Part shown: one piece after another, positions 1 to 27,092 of the stretch
Position numbering within the stretch: the stretch's first letter is position 1
How the letters are laid out: every line of letters starts with the position of its first letter
Assembly (NCBI GenBank): GCA_964530955.1
Contig: CAZHCL010000006.1
Location: 1-27,092 of the forward strand
Direction: 5' to 3'
DNA length: 27,092 nucleotides
From: Candidatus Woesearchaeota archaeon
GTDB taxonomy: Archaea; Nanobdellota; Nanobdellia; Pacearchaeales; GW2011-AR1
The notes under the pieces: model-generated
Told to the model about the DNA's origin: nothing
Seen by the model: only the letters and a program-made list of their open reading frames with translations
The model's database searches: none
Translations under genes and position numbers: made by a program

Positions 1-143
1 AAGAGGATGTCTGAAAGATCAAACGTCCTCCCCTGGGAAAAAGAGGTGTACTAAATAATTGAGGTAATAAGGATATATAAACTTTTTGATTCCTTGAATA
101 GGTGCTGAAAGTTGTTGCGTACAGCAAATAATTTGTCGTCGAT

Positions 144-240
144 AAACAGCTGTTTGGGGTGTTTACTGGTAGACAAACAGGTGTTTAAAGTAGTAGATGA
201 AGGTGTTTGTCTTATCAAAAAGGTGTTTGTTGGGGTGTTT
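144..240. repeat. Cluster of AAACAG[G/C]TGTTT / GGTGTTT motifs in the intergenic region
   Basis: Perfect palindrome AAACAGCTGTTT at 144-155; AAACAGGTGTTT at 175-186; GGTGTTT cores start at 158, 180, 202, 222 and 234. Confidence 0.85.
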
Positions 241-296
241 AATGGTGCTAATCTCTTATGTTGTGATTTGCCTTTATAGCCCTTAAAACAGCAATA

Positions 297-304
297 TTTA
301 AATA
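297..304 (+). promoter_or_regulatory. Archaeal TATA box for 327..980 (probably leaderless)
   Basis: TTTAAATA ending 23 nt before the ATG at 327. Confidence 0.6.
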
Positions 305-326
305 CTATAAGAGTTGTAATGTTTTT

Positions 327-980
327 ATGTTTGAATGGTTATTCAAAAAGAAGGAAAAAAAGCTTGAGCAAAAAACTCAAGAAGGGTTTAATTCTGTAAA
401 AAAAGATATAGATGCAGTTGGAAAGTGGATTAAGTACTTGGATTCGAGAGACAAACAGGTGTTTGATCTTCTAAATGAGTTAAAAGGAGATTTAGCGTCG
501 ATACATGATGAGCTTGATGGACTTAGTGAGGCTGTGGGAATAGTCGGAGGGGGAAGAAAAAACAAACAGGTGTTTGAAAAAACAGGTGTTTTGGACAAAC
601 AAACAGCTGTAGAAGGTGTTGAAGAACCTGTTCAAACAGCTGTTCAAACAGCCAATTTTTATGATATTTTGAAGAGTTTTAGCGGAAATGAAAGATTGCT
701 TATTTTTACCCTTATGAACAGCGAAATGAAGCTAAGTTATGAGGATCTGGCCCTTCTTTTGGGAAAAGAGAAGTCTACCGTTAGGGGACAGATAAATACT
801 ATAAAACAGAAAAGTGAAGGTATTATTATGGAGATAAGTGAGAAAAATGGGAAAAAGAGAGTCTTTGTACCCTCTGAAATAAGAGAAAAACTGCTCAAAT
901 ACGCAAAAGTGAGAGTTGGGAATAACCGAAAAGTTCGTGTTAAACGTCAAAATACTGAAAATCCTGAGGAAAAGGTCTGA
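327..980 (+). CDS. Hypothetical protein: N-terminal coiled coil, low-complexity linker, C-terminal winged-helix DNA-binding domain
   Basis: 217-aa ORF. The C-terminal segment SGNERLLIFTLMNSEMKLSYEDLALLLGKEKSTVRGQINTIKQK...EKNGKKRVFV has a wHTH pattern. The N-terminus has heptad character. Confidence 0.7.
   Translation: MFEWLFKKKEKKLEQKTQEGFNSVKKDIDAVGKWIKYLDSRDKQVFDLLNELKGDLASIHDELDGLSEAVGIVGGGRKNKQVFEKTGVLDKQTAVEGVEEPVQTAVQTANFYDILKSFSGNERLLIFTLMNSEMKLSYEDLALLLGKEKSTVRGQINTIKQKSEGIIMEISEKNGKKRVFVPSEIREKLLKYAKVRVGNNRKVRVKRQNTENPEEKV
449..652. repeat. Intragenic copies of the AAACAG[G/C]TGTT motif
   Basis: AGACAAACAGGTGTTT at 449-464 is identical to 171-186. AAACAGGTGTTT at 564-575 and 580-591; AAACAGCTGT at 601-610; AAACAGCTGTT at 634-644; AAACAGC at 646-652. 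Confidence 0.85.
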
Positions 981-1035
981 AAAACAGAAAAGTGAGAGTT
1001 AGCTCTTGGGAAAAAAGGGAGATAAAAATAAAAAA

Positions 1036-1158
1036 ATGGAAATAACAGAGAAAGAGAGGGAAAAATTGAGAGAGTTGCAAATTGAAAGCTTAAAAGAGAT
1101 AGTTGTAAAAGCTAACAAAATTTCGAGTTCAGGTAAAAGTGAGGAAAAATTGGGATAA
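1036..1158 (+). CDS. Possible 40-aa small protein (MEITEKEREKLRELQIESLKEIVVKANKISSSGKSEEKLG)
   Basis: ATG 1036 to TAA 1156-1158, read by hand (below the ORF-track cutoff). GGGAG lies upstream; charged helical composition. Confidence 0.3.
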   Translation: MEITEKEREKLRELQIESLKEIVVKANKISSSGKSEEKLG

Positions 1159-1303
1159 ATATCAATTTTTCTGAGTTGCTCTGGAAAAATAAGTTCAATA
1201 GAGCTTAAAAACCTCAAAAAAGAGAGTTTTAAGGCTTTATGGAAAGATGAGAGAAAAGGTGGAAAAGAGGTAGATTTATCTAGATAATCGTTTAAACGGC
1301 TAA

Positions 1304-2011
1304 CTAGATTTCTCTGAGCTGTATGATCGTCTGTAAAGAAGCTAATTGCTTGAACTCGGAAGGTATTGAAAGGAAGATTTTCTTGTTGTTTTCCTTGTTT
1401 TTCTGAATTGGAACTCCTTTTTTAATTATCTTTTGGATATAATCTCTTATTGAAGACTCTGAAAGCGAAAGTTTCTTTGCTATAAGAGGATAATCGACGA
1501 CAAAGCCTTCCTCCTGGAGCTGATAAAGTGTTGAAAAAACAAGCATTTCTTGATTGGTAAGTTTCTTAAATTTGCTTCTGATATCTTTCTTAATCGTGTC
1601 GAGAGATTTTAGAATCTCTGAGACTTGCTCAATCTGATCAATTCGGTCAGTTCTATTGGAAATGGGGGTGTGTTGGTTTGTTTGTTGGTTTGTTGGTTTG
1701 TTTGTTGGAACCCCATCATTTCCTATGGAAATACGATAAATATGAGGTTTTAAGGCTTTATAGGGCCAATTACCTGTTGGATTGTTGGATTGTTCGTCCT
1801 CATTTGTGTTTATTTCATGAATATCTGTTGGATTACTCTCAGACTGCTGTTTGTTGGTTTGTTTGTTTGTTTGTTGGGTAGATAGAACACTATTTATGGT
1901 TCGTTTAATTTCCTGCATTTCTGAAGAGATTGATAACATGCTGTCTTTTAATGATTCAATGTCTTGCTTTGCCCTAGAAAATGCCTCTTTTATAGGATCT
2001 TTTTTGTCCAT
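1304..2011 (-). CDS. Hypothetical protein: N-terminal coiled coil, Q/T/N-rich repeat linker, C-terminal winged-helix domain
   Basis: 235-aa ORF. wHTH-like LTNQEMLVFSTLYQLQEEGFVVDYPLIAKKLSLSESSIRDYIQKIIKKGVPIQKNKENNKKIFL; linker with QTNKQTNKQ / TNKPTNQQTNQ. Confidence 0.75.
   Translation of the reverse strand: MDKKDPIKEAFSRAKQDIESLKDSMLSISSEMQEIKRTINSVLSTQQTNKQTNKQQSESNPTDIHEINTNEDEQSNNPTGNWPYKALKPHIYRISIGNDGVPTNKPTNQQTNQHTPISNRTDRIDQIEQVSEILKSLDTIKKDIRSKFKKLTNQEMLVFSTLYQLQEEGFVVDYPLIAKKLSLSESSIRDYIQKIIKKGVPIQKNKENNKKIFLSIPSEFKQLASLQTIIQLREI
1671..1877. repeat. Intragenic TGTTGG / TGTT short-repeat tracts
   Basis: TGTTGG starts at 1671, 1683, 1691, 1703, 1775, 1783, 1826, 1852 and 1872, interspersed with TTTG tetramers. 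Confidence 0.8.
1711..1731 (-). promoter_or_regulatory. ORB-like (Orc1/Cdc6 origin recognition box) element inside a coding sequence
   Basis: Minus strand TTTCCATAGGAAATGATGGGG matches the oriC box at 6617-6637 (TTTCCATGGGAAACCATGGGG) at 18/21 positions. Confidence 0.6.
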
Positions 2012-2014
2012 TTA

Positions 2015-2347
2015 TTATTCTTGCTCGTCCAGATTATAAATATTGTTATGCTGAAGTTGATTTTTCATTTTCTCAGAGGATTGGGCTTTTGAGTATACTT
2101 CGAAAACTTGATTTGAAAGACGCCAACGTATTCTTTTTGAGTAGTCTTTGCCTTCCTTGTTCTTACTTATTGAAAGAACTAGCTTTTTCTTTTCTAATTC
2201 GAGAAGAAGTAACTTGGTGAATTCTTCATCTCTTGCAATTTCAGCCCCGATCTCTGATGTGAACTTAGATTCGGGAGAAATAGAGAAGAGATAGTGAAGT
2301 ATTTGTTCTGATATTTTATCTTTTTTCTTGTCGGATATTGTGGGCAT
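2015..2347 (-). CDS. Small winged-helix-like DNA-binding protein
   Basis: 110 aa. ISEQILHYLFSISPESKFTSEIGAEIARDEEFTKLLLLELEKKKLV...RIRWRLS has a wHTH pattern. Stop is 3 nt before the start of 1304..2011, so probably one operon. Minus-strand TTTAAATA at 2369-2376. Confidence 0.65.
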   Translation of the reverse strand: MPTISDKKKDKISEQILHYLFSISPESKFTSEIGAEIARDEEFTKLLLLELEKKKLVLSISKNKEGKDYSKRIRWRLSNQVFEVYSKAQSSEKMKNQLQHNNIYNLDEQE

Positions 2348-2449
2348 GGTAGAATATACACTGAGAGTTATTTAAAGATAATGGAAAAAGTTAAATACTT
2401 GTGATAGGATAATTTAGGACTTGTCTTTTATTCAAGATTAATAGTCAAA

Positions 2450-5032
2450 ATGGCAGAAATAAAATATATTGAACCGCACAAAACAGAAGAAGTAGCGGAA
2501 ACTCTGAACCCTTTGGTTAAAGAGTGGTTCTTTTCTAAGTTTAAGGACTTTAGTCTCACTCAGCTTTATGGTGTTAAGAATATTAATGACAGGAAGAACA
2601 TACTTGTAAGTGCGCCTACTGGGGGAACTAAGACTCTTACTGCCTTTTTAGGCATTCTTAACTATGTTGTTGGGCTTGCTTTGAAAAATGAACTTGAAGA
2701 TAAGATGTACGCCGTATATACTTCTCCTTTGAAAGCACTAAGTAATGATATTTTTGTGAATTTGATAAATCCTCTGGAGGAAATGAGTGCTCTTGCTGAA
2801 AAAAAAGGACTAAAAATGCAGAATATAAGGGTTGCTCTTAGGACTGGGGACACGACTGCCTCCGAGAGAGCTAAACAGGCAAGGAAAATACCTCATATTT
2901 ATGTTACAACCCCTGAATCTCTTGCAATTGTTCTGACTACTGAGAAGTTTGTTGAGGGAATTAGGGCTCTTGAGTTCATAATTGTGGATGAAATTCATGC
3001 TTTGACTAATAAAAGAGGAGTTTATCTCTCCCTCACTCTTGAAAGGCTATGTAATTATAGTGTAATTGAACCTGTTCGTATAGGATTGAGTGCTACAATC
3101 TCTCCTCTGGAGGAAATTGCCAAGTTTCTTGTGGGAAAAGATAGAGATTGTTTGATTGCGAGTGTTAAATTAAGTAAAAAGATAGAGATTGGACTTGATT
3201 TTCCTGGTGAAAGCATACTTGAAACTGAAAATGCGGAGAATCAAAAGAAGCTTTATCATCTTTTGGATGAATTAATACAGAAAAATAGGACTACACTTAT
3301 ATTTACCAATACTAGAGCGGCTACTGAGAGGATAATTCATTACCTTGATATGCATTTCCCGGGAAAATATGAGGGTTTAATTGGGGCGCATCATAGTTCG
3401 ATGTCCAAGGAAAAGAGATTTGAGATTGAAGATAAGCTTCGAAAGGGAGAACTGAAGGTTGTTGTTTCTTCGACCTCTCTTGAACTAGGAATAGATATTG
3501 GAAGCATAGACCTAGTTATTATGTTAAGAAGCCCAAAGTCGGTTTCAAGGGCATTACAGAGAATAGGAAGGGCAGGACACAAGCTACATGACAACCCTAG
3601 AGGGGAATTCATTGTTCTTGATAGAGATGATCTTGTTGAATGTGGAATATTGATGAAAGAAATGATAGAAGGTAAGATAGACAGAGCGGAAATACCTAAA
3701 AATTGTCTAGATGTTTTGGCTCAGCAGATATTTGGAATGGCTATCTCAAAGATATGGAACATTGATGAGATGCTTTCGACTATTAGAAAGAGTTATTGCT
3801 ATGAAAATCTGAAAGAAGAAGATTTTCTGGATATAATCAGTTATCTCGCAGGGGAATATGCCCTTGAACATAGAAATGTCTATGCTAAGATATGGTATGA
3901 TGCTGGAACGAAGCAGATAGGCAAAAGAGGGAAGATGGCTCGTGTGATTTATATGACTAATATAGGAACTATCGCTGAAGAAGGATTTATCAGTGTAGTA
4001 ATACAGAGTCCTGCTGAAAAAAGAGGAGAGATAATTGGAAAGATAGATGAAAGTTTTCTTGAAAGAATGAAGAGGGATGATGTTTTTGTCCTGGGGGGAG
4101 CAAAATATCAATTCTTATTTGCAAGAGGGATGAAAGCATATGTCCGGGCAGGGGTTACAAGAAATCCTACCATTCCTTCCTGGTTTTCAGAGCAACTGCC
4201 ATTAAGCATAGATGTCGCATTGGAAATAGGGAGGTTCAGAAAGCTTGTTAAAGAAAGGCTGAAGAAAAAAGAAGATGCAATATCATTCATTGAAGAGTAT
4301 ATCCATTGCAAAAAACATGTTGCTGAAGAAATATATGAATACTTCTATGAACAGGAAAAATTTGCGGAAGTTCCAGATTCAAACACAATAGTTGTTGAAA
4401 AATTCAAAGAAGATAGGGAATATATTATGTTTCATTCTCTTTATGGAAGAAGAGTTAATGATTCACTTGCCAGAGCGTATGCTTTTGCCGCTGCACGCCT
4501 AAAATATAGGGATGTTGAAATAGGAGTTAATGATAATGGATTCTTCATTTCAGGTACGGGCATAGATGAAAATAAAATTATTGATTTTGTGACGAGTAAA
4601 AATCTTGAAGAGATACTTAGAGAAGCTATTGAAAGAACTGAAGTTCTTGCAAGAAGGTTTAGACATTGTGCTGCTCGTTCTCTTATGATTCTTAGGAATT
4701 ACAAGGGAAGGGAGAAGAGTGTTGGAAAACAGCATGTGCACTCAGGATTCCTTCTTTTAGCTGTGAAAAAAATAAGTAATGAATTTCCCATACTTAGAGA
4801 AGCAAGAAGAGAGGTATTTGAGGATCTTATGGATGTTAATGGTGCCAAAAATGTACTAAAACTTATTGAGAGGGGTGAAGTTAAAATAAAGAAGATAAGA
4901 ACTCCTTTCGTCTCTCCGTTTGGAATAAATCTAATGCTTGCCGGAAGGAGTGACTTGATAAAGATGGAGGATAAGGCTAACTTCTTAAGGAGAATGCATG
5001 AGCTCCATCTGAAGGCAATTAAAGCAAAATGA
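2450..5032 (+). CDS. lhr: ATP-dependent Lhr-family (archaeal Lhr-core) SF2 helicase
   Basis: 860 aa; motifs APTGGTKT, SPLKALSND, RTGDT, TTPESL, DEIH, GLSAT, HHSSMS, SLELGIDIG, QRIGRAGH, LDVLAQ. Confidence 0.9.
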   Translation: MAEIKYIEPHKTEEVAETLNPLVKEWFFSKFKDFSLTQLYGVKNINDRKNILVSAPTGGTKTLTAFLGILNYVVGLALKNELEDKMYAVYTSPLKALSNDIFVNLINPLEEMSALAEKKGLKMQNIRVALRTGDTTASERAKQARKIPHIYVTTPESLAIVLTTEKFVEGIRALEFIIVDEIHALTNKRGVYLSLTLERLCNYSVIEPVRIGLSATISPLEEIAKFLVGKDRDCLIASVKLSKKIEIGLDFPGESILETENAENQKKLYHLLDELIQKNRTTLIFTNTRAATERIIHYLDMHFPGKYEGLIGAHHSSMSKEKRFEIEDKLRKGELKVVVSSTSLELGIDIGSIDLVIMLRSPKSVSRALQRIGRAGHKLHDNPRGEFIVLDRDDLVECGILMKEMIEGKIDRAEIPKNCLDVLAQQIFGMAISKIWNIDEMLSTIRKSYCYENLKEEDFLDIISYLAGEYALEHRNVYAKIWYDAGTKQIGKRGKMARVIYMTNIGTIAEEGFISVVIQSPAEKRGEIIGKIDESFLERMKRDDVFVLGGAKYQFLFARGMKAYVRAGVTRNPTIPSWFSEQLPLSIDVALEIGRFRKLVKERLKKKEDAISFIEEYIHCKKHVAEEIYEYFYEQEKFAEVPDSNTIVVEKFKEDREYIMFHSLYGRRVNDSLARAYAFAAARLKYRDVEIGVNDNGFFISGTGIDENKIIDFVTSKNLEEILREAIERTEVLARRFRHCAARSLMILRNYKGREKSVGKQHVHSGFLLLAVKKISNEFPILREARREVFEDLMDVNGAKNVLKLIERGEVKIKKIRTPFVSPFGINLMLAGRSDLIKMEDKANFLRRMHELHLKAIKAK

Positions 5033-5763
5033 AAGTAATATCTGAAAAAAACATAAAATACCTTGGGAAATGCGTTCTTATCGAAGAAGGAAAAGAAAAA
5101 GTGCTTGCTGTGGGAGACATACATATAGGATATGGGAAACAGGGAGAAGCCTATGGCGCGATGGTAGATGAAAGTTTATACAATGAAATGATACATGACT
5201 TTGAAGAGATTTTTTCTTACACTGAGAAGATTGATAAGATAATTCTCCTGGGAGATTTGAAACATTCATTTTCGGGACTCGAAAAGGGAGAAAAGTATGA
5301 TTTGGTTAATCTTTTTGATTACCTAGAAAAAAAATGCAAGGAAATTATAGTTACCAAAGGGAATCATGACAACTATCTCCTTGAAGTTACTTCAGGAAGA
5401 GGGATAAGGGTTACTGAAAATTACATTTGGAAGGGTTACTGCTTTTTTCATGGGGATAGGGATTTACTTGCGATTCATGCGAGAGAGGTGAAATGCTGGC
5501 TCATGGGGCATATGCATCCGGCTGTAAAATTGAGAGAGGAAACTAAGATGGAGAAATATAAGTGCTTCCTTTCGGGGGAATTTGAAGGGAGAAAAGTCAT
5601 AATCCTGCCTTGCTTTGCAGATGCAGGTGAGGGAATTGATGCGAGAGAGATTGAAAAAGAGATTGCCTGGAACCTTGATCTCGGAAAATTTGATGTTTAT
5701 GTCGTGGGAGAAGGGCTTGAAGTACTTGGTTTTGGTAAACTTAACAAGATAAGAGAAAAATAG
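5029..5763 (+). CDS. Calcineurin-like metallophosphoesterase (Lhr-associated, PdeM/MPE-like nuclease)
   Basis: GDIH, GDLKH, GNHD, HGD and GHMHP metal-binding motifs; 4-nt ATGA overlap with lhr. Confidence 0.85.
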   Translation: MKVISEKNIKYLGKCVLIEEGKEKVLAVGDIHIGYGKQGEAYGAMVDESLYNEMIHDFEEIFSYTEKIDKIILLGDLKHSFSGLEKGEKYDLVNLFDYLEKKCKEIIVTKGNHDNYLLEVTSGRGIRVTENYIWKGYCFFHGDRDLLAIHAREVKCWLMGHMHPAVKLREETKMEKYKCFLSGEFEGRKVIILPCFADAGEGIDAREIEKEIAWNLDLGKFDVYVVGEGLEVLGFGKLNKIREK

Positions 5764-5772
5764 TAAATAATA

Positions 5773-6237
5773 TTACTTCTTACTGAGAACTTTGTTCAAA
5801 TCCACTCTTGGTAGAGGAAAATGAGCTGGCAAACTAAGTTCTTGCTCTAGAGTAAGAGCTTTAATGGAACATTTTGCAAGAATGAAATTCATAAGAAAGC
5901 TACTTAGATCCTGAGAAATTATCTTATTTTTCCAATTTTTTAGAATTTCCTTAGAGTTTTCTTTTTCTAGAGAAAGAATAATTAAACCTTCGAATGAAAT
6001 CTGTGCGGTGGTCTTATCCTTTTTGCTCTCGCCTTTGATCTTCTCTTTACCAGGTGCGTCTTTATAGTCAATGGAAAATTTAAAAGATACTCTGATAATT
6101 TCGGAATCTCTGAGAATCTCAATATTGTCTTTTTCTATTTCTAAAAATTCAACATTTGTATTTATACTTCCATCTGCTTTGGAGTCTTTATCTCTTTCTG
6201 CAGTAATTTTAGTAAAATTAAAACCTAGAACTTTCAT
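5773..6237 (-). CDS. Conserved-type archaeal hypothetical protein, possibly SecB-like fold
   Basis: 154 aa with alternating beta strands (KVLGFNFTKITAER, VSFKFSIDY, ISFEGLII) followed by helices. The fold is my inference. Lies 10 nt downstream of the PRC-barrel gene. Confidence 0.5.
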   Translation of the reverse strand: MKVLGFNFTKITAERDKDSKADGSINTNVEFLEIEKDNIEILRDSEIIRVSFKFSIDYKDAPGKEKIKGESKKDKTTAQISFEGLIILSLEKENSKEILKNWKNKIISQDLSSFLMNFILAKCSIKALTLEQELSLPAHFPLPRVDLNKVLSKK

Positions 6238-6247
6238 TTTGACAGAA

Positions 6248-6508
6248 TTAGGCTAAGTCTTCTTCAGAAATAACGACAAAATCCCCTATTGCAATAATAG
6301 TATTGTAGGGAACAAGGACATCTCTTGAGGGAGAAACTTCGAGATTGAGGTTTCTTGTGTAGGGAGTAGGATCTTTGACAACAATTTGAATCAGCTCACC
6401 AGTTCTTGTCTCAAAAGTTATATCTTTAACTATTCCCAATCTTTTTCCCTCTTTTGTTACGACAAGCTTTCCAATTATTTCTTTTAATGGCTTTTTATCA
6501 AGAGTCAT
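6248..6508 (-). CDS. PRC-barrel domain protein (possibly CdpB-like)
   Basis: 86 aa; IIGKLVVTKEGKRLGIVKDITFETRTGEL...VPYNTIIAIGDFVVI is the PRC-barrel signature. Minus-strand TTTAAATA at 6530-6537. Confidence 0.85.
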   Translation of the reverse strand: MTLDKKPLKEIIGKLVVTKEGKRLGIVKDITFETRTGELIQIVVKDPTPYTRNLNLEVSPSRDVLVPYNTIIAIGDFVVISEEDLA

Positions 6509-6609
6509 AGTTGTTTGTAATATGATTCATATTTAAACTTTTCCATAATTCATCTTGCATGTTTTAATAAACAGTAATCTATTAGAAATAACTGTGAAAC
6601 GGGATTAAT

Positions 6610-6990
6610 ACCCTGTCCCCATGGTTTCCCATGGAAAAGAGAAAAGGTTTATAAACTAATCTGGATGTTTTTACTTTTATTTTTTATTTTTAAATATATA
6701 TATTATATATTATATATTATAAGATATATATTATAGTATGGTAGTTTAAGTTCTCTTTAATTTAAAAGATATTGAAATAATTTTTTAAGTTTTCCATGAG
6801 AAGAGAAGGTCTGAGGGGAGAGAAATTTTTTAAATTATATTAATTTGTTTTTTTTGATTAAAAAATTATTTAACGGTACTTTAATTTTTATATTGAGATT
6901 AGCGTCGATAAGATCAAAAGTTCGCTATTTCACAAATCAGAACAATATTAGTTTGAATTTTATGCTTTAGCTTTCCACAGGAAATAATGT
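6610..6990. other. Candidate chromosomal replication origin (oriC)
   Basis: Non-coding gap 6509-7052 directly upstream of cdc6. AT-only run about 6690-6737. ORB-like boxes at 6617-6637 (-, with GGGG), 6791-6818 (+, TTTCCATGAGAAG...TCTGAGGGG) and 6972-6989 (+, TTTCCACAGGAAATAATG). Confidence 0.8.
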
Positions 6991-7052
6991 TTATAGCATA
7001 GATAAGTTTATAATAAGAAACGTATTAAAATAAAAATAAAAAGAGAGGGAAG

Positions 7053-8261
7053 ATGGAAAAAGTAGATAAAATAGATGCAATCTTTAATTCGTTTGTCAGT
7101 AATAACTTATTTAAAAATAAATCCGTCCTTCAATCGAATTATAACCCTCAAAGTATAACTCACAGAGATGCACAAATAGAGTCTGTTGCTTCGATTCTCG
7201 CTCCTGCGCTAAGAGGAGAAAGGATAAGTAACCTTTTTCTTTACGGAAAAACTGGAACTGGCAAAACTCTATCAATACAACATGTGGGTGAGAAGATGAA
7301 TGTTCGTCTAAAGGAGATGGGTGAGGACTATCTTCGGTTTGTTTATGTGAATTGCAAGCTAAAAAAGGTGGCTGATACGGAGTATAGAATACTTGCGGAG
7401 ATAATTAGTGAGCTTGGGGGCAAAGTGCCTTCAACTGGGCTTCCAACTGACCAGGTTTATTCAAGATTTATTGACCTTATAGACCAGAAGAAGCAGATGA
7501 TTGTTCTTGTGCTTGATGAAATTGATCAGGCAGTGAAAAAAATATCTGACAACTTCATTTATTCTCTTACTAGACTAAATACTGAACTCAAAAATGCGCA
7601 GATAAGCATAATTGGAATAAGCAACAGTCTTACTTTTATGGATAATCTTGATCCAAGAGTAAGAAGCTCGCTTGGAGAAGAAGAAATAATTTTCCCGCCT
7701 TATAATGCTCTGCAATTGCAGGATATTTTAAAGGAAAGAGCAGACAATGCATTCAAAGATCAGGTTCTCGAGGAAGGAGTCATATCAAAATGTGCTGCGT
7801 ATGCTGCGAGAGAGCATGGAGATGCGAGGAGGGCTCTTGATCTCCTCAGGGTTGCGGGGGAAATTGCAGAAAGAGAGAATAGTAAGAACATAAAATTAGT
7901 ACATATAGATTCTGCAAACAATAAAATAGAAAGGGATAAAATGTTGGATATAATAGAAAGCGAGCCTAAACAATTTCAACTTGTGCTTCATTCAATATTT
8001 CTTCTTGAGAAGGGCAAAGAAGCTATCTTTACGGGAGAGGTTTACAATATGTACCAAGATGTATGCACCAAAACGAAAAATGAAGCCCTCACACAAAGAA
8101 GAGTTTCCGATATCCTTGCTGAATTTGATATGCTTGGATTGATTAACACTCATGTCATAAGCAAAGGAAGGCATGGACGGATGAGAGAGATAAAGCTCAT
8201 GCTTTCTCCAAATATAAGAGAAAAGGCGATAGAGATAATTGAGAAAGCAATATTCTCCTAG
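7053..8261 (+). CDS. cdc6: Orc1/Cdc6 replication initiation protein
   Basis: 402 aa; Walker A YGKTGTGKT, Walker B VLVLDEID, RVRSSL, GDARRALDLLR, C-terminal wH domain (ISKGRHGR). Upstream purine-rich GAGGG Shine-Dalgarno-like site. Confidence 0.95.
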   Translation: MEKVDKIDAIFNSFVSNNLFKNKSVLQSNYNPQSITHRDAQIESVASILAPALRGERISNLFLYGKTGTGKTLSIQHVGEKMNVRLKEMGEDYLRFVYVNCKLKKVADTEYRILAEIISELGGKVPSTGLPTDQVYSRFIDLIDQKKQMIVLVLDEIDQAVKKISDNFIYSLTRLNTELKNAQISIIGISNSLTFMDNLDPRVRSSLGEEEIIFPPYNALQLQDILKERADNAFKDQVLEEGVISKCAAYAAREHGDARRALDLLRVAGEIAERENSKNIKLVHIDSANNKIERDKMLDIIESEPKQFQLVLHSIFLLEKGKEAIFTGEVYNMYQDVCTKTKNEALTQRRVSDILAEFDMLGLINTHVISKGRHGRMREIKLMLSPNIREKAIEIIEKAIFS

Positions 8262-8273
8262 TCACACTACAAT

Positions 8274-9869
8274 ATGAACGAAGAGATATTAAAACTAATA
8301 AAACAGAAGGGAGTGCTGCTTGAGAAAGAGGTGTTCGATGTTTTTAACGAAATAAATGATGTGGAATCTGCCAGACATCTTCTTGAGACTCTCGAAAGAT
8401 TTTCTGGACAGAAGATGATTACTAAGTCTGCAATAAATAAAAATTTTAGTCTTGTCAGAAATTTAGGTAGTGCTTTACAAGGCGAAGAGAAAATTCTTGT
8501 GGAAAAGACTTTCATTAAGCTGGGTTTAAGCTTGGAGATAACAAAAGAAACTTCTATTGTTAGCAATCCTTCCATTAATGTAATTATTGAAAAGCCAAAG
8601 GTTGAAACTAGAAAGGAAGAAAGCTACAAAATCTTTTACTCTACAACTAGAAATGACAAAAAGCTTGAAGTTGCTGACTTTGTAGGGAGCTTTAGATCAA
8701 GATATCAGCAGTTGCAGAGAATATTAATGAACAGGCCAGATATGCAGAATCTTGTTTCTATAAACAAACTCGGGAGTGAAAGGAAAAATCATGTCATAAT
8801 CGGAATAGTCAGTGAGAAGAGGATTACTAAGAACAAAAATCTTATAATTAAAGTTGAAGACTTAACTGGGGAGATAAGTGTTCTTGTGAAAGCAGATAGA
8901 CCTGAAATTTATATGAAGGGAGAGGAATTGCTTCTGGATGATGTGGTTGCTATAAAAGCCTCTGGGAGTAGAGAGATGTTATTTGTTCAGGATATTTACT
9001 TTCCAGATGCATTTCTTTCTGAAAGGACTAGGTTCGATGAGGATGTTTGCATTGCTTTTCTTTCGGACATACACGCTGGAGGAGCTAAACATCTTCAGAA
9101 GAGCTTTGAAAATTTTCTTAATTGGATAAACACGGAAGATGAGATGGCAAAAAAGATAAAATATATATTTATTTCAGGGGATAATGTTGACGGAGTCGGA
9201 ATTTTCCCTGGACAGGAAGCTTTACTTAAATTGAAAAGCATGAAGGAGCAATACTCTTTACTTGCTTCCTATCTTGCTAAGATTCCTAAAAGAATAACTA
9301 TGTTTATGTGTCCGGGACAGCACGATGCAGTAAGAGTTGCTGAGCCTCAACCAATAATCGGAAGAAAATATGCTGAGCCTTTGTATAGTATAGAGAATCT
9401 TATTCTTGTGAGCAATCCGGCACTGGTTAAACTTTCTGAAAAAGAAAAAGAGTTCAAAGTAATGATGTATCATGGAGATAGTATACACACATTTATTCAT
9501 GAAATTCCTGAACTTAGGAGCATGAAGATGCATCCTGCCAAAGCAGTAAGGCATATGCTAAAGAGGAGACATCTTTTCCCAATTCATTCCGAGGCAATTT
9601 ATATCCCGGATGCTGAAAAAGATAATCTTGTTATTTCAGAAGTTCCTGATGTGCTCTGTACTGGAGAAGTTCACAGACTGGATATAGAAAATTATAATGG
9701 TGTTTTGATAATTACTGGAAGTTGCTGGCAGGGACAGACTTCTTTCGAGGAAAAGGTAGGAAATGTTCCCGATCCTTGTAAGGTCCCTATATTAAATCTT
9801 AAAACGAGAGAGCTGAAGGTTCTTGACTTTGGGAATGAAGATGAATTAAAGGAGTTGCATGTAAAATGA
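8274..9869 (+). CDS. polB: DNA polymerase D small (exonuclease) subunit DP1
   Basis: 531 aa; OB-fold (TKNKNLIIKVEDLTGEI), phosphoesterase motifs SDIH, GDNVDGVGIFPGQ, PGQHDAVRVAEPQP, YHGD, GEVH, SCWQGQTSFE; located between cdc6 and DP2. Confidence 0.93.
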   Translation: MNEEILKLIKQKGVLLEKEVFDVFNEINDVESARHLLETLERFSGQKMITKSAINKNFSLVRNLGSALQGEEKILVEKTFIKLGLSLEITKETSIVSNPSINVIIEKPKVETRKEESYKIFYSTTRNDKKLEVADFVGSFRSRYQQLQRILMNRPDMQNLVSINKLGSERKNHVIIGIVSEKRITKNKNLIIKVEDLTGEISVLVKADRPEIYMKGEELLLDDVVAIKASGSREMLFVQDIYFPDAFLSERTRFDEDVCIAFLSDIHAGGAKHLQKSFENFLNWINTEDEMAKKIKYIFISGDNVDGVGIFPGQEALLKLKSMKEQYSLLASYLAKIPKRITMFMCPGQHDAVRVAEPQPIIGRKYAEPLYSIENLILVSNPALVKLSEKEKEFKVMMYHGDSIHTFIHEIPELRSMKMHPAKAVRHMLKRRHLFPIHSEAIYIPDAEKDNLVISEVPDVLCTGEVHRLDIENYNGVLIITGSCWQGQTSFEEKVGNVPDPCKVPILNLKTRELKVLDFGNEDELKELHVK

Positions 9870-10183
9870 ATAGAGAAGTCATGACTCTTGCAGGCAGTAC
9901 TAGGTTCAAGGACCAGTTTGAGGAAGTGGATAGGATGCTTACTTTGAACGGATCAATTGTGTTATCTCTTTCGATATTCAGTAAGACAGAAGATAAGAAA
10001 TATGATCATAAAACTGAAAAAGAGCTATTTGATCTTCAACTTGATAAGATATTGATGTCTAGTGGATTATTCGTAATTGATGTTGGAGGATACATCGGAG
10101 AAAGCACAAAGAAAGAGATAGAATTTGCAGTAATGAATGGTAAATTCATTAAGTATTATTCTAAAGAGGTTGAGGGAAAATGA
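9866..10183 (+). CDS. Small nucleoside 2-deoxyribosyltransferase (NDT)/DUF4406-like fold protein
   Basis: 105 aa; LAGSTRF...LNGSIV...KILMSSGLFVIDVGGYIGESTKKEIEFAVMNGKFIKY resembles the NDT-like pattern with a conserved Glu. ATGA overlaps with both DP1 and DP2. Confidence 0.6.
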   Translation: MNREVMTLAGSTRFKDQFEEVDRMLTLNGSIVLSLSIFSKTEDKKYDHKTEKELFDLQLDKILMSSGLFVIDVGGYIGESTKKEIEFAVMNGKFIKYYSKEVEGK

Positions 10184-13100
10184 CAATCGCTCAATATTTC
10201 AAGGATATAGAGAAGGAAGTTAAGAGAGCATATTCTTTTGCAGGGGAGGCAAGAAGAAAGGGAGTTGACCCTGTTGCAGAAGTAGAAATTCCTCTCGCAA
10301 ATTCTCTCGCTGAAAGAGTAGTAGGATTAGTATCTGTTCTTTACCCACAGGTTTTGCAGACAAAGATAGTTGAAAGAATTCTTGAACTTGAGAAACAGTT
10401 TGGTTCTCTTGATCCTGCTGTTGCACTTACTATTGCTGAGGAAGTTGCAAAAGAAAAGTTTTGTAAGTTTCAGAGCCATATTGAAGCATTTGAAGCAGGA
10501 GTAAGAATAGCAATAGGATATATGACTTTAGGATATGTATCTTCACCTCTTGAAGGATTTATTCAGATTAAGGTAAAGAAAACAAAAAATGGGGAAGATT
10601 ATATTGCTCCCTATTTTTCAGGACCGATAAGGTCTGCAGGAGGAACGGAGGCGGCTTTTTCTCTGGTGGTAGTTGATTACCTAAGAGAAATGTTCGGGTA
10701 TGCAAAATATGATGCTACTGAGGATGAAGTTAAGAGAGGAGTGCAGGAATGTTATGAATATCATGAAAGAATAACTAATTTGCAATATCTTCCTTCTGAA
10801 CAGGAAATAGATTTTTTAATGAGAAACTTACCTGTACAACTTACGGGAGATCCGAGCGAGGATAAGGAGGTTTATAATTACAAGGACTTGCCGAGAATAG
10901 AAACTAATTTTATAAGAAGTGGATTTTGTTTAGTCATGGGAGAAGGAATTGCTCAGAAAGCCCCTAAAATTCTTGGTAGAGTAACTAAACTAAAACAAAA
11001 AGGGTTTAAATTAAGCGACTGGGTTTGGCTTGATGAGTTTGTAAAGTTGCAGAAAAAAATAAAAGAAGGAAAGGCAGGAGCAGGAAGCAGAACTGGAGCA
11101 ACTTACATGCAGGATCTTGTTGCAGGGAGACCGGTATTTGCACATCCTTCTGCTTCGGGAGCATTCAGGCTTAGATATGGAAGGTCAAGAAATACGGGAT
11201 ACTCAACTCTCGCGATAAGTCCTGCAACAATGGGCATAACTGATGATTTCATTGCGATTGGGACTCAGCTGAAAATAGAAAAGCCGACAAAGGGATGCAC
11301 TGTAGCTTCATGTGACAGCATAGAAGGTCCTATTGTGAAGCTGAGTGATGGAAGCGTCAAGAAAATAAAAGATTATGCTTCTGCAAAACAGATATATCCT
11401 AATGTTTCAGAAATAATTTATTTAGGAGATATACTTGTTCCTTATGGGGATTTTGCAAACAGAAATCATGCACTCGAAAAACAAGGATATATTGAACAAT
11501 ATTGGCTCGAGCAACTGAAGAGTAAGGGTGGAGAAAGCGAATTAATCCCGGGATTTGAAAAAGCAAAAGAACTTTCTAAGCAGTATTCAATACCTTTACA
11601 TCCAGAATACATTTATTATTGGAATCAGATAAATTATTCTTCTCTTATAGCTCTCATTGATTGGATTGCACATGGTTCTTTACAAAATAAATTCTTGCTG
11701 CTTCCTTACTCCAGAATTGAAAAAGAAAGATTTGCTGTTGCTAAAAGAGCACTTGAGATAATAGGATGCGAGCATCTTGTTTCTACTGAAAATGTTGTTT
11801 TGAGTGAGAAAGATAGTGCCTCTATTCTATTTAATCTGGGAATAGAATTGAAGGAAGGGATGAATGTAGATGATGAAATTGATAGGATAACTCCTAAACT
11901 TGTTGAAAAACCAGTTATTGAAGTCCTTAATTTACTTTGCCCCTACGAAATAAGAGACAAGGCAGGAACTTTCATAGGTGGAAGAATGGGGCGACCGGAA
12001 AAGGCAAAGCTTAGAAAACTTATTGGAAGTCCACACGTACTTTTTCCAGTTGGAGAGGAAGGGGGAAGATTAAGAAGTATTCAAAGCGCTCTTGAAGTTG
12101 GAAATATAAGGGCTGATTTTGCATTGTTTTATTGTAATGCCTGCAAATTAGAAAGTATTTACTCGAGATGCACTGAATGTGGAGAGTTTTGTTCAAGAAA
12201 ATATTATTGTTCCGAATGTAATTCTCTTTATGATGGTAAATGCCCCGAACATGGGATAGGTCTTGAATTCAAAGAACAGGTAATTGATACAAGAAAGTAT
12301 TTTGATTTGGCAAGAAAGTCTGTAGGACTGAGAAATGAAGACATAAATTTTGTAATTAAGGGAGTTAAGGGAACTAGCAATAGAGATCATAGCTGTGAGA
12401 ATATGGCTAAAGGAGTTTTACGAGCAAAATACAATATCAATGTTAACAAAGATGGTACAATAAGATATGATATGACTGAAATGCCCATTACCCATTTCAG
12501 ACCTGGTGAAATAGGCGCAAGTGTGGAAAAAATTAGAGCCCTTGGATATGAAAAGGATGTTAACGGAGATTTTATTGAAAGAACTGATCAGCTTATTGAA
12601 ATGCTTCCTCATGACATAATTTTACCAGCATGTCCTTCTTCTCCTGATGAAGCTGCAGATGATGTTTTCTTTAATGTTGCTAACTTTGTTGATGAGGAAC
12701 TTGAAAAAATATATGGAACGACTAAATATTTCGATATGAAGAAAAAAGAAGATTTGATAGGAGTTTATCTTGCATGTATGGCTCCTCATACATCTTCAGC
12801 AGTCGTAGGAAGAATAATTGGATTTTCAAAGATTCAGGCATTACTGGCATCTCCATACATACACGCTGCGATGAGAAGAGATTGTGATGGAGATGAGGCA
12901 GCAGTTATGCTTCTTATGGACTTGCTTATAAACTTCTCAAGAAAGTTCATTCCTTCGCACAGAGGAGGAACACAGGACGCACCTCTTGTTCTCAATATGC
13001 ATCTAAGAGCTAATGAAGTTGATGATATGATTTTTGATGTGGATGTTTCAAAATTTATTCCTCTTGCGCTTTATGAGGTTGCTGAGAGGCACGGGATGCC

Positions 13101-13620
13101 TAACGAAGTTAAAATGGAACAAGTCAGACAGAGATTAGGGGGAGATAAAGAATTTATAGATCTTTCTTTTACCTATGACTGCTCCGATATAAACCTTGGA
13201 CCGCAGTGTTCGAGTTACAAAACACTTCCAACAATGCAGGAGAAGGTTGATTCAATGATGGCTCTTTGTAGCAAGATACGTGCAGTAGATGTAAGCGATG
13301 TTTCCCGATTAGTGATAGAGAGACATTTCATAAGAGATACTAGAGGTAATCTTAGAAAGTTTTCCCAGCAGGGATTTAGATGTTCAGCATGTAACAGCAA
13401 ATATAGGAGACCTCCACTCACAGGGAAATGCACCAAATGTGGAGGAAAATTAATATTTACAATTTCAGAGGGAAGTATTTTGAAATATATGCAGCCTGCT
13501 CTTGACCTTGCTAGAGAATATAAGGTAGGCCCTTATCTTATTGAGAACCTTGAGCTTACTGAGATGTATATTCAAAGTATTTTCGGAAAGGAAAAAGAAA
13601 AGCAAATGAAATTGTTTTAA
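10180..13620 (+). CDS. polC: DNA polymerase D large (catalytic) subunit DP2
   Basis: 1146 aa; YFSGPIRSAGGT, FRLRYGRSRNTG, FIGGRMGRPEKAK, Zn-binding CxxC clusters, catalytic RRDCDGD, RGNLRKFSQQGFRC; no intein-sized insertion. Confidence 0.97.
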   Translation: MTIAQYFKDIEKEVKRAYSFAGEARRKGVDPVAEVEIPLANSLAERVVGLVSVLYPQVLQTKIVERILELEKQFGSLDPAVALTIAEEVAKEKFCKFQSHIEAFEAGVRIAIGYMTLGYVSSPLEGFIQIKVKKTKNGEDYIAPYFSGPIRSAGGTEAAFSLVVVDYLREMFGYAKYDATEDEVKRGVQECYEYHERITNLQYLPSEQEIDFLMRNLPVQLTGDPSEDKEVYNYKDLPRIETNFIRSGFCLVMGEGIAQKAPKILGRVTKLKQKGFKLSDWVWLDEFVKLQKKIKEGKAGAGSRTGATYMQDLVAGRPVFAHPSASGAFRLRYGRSRNTGYSTLAISPATMGITDDFIAIGTQLKIEKPTKGCTVASCDSIEGPIVKLSDGSVKKIKDYASAKQIYPNVSEIIYLGDILVPYGDFANRNHALEKQGYIEQYWLEQLKSKGGESELIPGFEKAKELSKQYSIPLHPEYIYYWNQINYSSLIALIDWIAHGSLQNKFLLLPYSRIEKERFAVAKRALEIIGCEHLVSTENVVLSEKDSASILFNLGIELKEGMNVDDEIDRITPKLVEKPVIEVLNLLCPYEIRDKAGTFIGGRMGRPEKAKLRKLIGSPHVLFPVGEEGGRLRSIQSALEVGNIRADFALFYCNACKLESIYSRCTECGEFCSRKYYCSECNSLYDGKCPEHGIGLEFKEQVIDTRKYFDLARKSVGLRNEDINFVIKGVKGTSNRDHSCENMAKGVLRAKYNINVNKDGTIRYDMTEMPITHFRPGEIGASVEKIRALGYEKDVNGDFIERTDQLIEMLPHDIILPACPSSPDEAADDVFFNVANFVDEELEKIYGTTKYFDMKKKEDLIGVYLACMAPHTSSAVVGRIIGFSKIQALLASPYIHAAMRRDCDGDEAAVMLLMDLLINFSRKFIPSHRGGTQDAPLVLNMHLRANEVDDMIFDVDVSKFIPLALYEVAERHGMPNEVKMEQVRQRLGGDKEFIDLSFTYDCSDINLGPQCSSYKTLPTMQEKVDSMMALCSKIRAVDVSDVSRLVIERHFIRDTRGNLRKFSQQGFRCSACNSKYRRPPLTGKCTKCGGKLIFTISEGSILKYMQPALDLAREYKVGPYLIENLELTEMYIQSIFGKEKEKQMKLF

Positions 13621-13621
13621 G

Positions 13622-13906
13622 ATGGATAATCAATATACAACAAAAGAAGAATATGCAAGAATAAGGCAAGAACATATAGTAAATAAGATTTATAGAGGCG
13701 ATGATAATCTTCCACCGGAGACTAAGGAGCAGTTATTAAAAGCAGCTTATGGACCAAATGTTGAGTTCGGTGAGCCACACATGACTACTCTTGATGCTGA
13801 AGGAAAGAGTGTTGGTGATGGTCATGTTAGGTTTCATCAGCAAGTCAGTTCTCTTGAGTTGGGATTGTTACTCGACTTAGACCTTGTCAGTATGCCTCTT
13901 TTATAA
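13622..13906 (+). CDS. Hypothetical protein (94 aa)
   Basis: Starts 1 nt after the DP2 stop; no recognisable motif. Confidence 0.5.
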   Translation: MDNQYTTKEEYARIRQEHIVNKIYRGDDNLPPETKEQLLKAAYGPNVEFGEPHMTTLDAEGKSVGDGHVRFHQQVSSLELGLLLDLDLVSMPLL

Positions 13907-13907
13907 A

Positions 13908-14135
13908 ATGAATCAAAATTATAGAACTTGCTATATATGCTATACAGCGATAAGCGGATGCATGGGCTATGTTCGTGCAGGAGATTTCTCCAGACTTTTA
14001 GTTGGAGAAATAAACAGAGTCAGAGAAAGCTGCGGCAAGTGTGTTGAAAGAGTTGAGATTGCTACTGGAGGAAGACTTCCGAGTACAGAAAAAAGTCTTG
14101 ATTTTATTGCGAGTCGTATAAGAAAGCAGTTATAG
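13908..14135 (+). CDS. Small putative zinc-binding protein (CxxC...CxxC), 75 aa
   Basis: In-frame ATG at 13908, 1 nt after the upstream stop, preferred over the track's TTG at 13884; CYIC and CGKC motifs. Confidence 0.5.
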   Translation: MNQNYRTCYICYTAISGCMGYVRAGDFSRLLVGEINRVRESCGKCVERVEIATGGRLPSTEKSLDFIASRIRKQL

Positions 14136-14146
14136 GCTAAATAATT

Positions 14147-15349
14147 TTAGTTTGTCAGATAATAAATTATCGCTGGAAAGATAAGGGAGGCCATCAGGTT
14201 TATTCTTCTTGAGCCTGATTCAACGACATAAATTCCTAAAGCAGTTGAACTGACTAGGATAATTAACCCGAGCCAGTTCGTGAAAAATATATTTACAGAT
14301 ATTACTACGGTAATTACTCCAATTGTAAGATACTTGTAATTAATTTTATTCATAAATTTTGCAAATATTCTCGATACAAAAATTCCTAGAAAAAATGAAA
14401 GTATTCCTGAAATAACAATTGCTCCAATTAAAATAATTAGGTCTGATTGTGAAAAAGAAGGCAACAAGGATTTTACTGCTGCGGCCGTTCCAGTTCGCGA
14501 TTTTCCTATTGCATAAACTGCGACATAGCTTAGACCCATTATTATTGTGTTGCATGCTCCGACCATGAAAAGAAATCCTTTTCTATCCTGCCCGATAAAT
14601 TCAGAACCAAGTGTTGCTGCATGACTGCTTCCTATTCCAGGAAGGAATGAACAGAGAGGAGCGAAAATTGCCGCCGCGAATGCGGACTTGAAAAAACCTT
14701 TCTTTTCTAACTTTATCTTTTTTAGTGGGAAGATTTTTTGCTTTTTTGGAGTTACTTTCGACTTTAAACTTACAAAAAGAGTCGATATTCCGAAAAGGCC
14801 AGACAATAGGGGAAGAAGGGGTTCTTTGACTGGAGTATTGAAAGAAGCAATTCCCAGAAAACCTGCAAGGATAAATACAAAGAATGAAATTAGGAAGTCA
14901 TCTTCTCTAAGGATTATGTAAATTGAGATGAAAATAAGAAGGAAAGGCATAAAATCTTTTATAAGATTATAGAAATAGGGCAGGGCAAATGTAAATACTG
15001 GGGAAAATAGGAGAATGATTAGAATTGCAAATAATGAGCCATACAAAGTAAGGATAAATGCTTCGTATCCTCTTCCTTCGAGAAGAAGCTGGTGACCTGG
15101 AAGAACCGAAAGAGCGCTGTCTTCATCAGGAGCGCCTAGGAAGATTGAAGGAACGAAGTCAATAAATGTATGTGTTATTGACATTGCAACAATGAAAACC
15201 GCAAGGGCGATGAAAGGGATTGACTGGAATTTATCAAGAGAAAATAGAAGAATTGCAGCAACTAGGTTTATGTGGATTCCCGGTGCAAGGCCTGTGAATG
15301 TTCCACATATAACTCCAAGAAGCAAAGCAATGATTAGTTCGATTACCAT
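14147..15349 (-). CDS. TctA-like (tripartite tricarboxylate transporter permease family, archaeal DUF112 type) membrane protein
   Basis: 400 aa polytopic; GTFTGLAPGIHINL, THTFIDFVPSIFLGAP, SVLPGHQLLLEGRG signatures. Confidence 0.85.
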   Translation of the reverse strand: MVIELIIALLLGVICGTFTGLAPGIHINLVAAILLFSLDKFQSIPFIALAVFIVAMSITHTFIDFVPSIFLGAPDEDSALSVLPGHQLLLEGRGYEAFILTLYGSLFAILIILLFSPVFTFALPYFYNLIKDFMPFLLIFISIYIILREDDFLISFFVFILAGFLGIASFNTPVKEPLLPLLSGLFGISTLFVSLKSKVTPKKQKIFPLKKIKLEKKGFFKSAFAAAIFAPLCSFLPGIGSSHAATLGSEFIGQDRKGFLFMVGACNTIIMGLSYVAVYAIGKSRTGTAAAVKSLLPSFSQSDLIILIGAIVISGILSFFLGIFVSRIFAKFMNKINYKYLTIGVITVVISVNIFFTNWLGLIILVSSTALGIYVVESGSRRINLMASLIFPAIIYYLTN

Positions 15350-15660
15350 CCTATTTTTATTACCTTCACTTGGGTTTTCTGATAGGTATCAACAAATCCT
15401 TCTGCATGGATTGACTTTCCTTTGAGATTTGGAGTTTTTAGACAATTGCAGATTAGAGAGATATTATTATCTAGAACAAGAGTTTTGGAATATTGAGAGA
15501 TTCTTTCTGCAATAACATTTCCAGAAACAGATACTTTCTGGTTTTCAACAAGCTTTGATAGTTCTTCCTGGGAGTTTATTGGTTTTATGGGTGCGAAGAG
15601 CATATAGATAAATAGAAAGGAGATTCCAAGGAGCACAGCAATCAAGGCTGTTTTTCTCAT
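15343..15660 (-). CDS. Membrane-anchored OB-fold-like protein (105 aa)
   Basis: Start revised to ATG at 15660 (MRKTALIAVLLG...), because the longer track ORF overlaps the divergent antitoxin gene. N-terminal TM helix, then a beta-rich VSVSGNVI...IHAEGFV segment. Overlaps the TctA-like start by 7 nt. Confidence 0.6.
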   Translation of the reverse strand: MRKTALIAVLLGISFLFIYMLFAPIKPINSQEELSKLVENQKVSVSGNVIAERISQYSKTLVLDNNISLICNCLKTPNLKGKSIHAEGFVDTYQKTQVKVIKIGW

Positions 15661-15766
15661 TAATTTTATAATTGTGAGGAATAAATTAAGGTTTCGGTTT
15701 TGGAAAATTAAAATTAATCTTCTAAAATTAGAAAGCTTTATATAGTAACTATAAGGACTATATAAT

Positions 15767-16003
15767 ATGGAAAAGACGACTATACAGATAAGCCAGAGTA
15801 CGCTTGAAAGACTTAAAAGTATAAAGAGATTTGAAAGACAATCATATGATGATTTACTCAACAACATTCTTAATGAAGTTGAAGAAGAGATAATGAGTAA
15901 AGAAGAAATTGAAGAAATAAAAATTGCCTTAGAAAATGTTAAAAGAGGGAACGTAAAACCTATTGAGCAAGTTGCAAAGGAATTAGGGATTATACTAAGA
16001 TAA
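15767..16003 (+). CDS. Type II antitoxin (ribbon-helix-helix-like N-terminus)
   Basis: 78 aa; KTTIQIS..TLERLK..K...QSYDDLL, acidic C-terminus; directly upstream of a RelE-like toxin. TATA TTTATATA at 15737-15744. Confidence 0.8.
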   Translation: MEKTTIQISQSTLERLKSIKRFERQSYDDLLNNILNEVEEEIMSKEEIEEIKIALENVKRGNVKPIEQVAKELGIILR

Positions 16004-16004
16004 G

Positions 16005-16253
16005 ATGTATTCTATTCAAATTGAGAAGAATGCAGAAGATTTCTTGAGAAAATTGCAAAAGAAAGACTCTGAAATGCTGTTAAACAAGATATATCAAATA
16101 CGAGAAAATCCATTTAGGTATCTAAAAAGGCTTCAGGGAGACAAACTTTGGAGACTAAGGATAGCAGATTATAGGGCAATAGTCGATGTGATAGTTTCTA
16201 TGAATAAAATTATCGTTATTAGGATAGGTCATAGAAAAAATGTTTATGACTAA
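16005..16253 (+). CDS. relE: RelE/ParE-family toxin
   Basis: 82 aa; YSIQIEKNAEDFLRKL...LWRLRIADYRAIVDV...IGHRKNVY. Confidence 0.88.
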   Translation: MYSIQIEKNAEDFLRKLQKKDSEMLLNKIYQIRENPFRYLKRLQGDKLWRLRIADYRAIVDVIVSMNKIIVIRIGHRKNVYD

Positions 16254-16336
16254 TTTTAATGGATATTTTGTCTTGCTTAGAAATTGAATCTTACTGTTTC
16301 CGATAAGTTTAAATTAATCTTTCTATTGCATGGAAG

Positions 16337-17446
16337 ATGGCTAAAAAGGAAGCAAAACAGGGAAAAGAGTTAAGTGCAGAAGAGAGATTTGAACTTATTA
16401 AGAGCGTAGCGGATGGAGGAGAAATAATCGGAGAAGATGAACTCAAAGAGATGCTTAAATCTGGAAAGGAGATAGTTGCATATGACGGGTTTGAGCCTTC
16501 GGGATTAGCACATATACCTTTTGGTCTTCTTAGGGCTGAAAACTTAAAAGTCATGCTTAAAGCGGGAGTTCATTTCAAATTATGGCTGGCTGATTATTTT
16601 GCATTCATAAATAATAAGCTTGGAGGCGACCTTGAAAGAATAAAGAAGGCTGGAGAATATTTCATAGAAGTTTGGAAAGCGTGTGGAGTCGATACGAGCA
16701 AGGTAGAAATAATCTGGGCTTCTGAAAGGATGAACACTTTAAAGTATTGGGACCGAGTTTTAAGAATTGCTAAAGAAACAACTCTTAACAGAAGCATGAG
16801 GGCTACCACAATAATGGGAAGAAAGGAAGGAGAATTACAGTCAACCGCTCAGTTATTCTATCCTAGCATGCAGGCTTCCGATATTTTTGAATTAGATGTT
16901 GATGTTTGTCAGTTAGGATTGGATCAGAGAAGGGCAAATATCTTGGGAAGAGAAGTTGCTGATAAATTAAAGTGGAAAAAACCTGTTGTTGTATCTCATC
17001 ATATGATATTAGGATTGCAAGGTGTTCAGCCTGGTGCCGATAAGGAAGAAATAATCATGGCAAGCAAGATGAGCAAGAGCAAGCCCGATAGTTGCATTTA
17101 TATGCATGATAGTGAAGAAGAGATAAAAAAGAAAATATCAAAAGCATATTGCCCTGAAAAATCAATTGATGGCAATCCTCTTTTTGATTATCTTAAATAT
17201 CTCGTTTTTAAAAGATACTCTAAGATAAAGATAACTCGCCCTGAAAAGTTTGGCGGTAATTTAGAGTTAAATTATGATGAACTTGTCGATGTTTACCAGA
17301 AGGGAGAATTACATCCTGCTGATTTGAAGAATGCAACTACTTTTTATCTTAATCAAATGATAGAACCTGTCAGGGAATATTTTGAAAAGAATAAGAAAGC
17401 TAAAGAGCTCTATGAAGAAGTTAGGAAGTATGCGGTGACGCGTTAA
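16337..17446 (+). CDS. tyrS: Tyrosine--tRNA ligase (archaeal type)
   Basis: YDGFEPSG..H, FYPSMQASDIF, QLGLDQRR, KMSKS, LHPADLK. Confidence 0.95.
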   Translation: MAKKEAKQGKELSAEERFELIKSVADGGEIIGEDELKEMLKSGKEIVAYDGFEPSGLAHIPFGLLRAENLKVMLKAGVHFKLWLADYFAFINNKLGGDLERIKKAGEYFIEVWKACGVDTSKVEIIWASERMNTLKYWDRVLRIAKETTLNRSMRATTIMGRKEGELQSTAQLFYPSMQASDIFELDVDVCQLGLDQRRANILGREVADKLKWKKPVVVSHHMILGLQGVQPGADKEEIIMASKMSKSKPDSCIYMHDSEEEIKKKISKAYCPEKSIDGNPLFDYLKYLVFKRYSKIKITRPEKFGGNLELNYDELVDVYQKGELHPADLKNATTFYLNQMIEPVREYFEKNKKAKELYEEVRKYAVTR

Positions 17447-17449
17447 TCC

Positions 17450-17719
17450 ATGAATTTAATATTTATTCTAAGCATATTAGTAAGCGTTTTCTCTCTTGCT
17501 TTGGTTTTGATAGGGATACCTGCTCAAATACTTAAAAATTATCGGGAGAAAAGGTCTGGGCAGCCTATAATGACTATTTTAATTGCTATGTGTTTCTATG
17601 CTTCTCAAATTGCGCTCTTTTTTGTTACTAATAATTATCTTCCTCTAATATCTTTTTTAGTAGGTTTTGTTATGTGGGGAATTACTTTGGTACAATGGTC
17701 TATTTATAGAAGCAAGTAA
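17450..17719 (+). CDS. PQ-loop / SemiSWEET-like small transporter
   Basis: 89 aa with 3 TM helices; GIPAQILKNYREKRSG is PQ-loop-like. Confidence 0.7.
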   Translation: MNLIFILSILVSVFSLALVLIGIPAQILKNYREKRSGQPIMTILIAMCFYASQIALFFVTNNYLPLISFLVGFVMWGITLVQWSIYRSK

Positions 17720-17722
17720 ACA

Positions 17723-18631
17723 TTATTTAGTATGAAACTCAACTATATCTCTATCTTTCAAGGGATGTGCGAGACCTACTTTTTGATTGGGAAATTTGCT
17801 ACTTGGACCTGTGACTCTTGCTTCTTTTATTCTTGCTGAGAAACCTTTTAGAATTGATTCTGCTGCTTCTTTTACAGTTGCGTTCATCCTCAGAATCATA
17901 GGGTCTTTTGCTGGTTGTTTTCCAGGTTCTTTAGTATAAACTCTGATAAGATTCATTGAACTGGCAATTTTGCTCTTTAATTCTTTAATTCCTTCCCCAG
18001 TCAAAGAGGAGACTAATAGTGCGTTAAGTTTTTTGCTCTTTATTTTCTCAGTTAGTTTTCTTTTATCTTCCTCTGAAAGAATATCAGACTTATTTATTGC
18101 TATAATCTTTTTTCCTGTGGAGCGTGAAAGAAAAGGAGTAATCTTTTCCATTTCATTTAGGTTGGAAAGAACAAGTATTATGCAATCTGCTGTGTGAACT
18201 ATTCCCGAATCGAAATATTCTGAGCCTATGCTTGGCAAATCAACTACCTGTGCTCTAAATCCTTCATGGTCAAGGCTTCCTACTTCTGGAGAGGAAGTGG
18301 TAAACTGATTTTGAGAGATTTTTGGCTTTGCATTTGTTAATTTTGCAAGCAGAGAAGACTTTCCTGAATTTGTTAGGCCTAGAAGAACGCACTGAAAGCC
18401 CTCTTTTCTTATTGCCTTAATGGTTGTTTTTCCTACTTTCTTACTCTTTTCTTTCTTTTCTATGAATCTTCTAAGCCTGTTTTTTAGTTCTGCCACATGA
18501 TGCTCACTTGATTTATGCTTTGGTGCTGCTCTAATCATTTCCTCCATTGCAGCTATCTTCTCATCCATAGTTACTGCTCTAGCATATTGTTTCTCTGCAT
18601 TTACATATTCATATCCAGCATTAAGGGGCAT
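17723..18631 (-). CDS. DRG/OBG-like GTP-binding protein with C-terminal TGS domain
   Basis: N-terminal APKHKSSE helical region, G1 GLTNSGKS, G2 FTT, G3-position DLPS, G4 NKSD, TGS IRVYTKEPG...LKDRDIVEFH. Confidence 0.85.
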   Translation of the reverse strand: MPLNAGYEYVNAEKQYARAVTMDEKIAAMEEMIRAAPKHKSSEHHVAELKNRLRRFIEKKEKSKKVGKTTIKAIRKEGFQCVLLGLTNSGKSSLLAKLTNAKPKISQNQFTTSSPEVGSLDHEGFRAQVVDLPSIGSEYFDSGIVHTADCIILVLSNLNEMEKITPFLSRSTGKKIIAINKSDILSEEDKRKLTEKIKSKKLNALLVSSLTGEGIKELKSKIASSMNLIRVYTKEPGKQPAKDPMILRMNATVKEAAESILKGFSARIKEARVTGPSSKFPNQKVGLAHPLKDRDIVEFHTK

Positions 18632-18640
18632 AACTCTTAG

Positions 18641-18672
18641 AGAAAAGGAAGGTTTATTAATAATTTGCTTTT
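18641..18672. promoter_or_regulatory. Putative bidirectional core promoter
   Basis: A single TTTATTAATAA element (18653-18663) sits in a 50-bp gap between divergent ATGs, with purine-rich BRE-like sequence on each strand. Confidence 0.5.
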
Positions 18673-18681
18673 CGTAGAGCT

Positions 18682-19881
18682 ATGAAATTACTCAGAAAGA
18701 AATTAAAAAATGGGATGACCGTTATAATGGAGAAAAGAGAACTGCCTGTTGTTTCTGTTGCCGTAACTAATAGATTTGGGGCAGCATTTGAAGAATCCAA
18801 GATAAAGGGAATCGCGCATGTCATTGAACACATGGTCTTTAAGGGAACTAAAACGAGAACCCACGAAGATATTTCAAGAGAGATTGAAAAGAAGGGAGGA
18901 ATATTGAATGCTTTCACATCGAATGAGGTAACTTCTTTCTGGTTTAAGCTTCCTTCTGAGCACCTATTTGCAGGATTAGATATTATTACAGACATAATAA
19001 AGAATCCTAAATTTGACAGGAAAAATTTTGAAAAAGAAAAGAAGGTCATTCTGGAAGAGATAAAAATGTATCACGATATTCCTGCAAGAAATATATATGA
19101 TAAGATATTTGAGAATCTTTATGAGTATCCAATAGGTGAAGGAATAATCGGTTCAAAAGAAACTGTTTCTTCCTTAGATAGAGATTTTGTTTATAATTAT
19201 TATAAAGAAAATTATCAGCATAATAATTTCATAATCTCTGTAGTGGGAAGTGCTGATTTTAAGGAAATTTGTGATTACTTTGAGAAGAACTTTAATTTTA
19301 AATCTAAGGAAATGAAGATTAAAGAAATAAAAAAGAGGAATGCCGATAGTGTGGAGGAAAGAGAAAGCATTGACCAGGCACATTTCATCTTAGCAGTACA
19401 TGCGCCAATAGTCGGAGACAAGAAATATCCTGTTCTTGAAGTTCTTGATGCTTACTTGGCAAGCGGAATGTCTTCTAGGCTCTTTCTTGAAATAAGGGAG
19501 GAAAGAGGATTGGCTTACAGCATTCGCAGTTCAATAGATTCTGAGAAGAGTTATTCGTACTATAGCATTTATGCAGGCACAAGAAAAGAGGTTGTTAATG
19601 AAGTCAAAGAAATAATTATCAAAGAATTCAATAAGGTTAGTAGCAGTATGACTGAAAAGGATCTTGCAGAAGCTAAGCAAAGGCTAGTGGGTCTGAGGAA
19701 AATCAATTCTGAGGAAAGTGATAGTGTAATGAACGAAATTACTTTTATGGAATTGGCAGATAATATCGATGAATATTCTGAACATGAGAAGAGAATAAAT
19801 AATGTTAAATTAGAAGAAGTAAAGAAGTTGGCTTCTGAACTTATTAAGGAATATAGTACTGCCGCCATTGTTCCTAAATAA
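18682..19881 (+). CDS. M16 family (pitrilysin/MPP-like) zinc metallopeptidase
   Basis: GIAHVIEHMVFKGT (HXXEH), NAFTS, GMSSRLFLEIREERGLAYS. Confidence 0.92.
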   Translation: MKLLRKKLKNGMTVIMEKRELPVVSVAVTNRFGAAFEESKIKGIAHVIEHMVFKGTKTRTHEDISREIEKKGGILNAFTSNEVTSFWFKLPSEHLFAGLDIITDIIKNPKFDRKNFEKEKKVILEEIKMYHDIPARNIYDKIFENLYEYPIGEGIIGSKETVSSLDRDFVYNYYKENYQHNNFIISVVGSADFKEICDYFEKNFNFKSKEMKIKEIKKRNADSVEERESIDQAHFILAVHAPIVGDKKYPVLEVLDAYLASGMSSRLFLEIREERGLAYSIRSSIDSEKSYSYYSIYAGTRKEVVNEVKEIIIKEFNKVSSSMTEKDLAEAKQRLVGLRKINSEESDSVMNEITFMELADNIDEYSEHEKRINNVKLEEVKKLASELIKEYSTAAIVPK

Positions 19882-19936
19882 ATAACTCCTGCGAAAGTCT
19901 CGTGAAGTTTATTAAGTATCTTTTCTAATCTTAAGG

Positions 19937-20545
19937 ATGGATTTGAGTAATATCACTAGTCTAAATTCTGCACTCCCTATTATTCAGAGCCATGGTTATC
20001 TGATAATTTTTGTTATAATGATTATTGAAGGACCGCTCATAACCTATTTTGCTGCTTTTGCTGCTTCATTAGGATTGTTTAACATATATTGGGTTTTTGT
20101 GCTTTCTGTCTTAGGAAATCTTGTTACTGATATGGTTTATTTTGGGATAGGTAAATTTGGAAATATCGCATTTATTCGTAAATATATTCCTAAATCTAAG
20201 AGCAGACTTATAAATAAGTTGGCAAAGTATATCGAAAAAAATACTGGAAAGACTTTAGCTCTAATAAAAATTATTCCTCCATTGCCGACTCCAGGTTTAA
20301 TTCTTGCAGGAATGTCAAAATTATCTTTTAGAAAATTCTTCTTTTATGCACTATTAATAGGAATACCCTATTCTTTGTTTTTTACTTTTCTAGGATATTA
20401 TTCAGGCGTAGCTTTCAGCACATTTGAACATTATTTTAAATTGGGTGAAGTCATAATCGGTATTTTGGTTGTTACAATATTGGTATTTTGGTTTTTGTTC
20501 AATCGGTTTGCAGTCAAATTAATACAAAAGATGAAATTGTCTTAG
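19937..20545 (+). CDS. DedA/VTT-family membrane protein
   Basis: IIEGP...GNLVTDMVYFGIG...GMSKLSFRKFF pattern; 202 aa. Confidence 0.8.
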   Translation: MDLSNITSLNSALPIIQSHGYLIIFVIMIIEGPLITYFAAFAASLGLFNIYWVFVLSVLGNLVTDMVYFGIGKFGNIAFIRKYIPKSKSRLINKLAKYIEKNTGKTLALIKIIPPLPTPGLILAGMSKLSFRKFFFYALLIGIPYSLFFTFLGYYSGVAFSTFEHYFKLGEVIIGILVVTILVFWFLFNRFAVKLIQKMKLS

Positions 20546-21255
20546 TTTCTTATAACTTTTCTTCTCATAATCAGAGTATAAATTTGTCTTGTGAATTTTA
20601 TTATTCCGCCTGCCGCATTTATTACTTGATTAGTCATGATTATATCTTTTTTTACTCCCTTGACTATGCTCCCCATTTTTTCATATTTCCAAGGACTTCT
20701 GACATTCATCCAAGGGACAACACCTACCTTTAATTTATTTTTCAGTATCTGCTTATTAATAATCGTCTCAACTTCAAAACTATCTTTTCCAGCTAAAAGT
20801 TCTTTATTGATTAATTCTTTGCTAAAAACTCTTTCTCCTGAAAGAGAGTCCATTTTTATTAATCTCCAGAGAAGAGGAGAGTTTTTTCTTAGACTGATTG
20901 TTACATCTACTACTTTATTCTTTACGGGGAGTATTAGGTCGGAGATGTTTTTCACAGTTAGTCCACCTAGATCTGCATCTAAAAGTATTATCAACGAGTG
21001 TCTTGCTTTTTCTAGACCCTTCATCACAGCAAAACTTTTTCCTCTATTTTTTTGGTAGCTGATAATTTTTATTCCTTTAAACTTTTTAATGACTTCTTTT
21101 GTGTCATCTGAAGATCCATCATTGATTACAATCAATTCATCAATCAAAGGGTGATTTTTAGCTATACCTATAACTTTAGAGACTCTTTTACCTTCATTAT
21201 AGGCAGGTATTATACATGAAACTTTTTCTTCCACGTATTGCTCAGTTCTAATCAA
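20542..21255 (-). CDS. Glycosyltransferase family 2 (GT-A; polyprenol-phosphate glycosyltransferase-like)
   Basis: IIPAYNE, INDGSSDDT, NRGKS, LDAD; the exact start (TTG) is uncertain. Confidence 0.9.
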   Translation of the reverse strand: MIRTEQYVEEKVSCIIPAYNEGKRVSKVIGIAKNHPLIDELIVINDGSSDDTKEVIKKFKGIKIISYQKNRGKSFAVMKGLEKARHSLIILLDADLGGLTVKNISDLILPVKNKVVDVTISLRKNSPLLWRLIKMDSLSGERVFSKELINKELLAGKDSFEVETIINKQILKNKLKVGVVPWMNVRSPWKYEKMGSIVKGVKKDIIMTNQVINAAGGIIKFTRQIYTLIMRRKVIRN

Positions 21256-21310
21256 TTTAAAAATATTTATATAAGCAGAAAAGGTCTCATTTGTCAGTTA
21301 CGGATAAAAA

Positions 21311-22369
21311 ATGAAGATACTATTTGGAGTTTTTGACTGGGGTTTAGGTCACGCAACAAGAGATACTCCTCTTATAGAAGAATTGCTTAAAAGAAAACAC
21401 TGTGTCGACATTATTTCAACTGGCAGAGCGTTAGCATTATTGAAAAGCAGATTTGGCAAAAGATGTAATTATTTTGATGTCCCAAGCATTCATGTCCCCT
21501 ATTCTAATACTAGATTTTTTTCTTTATTTTTTGTAAAGAATATACCTAAAATGTTAATGAGTCTTAATCGTGCTAGAAGGATAACTGAAGAGATAATTTT
21601 AAAAAATAATTATGATAAAGTCATTTCTGACTGTAGATATGATGTTTATGACGGGAAAGATAATTCTTATTTTATTAATCATCAGCTCAGATTTATATCC
21701 TTGCCAGGAGCTCAAGGTTTCGTTGAAAAATGGCTGCATAATAGGATGGAAAATTATAAACTGATTATTGTTCCTGATTTTGACAAACCAAATCTGACTG
21801 GTGATTTGAGCCACAATCTTAAATATATTCAGAAGTCAAAAATAAGATATATAGGGATACTTTCACACATAAGGAAATTAAATTGTCCAGAAGATATCTC
21901 TTTATTTGTTTCTATTTCAGGTCCAGAGCCCCAGAGAACGGTTTTAGAAAATAAACTGTTGCCTCTCCTTAATAAATTTCCAGGTAAGATAGTTGTTGGT
22001 TTGGGTAAACCTGAGCTTAAACACAGAAGTTCTAGGGGAAGAATATTGTTTTATTCTTTTTTAGATTCAGTAAAACAAGAAGAGTATATGAATAGGGCTA
22101 GGATGGTAATCACTAGATCAGGATACACTACTATGATGGAACTAGCAGAACTTGGGAAGGCTCATGCTTTACTTATTCCTACTCCTGGCCAAACTGAACA
22201 GGAGTATCTGGCAGATATTTATGAGCAAAGGGGATATTTTCATCATGTTGACCAATCAGAGATAAGTTTGGAACATGATTTGAAAAAAGCGAGTAAACTT
22301 AATGGATTTAAGGTGCCTTGGAAAACTAAAAAATCAATAGAGAAGTTTATTGCTGCTTTGTCTGAATAG
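21311..22369 (+). CDS. GT-B fold glycosyltransferase (GT28/MJ1255-like)
   Basis: GLGHATR N-terminal motif, ISDCR, SGPEPQR, RSGYTT, IPTPGQTEQEYLA. Confidence 0.85.
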   Translation: MKILFGVFDWGLGHATRDTPLIEELLKRKHCVDIISTGRALALLKSRFGKRCNYFDVPSIHVPYSNTRFFSLFFVKNIPKMLMSLNRARRITEEIILKNNYDKVISDCRYDVYDGKDNSYFINHQLRFISLPGAQGFVEKWLHNRMENYKLIIVPDFDKPNLTGDLSHNLKYIQKSKIRYIGILSHIRKLNCPEDISLFVSISGPEPQRTVLENKLLPLLNKFPGKIVVGLGKPELKHRSSRGRILFYSFLDSVKQEEYMNRARMVITRSGYTTMMELAELGKAHALLIPTPGQTEQEYLADIYEQRGYFHHVDQSEISLEHDLKKASKLNGFKVPWKTKKSIEKFIAALSE

Positions 22370-22433
22370 CGTTAGTAAAATTTAAGGATATTCGTTCCAT
22401 CTTATTTATAAACTCAAATACTTTTTGCTTTCT

Positions 22434-23027
22434 ATGTACTCTAAACATACTAGCAAATATATTTTAAATGTTTTTCATTACTTTTTGCTTTTGTTGGCAG
22501 TTTATCTTTTTTTTACAGAAAAAAATACAGTATATCCTTTGGCAATTGTCCTATTATTCTTTATAGGGATACTATTAATCAGAACTTTATTTAATTTGAA
22601 GGATGAATATATTCTAATGATTCTTCTTTCTTCTTATTTAGAGATACTTGGAGAGTATTTTGGGGGAAATCTTTACCAGTCCCTATTCTATTATGATAAG
22701 TTTTTGCATTTTGCTAATTGTGCTGGTTTGACCTATATATTTTATAATTTTTCGAAGGGGAAAGGTCTTTCAGGGTATAAATGGCTGTTTGCTTTACTTA
22801 GCACAGTAGGTGTGGGGGCTATTGAGGAATTATTAGAATATTCTTATGACATACTATTCAAACCTTTGATTCCTATGCAGGGAGTGTTTTCTCTTATGGG
22901 AATAGCTCTTGTAAGCCCATTTCAAGATACTATGTGGGATATGTTTTTCAATTTCTTCGGTGCGATATTTGGCTTATTCATAATTTACCTGATTTATCGG
23001 GCTTACGGGAAACATAATTCGAAGTAA
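22434..23027 (+). CDS. Polytopic membrane protein (DUF2238/VanZ-like)
   Basis: YYDKFLHF, EELLEY, DTMWDM motifs. Start revised to ATG 22434 because TTTATAAA at 22405-22412 is 22 nt upstream. Confidence 0.65.
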   Translation: MYSKHTSKYILNVFHYFLLLLAVYLFFTEKNTVYPLAIVLLFFIGILLIRTLFNLKDEYILMILLSSYLEILGEYFGGNLYQSLFYYDKFLHFANCAGLTYIFYNFSKGKGLSGYKWLFALLSTVGVGAIEELLEYSYDILFKPLIPMQGVFSLMGIALVSPFQDTMWDMFFNFFGAIFGLFIIYLIYRAYGKHNSK

Positions 23028-23092
23028 TGATGAAAAGCATATATTACAGTTAGCTATTTGCTTAAAAGAATCAAATTGCCTTTAGATTTTTG

Positions 23093-23419
23093 ATGAGCCG
23101 AATTAGTGGAGAAAATCAAGGAATAGATTATTTTCTTAATGAATTGACTTCTTCTTTGGTTTCAGGAATTATATGTTCTGTCAATCAGGCATTATATGAG
23201 AATAAATCTTTGCCTAAAACAATTAATTTTTACGGTGCTGAAGAAGATATACTTTTATTAATTTCTAATCGAGTAAAAAATAGTCTGGGGGCGGAAAGTT
23301 CACTTTATTCTAAAGCAGTACATCGTCTTAATGCAGACTTATCCGAAAAGGAAACCTATCACATTAACGTTGGATGGTTTATTAGAATGTATGATAAGAA
23401 TGGAAGAGTTAGCTTTTAA
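23093..23419 (+). CDS. Hypothetical protein
   Basis: ORF fills the gap between neighbours; ATG at 23093; no motif recognised. Confidence 0.5.
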   Translation: MSRISGENQGIDYFLNELTSSLVSGIICSVNQALYENKSLPKTINFYGAEEDILLLISNRVKNSLGAESSLYSKAVHRLNADLSEKETYHINVGWFIRMYDKNGRVSF

Positions 23420-23428
23420 GATAATATA

Positions 23429-24085
23429 TTAGTCAACTAGACCTTTGAAGTCAGATGAGTTTTTACCTAGAATTCCTTTTAGCTCTTCTTCGGGAGCTTC
23501 GATTAAATTTCTTATTGATTTGAACTTTTCTATAAGCTTTTTTGCTTTTACTGGACCTATATTAGGGAATCCTTCCAAAATATATTGGACTTGCTCTTCT
23601 TTGTTTAGAGATATTTTCTTTGCTCTTAATGAGATGGAAGAGTTTTCTTTCTTTTTTGCCAGAAGAGAAATATAAATTGCAGTTTCTTCTTCGTTTTCTG
23701 AGAAAACTACGGGGATTTTATATTCTATTTGCGCTGAGAGTAAAAAACCTCTGAGTGCATTTTCATGAATTATTCCTGATTTGAGAGAAAATTCATTTAA
23801 TCCTTCTATGATTAATACATGCACGGGATATTGCTTTAATTCTTGCATCTGTGTAAAAATTCTTTTGTTTATTATCGAAGATTTTAGGTCGTTTATTGAT
23901 TTTCTCTCTATTGCGATATTATTAATTAAATAATCTGCTACTGGGAGTTGAGAAAACTCTATTTCAAATCCTTGTTTTATAAGTTCTGAAGGAACAAGAG
24001 AATTTTTCTCTCTATTATCTACTATTATCTTCTGGTTTATTTTCTTTTTTTCCTTTTTATTGGAAAAGATGTTGAAAAATGGCAT
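23429..24085 (-). CDS. ERCC4/XPF-family nuclease with HhH (Hef nuclease part)
   Basis: IIVDNRE, DYLI, IAIERKSINDL (ERKxxxD), LIIEG, HhH GFPNIGPVKAKKL. Confidence 0.9.
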   Translation of the reverse strand: MPFFNIFSNKKEKKKINQKIIVDNREKNSLVPSELIKQGFEIEFSQLPVADYLINNIAIERKSINDLKSSIINKRIFTQMQELKQYPVHVLIIEGLNEFSLKSGIIHENALRGFLLSAQIEYKIPVVFSENEEETAIYISLLAKKKENSSISLRAKKISLNKEEQVQYILEGFPNIGPVKAKKLIEKFKSIRNLIEAPEEELKGILGKNSSDFKGLVD

Positions 24086-24086
24086 T

Positions 24087-25634
24087 TTACTTGTAATCGA
24101 AGAGGGTTCTTGATTTTTTATGGTTATTGTTTTTCATTTCTTCTTTCATGGTGCTAATAACCTTATGCATCTTCTTTTCTCTTGCATATGACGCATAGTG
24201 ATTTATTTCATCTCTTGTGTCTTTCGTGACTAGGATGAATAGTTTTCCTGGAGCAAGTCTGGCTGTTCTACCTGCACGTTGGATTTTTCTTATTGCACTC
24301 GGGATTGGCTCGTAGAATATTACTGCTCCAACTTCTGGTATGTCGAGGCCTTCTTCTCCGATACTTGTCGCAACTAGGACATTTATTTCTCCAGTCTTGA
24401 ACTTTTCTATAATTTCTTTCTGTTCTTTTTGGGATAAACCACCCGAAGCTTTTTTTGCCTGTCCGATGAAAATAGATGCTTTGATTTCCGGATTTTCATT
24501 TAGGTTGTTAGCGATGCTTGAAGCTGTTTCTCTGTATTGTGTAAAGATGATTACCTTTGAATTAGATTTCTCTTTGAATTCTTTATCTATTATTTCTCTA
24601 ATCTTGCTTATTTTAGGGTGTTCGACTTTTTTAGCTAAAAGCATCTGCAGGGAGATAATCGCCGCATTGAAATCTGGGCTTTTTACAAGAGATTGGACTG
24701 CCTTACTCTTCTTTTGTTCCGCCTGCAATTGCAGACCTTTAAGGTAAATGTTTAATCCGGAAAGAGTTTGTGTTTCAAGAAGTTCTATTGCATGGGATAT
24801 TTTGATTGCTTTTGCGCAAAGGGACATCCCCATCATTGCTGGAAAGTTTCCTCTTGAAATTTGTCCTGCAAGCGAAGCTTGTAGTCTTAGCAAGGTTATT
24901 TTATTGACTGGAAAGACATTTGGAAACATTTTCCTTATTTTATCAACCTGCTCATCATAAACTCTTTTTAGAAGAACTCTTATTTCTATAAATTCTGGAG
25001 GGAAAATAACTTCTACTTTTTCGAAATCAAGTGTTTGAAGGTAATCTTTCACATCAGCTGACTCTCTTGAACGGACTTCAATCTCTTCTATCTCTAAATG
25101 CTTGCATATCTGCTTTATTTTTTCTTGTTCATGCCCTGGGGAAGCCGTCAAGCCGAGAATTCTTTGCATTTCTCTTGGCGCTTGTTGTTTATAGAAAGCA
25201 ACAACTTTTGTGTAATCATAGTTTTTGAGACATCTATGTGCTTCGTCTATTATCAAGAGAGAGGTTTCATCTAATTTGTATAAATACTTATCAAGGTCGT
25301 TGGCTATACACTGGGGTGTTGAAAATATTATCTCTGCAGTATTCCATATCTCTTTTCTTTTATTTGCAGGTACTGCTCCGGTGAACAGTTGAAGGTCTGC
25401 AAAAAGTTCTGAAAGGTGTTTTTTAAAATATTCAAAATGTTGTTCTACTAGGGGTTTTGTGGGGGCAAGAAAGAGTACCTTACTTGTTGGAAACTTCTTT
25501 TTTCTTTCTATTGAAAGGAGAAGGGCGATTAAAGTTTTACCCAGGCCTGTGGGAAGAACAACAAGGGTGTTTCTCTCTCTAGCTATTTCAAATATCTTCT
25601 GCTGATATTCTCTGGGAGATATATTAATTAACAT
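24087..25634 (-). CDS. Hef/FANCM-like SF2 helicase (helicase part only)
   Basis: PREYQ, LPTGLGKT, APTKPLVEQH, IDEAH, GLTASPG, ATSIGEEGLDIP, IQRAGRTAR. Confidence 0.92.
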   Translation of the reverse strand: MLINISPREYQQKIFEIARERNTLVVLPTGLGKTLIALLLSIERKKKFPTSKVLFLAPTKPLVEQHFEYFKKHLSELFADLQLFTGAVPANKRKEIWNTAEIIFSTPQCIANDLDKYLYKLDETSLLIIDEAHRCLKNYDYTKVVAFYKQQAPREMQRILGLTASPGHEQEKIKQICKHLEIEEIEVRSRESADVKDYLQTLDFEKVEVIFPPEFIEIRVLLKRVYDEQVDKIRKMFPNVFPVNKITLLRLQASLAGQISRGNFPAMMGMSLCAKAIKISHAIELLETQTLSGLNIYLKGLQLQAEQKKSKAVQSLVKSPDFNAAIISLQMLLAKKVEHPKISKIREIIDKEFKEKSNSKVIIFTQYRETASSIANNLNENPEIKASIFIGQAKKASGGLSQKEQKEIIEKFKTGEINVLVATSIGEEGLDIPEVGAVIFYEPIPSAIRKIQRAGRTARLAPGKLFILVTKDTRDEINHYASYAREKKMHKVISTMKEEMKNNNHKKSRTLFDYK

Positions 25635-25689
25635 TTTTGGAAAAGGAAGGCTAAGTGTTTAAACTTTGTGCAAATATTTTATATAAGTA

Positions 25690-26334
25690 TTAATGCAGTA
25701 AAGTCATGGCATATACTGTGAATATTAGGGTTATAACTGCTAATATGCTGTAAAGTATTCTTGATCCGAAGAATATTTGTGTGCCGTCCAAATTTGACAC
25801 TGGAATCATATTCCAGAAGGCATAAAATGTTGCCATCTTTGCTAAATATTCCAGGTTAGTTGGAAGGAAATAGGATATTACTGTGAGAAGAAGCAACGCT
25901 ACTATTCCTGATGCTCCTATAATTCCATTATGCCAGTCAGTCATTTCAGTATAGCTGTAAAGTCCAAACCTTTTTGCAGCTCTTGCTTTCAATGCTCTTG
26001 TTTCATAGGTCAAAATAGCTGAAAATTTCAAAAGTCCCCAACTGAATAAAGTTAAAATAAGAGGAAGGATTATCCCTGCAGAAACTGGTTTGTCGAAATG
26101 CCAGCTCTTTGCCCACCCATATCTATAAACTTTCCATAACTCATGTTCTACGTCAGAGTCGAGCATGTAGGCTACTAATTTTTTTGAGAAAACTGCAACT
26201 AGAATAATTATTGCTGAAAATAGAAGAACTTTCGCCAGTGCAGATAAATCTCCAATGATAATAAATGAAAAACCGAACACTGCTGTAAGAATTATTATTG
26301 CTGCTAGAATATTAAATACTTCAGATTTTCTCAT
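25690..26334 (-). CDS. Site-2 protease (M50)-like membrane protein lacking HExxH
   Basis: C-terminal FWNMIPVSNLDG (NxxPxxxLDG) and GIIGASG; no HExxH anywhere in the translation. Confidence 0.65.
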   Translation of the reverse strand: MRKSEVFNILAAIIILTAVFGFSFIIIGDLSALAKVLLFSAIIILVAVFSKKLVAYMLDSDVEHELWKVYRYGWAKSWHFDKPVSAGIILPLILTLFSWGLLKFSAILTYETRALKARAAKRFGLYSYTEMTDWHNGIIGASGIVALLLLTVISYFLPTNLEYLAKMATFYAFWNMIPVSNLDGTQIFFGSRILYSILAVITLIFTVYAMTLLH

Positions 26335-26493
26335 ACATTTTATAATAACTCTCTTTATATAAACATTATGATAATTTTTGTATATTTTGTTCTTTAGAAT
26401 CTATTTTTACTAAAATTTTTGATTATTTTTTAATCTGCAAAATATATTTTTAAGAAACGCAAAGTATAAATACTGATTAAAATAGATTTTATC

Positions 26494-26805
26494 ATGTTAA
26501 GAATAAAAAATATAAGTGAGGTGATTGGGAAGAAGGTTTACACTGCTGAAGGAGACTTTTTCGGCTTTGTTGAAGAAGTTAATTTATATGATAATAGGAT
26601 TGATGGATGGAAAATAAGAGTAAGTTCTGGATTTATGAGTTCCCTGGGAGGAGCAAGAGGAGTAGTAATTCCACATCAGTTTGTGAAAGCTATTGGAGAT
26701 GTGGTTGTGGTTACAAAGGCTTCACTTCCTGCAAAAGATGATGGCGCAGATATGCTAGATATGAGTGATGGTTCTACTGGTGCTGCTGAAGAAGAGTTGG
26801 CTTAA
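26494..26805 (+). CDS. PRC-barrel domain protein (possibly CdpB-like)
   Basis: VIGKKVYTAEGDFFGFVEEV...GARGVVIPHQFVKAIGDVVVV; TATAAATA at 26465-26472. Confidence 0.85.
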   Translation: MLRIKNISEVIGKKVYTAEGDFFGFVEEVNLYDNRIDGWKIRVSSGFMSSLGGARGVVIPHQFVKAIGDVVVVTKASLPAKDDGADMLDMSDGSTGAAEEELA

Positions 26806-26904
26806 TTTTTAATAAATTAGTTATAATTAATAATCTTGGTTTTATTTTGTGATTTTTACAAGAAAGAGCAGAAGATTTAAATACATGCAAGCAGAATAAA
26901 AACA

Positions 26905-27092
26905 ATGGCTTATACTTCCATATTTGCGAGCGACCTTGGACAGGCAGTCCTTGCTTTTCTTCTTGTTTTTACTTTAGTTTTTGCAGTACTTCAAAAGTCT
27001 AAAGTTCTTGGTGATGGAAAAAAGCAGATTGATGCTTTGATTGCTCTTGCAGTTGGGTTGATTGTTATTTCTGTTGGTTCTGCAATGGATTT
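26905..27092 (+). CDS. Membrane protein, 3'-truncated by the window end
   Basis: ATG 26905, open to the end: MAYTSIFASDLGQAVLAFLLVFTLVFAVLQKSKVLGDGKKQIDALIALAVGLIVISVGSAMD; two hydrophobic helices. Confidence 0.7.
   Translation, partial: MAYTSIFASDLGQAVLAFLLVFTLVFAVLQKSKVLGDGKKQIDALIALAVGLIVISVGSAMD

Follow-up and report, generated by a model that had tools for sequence, protein, structure and literature searches.

The 27,092-nucleotide stretch analysed here (hereafter, the window) belongs to contig CAZHCL010000006.1 of the 761-kb genome of a Candidatus Woesearchaeota archaeon (GCA_964530955.1). It carries a module of three small genes, all present where the initial annotation had placed them: ORF1 (positions 327–980, plus strand, 217 aa), ORF2 (1304–2011, minus strand, 235 aa) and ORF3 (2015–2347, minus strand, 110 aa), the last located 3 nt upstream of ORF2 on the same strand and apparently forming one operon with it. 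The canonical oriC (6509–7052) comprises an ORB at 6611–6636 (minus strand), an AT-only unwinding element at about 6670–6745, an ORB-like box at 6793–6820 (plus strand) and a mini-ORB at 6973–6985 (plus strand). It is followed by the orc1/cdc6 gene (7053–8261, plus strand) and the gene for the PolD small subunit (8274–9869), and the whole oriC/cdc6 region (6509–8261) is situated 4.5–6 kb from the ORF1/ORF2 module.

Gene-order comparison showed that the module is linked to cdc6/oriC across families, as had been suspected. The order ORF1, ORF2, ORF3, Lhr, cdc6 is kept across families, ORF1 and ORF2 are convergent in 79 of 80 loci, ORF3 is found in 74 of the 80, and the distance from the module to cdc6/oriC is 5–15 kb in most lineages searched, the exception being one family (f69) in which the module lies approximately 70 kb from the sole cdc6-like gene found. 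Within its family the module is close to universal (25 of the 27 genomes searched; an unpublished genome, G360, gave no more than a weak hit and underlies none of the claims made here), and it is inherited vertically, in a fixed chromosomal context; an origin in a mobile element was rejected, since relatives of ORF1 were absent from the viral contigs searched. The genes 5' of ORF1 are not conserved among loci, with no conserved upstream partner such as ParA. A small ORF at 1006–1158 is recognisable in only a few of the closest loci and, for this reason, was excluded from the module. No known RNA family was matched in an Rfam search of region 1–7100 at E values up to 1.

The ORF1 product begins with an aromatic-basic tip (MFEWLFKKK), continues as a long helix and carries a winged helix on the C-terminal side of a disordered linker. 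The AF2 model places the helix at residues 3–74, the disordered segment at 75–104 and the winged helix at 105–198, with fold matches to the AbfR2/Lrs14, MarR and ArsR winged helices, which bears out the wHTH-like C-terminus originally proposed. No Pfam family exceeded its threshold for ORF1. The search for homologues returned 2087 sequences, with an identity of 60–77% as the level of conservation, and the N-terminal module, in which the tip is followed by SFxxVKxD....WIxHL, is conserved.

ORF2 encodes a helix, a repeat-bearing linker and a winged helix. Its likeness to ORF1 is weak by BLASTP (E 0.004, 22% identity), and a profile comparison across the winged helix gave a probability of 94.5% (E 8e-8); moreover, the ORF1 HMM matched ORF2-type proteins of distant loci over positions 11–169, with E values down to 1.7e-9. 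These matches, together with the AF2 layout of ORF1, confirm that the two proteins are paralogues sharing a long helix, a disordered linker and a winged helix, the common architecture that the initial annotation had read from the translations. ORF2, for which homologues fall into 754 representative clusters, was the only one of the proteins to reach a Pfam gathering threshold, that of HTH_11 (PF08279; 25.5 bits for a cut-off of 25, E 1.2e-5), and it also gave weak matches to HTH_36 and DnaD_N. ORF3 is weakly winged-helix-like, of the PadR/EarA type: the EarA profile matched 11 of 22 ORF3 orthologues with a best E value of 2e-4, which is below the cut-off, and the fold matches were to PadR/LmrR (E 0.1–0.2) for a model with a mean pLDDT of 71.5.

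The DNA of ORF1 and of its upstream region carries an array of [GC]TGTTT half-sites and AAACAG[C/G]TGTTT palindromes that extends from about -190 to +320 relative to the gene. Searching the window for AACAGSTGTT with up to one mismatch returned 17 matches against 3.0 expected (none of 100 shuffles reached 17), all but two of them within 145–644, and 6 of the 10 exact sites in the 761-kb genome fall in the ORF1 cluster, which is essentially the sole such array in the genome. The upstream part (144–260, plus strand) contains the palindromes AAACAGCTGTTT (144–155) and AAACAGGTGTTT (175–186) and direct GTGTTT half-sites at 159, 203, 223 and 235. It lies 5' of a TATA-like box, ATATTTAAATAC (294–305, plus strand), located approximately 25–30 nt before the ORF1 start, conserved as AATATTTAAATAG in aligned upstream regions and presumably representing the ORF1 promoter. 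The sites within the gene (453–651, plus strand) occupy 453–464, 564–575, 580–591, 601–611 and 634–645, with a further half-site at 646–651. A reading of CAGCTG as a PvuII-type restriction site was dismissed: CAGGTG, which is not palindromic, accounts for half of the sites.

This arrangement recurs among the orthologous loci. The in-ORF sites are found at kept offsets of +127, +238, +254, +275 and +308 (n=80), an exact 10-mer is present at about -149 in most loci, and across 80 loci the exact 10-mer reaches densities of 4.7 per kb within ORF1 and 2.7 per kb over the 400 bp preceding it, compared with 0.04 per kb in 964 kb of flanking DNA. Half-sites in the plus orientation number approximately 6.6 per locus in the interval from -300 to 0 (81 loci), and their spacing peaks at 10–12, 21–22, 31–33, 42–43 and 52–54 bp, that is, at multiples of about 10.6 bp; the ORF1 array is helically phased. 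The in-ORF sites are read as K-Q-V-F in one frame and as Q-T-A-V in another. Their codons are fixed among orthologues (CAG in 78 of 78, CTG in 60 of 65, GTG in 42 of 42, GCT in 54 of 55 and ACA in 80 of 80), and the alternation of V and L at residues 45 and 82 is the alternation of G and C at the motif centre. Synonymous entropy in the motif codons is 0.166 versus 0.602 (p 4e-8). With the offsets fixed in 80 loci, this establishes that the DNA motifs noticed in ORF1 are genuine and subject to synonymous-site selection.

The ORF2 linker is encoded by DNA of a different kind. It contains an ORB-type box with a G-string, TTTCCATAGGAAATGATGGGGTTCC (1705–1730, minus strand), which encodes S-I-G-N-D-G-V-P, and an adjoining GTTT/GTTG tetranucleotide repeat (1672–1707, minus strand) with a second block at 1849–1876. 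The repeat is (ACAA)n-like here and (ACAG)n in most orthologues (read as T-N-K-Q / T-D-R-Q), and in other lineages (ATTC)n or (CAAT)n occupies the same site; these are true microsatellites, whose copy number differs among species. The box follows the ORB pattern (a dyad core TCCAnnGGAAA, a few bases and then the G-string), which occurs exactly twice in the 761-kb genome, at oriC (6617–6635) and in ORF2 (1711–1729). Its consensus among orthologues is TCCACAGGAAATGAAGGGGTTCC, and it is kept in approximately 62 of 81 loci and in 16 of 20 distant loci. Furthermore, it fits the pattern of ORB plus G-string better than most oriC boxes of the same loci, and its codons are frozen (entropy 0.162 versus 0.778, p 1e-9), so that synonymous-site selection on a motif within its own ORF, initially claimed for both genes, holds for ORF2 as well. 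Three loci (L037, L068 and L080) carry paired ORF2 ORBs whose G-strings point toward one another across about 60 bp, the reverse of the arrangement at oriC of this genome. The same core is present in the Pyrococcus ORB1/2/3 oligonucleotides, and those ORBs bind Cdc6 (PMC1904270). It is thus strongly supported, by sequence likeness, that the ORF2 box is of the type bound by archaeal Orc1/Cdc6. Taken together, ORF1's candidate cognate sites and the ORB-type box strongly appear to be selected DNA elements, embedded where ORF1 and ORF2 encode their linkers.

The supposition that these proteins target their own genes gained support from the covariation of recognition helix and motif. In class 1, the recognition helix KSTxRGQINxIK goes with AAACAG-CTGTTT; in class 2, distant ORF1 homologues represented by 7 loci of 4 families, the helix VTVRRHINDxK goes with TGAACGTTCA, at the same place in the linker and in two frames; and a third type of DNA-binding domain goes with phased [AG]T[TC]CCCA arrays. 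Class 2 homologues retain sites inside the ORF alone; the 300 bp upstream yielded none. In distant relatives the arrays lie chiefly in the genes' own promoters. The joint change of helix and palindrome points to each protein binding its own gene, and self-binding by ORF1-type proteins is supported to this extent, over about three specificity classes whose members, being relatives, are not independent.

We consider the locus to be a self-binding, origin-proximal nucleoprotein platform, in which the same genes encode the binding proteins and carry their sites, and which docks Orc1/Cdc6, a reading to which we assign a probability of roughly 55%; its role on the origin side is something that we infer. 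ORF1 would dimerise through its long N-terminal helix, and its winged helices would occupy, cooperatively and along a single face of the DNA, the phased array of approximately 500 bp that covers the promoter-distal region of ORF1 and the 5' half of its ORF. The resulting complex would be one large assembly per chromosome that also limits ORF1 expression. Orc1/Cdc6 would dock at the ORB in ORF2, and ORF2 would probably bind the adjacent tetranucleotide repeats. The N-terminal tip and helix of ORF1 are probably the effector end, since this module persists even when both DNA-binding domain and motif have been exchanged; that the tip might contact the membrane or a partner, we purely infer. The likeliest job of such a platform would be to tether or organise origin-proximal DNA, in a centromere-like or anchoring capacity coupled to the initiator. 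In 29 orthologous regions upstream of cdc6, ORB cores are enriched, whereas the ORF1 motif and motifs B and C (described below) are not; as the ORF1 motif is absent from oriC, any link to replication runs through position and the ORB only. Additionally, SMC and two ParA/MinD-like ATPases are already encoded in the host genome, which could do without another segregation device.

Strong autoregulation would likewise produce sites clustered at and within a gene. According to this explanation, ORF1–ORF3 are ordinary transcription factors whose operators reach into coding DNA, and Orc1/Cdc6 at the ORB only represses or times the ORF2–ORF3 operon, with no structural or positional role. The upstream location of sites relative to the TATA-like box, a CTGTTTAAACAG dyad between the TATA box and the ORF1 start codon in some loci, the repressor-type fold matches (MarR, ArsR, Lrs14, PadR), the mainly promoter-borne arrays of distant relatives and the known regulation of transcription by archaeal Orc1 proteins all speak for it. 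However, a regulator with itself as the sole dense genomic target has no output, the 60–77% identity of ORF1 suggests more than a self-loop, class 2 sites are confined to the ORF, the phased array far exceeds the needs of an operator, and the position beside oriC is conserved; we therefore regard plain autoregulation as rather unlikely, if worth keeping in sight. Titration of the initiator, in a manner similar to datA, would have the near-consensus ORB 5 kb from oriC, aided by ORF2 and ORF1, sequester or inactivate Orc1/Cdc6 after replication of the locus and so prevent re-initiation. The better fit of the ORF2 box relative to most oriC boxes, its preservation over deep divergence, its early replication (because it lies 5–8 kb from oriC) and the documented binding of Cdc6 at an off-origin ORB cluster in dp1 (PMC1904270) are compatible with this scheme, which is nonetheless improbable: one or two boxes per locus offer a small capacity, no factor promoting ATP hydrolysis is evident, and the much larger ORF1 array and the helix covariation are left unexplained.

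The initial annotation had itself proposed a self-targeting initiator, second-origin or centromere-like module; the initiator and second-origin readings are not supported. Whether conceived as a second chromosomal origin or as that of an integrated replicon with its own winged-helix initiator (on the model of iteron/Rep systems, lambda O or Sulfolobus WhiP at oriC3), an origin could draw on the phased direct and inverted repeats beside a winged-helix gene, reminiscent of iterons and Rep operators, on the ORB, on the weak HTH_36 and DnaD_N matches of ORF2 and on the variable gene content 5' of ORF1. The anatomy of an origin is lacking at the module, with no AT-rich unwinding element (the ORF1–ORF2 spacer is purine-rich with 31% G+C, versus the pure-AT tract at oriC) and no AT-only tract in 981–2011, and the paired ORBs, with facing G-strings, reverse the canonical dyad-toward-element order. 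Neither a helicase, primase or AAA+ partner nor ATPase or helicase-loader features accompany the genes, oriC shows no enrichment of the ORF1 motif, the viral contigs yielded no homologues, and the module is conserved vertically in a fixed chromosomal context, all of which makes this explanation very unlikely. As little credit can be given to the motifs acting in RNA, as mRNA structure or as a protein site on the transcript, or being neutral by-products of slippage and protein-level selection. The microsatellites of the ORF2 linker would suit a neutral origin, and the palindromes fold into mRNA structure of mild stability, but the z-score for 440–660 is an unremarkable -1.77, and 9 of 200 shuffles fold as well. 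Moreover, the motif is conserved 5' of the TATA-like box, in DNA that probably stays untranscribed; it persists in two frames, with the amino acid tracking the degeneracy of the DNA; and the ORB matches a known site in double-stranded DNA.

The platform reading can be compared with several known systems. Iteron initiators such as RepA of pPS10 and the pi protein of R6K are winged-helix proteins with phased direct and inverted repeats at their own gene and autoregulation. The module likewise combines a winged-helix protein with phased direct repeats and inverted repeats at its own gene, but it is chromosomal and vertically inherited, without an unwinding element or viral-contig homologues; a single winged helix after a 70-residue helix and the absence of any Rep family match separate it from the Rep_3/RepA WH1–WH2 proteins. 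In sporulating Bacillus, RacA, a coiled-coil and winged-helix protein, acts on ram inverted repeats near oriC and positions the origin region; its winged helix is N-terminal and of the MerR type, and its approximately 25 sites are dispersed. The module resembles it in joining a coiled coil and a winged helix to inverted repeats near oriC, whereas its domain order is reversed and its sites form one 500-bp array overlapping a gene. ParB-parS and Noc-NBS rely on palindromic sites of 14–16 bp near the origin, a parS lying inside spo0J/parB of Bacillus subtilis, and Noc carries an N-terminal membrane-binding helix. Clustered origin-near palindromes and at least one site in the binder's own gene are common to these systems and the module, as would be a large complex at a unique place. 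The latter differs in its helically phased half-site arrays, as opposed to dispersed parS, in having a coiled coil followed by a winged helix, and in lacking a ParB fold, a CTPase domain and an adjacent ParA gene; ORF1–ORF3 gave no Pfam ParB-family match at E values up to 1, and the fold matches were to MarR, ArsR and Lrs14 winged helices. WhiP of Sulfolobus, which Samson and coworkers are said to have described in 2013 at oriC3 as one of a set of origin-specific initiators, is reportedly a Cdt1-like two-winged-helix initiator at a mapped origin. Both there and here a winged-helix gene adjoins the DNA element on which its product is thought to act, on an archaeal chromosome, but ORF1 and ORF2 each contain a single winged helix of a generic kind, the features of an origin are missing from their surroundings, and the fold matches listed include neither a Cdt1 nor a WhiP chain. 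UBP/ucm, a Sulfolobus origin-binding protein (PMC12141716), has a different fold and is unrelated.

The closest counterpart of the ORF2 box is in Thermococcales, where an ORB/mini-ORB cluster inside dp1, the gene for the PolD small subunit, is bound in vivo by Cdc6/Orc1 (Matsunaga et al. 2007, PMC1904270). In both cases an ORB-type box lies in a coding gene a few kb from oriC/cdc6 and is kept among related genomes, and the core TTCCAnnGGAAATGAA is common to both. Unlike the dp1 cluster, the box of the module is in disordered-linker codons of a gene for a DNA-binding protein, with PolD across oriC from it; a tetranucleotide repeat comes after the box, which is paired with a paralogous gene bearing a different, much larger site array.

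Facing genes with in-ORF motifs about 5 kb from the origin look like an undescribed chromosome-organising or replication-control site; the literature on Pacearchaeota and DPANN origin modules yielded nothing relevant and no paper describing the module. Being nearly universal in its family, tightly conserved and tied to oriC and to an initiator-type box, the module is a concrete candidate player in the positioning, segregation and control of origins in DPANN archaea. In a bolder version, which we hold only tentatively, it would be an origin-organising centre specific to the DPANN (Nanobdellota) lineage, in which paralogous array binders with exchangeable DNA-binding domains recognise their own linker codons and, with Orc1/Cdc6 at the intragenic ORB, build a centromere-like or membrane-anchored complex beside oriC that couples positioning or segregation to initiation. 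Such a centre, if real, would be the archaeal counterpart, in function, of ParB-parS or RacA, assembled from unrelated parts, and with three small proteins and short DNAs the module is tractable in vitro. It also offers a clean natural case of dual coding, in which one DNA word is read in two frames in a disordered linker, the encoded amino acid tracks the degeneracy of the site and the word is swapped when the recognition helix changes. Low-complexity linkers of small DNA-binding proteins can be cis-elements, and ORB scans limited to intergenic DNA miss conserved initiator boxes.

Further elements accompany the array. Motif B, TTGTCGTCGATA (131–144), a near-palindrome of the form TATCGWCGATA, marks its upstream edge, and TCGWCGAT has only 7 sites in the 761-kb genome. 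A variant, AGCGTCGATA (494–503), lies inside ORF1 at codons S57, S58 and I59 (TCG codons in 57 of 63 and 43 of 51 cases), and a copy, ATCGACGACAAA (1493–1504), in the winged-helix-coding part of ORF2 forms a perfect 12-nt inverted repeat with 132–143. Among ORF1 orthologues, TCGWCGR-type sites gave 33 hits at -200 to -100, 44 at +100 to +200 and 45 at +1000 to +1300, inside ORF2. Motif C consists of direct repeats of AAAAGTGAGAGTT (905–1000, plus strand), one at 905–917 (ORF1 codons K194–V197) and one at 988–1000, just past the stop codon, with a shorter third copy at 1136–1143. The two full repeats are the only genomic copies of AAAGTGAGAGT; orthologues carry motif C at +550 to +600 in 62 loci and at +650 to +700 in 28, and V195 is encoded by GTG in 79 of 79. 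Finally, a hairpin between the convergent genes, GAGGAAAAATTG...CAATTTTTCTGAG (1143–1175, plus strand; -16.6 kcal/mol), recurs in many loci and is likely a terminator.

The window covers positions 1–27,092 of contig C6, which is 46,645 bases long and belongs to a DPANN-type genome of 761 kb (26 contigs, 83% complete) whose closest relatives carry the labels Pacearchaeota, Woesearchaeota or Nanoarchaeota. ORF1 (positions 327–980, plus strand, 217 aa) converges with ORF2 (1304–2011, minus strand, 235 aa), and ORF3 (2015–2347, minus strand, 110 aa) ends 3 nt ahead of the ORF2 start. An Lhr-like helicase gene (2450–5032), a metallophosphoesterase (MPE) gene and two small genes lead to the AT-rich spacer upstream of cdc6 (6509–7052), cdc6 itself (7053–8261) and the gene for the PolD small subunit. 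As modelled by AF2 (mean pLDDT 68), ORF1 comprises a long helix (3–74), a disordered region (75–104) and a winged helix (105–198); the structures that match it best belong to generic winged-helix regulators (AbfR2/Lrs14, MepR/MarR and CadC/SmtB). No Pfam family was found for ORF1, and ORF2 barely attains HTH_11. Pairwise similarity between ORF1 and ORF2 is weak (E 0.004); profile alignment yielded 94.5% probability across the winged helix, and the ORF1 HMM matched ORF2-type proteins of distant loci from position 11 to 169. Therefore, the shared architecture and paralogy proposed in the initial annotation hold. ORF3 is predicted to be a helix-helix-hairpin-helix protein with weak PadR/EarA likeness.

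The ORF1 motif consists of AACAGSTGTT palindromes, with AAACAG[C/G]TGTTT as the longer form, and [GC]TGTTT half-sites. Allowing up to one mismatch, AACAGSTGTT is matched 17 times in the window, where 3.0 matches would be expected, and 15 of the 17 lie within 145–644; genome-wide there are 10 exact sites, six in this cluster and four scattered at about chance level. Across 80 orthologous loci from different species (57–77% protein identity), the exact 10-mer recurs at ORF offsets +127, +238, (+254), +275 and +308 and at about -149 upstream, with densities per kb of 4.7 in the ORF, 2.7 in the 400 bp upstream and 0.04 in the flanks (964 kb). The word occurs in two reading frames, AAA CAG GTG TTT (K-Q-V-F) and cAA ACA GCT GTt (Q-T-A-V), and its codons are near-fixed contrary to local codon bias: Gln CAG in 78/78 cases (background 0.40), Leu CTG in 60/65 (0.07), Val GTG in 42/42 (0.17), Ala GCT in 54/55 (0.37) and Thr ACA in 80/80 (0.37). 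Where residues 45 and 82 switch between Val and Leu, the DNA word simply switches between G and C at its centre. Normalised synonymous entropy was 0.166 for the 20 motif codons versus 0.602 for the 132 other codons (Mann-Whitney p 4e-8, a value inflated by relatedness). Judged from these sequence comparisons, the ORF1 motif is genuine and unique, and selection has acted on it at the DNA level; the near-fixed synonymous choices across orthologues bear out the earlier claim of DNA motifs within ORF1 itself.

Upstream of ORF1, the half-site occurs in direct orientation at about 6.6 copies per locus, with spacing peaks at 10–12, 21–22, 31–33, 42–43 and 52–54 bp, that is, on one helix face. Including the in-ORF sites, the whole covers approximately -190 to +320 of ORF1 and, as read from the sequence, is an array rather than a few operators. 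A TATA-like box lies about 25–30 nt ahead of the ORF1 start, and in some loci a CTGTTTAAACAG dyad is situated between the two; autoregulation of ORF1 is thus likely, irrespective of other roles of the array. In the orthologous loci L003–L082, gene content 0.4–8 kb upstream of ORF1 showed no conservation and many small ORFs. Therefore, the conserved origin-proximal block ends at ORF1, and the region beyond may be a variable island adjoining the array.

The DNA word changes with the recognition helix. Class 1 homologues of ORF1, with the helix KSTxRGQINxIK, carry AAACAG-type words (AAACAGCTGTTT), two of them with a CACGTG centre in place of the usual one. In class 2 homologues, which have the helix VTVRRHINDxK and come from seven loci in four families, the linker holds TGAACGTTCA palindromes at the corresponding position, also in two frames (M-N-V-Q and E-R-S). 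More distant relatives retain the N-terminal module (aromatic-basic tip, SFxxVKxD....WIxHL) fused to a different DNA-binding domain, and display [AG]T[TC]CCCA-type repeats, phased at 11 bp, at their own gene. Self-recognition predicts such a match between three domain classes and three words, each word lying at the gene of the protein itself, and the comparison points to the N-terminal module as the constant part, probably the effector.

The ORF2 linker contains the conserved peptide S-[IT]-G-N-[ED]-G-V-P-T, encoded by TCC ACA GGA AAT GAA GGG GTT CCA, which forms a dyad plus G-string of the origin recognition box (ORB) type. Its codons are near-fixed (TCC 56/57, GGA 49/49, GGG 53/55, GTT 56/57 and GAC 50/50), with a synonymous entropy of 0.162 versus 0.778 (p 1e-9). 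The core of the box is identical to that of the Pyrococcus ORB oligonucleotides, which bind Cdc6, and an ORB cluster within the dp1 gene is occupied in vivo (PMC1904270). The pattern TCCAnnGGAA[AG]N3-5GGGG has exactly two copies in the genome, in oriC (6617–6635) and in ORF2 (1711–1729). Among close loci, about 62 of 81 have the box inside ORF2, as do 16 of 20 loci of other families. Behind the box comes a tetranucleotide repeat, (ACAG)n read as T-D-R-Q in most species, (ACAA)n-like in the window and (ATTC)n or (CAAT)n in other lineages, beyond which some loci have a second half-box. In other families of the class (L151, L153, L154, L156 and L161), ORF2-like genes retain the 'S(T)GNEGV' ORB codons but have different microsatellites, (ATTC)n or (CAAT)n, after them, and related words reappear in their own promoters, one of these loci having six CTGGACACACT repeats upstream at 11-bp spacing. 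A further exact ORB core, TCCACAGGAAA, lies at 18111–18121 (minus strand), distant from oriC.

The cdc6-upstream spacer shows the standard layout, with a minus-strand ORB with G-string, an AT-only tract and plus-strand ORB-like boxes, and this arrangement is conserved across 29 loci. The unwinding element (6670–6745) consists of conserved TATATTATA-type words, beyond mere AT-richness, the 9-mer being common to 23 of the 29 cdc6-upstream regions. In these 29 regions, neither the ORF1 words nor two further words of the locus, motifs B and C, were enriched; therefore, the connection to the origin lies in position and in the ORB. The synteny with cdc6 and PolD was upheld, since the order ORF1, ORF2, ORF3, Lhr, MPE, two small genes, cdc6, PolD is retained as far as contigs extend. 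ORF2 is present in 79 of 80 loci. Among the genomes searched, the module family turned up in 25 of the 27 from its own family, as well as in several other families of the class. In other families, ORF1 lies 5–15 kb from the main cdc6 in 8 of 10 genomes. In family f69, whose sole cdc6-like gene is divergent, the distance is about 70 kb. Most loci keep the Lhr-like helicase and metallophosphoesterase pair (2450–5763) in the interval separating the module from oriC.

In our reading, the locus is a self-encoded nucleoprotein platform next to the origin, in which ORF1 dimers would cover their own phased array, Orc1/Cdc6 would dock at the box within ORF2, and the constant N-terminal module would carry out the downstream work. 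The role that we find most attractive for such a platform, by inference, is a centromere-like or anchoring one. The main rival is pure autoregulation by ORF1, which is consistent with the promoter sites but not with a highly conserved regulator whose sole dense target is its own gene, nor with the class 2 loci, whose 300 bp of upstream DNA yielded no sites. The ORB in ORF2 could possibly serve a datA-like titration, and action of the motifs at the RNA level has little support.

A second origin, as envisaged initially, is unlikely, given that the module has no unwinding element and no replication enzymes, the boxes are in reverse orientation in loci where they are paired, and no mobile-element relatives were found in viral contigs. 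A literature search on Pacearchaeota/DPANN origin modules found no published description of the module, and the nearest precedents are the dp1 ORB cluster of Thermococcales, parS inside parB and iteron/Rep systems.

Motif B is a CG-rich near-palindrome, TTGTCGWCGATA, found upstream of ORF1 (131–144), within ORF1 (494–503) and within ORF2 (1493–1504), and elsewhere in the genome at C7:35662 and C16:15697. One genomic copy is inside a 119-aa winged-helix gene on C16 that is weakly ORF1-like, and a variant, AGCGTCGATA, occurs in oriC (6901–6912). Motif C comprises direct repeats, AAAAGTGAGAGTT, in the last codons of ORF1 (905–917), past its stop (988–1000) and in the spacer (1136–1143); the sole two genome copies of AAAAGTGAGAGTT are those at the end of ORF1 and after its stop, and the motif is kept in most orthologous loci. 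The spacer between the convergent ORF1 and ORF2 also holds a conserved hairpin, and ORF2 and ORF3 are candidate binders of these locus-specific elements. Between the convergent genes, a plus-strand ORF (1006–1158) encodes a 50-aa peptide (..EKEREKLRELQIESLKEIV..KSEEKLG) that can be recognised in just a few of the most closely related loci (L005, L003 and L032) and may be a young micro-protein or merely translated repeats.

Follow-up and report, generated by a model that had tools for sequence, protein, structure and literature searches.

Plasmid Rep genes of the pPS10, R6K and F type are organised with iterons and an operator, Bacillus subtilis carries a parS site inside spo0J, and the type II parC/ParR systems are centromere-operators. 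The Lrs14 family of the Sulfolobales, which includes AbfR2 (PDB 6cmv), has been described as a group of nucleoid-associated proteins (PMC11841832), and RicO recognises a specific motif, ricS, close to the replication origin and uses an amphipathic helix to tether origins to the membrane (bioRxiv 10.64898/2026.03.06.710092). To our knowledge neither the organisation of the origin nor the segregation of the chromosome has been characterised in the DPANN archaea, and the literature searched held nothing on either. Regulators are apparently few in the reduced DPANN genomes.

Here we analyse a window, meaning the whole stretch of 27,092 nucleotides of contig CAZHCL010000006.1 (assembly GCA_964530955.1, Candidatus Woesearchaeota archaeon), in which an earlier note, made from the sequence alone, had pointed out a palindromic motif repeated upstream of and inside one gene, gene A (327..980, + strand), and had inferred an iteron-, operator- or parS-like array for a dimeric winged-helix protein, probably the product of that same gene. 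We find that the array is unique in its genome, conserved in position, helically phased and co-varying with the lineage of the protein, which has a winged helix, and that it is under nucleotide-level selection that overrides codon choice and even amino-acid identity. The reading we favour, at a probability of roughly 0.6, is that the array consists of binding sites for gene A's own product; both the binder and the autoregulation are inferred in the absence of binding data. As to function, we infer at least an autoregulatory operator and possibly also an origin-proximal landmark, with no data as yet on binding or on an effect on transcription.

A motif array unique to one locus

Five exact copies of the 12-mer AAACASSTGTTT start at positions 144, 175, 453, 564 and 580, and these are the only copies in the 761-kb genome, every one inside 144-591 and none in the rest of the window or of the 26 contigs, against a chance expectation of 0.01 (five or more were reached in 0 of 100 shuffles). 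They are accompanied by partial copies at 217 (one mismatch), 601 (AAACAGCTGTAG), 634 (AAACAGCTGTTC) and 646, and by an exact 16-bp duplication, agacaaacaggtgttt, at 171-186 and 449-464. The upstream array (144..240, + strand) comprises the 12-mers at 144 and 175, the mismatched copy at 217 and same-orientation GGTGTTT cores, first at 158, 180 and 202 in steps of 22 bp and then at 222 and 234; three further cores (458, 569 and 585) lie within the open reading frame. The array locus holds 8 of the 11 copies of GGTGTTT in the window and 8 of the 64 in the genome, and its half-site density is 9 per 200 bp compared with a genome mean of 0.26. No further array was found in a genome-wide half-site scan, the best other 200-bp window holding three half-sites. 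The window begins at a contig end, so that only 143 bp of sequence is available ahead of the first motif.

Inside gene A, the site at +126 (453..464, + strand; AAACAGGTGTTT) encodes K43 Q44 V45 F46 within the long helix of the protein, and a cluster falls in linker codons (560..653, + strand), with sites at 564, 580, 601, 634 and 646 at irregular spacings of 16, 21, 33 and 12 nt. The motif is read in two frames, as KQVF at 453 and 564 and as KTGV at 580 or QTAV at 601 and 634. A TATA-like box, atatttaaatacta, was read from the sequence at 292..305 (+ strand), about 25-35 nt 5' of the ATG; from archaeal promoter architecture, without transcription start site data, we infer a leader that is short or absent, so that the upstream array is probably untranscribed.

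What the earlier note had listed held on re-examination: the five full 12-mers, the partial copies and the 16-bp duplicate, the 22-bp spacing of GGTGTTT at 158, 180 and 202, and the in-frame (KQVF) and out-of-frame (KTGV, QTAV) readings. Its statement that there were no copies elsewhere came from a non-exhaustive look and now holds for the whole 26-contig genome.

Conservation and phasing in relatives

Across 50 orthologous loci, whose encoded proteins are 39-77% identical to the gene A product, the motif occupies fixed positions at about -150, +126, +237, +253, +274 and +307, and upstream sites are kept at about -168, -150, -126, -105 and -95. The upstream half-sites [GC]TGTTT of these 50 loci have a helical period of 10.6 bp, with pair distances peaking at 10, 21, 32-33, 43, 53 and 64 bp, which argues for a binder lying on one face of duplex DNA. 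The locus accounts for 3 of 3, 5 of 5, 3 of 4 and 4-5 of 6 motif copies in four relatives (G125, G181, G035 and G098, respectively) and, for the relaxed core CAAACASSTGTY in other families and orders, for 3 of 4 (G044), 3 of 3 (G036), 4 of 5 (G007), 3 of 4 (G267) and 2 of 3 (G222). The motif count that the earlier note had proposed is thus above background, with the motif restricted to the locus here and in relatives, and its proposed comparison of orthologous loci found the motif present and fixed in position in 50 of them. Neither of the results by which computation could have refuted the note, a background frequency or absence from orthologous loci, was obtained.

The array lies upstream of gene A in families f1, f3, f8 and f9; no upstream array was found within 330-400 bp in families f4, f29 and f43, where the motif is intragenic only, so that classical control through a promoter operator cannot be its role everywhere. 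A sub-clade (L028, L030 and L032) has a site between the TATA box and the ATG, of which a shorter copy occurs in L025; this is a repressor position, judged by location only and without binding data. Upstream and intragenic copies change in concert, as in G007, where a stretch of roughly 40 bp is identical at -105 and +245. Five f1 genomes without a detected gene A were searched for arrays, and only scattered single copies were found.

Selection on the DNA within the coding sequence

At +126 the codons AAA-CAG-[CG]TG-TTT are invariant in close orthologs, with AAA, CAG and TTT each in 29 of 29 and the third codon given as CTG or GTG for 27 of the 29 in the per-codon tally, while the codons flanking the site vary synonymously. 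Glutamine is encoded by CAG in all 29 motif positions compared with a background of 41%, leucine in the motif by CTG in 23 of 25 (background 9%), and threonine by ACA in 46 of 50 and 48 of 48 (background 44%). In the linker peptide VQTxVQT, x may be Ala, Pro, Gly or Arg, and its codon is nonetheless SST (GCT, CCT, GGT or CGT) in 48 of 50 sequences. Overall, the share of the top codon is 0.94 in motif columns and 0.74 elsewhere (p = 6e-5). The disordered linker leaves the peptide free to follow the DNA motif, which can therefore be read in two frames. The two frames together with the SST codons rule out a protein repeat as the source of the intragenic copies, a conclusion the earlier note had also drawn.

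In a reading without any DNA-binding function, the intragenic copies would be a 12-nt coding minisatellite that is prone to slippage and lies in a linker tolerant of change, or else an mRNA element, and the upstream copies would be leftovers of duplication. In its favour, the linker unit GTTCAAACASST is in places a 12-nt tandem unit, the copies at 564-575 and 580-591 could form a hairpin with GAAA as its loop, and the long identities between upstream and coding sequence (16 bp here, about 40 bp in G007) resemble gene conversion. Against it, the positions and irregular spacings are fixed across genera, with no variation in copy number; the isolated +126 site lies in a structured helix and uses invariant rare codons; the upstream sites, conserved in 50 loci, precede the TATA box and recur at the helical period of B-DNA; copies with GG centres would mismatch in RNA without compensation; and Rfam gives no match. 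We consider this reading very unlikely. RNA pairing of the self-complementary copies is ruled out by the uncompensated GG centres, the position 5' of the TATA box and the B-DNA periodicity. Some relatives have second upstream arrays, and no RNA gene or structured RNA was found in or near these with Rfam and ARAGORN.

The gene A protein and its motif

Gene A encodes 217 amino acids, with a conserved N-terminal MF.W.FKKK, a helix at residues 3-74, a disordered linker at 77-107 and a winged helix at 111-199; the intragenic array coincides with the segment of pLDDT below 50 (77-107) in the structure model. The profile of gene A matches the Lrs14-like chain 6cmv with an E value of 3.2e-5 over profile positions 91-198, and the same structure ranks first in Foldseek (E 2.7e-4), followed by MarR/MepR and SmtB, while Pfam returns only a sub-threshold match to HVO_A0114. 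The winged-helix part of the earlier claim holds, in that the product of 327..980 ends in a winged helix of a dimer-forming type (Lrs14/MarR/ArsR). The gene is single-copy and near-universal (187 of 201 genomes), its family, with more than 2000 homologs, is confined to Nanobdellota/DPANN, and we found nothing on it in the literature searched.

All orthologs that retain the recognition helix ST[IV]RGQ[IV]N.IK.K keep the core AAACASSTGT. Distant members of the family in other orders have lineage-specific arrays of their own, each unique in its genome: members with other recognition helices have, for example, seven copies of CGTTATAACG in G257 (7 of 7 genome copies), repeats of CCGTCTACGA (4 of 5 genome copies), 11-bp repeats of GGTCTATAGA in G273, CAGTTAAC, AACTTAACAATA and others. 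Two members with similar recognition helices (L062 and L065) have a common TCTACGA core, and at least seven distant lineages have an upstream array of their own motif type. Each divergent member having a different genome-unique array, the motif co-varies with the protein.

Neighbouring genes and the replication origin

The canonical oriC lies at 6510..7052, with ORB-like boxes (TTCCAnnGGAAA..GGGG) on either side of an AT-rich tract, and is followed by the single initiator gene orc1/cdc6 (7053..8261, + strand) and then by the genes for PolD DP1 and DP2. Neither AAACASSTGTTT nor GGTGTTT has a copy in this oriC, so that an ORB or origin identity of the array is ruled out; mapping relative to oriC, also proposed in the earlier note, places the array near the origin yet separate from it. 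The distance between gene A and orc1/cdc6 is 2.2-15.9 kb (median 3.5 kb) in the 91 genomes that have both on one contig, and in 90 of these gene A lies upstream in the same orientation. The linkage is seen in two other orders (G222 and G267); among distant members the gene A homolog is 12 kb from orc1 in G203, and the two genes are on separate contigs in G257 and G289. In the most compact genomes there is hardly anything in the interval besides B, C and the oriC region; the neighbourhood as a whole includes B, C, an Lhr helicase, a metallophosphoesterase, orc1 and PolD.

Gene B (1304..2011, - strand) is convergent with gene A and resembles it in architecture, with an N-terminal segment, a Q/T/N linker and an HTH_11 winged helix. 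An ORB-like box lies in its linker codons, and the linker repeat CCAACAAAC has no counterpart upstream of the gene B operon. Gene C (2015..2347, - strand) is small and weakly EarA-like (Pfam E 0.11), and its synteny with A and B is conserved.

Two other motifs overlap the locus. A second palindrome, TTGTCGTCGATAA (133..145), lies at the 5' edge of the array; its consensus TTATCGWCGATAA is found ahead of 28 of the 50 orthologs, where 0.013 would be expected, and in most of these lies near -183. Further copies are inside gene A, at +165 and written in rare NCG codons, as well as upstream of gyrB and in oriC. A third motif, AAAGTGAGAGTT, has two copies on the + strand, one at 906..917 in the gene A codons K-V-R-V and one at 989..1000 just past the stop; the synonymous sites at 906..917 are invariant in 27-29 orthologs, and two of the three genome copies are at the gene A locus. 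These at least two further conserved motifs suggest a multi-factor element over a simple operator.

In another reading the array is bound by a different protein, which could be B, C, Orc1/Cdc6 or some regulator of replication or the cell cycle, and gene A merely carries the sites or is regulated through them. In its favour, the synteny of B and C with A is conserved, the ORB-like box and TTATCGWCGATAA clearly belong to other factors, and the G-rich lead-in GGGGTGTTT of many half-sites faintly recalls the ORB G-string beside TGTGTT in gene B. However, the motif is missing from oriC and from other sites expected of Orc1 or of a regulon factor, it does not fit the ORB consensus, its type shifts with the lineage of the gene A family in at least seven lineages, and its core is constant wherever the gene A recognition helix is constant. 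This reading is unlikely.

The linkage to orc1 bears on a third alternative, which we consider rather unlikely, though likelier than the other two, in which the complex of array and gene A product is an origin-proximal landmark that would serve to position, tether, segregate or organise the origin region, or to aid replication, in the manner of parS/ParB, ram/RacA or ricS/RicO. It shares its binder with the favoured reading, and autoregulation would be a side effect; the conserved aromatic-basic N-terminus MF.W.FKKK would be a candidate contact with a partner or the membrane, membrane binding being pure inference. It is supported by the position of gene A upstream of orc1/cdc6, also in other orders, by the array being the sole specific target in each genome, by the near-universal retention of this single-copy core gene although the genomes are strongly reduced, by that of the intragenic array even without an upstream one, by the presence at the locus of the ORB-like box of gene B and of a palindrome common to oriC and the gyrB promoter, and by the precedent of origin anchoring at the membrane by RicO/ricS. 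Against it, the linkage may reflect nothing more than an ancestral gene order among clustered replication genes, none of the neighbourhood genes was recognised as a ParA-, ParM- or TubZ-like partner (the neighbourhood only), Pfam shows no ParB-type domain, and not all distant family members could be placed near orc1.

Discussion

Under the favoured own-product reading, the AAACASSTGTTT palindromes and GGTGTTT half-sites would be double-stranded DNA sites for a coiled-coil plus winged-helix protein. Protomers are predicted to sit on helically phased half-sites along one face of the upstream DNA (144-240), and also on the intragenic sites at +126 and in the linker-coding cluster (560-653); the long helices may then join upstream and intragenic sites in one higher-order complex that brackets the promoter and would feed back on transcription of gene A by looping or by a block to elongation. 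Two features of an autoregulatory operator are present, in that the sites are at the promoter of the presumed regulator and co-vary with it.

Further objections weigh against this reading: genes B and C, as conserved winged-helix neighbours, could be the binders; a regulator targeting only its own gene makes little sense without a further role for the protein or the locus; and the half-sites of the palindrome are only 6 bp apart. Sites of typical MarR-type dimers are wider than the 6-bp spacing of a 12-bp palindrome. The earlier inference of an array for a dimeric protein, probably the gene's own product, is supported, and its class (iteron, operator or parS-like) remains unsettled without binding data.

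A bolder reading, possible though not likely, would make gene A and its array the first landmark system for a chromosomal origin in the DPANN archaea. If so, a coiled-coil winged-helix protein would nucleate on the array in its own gene beside oriC while its conserved aromatic-basic N-terminus holds or positions the origin region at the membrane or at a partner, an archaeal counterpart of ParB/parS or RicO/ricS made from unrelated parts. The wider family, in which every member has an iteron array found only once in its genome, would then form a class of single-locus DNA markers that has so far gone unrecognised. The locus also shows, as a clean natural case, how a cis-element can impose the sequence of a disordered linker while being read in two frames, and the array with its gene product makes a protein-site pair from an uncultivated lineage that is open to direct testing; the private arrays of the family members would give about eight orthogonal pairs for studies of specificity.

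Comparison with known systems

The locus resembles the iteron Rep systems in its same-orientation repeats at one or two helical turns, in the inverted repeats of the half-site at the presumed binder's gene, in a winged-helix binder and in an array unique to its own locus. It differs in that the gene A product lacks the WH1-WH2 fold and has, behind its long helix, only one winged helix, which is Lrs14/MarR-like, that no unwinding element adjoins the array as a start site and an Orc1-type oriC lies 6 kb off, and that the array runs into the coding sequence of a chromosomal core gene rather than a plasmid gene.

Lrs14 is the best profile and fold match to gene A residues about 100-199, with a winged helix plus C-terminal helix, but the similarity is weak (E 3e-5, 19% identity) and crosses phyla, and the chains of 6cmv have 112-139 amino acids compared with 217 in gene A, which adds a 75-residue helix and a 30-residue linker. 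Genome-unique arrays or intragenic sites for Lrs14 are not described in the abstracts from the literature searched. Intragenic ORB or mini-ORB boxes, such as that in gene B, are alike in being a replication-region signal frozen in a coding gene, silent sites included; the gene A motif is unrelated to them, forms an array and not a single box, is read in two frames and is probably not bound by Orc1. With the archaeal ORB itself (TTCCAnnGGAAA dyad and G-string), AAACASSTGTTT shares nothing in the aligned oriC boxes. UBP/ucm of Sulfolobus (PMC12141716) is a loose analogy only.

No ParB/Srx CTPase domain, ribbon-helix-helix or, nearby, partner NTPase gene was seen, unlike in parS/ParB and parC/ParR; in common with these are palindromic or 10-11-bp repeated sites that are confined to the vicinity of the origin, lie in or beside the gene of the presumed binder and double as an autoregulatory operator, which here is an inference. 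RicO/ricS of Staphylococcus aureus is bacterial, has an unrelated domain order and has its sites spread over the origin region instead of packed in the binder's gene, and contact with the membrane is shown for RicO and only guessed for the gene A product, but the two are alike in a DNA-binding domain, a motif confined near the origin and a short terminal helix as a second contact.

A motif array confined to one gene

Exact copies of the palindromic 12-mer AAACASSTGTTT occur five times in the window, at 144, 175, 453, 564 and 580, upstream of and inside an open reading frame of 217 residues (327..980, plus strand; gene A); shuffled windows contained 0.01 copies on average and never reached five. 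Copies with at most two mismatches add positions 217 and 634, direct reading of the sequence adds 12-mer-like copies at 601 and 646, and 16 bp are duplicated exactly between intergenic positions 171-186 and coding positions 449-464. The half-site GGTGTTT is found 11 times, with eight of the copies within 158-591 and the initial three set in 22-bp steps. Within gene A the motif is read twice as KQVF and, in the +1 register, as KTGV and QTAV. An earlier note had claimed the five 12-mers with their partial copies, the exact duplicate, the 22-bp spacing of the upstream cores and the reading both in and out of frame; all were upheld, the first by search and shuffles and the spacing for the first three cores. 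Its remark that no copies lay elsewhere in the window also held and, for the 12-mer, extends to the whole genome, since the genome-wide count it had proposed gave these five copies only, all at the gene A locus. Half-site density at the array is 9 per 200 bp, against a genome mean of 0.26 and 3 in the best other 200 bp.

The window spans bases 1-27,092 of contig C6, in a genome of 761 kb and 26 contigs that is 83% complete. Close homologs of gene A carry the source names "Candidatus Pacearchaeota" or "Nanoarchaeota archaeon", which assigns this reduced genome to a DPANN archaeon. The array adjoins the contig start, and sequence 5' of base 1 is invisible.

The gene A protein

A Pfam search with gene A returned only a sub-threshold match. 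Close metagenomic homologs number more than 2000 and include none of known function, no more than 149 clusters match among the 1.84 billion representatives of a larger library, and an ESM Atlas look-up gave Nanobdellota clusters only. The gene is single-copy in 187 of 201 genomes sampled from its order, and the N-terminus MF.W.FKKK is kept family-wide. An AlphaFold2 model (49-sequence alignment, mean pLDDT 78.9) predicts a helix at residues 3-74, a disordered linker at 77-107 (pLDDT <50) and a winged helix at 111-199 with a C-terminal helix. A PDB profile search matched the Lrs14-like AbfR2 (chain 6cmv, E 3.2e-5), which Foldseek ranks first, followed by MepR/MarR and SmtB/CadC, all of them dimeric winged-helix DNA binders.

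Conservation of the array among relatives

Orthologous loci were aligned on the start codon, 29 from close relatives (L007-L035, with L035 more divergent than the other members) and 20 from more distant ones (L036-L055). In this comparison, which the earlier note had also proposed, the motif recurs at matching positions: 12-mers in the close set lie at about -150 (often at -172 too), +126, +237, +253, +274 and +307 from the ATG, and GGTGTTT half-sites at about -168, -126, -105 and -95. More distant genera of family f1 keep the upstream and linker sites and lack the one at +126, family f8 has the flank variant GTCCAAACAGCTGTCC, and in one genome (G007) about 40 identical bases are shared between -105 and +245. 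In families f4, f29 and f43, the latter two belonging to other orders, the motif is found in the linker codons only, with no upstream array within 330-400 bp, and the intragenic array is the part most widely conserved.

The motif is essentially limited to gene A in every genome tested. The share of exact 12-mers at gene A is 3/3 in G125, 5/5 in G181, 3/4 in G035 and 4-5/6 in G098, and that of the relaxed core CAAACASSTGTY is 3/4 in G044, 3/3 in G036, 4/5 in G007, 3/4 in G267 and 2/3 in G222. A search for the array in five f1 genomes without a detected gene A yielded only scattered single motif copies. These genomes are metagenome-assembled and related, and the counts are not independent.

In some relatives (L012, -700..-630; L030, -640..-570, counted from the start of gene A) the motif forms a further array, oriented like the first, about 500 bp farther upstream and beyond a small membrane-protein gene. 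The contig end would hide any such array here.

Selection on the DNA

Codon alignment settles that the DNA, not the peptide, is conserved at the intragenic motif. At +126 (453) the 29 close orthologs use AAA in 29, CAG in 29, CTG, GTG or TTG in 23, 4 and 2, and TTT in 29, against backgrounds in the same genes of 41% CAG for Gln, 9% CTG for Leu and 22% GTG for Val; the flanking Asp codons alternate freely between GAT and GAC. The linker peptide VQTxVQT is written GTT CAA ACA SST GTT CAA ACA (S, G or C) across all 50 loci, its Thr codons being ACA in 46/50 and 48/48 cases vs a 44% background. At x stands Ala, Pro, Gly or Arg, with codon GCT, CCT, GGT or CGT in 48/50, and the position accepts these four chemically unrelated residues provided that the DNA remains S-S-T. 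Over columns of conserved amino acid the commonest codon has a share of 0.94 in the motif vs 0.74 elsewhere (Mann-Whitney p = 6e-5, a value that overstates independence because the sequences are related). The intragenic cluster (560-653) coincides with the disordered linker of the model, which explains why coding sequence tolerates the motif in both of its frames.

Distances between same-strand half-sites in the 330 bp upstream of 50 genes peak at 10, 21, 32-33, 43, 53 and 64 bp, a 10.6-bp period. A TATA-like box stands 25-35 nt ahead of the ATG, from which we infer that the upstream array is probably untranscribed. The helical period, the TATA position and the absence of RNA compensation together make it likely that the motif acts as duplex DNA rather than RNA. 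Pairing of motif copies in RNA was rejected, as GG-centred copies are uncompensated, unlike what pairing requires, and neither Rfam nor ARAGORN gave a match.

Private arrays in distant family members

Searching the class with the family profile and fetching loci L061-L068 revealed arrays in seven genomes of other orders, each lineage-specific and made of palindromes or repeats of 10-11-bp period, 30-200 bp upstream. Genome G257 (L068) has seven CGTTATAACG palindromes at -200..-30 and G289 (L062) has CCGTCTACGA direct repeats of 11-bp period; in these two, the only ones counted genome-wide, 7/7 and 4/5 copies are at the locus. Ahead of the gene stand nine GGTCTATAGA-type 11-bp repeats in G273 (L064), TCTACGAA-type repeats in G304 (L065), GTCACTCACG-type in G323 (L066), AACTTAACAATA in G236 (L061) and CAGTTAAC/GTTAACTG in G203 (L063). 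Orthologs with the recognition helix ST[IV]RGQ[IV]N.IK.K all have an AAACASSTGT core, and G289 and G304, with similar helices (VRST[VL]SEY), have a TCTACGA core in common. The motif thus follows the protein lineage, a pattern that fits binding of every family member to the array at its own gene, a likely relation for which there are no binding data.

Proximity to the replication origin and other signals

The sole orc1/cdc6 gene (7053..8261) is followed by PolD DP1 and DP2, and in the 540 bp ahead of it TTCCAnnGGAAA..GGGG boxes stand on both sides of an AT-rich tract, an arrangement that, from sequence alone, makes this a canonical archaeal oriC. Since oriC contains no copy of the motif, the array cannot be the ORB (Orc1/Cdc6 origin box) origin; mapped against oriC, as the earlier note had suggested, it is origin-proximal but outside. 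Among 91 genomes in which gene A and orc1 share a contig, 2.2-15.9 kb (median 3.5 kb) separate the two genes, and gene A lies upstream in the same orientation in 90. Where the genome is most compact, this gap is scarcely more than the conserved neighbours B (1304..2011, minus strand) and C (2015..2347, minus strand) and the oriC region, that of G125 additionally containing two small ORFs, and the linkage extends to two other orders (8.9 kb in G222, 6.2 kb in G267).

An unlisted small minus-strand ORF at about 6250-6510 resembles a PRC-barrel-like 86-aa ORF beside oriC in G125 (L053), and its presence leaves only about 6510-7052 as the true intergenic region of oriC.

The palindrome TTATCGWCGATAA (133-145), which borders the array on its 5' side, is present in 28 of 50 orthologous upstream regions vs 0.013 expected. 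It returns inside gene A at +165 (about 491-503) as TTA-NCG-NCG-ATA, the rare NCG codons being retained while the residue is S, A or T, and within gene B at about 1491; related copies occur in oriC (6903-6911) and, in the same genome, at C7:35660, 75 nt upstream of a gyrB-like gene. This palindrome may be the site of a replication-gene regulator. AAAGTGAGAGTT occupies the K-V-R-V codons of gene A (906-917), where silent sites are invariant in 27-29 orthologs, and recurs directly past the stop (989-1000); two of its three genome copies are at this locus, and nearly all of the 50 loci have it at +580 and/or 3' of the stop. In other orders, distant members of the family have its reverse complement, CTCTCACTTT, upstream. 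An ORB-like box, TTCTATTGGAAATGGGGG, inside gene B (1650-1690) can be aligned to those of oriC at 6606-6645 and 6786-6825.

Two clusters of CCAACAAAC-type repeats encode the gene B linker, which is rich in Q, T and N (1671-1877), and none were found upstream of the gene B operon (2348-2449).

Binder and function

The earlier note had inferred an array for a dimeric winged-helix protein, probably the product of this gene; the comparative evidence supports this, and self-binding is likely, in the absence of any direct binding test. Binding by B, C or Orc1 instead is unlikely, self-binding being favoured mainly because the motif tracks the protein lineage. All inference here is comparative, with no measurements of binding, transcript ends or replication start behind the claims.

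As the best explanation we favour autoregulation, at a probability of roughly 0.6, in which the gene A product would occupy sites bracketing its promoter. This inferred reading is the conservative one because the sites bracket the promoter and because, in one sub-clade, a site falls between the TATA box and the ATG. A serious rival, possible and partly overlapping with autoregulation, is that array and binder form an origin landmark (a centromere, tether or replication-auxiliary complex). We retain it because gene A belongs to the core genes and keeps its place next to oriC, because the protein's only specific target per genome would be its own gene, because no part is conserved more widely than the intragenic array, which persists where the upstream one is absent (f4, f29, f43), and because the locus is crowded with other nucleotide-level signals (TTATCGWCGATAA, AAAGTGAGAGTT and the ORB-like box). 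By analogy, RicO/ricS and parS-in-spo0J may serve as functional precedents.

Comparison with known systems

In layout the array is formally closest to plasmid Rep iterons with their operator and to parC/ParR centromere-operators. Membership in the Rep, parC-ParR or ParB systems fails on the gene A protein, whose fold is not that of Rep, ParB or RHH proteins, and the locus neighbourhood showed no gene for a partner NTPase; membership of the motif among ORBs fails on sequence. The DNA-binding domain is like that of Lrs14 by weak similarity, but architecture and phylum differ. Most likely, with binding still inferred, this is a cognate site array set apart by sitting within, and dictating, the codons of its binder's own disordered linker; a second distinguishing trait, also likely, is that throughout the family each genome has a single private array.

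Follow-up and report, generated by a model that had tools for sequence, protein, structure and literature searches.

A conserved origin recognition box-type site within the coding sequence of a winged-helix gene near orc1/cdc6 in DPANN archaea

The locus and its candidate origin

The window analysed here covers the initial 27,092 nucleotides of contig C6, from a 761 kb genome in 26 contigs, with 35% GC, whose close protein homologues are labelled Nanoarchaeota or Pacearchaeota in the sources. All genomes compared in this work are metagenome-assembled genomes (MAGs) of uncultivated organisms. The features discussed below are the following.

1304..2011, minus strand: winged helix-turn-helix (wHTH) host gene, 235 aa, with a Pfam HTH_11 match at threshold
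1650..1668, plus strand: second, weaker ORB-like box (box 2) in inverted orientation, third-best match to the position weight matrix (PWM); TTCTATTGGAAATGGGGG
1667..1708: tetranucleotide-type repeat (TGTT/TGGT)n between the boxes, detected by TRF, encoding the linker PTNKPTNQQTNQ
1711..1731, minus strand: full origin recognition box (ORB), top PWM match of the genome; dyad TTCCAtaGGAAA, 4-nt spacer and G-string GGGG(T)
1848..1875: second (TGTT)n tract, detected by TRF, encoding the first part of the linker, QQTNKQTNKQQ
6617..6637, minus strand: oriC ORB bordering the AT-rich element on its left side, 23.4 bits, oriented like the in-gene ORB
6641..6790: candidate duplex-unwinding element of the origin next to cdc6, AT-rich (13% GC), the lowest-GC 150-nt window in 1-11000
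6972..6989, plus strand: inverted mini-ORB bordering oriC on its right side, with a dyad and no G-string
7053..8261, plus strand: orc1/cdc6 initiator gene, with Pfam Cdc6_lid, Cdc6_C and AAA domains

The product of orc1/cdc6 is presumed to be the protein that reads the boxes. Immediately to the right of the AT-rich core, a degenerate box (TTTTCCATGAGAAG...GAGGGGA, 6791-6818, plus strand) scores below 11 bits with the PWM; its dyad is of the AGAAA type, a variant also present in the cdc6-upstream ORBs of several relatives. Over the window, GC skew tracks gene orientation without changing sign at oriC, and is therefore uninformative.

The AlphaFold model of the host protein (pLDDT 78) comprises a long helix (residues 6-45), a disordered linker (46-120) and a helix followed by a MarR-like winged HTH domain (121-234). 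Foldseek searches with this model returned MarR-family matches at E values of about 1e-3, and a sequence search of the PDB with the family profile gave only coiled-coil noise. The host protein has at least 947 homologues. Upstream of the ORB-bearing gene, a small gene encoding a 110-aa wHTH-like protein without Pfam match (2015-2347, minus strand) stops 3 nt short of its start, so that both probably form an operon; the ATG of the small gene is preceded, at about 25 nt, by a TATA-like sequence, TTTAAATA. On the other side, a convergent paralogue (327-980, plus strand) encodes a coiled coil, a linker and a wHTH domain. The palindrome AAACAGSTGTTT occurs upstream of and inside the paralogue ORF (140-660), with 13 matches at one mismatch or less versus 0.5 expected. 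GGTGTTT half-sites are also found in this region, and resemble the TGTT-type linker repeat of the ORB-bearing gene.

The in-gene box is rare and conserved as DNA

The minus strand at 1711-1731 reads TTTCCATAGGAAATGATGGGG. The initial annotation had noticed the likeness of this stretch to the oriC boxes, and both identities hold: 18/21 with 6617-6637 (minus strand) and 16/18 with 6972-6989 (plus strand). The peptide that it had read there is also correct, since translation gives ISIGNDGV, residues 94-101 of the 235-aa product. Published consensus sequences for the ORB are CTTCCAGTGGAAACGAAAGGGGT for Archaea and GTTCCAGTGGAAATGG-AGGGGTA for Methanomassiliicoccales (PMC4153887 Table 2). The 1711-1731 box agrees with the published consensus in its dyad (TTCCA-n2-GGAAA), its spacing and its G-string, GGGG(T), which begins 4-5 nt 3' of the dyad. 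The base after the G-string is mostly T across the phylum sample, as seen in 25-mers.

The strict pattern TCCAnnGGAAAYnnnGGGG has exactly two matches on both strands of the 761 kb genome, one upstream of orc1/cdc6 and the other at 1711-1729 within the host gene. They are 4.9 kb apart, and the host gene is 5 kb from the replication origin. Allowing one mismatch gave 0 genome matches and allowing two gave 7, and the reversed pattern, used as a control, was absent from 41 genomes and from 301 genomes. Sites of the genome were also ranked with a PWM trained on 100 distinct ORBs from relatives, largely in-gene boxes. The best matches are 1732 (minus strand, 37.6 bits), 6638 (minus strand, 23.4 bits) and box 2 at 1649 (plus strand, 19.5 bits), with the next at 12.9 bits; this ranking is partly circular for the first two sites, as is the description of the in-gene box as the strongest ORB, and box 2 is outside the training set. 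A background of equally good matches, which the initial annotation had named as an argument against a genuine site, was thus looked for over the whole genome, and box-like matches are not common. The box is rare in the genome, it is clustered with orc1/cdc6, and by these measures its sequence is far from chance.

Two weaker matches were noted during the scans. The fourth-best PWM match of the genome lies on a 1.6-kb contig (G000:C26:125, AGTTCCATGAGAAATGATAGGGTAT, 12.9 bits) and might come from a strain variant, or be part of a related gene. An 11-bit match at 4213-4237 (plus strand) lies within the Lhr helicase gene (2450-5032), where it encodes VALEIGRF; it occurs at the same place in two relatives with 14-20 bits (L094, L097) and probably reflects a conserved peptide.

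Codon usage was examined in 30 orthologues, collected by protein similarity alone from the same genus to the same order (31-67% identity), by threading their codons onto the protein alignment. The codons of the box are nearly frozen: Ser95 is TCC in 30/30, Gly97 GGA in 27/27, Asn98 AAT in 28/30 and Gly100 GGG in 29/29, and Val101 is GTT in 30/30, Pro102 CCA in 26/26 and Thr103 ACA in 21/21. Invariant residues elsewhere in the gene use five (S187), six (R189), six (L183), four (G199) and four (P201) codons. In the box, codon entropy is 0.05 bits, versus 1.27 bits for 60 conserved columns outside it (Mann-Whitney p=1.4e-5, the relatives not being independent samples). Two of the frozen codons are rare in the genome, TCC accounting for 6.9% of Ser and GGG for 9.4% of Gly codons. 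Synonymous variation, which the initial annotation had proposed to examine, is therefore suppressed at the box, and codons do not vary freely under a kept peptide. In a second set of 80 named MAG loci, retrieved with two C-terminal peptide patterns and partially overlapping with the 30 orthologues, the strict box is present in 72, the AGAAA variant in 2 and a single-base change in 6, three of the latter being the synonymous change GGG to GGA. The codon constraint is strong, not absolute.

The box can also be kept at its place in another reading frame, as in L046 (G145:C10:9721-9739, VPQETRGS) and L083 (G103:C24:5072-5090, VPQEIKGS). Among the orthologues this is confined to G145 and G103; the gene of G275, from the same genus as G103, reads STGNKGV. 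Three same-genus orthologues carry a Gly to Arg change (GGA to AGA) that produces TCCAnnAGAAA. These seemingly "broken" boxes are not losses, as the same variant is found in cdc6-upstream ORBs. A change of Asn to Ser is tolerated as well where the DNA remains ORB-like. The box peptide falls in the part of the AlphaFold prediction that is of low confidence and unstructured. Frozen codons, boxes in another frame, a second box in either orientation (see below) and the disordered linker all indicate that selection acts on double-stranded DNA, the site being conserved regardless of what it encodes. The peptide S[IT]GN[DE]GV accordingly appears as a by-product of the DNA site, as had been proposed: rare codons are fixed, the frame can change, and Gly to Arg variants occur in a disordered linker. 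Rarity of the strict pattern in the genome, match to the consensus and codon freezing together strongly support the 1711-1731 box, predicted at first from a single sequence, as a real DNA site of the ORB type.

Second box, distribution and polarity

The initial annotation had also described a weaker, opposite box at 1650-1668 and a repeat tract bracketed by the two boxes. The sequence confirms both. The plus strand at 1650-1668 reads GTTCTATTGGAAATGGGGG, and its coding strand is translated as TPISNRT. It is one of only three matches to a relaxed pattern in the genome, besides its third place in the PWM ranking. Box 2 is about 45 bp from the 1711-1731 box, and the G-strings of both face inward. 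In relatives, the same offset is occupied by a direct half-box (L005/6/7/9/11) or by an inverted box (L027, L029); when direct, the second box encodes GNEGV, and when inverted (query genome, L027 and L029) another peptide. This independence from the strand implies that double-stranded DNA is recognised, not RNA. Most orthologues have a single box, or two in direct orientation. A near-copy of box 2 is present upstream of cdc6 in G017 (L105 at 2864). The unit of the repeat varies by lineage in relatives, with (ACAG)n, (AATC)n, (CATT)n and (ACAA)n. Phase variation by tetranucleotide slippage was rejected: frames are open in 30/30 orthologues, repeats are short (3-9 units), and 73/74 boxes found are contained in frame-0 ORFs of 150 aa or more.

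The strict pattern was found in 34/41 relatives, mostly once per genome, that copy being located inside the orthologue of the host gene. In a phylum sample of 301 genomes, 198 harbour 1-4 strict ORBs (phylum tallies include G283 and G284, flagged unpublished, on which no particular statement depends). The family profile recovered about 66 full-length orthologues, about 53 of them with a strict ORB by coordinates; the strict box was not found in about 11 of the about 66. In other families, ORBs are intergenic, beside cdc6 or elsewhere. In family f34 (L068, L069 and L074), an intergenic ORB abuts, or lies up to about 115 nt upstream of, the start of a short gene (150-190 aa) that is weakly related to the host family, and points away from it.

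Wherever the two genes share a contig, the wHTH gene is located 1.5-16 kb from orc1/cdc6 and transcribed away from it, so that its box always has the G-string end directed away from oriC. This polarity is also that of the left-flank oriC ORB. We compared the in-gene box with the cdc6-upstream ORBs in 21 loci. The latter follow the canonical layout, being weaker and inverted (13-31 bits), and flank the lowest-GC window in 19/21. The in-gene ORB is the strongest PWM match in 21/21 loci, with 34-41 bits in 19 and 27-31 bits in the two loci with the AGAAA variant.

A probable accessory initiator site and its alternatives

We consider it quite probable, from sequence comparison, that the 21-bp box at 1711-1731 is a conserved accessory site of the Orc1/Cdc6 type, located outside the unwinding origin. 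According to this model, the box is written into the disordered-linker codons of a conserved MarR-like wHTH protein and would be kept there by purifying selection. The unwinding origin would be the AT-rich region just upstream of orc1/cdc6, with weaker inverted ORBs on its flanks, and the in-gene box an origin-proximal accessory initiator site of high affinity and fixed polarity, its G-string end away from oriC. We infer that one Orc1/Cdc6 monomer binds the box and, in the query genome, that a second monomer could occupy box 2, about 45 bp off. The initiator would thereby stay close to the origin and within the wHTH gene, and its occupancy could then be coupled to expression of this gene, through a block to, or a modulation of, the transcribing polymerase, as in the roadblock put forward by the initial annotation; alternatively, the coupling might concern origin activity, via the local initiator pool or architecture. 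As a further option, the initiator and the wHTH protein may act side by side. The strict tie of the site to one gene family suggests a coupling with the host gene, and hints that the product of this gene might itself be involved, a point on which a pure initiator-site model is silent.

A rival reading sees the box as an operator bound by the wHTH protein that the gene itself encodes, or by its paralogue, a MarR-like dimer sitting on the TTCC-n3-GGAA palindrome for autoregulation. The site follows the host gene family across a class, the protein has a MarR-like wHTH domain with a dimerising helix, lineage-specific linker repeats recur in the upstream region of the gene, suggesting self-binding sites there, and WhiP provides an example of a protein that binds repeats inside its own ORF (PMC3607249). 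However, the box stays the same between lineages that share only 25-35% identity in their wHTH domains, whereas the adjoining repeats change unit; it has an asymmetric G-string at the spacing typical of ORBs, and the same type of box lies upstream of orc1/cdc6 in the query and in other genomes. We therefore regard an operator as unlikely. Still less likely is a second, satellite replication origin firing inside the gene, a suggestion of the initial annotation that we disfavour. Two opposed ORB-like boxes about 45 bp apart, one of them the strongest ORB match of the query genome, would fit such an origin. Yet a core origin has an AT-rich unwinding element between inverted ORBs whose G-strings point outward, as at oriC; at the gene the spacer is the TGTT/TGGT repeat, G-strings point inward, and most orthologues have one box or two direct ones. 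The lowest-GC window, moreover, lies just upstream of cdc6 in 19/21 loci and at the wHTH gene in 0. A high-capacity titration locus analogous to datA, likewise proposed earlier, does not agree with the one or two boxes per locus observed, many being expected.

Conservation at the RNA level, as an mRNA hairpin or regulatory element, seems very improbable. The dyad can form a short hairpin and the two inverted boxes can pair in the query genome (MFE -15 kcal/mol), but the fold of 1640-1760 (minus strand) is no better than that of shuffled sequences (z = -1.63, 12/200 shuffles as good) and is impossible in relatives where the second box is direct or absent. The orientation of the second box varies, identical boxes are found between genes elsewhere, and no Rfam family matched in the 1-9000 region searched. 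As for a chance resemblance, or a functional peptide with ordinary codon bias, S-x-G-N-x-G-V is nearly invariant in the family. Against this stand the fixed rare codons, the box kept in another frame with a different peptide, the Gly to Arg and Asn to Ser changes tolerated where the DNA is ORB-like, the predicted disorder of the region and the near-uniqueness of the strict box (two strict matches in the query genome), and we give this reading almost no credit.

Within the accessory-site model, the ORB and the adjoining short repeats may form a composite module, in which Orc1/Cdc6 would occupy the box and the wHTH protein of the respective lineage the repeats. This is a tentative proposal, which we hold to be possible rather than probable. 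Repeat units that follow the box in the different lineages, (AATC)n, (CATT)n, (CACT)n, (CAAA)n and GGTTATTCACTT, each recur in the upstream region of the gene. In L035, L038, L040, L042-L044, L049 and L085, the intergenic stretch immediately before the gene has 1-3 copies of the linker repeat unit, placed after the preceding stop codon and ahead of the TATA-like box. In one family the whole module is duplicated: in L083 (G103:C24) and L084 (G275:C4), a second full ORB with the same repeats is located about 120 nt upstream of the wHTH start, and this ORB runs over the stop codon with which the preceding gene ends (..FHGK*). In the query genome, the linker repeat unit was not found at oriC or at the operon promoter (2348-2449), and a single 9-mer copy lies in the upstream region of the paralogue (about 225-233). 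The recurrence of lineage-specific repeats upstream of the gene thus lends some support to an action side by side, weakly so in the query genome.

The closest precedent comes from Pyrococcus and Thermococcus, where a cluster of ORB3 and mini-ORBs lies inside dp1, the gene for the small subunit of PolD (Matsunaga et al. 2007, PMC1904270). For the Pyrococcus dp1 cluster, ChIP and EMSA experiments demonstrated binding of Cdc6/Orc1 both in vivo and in vitro (PMC1904270). Both systems have initiator boxes in a coding gene, a few kb from oriC and orc1/cdc6, with conservation over an order. They differ in that the host is here the gene of a wHTH regulator, located on the other side of cdc6, and in that a single full-consensus ORB, with an optional second box, replaces the cluster. 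Moreover, the site studied here belongs to a disordered linker, and its conservation extends over a DPANN clade of class level. No ORB match of 11 bits or more was found in the 7000-11000 region, which includes dp1 (8274-9869), so that a dp1 cluster of the Thermococcales type is not seen in the query genome. The canonical oriC ORBs of Sulfolobus oriC1, Aeropyrum and Methanomassiliicoccales (PMC4153887) have the same dyad (TTCCA-nn-GGAAA), G-string (GGGG(T)) and spacing, and, like the in-gene box, are rare in the genome and linked to orc1/cdc6; unlike them, the in-gene box flanks no unwinding element, lies in coding DNA and is 1.5-16 kb away from the origin.

At Sulfolobus oriC3, WhiP sites are located inside the whiP ORF (Samson et al. 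2013, PMC3607249), so that there too an origin-adjacent winged-helix gene carries conserved sites in its own ORF. The WhiP repeats are AT-rich and bound by WhiP itself, a relative of Cdt1, whereas the gene studied here combines an ORB with a single MarR-like wHTH. WhiP and Cdt1 have tandem winged helices; the host protein has a single C-terminal one with MarR-family proteins as top Foldseek matches, and no WhiP or Cdt1 Pfam match was detected in it. Conserved chromosome-maintenance sites in or near origin-close genes also exist in Bacteria, with parS in spo0J/parB and with oriC-proximal DnaA-box clusters and datA. The bacterial proteins are unrelated, and datA and the DnaA-box clusters hold many boxes versus one or two here. 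A search of the literature for intragenic ORBs in DPANN, Nanoarchaeota, Woesearchaeota and Pacearchaeota returned nothing relevant, a preprint on complete Nanobdellota genomes makes no mention of ORBs, and we found no paper describing an in-gene ORB in DPANN.

To our knowledge, hardly any work has addressed the control of replication in DPANN archaea. For most members of a large clade, the initiator box that is best conserved in the genome, and is often the only strict one, would lie inside a gene rather than at the origin, and the wHTH protein becomes a candidate replication-linked DNA-binding protein. If the composite module is real, this protein would be an undescribed DPANN-wide initiator partner or regulator, a functional analogue of WhiP with docking sites in its own linker codons, and replication initiation would be coupled to it. 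The gene is also a clear natural example of dual-coding DNA, in that a "conserved" peptide is imposed by a site for protein binding, which is a warning for motif-based protein annotation. Finally, the in-gene box would extend the observation made on dp1 in Thermococcales to a distant lineage, and suggests that extra-origin ORBs within genes may be a general feature of Archaea.
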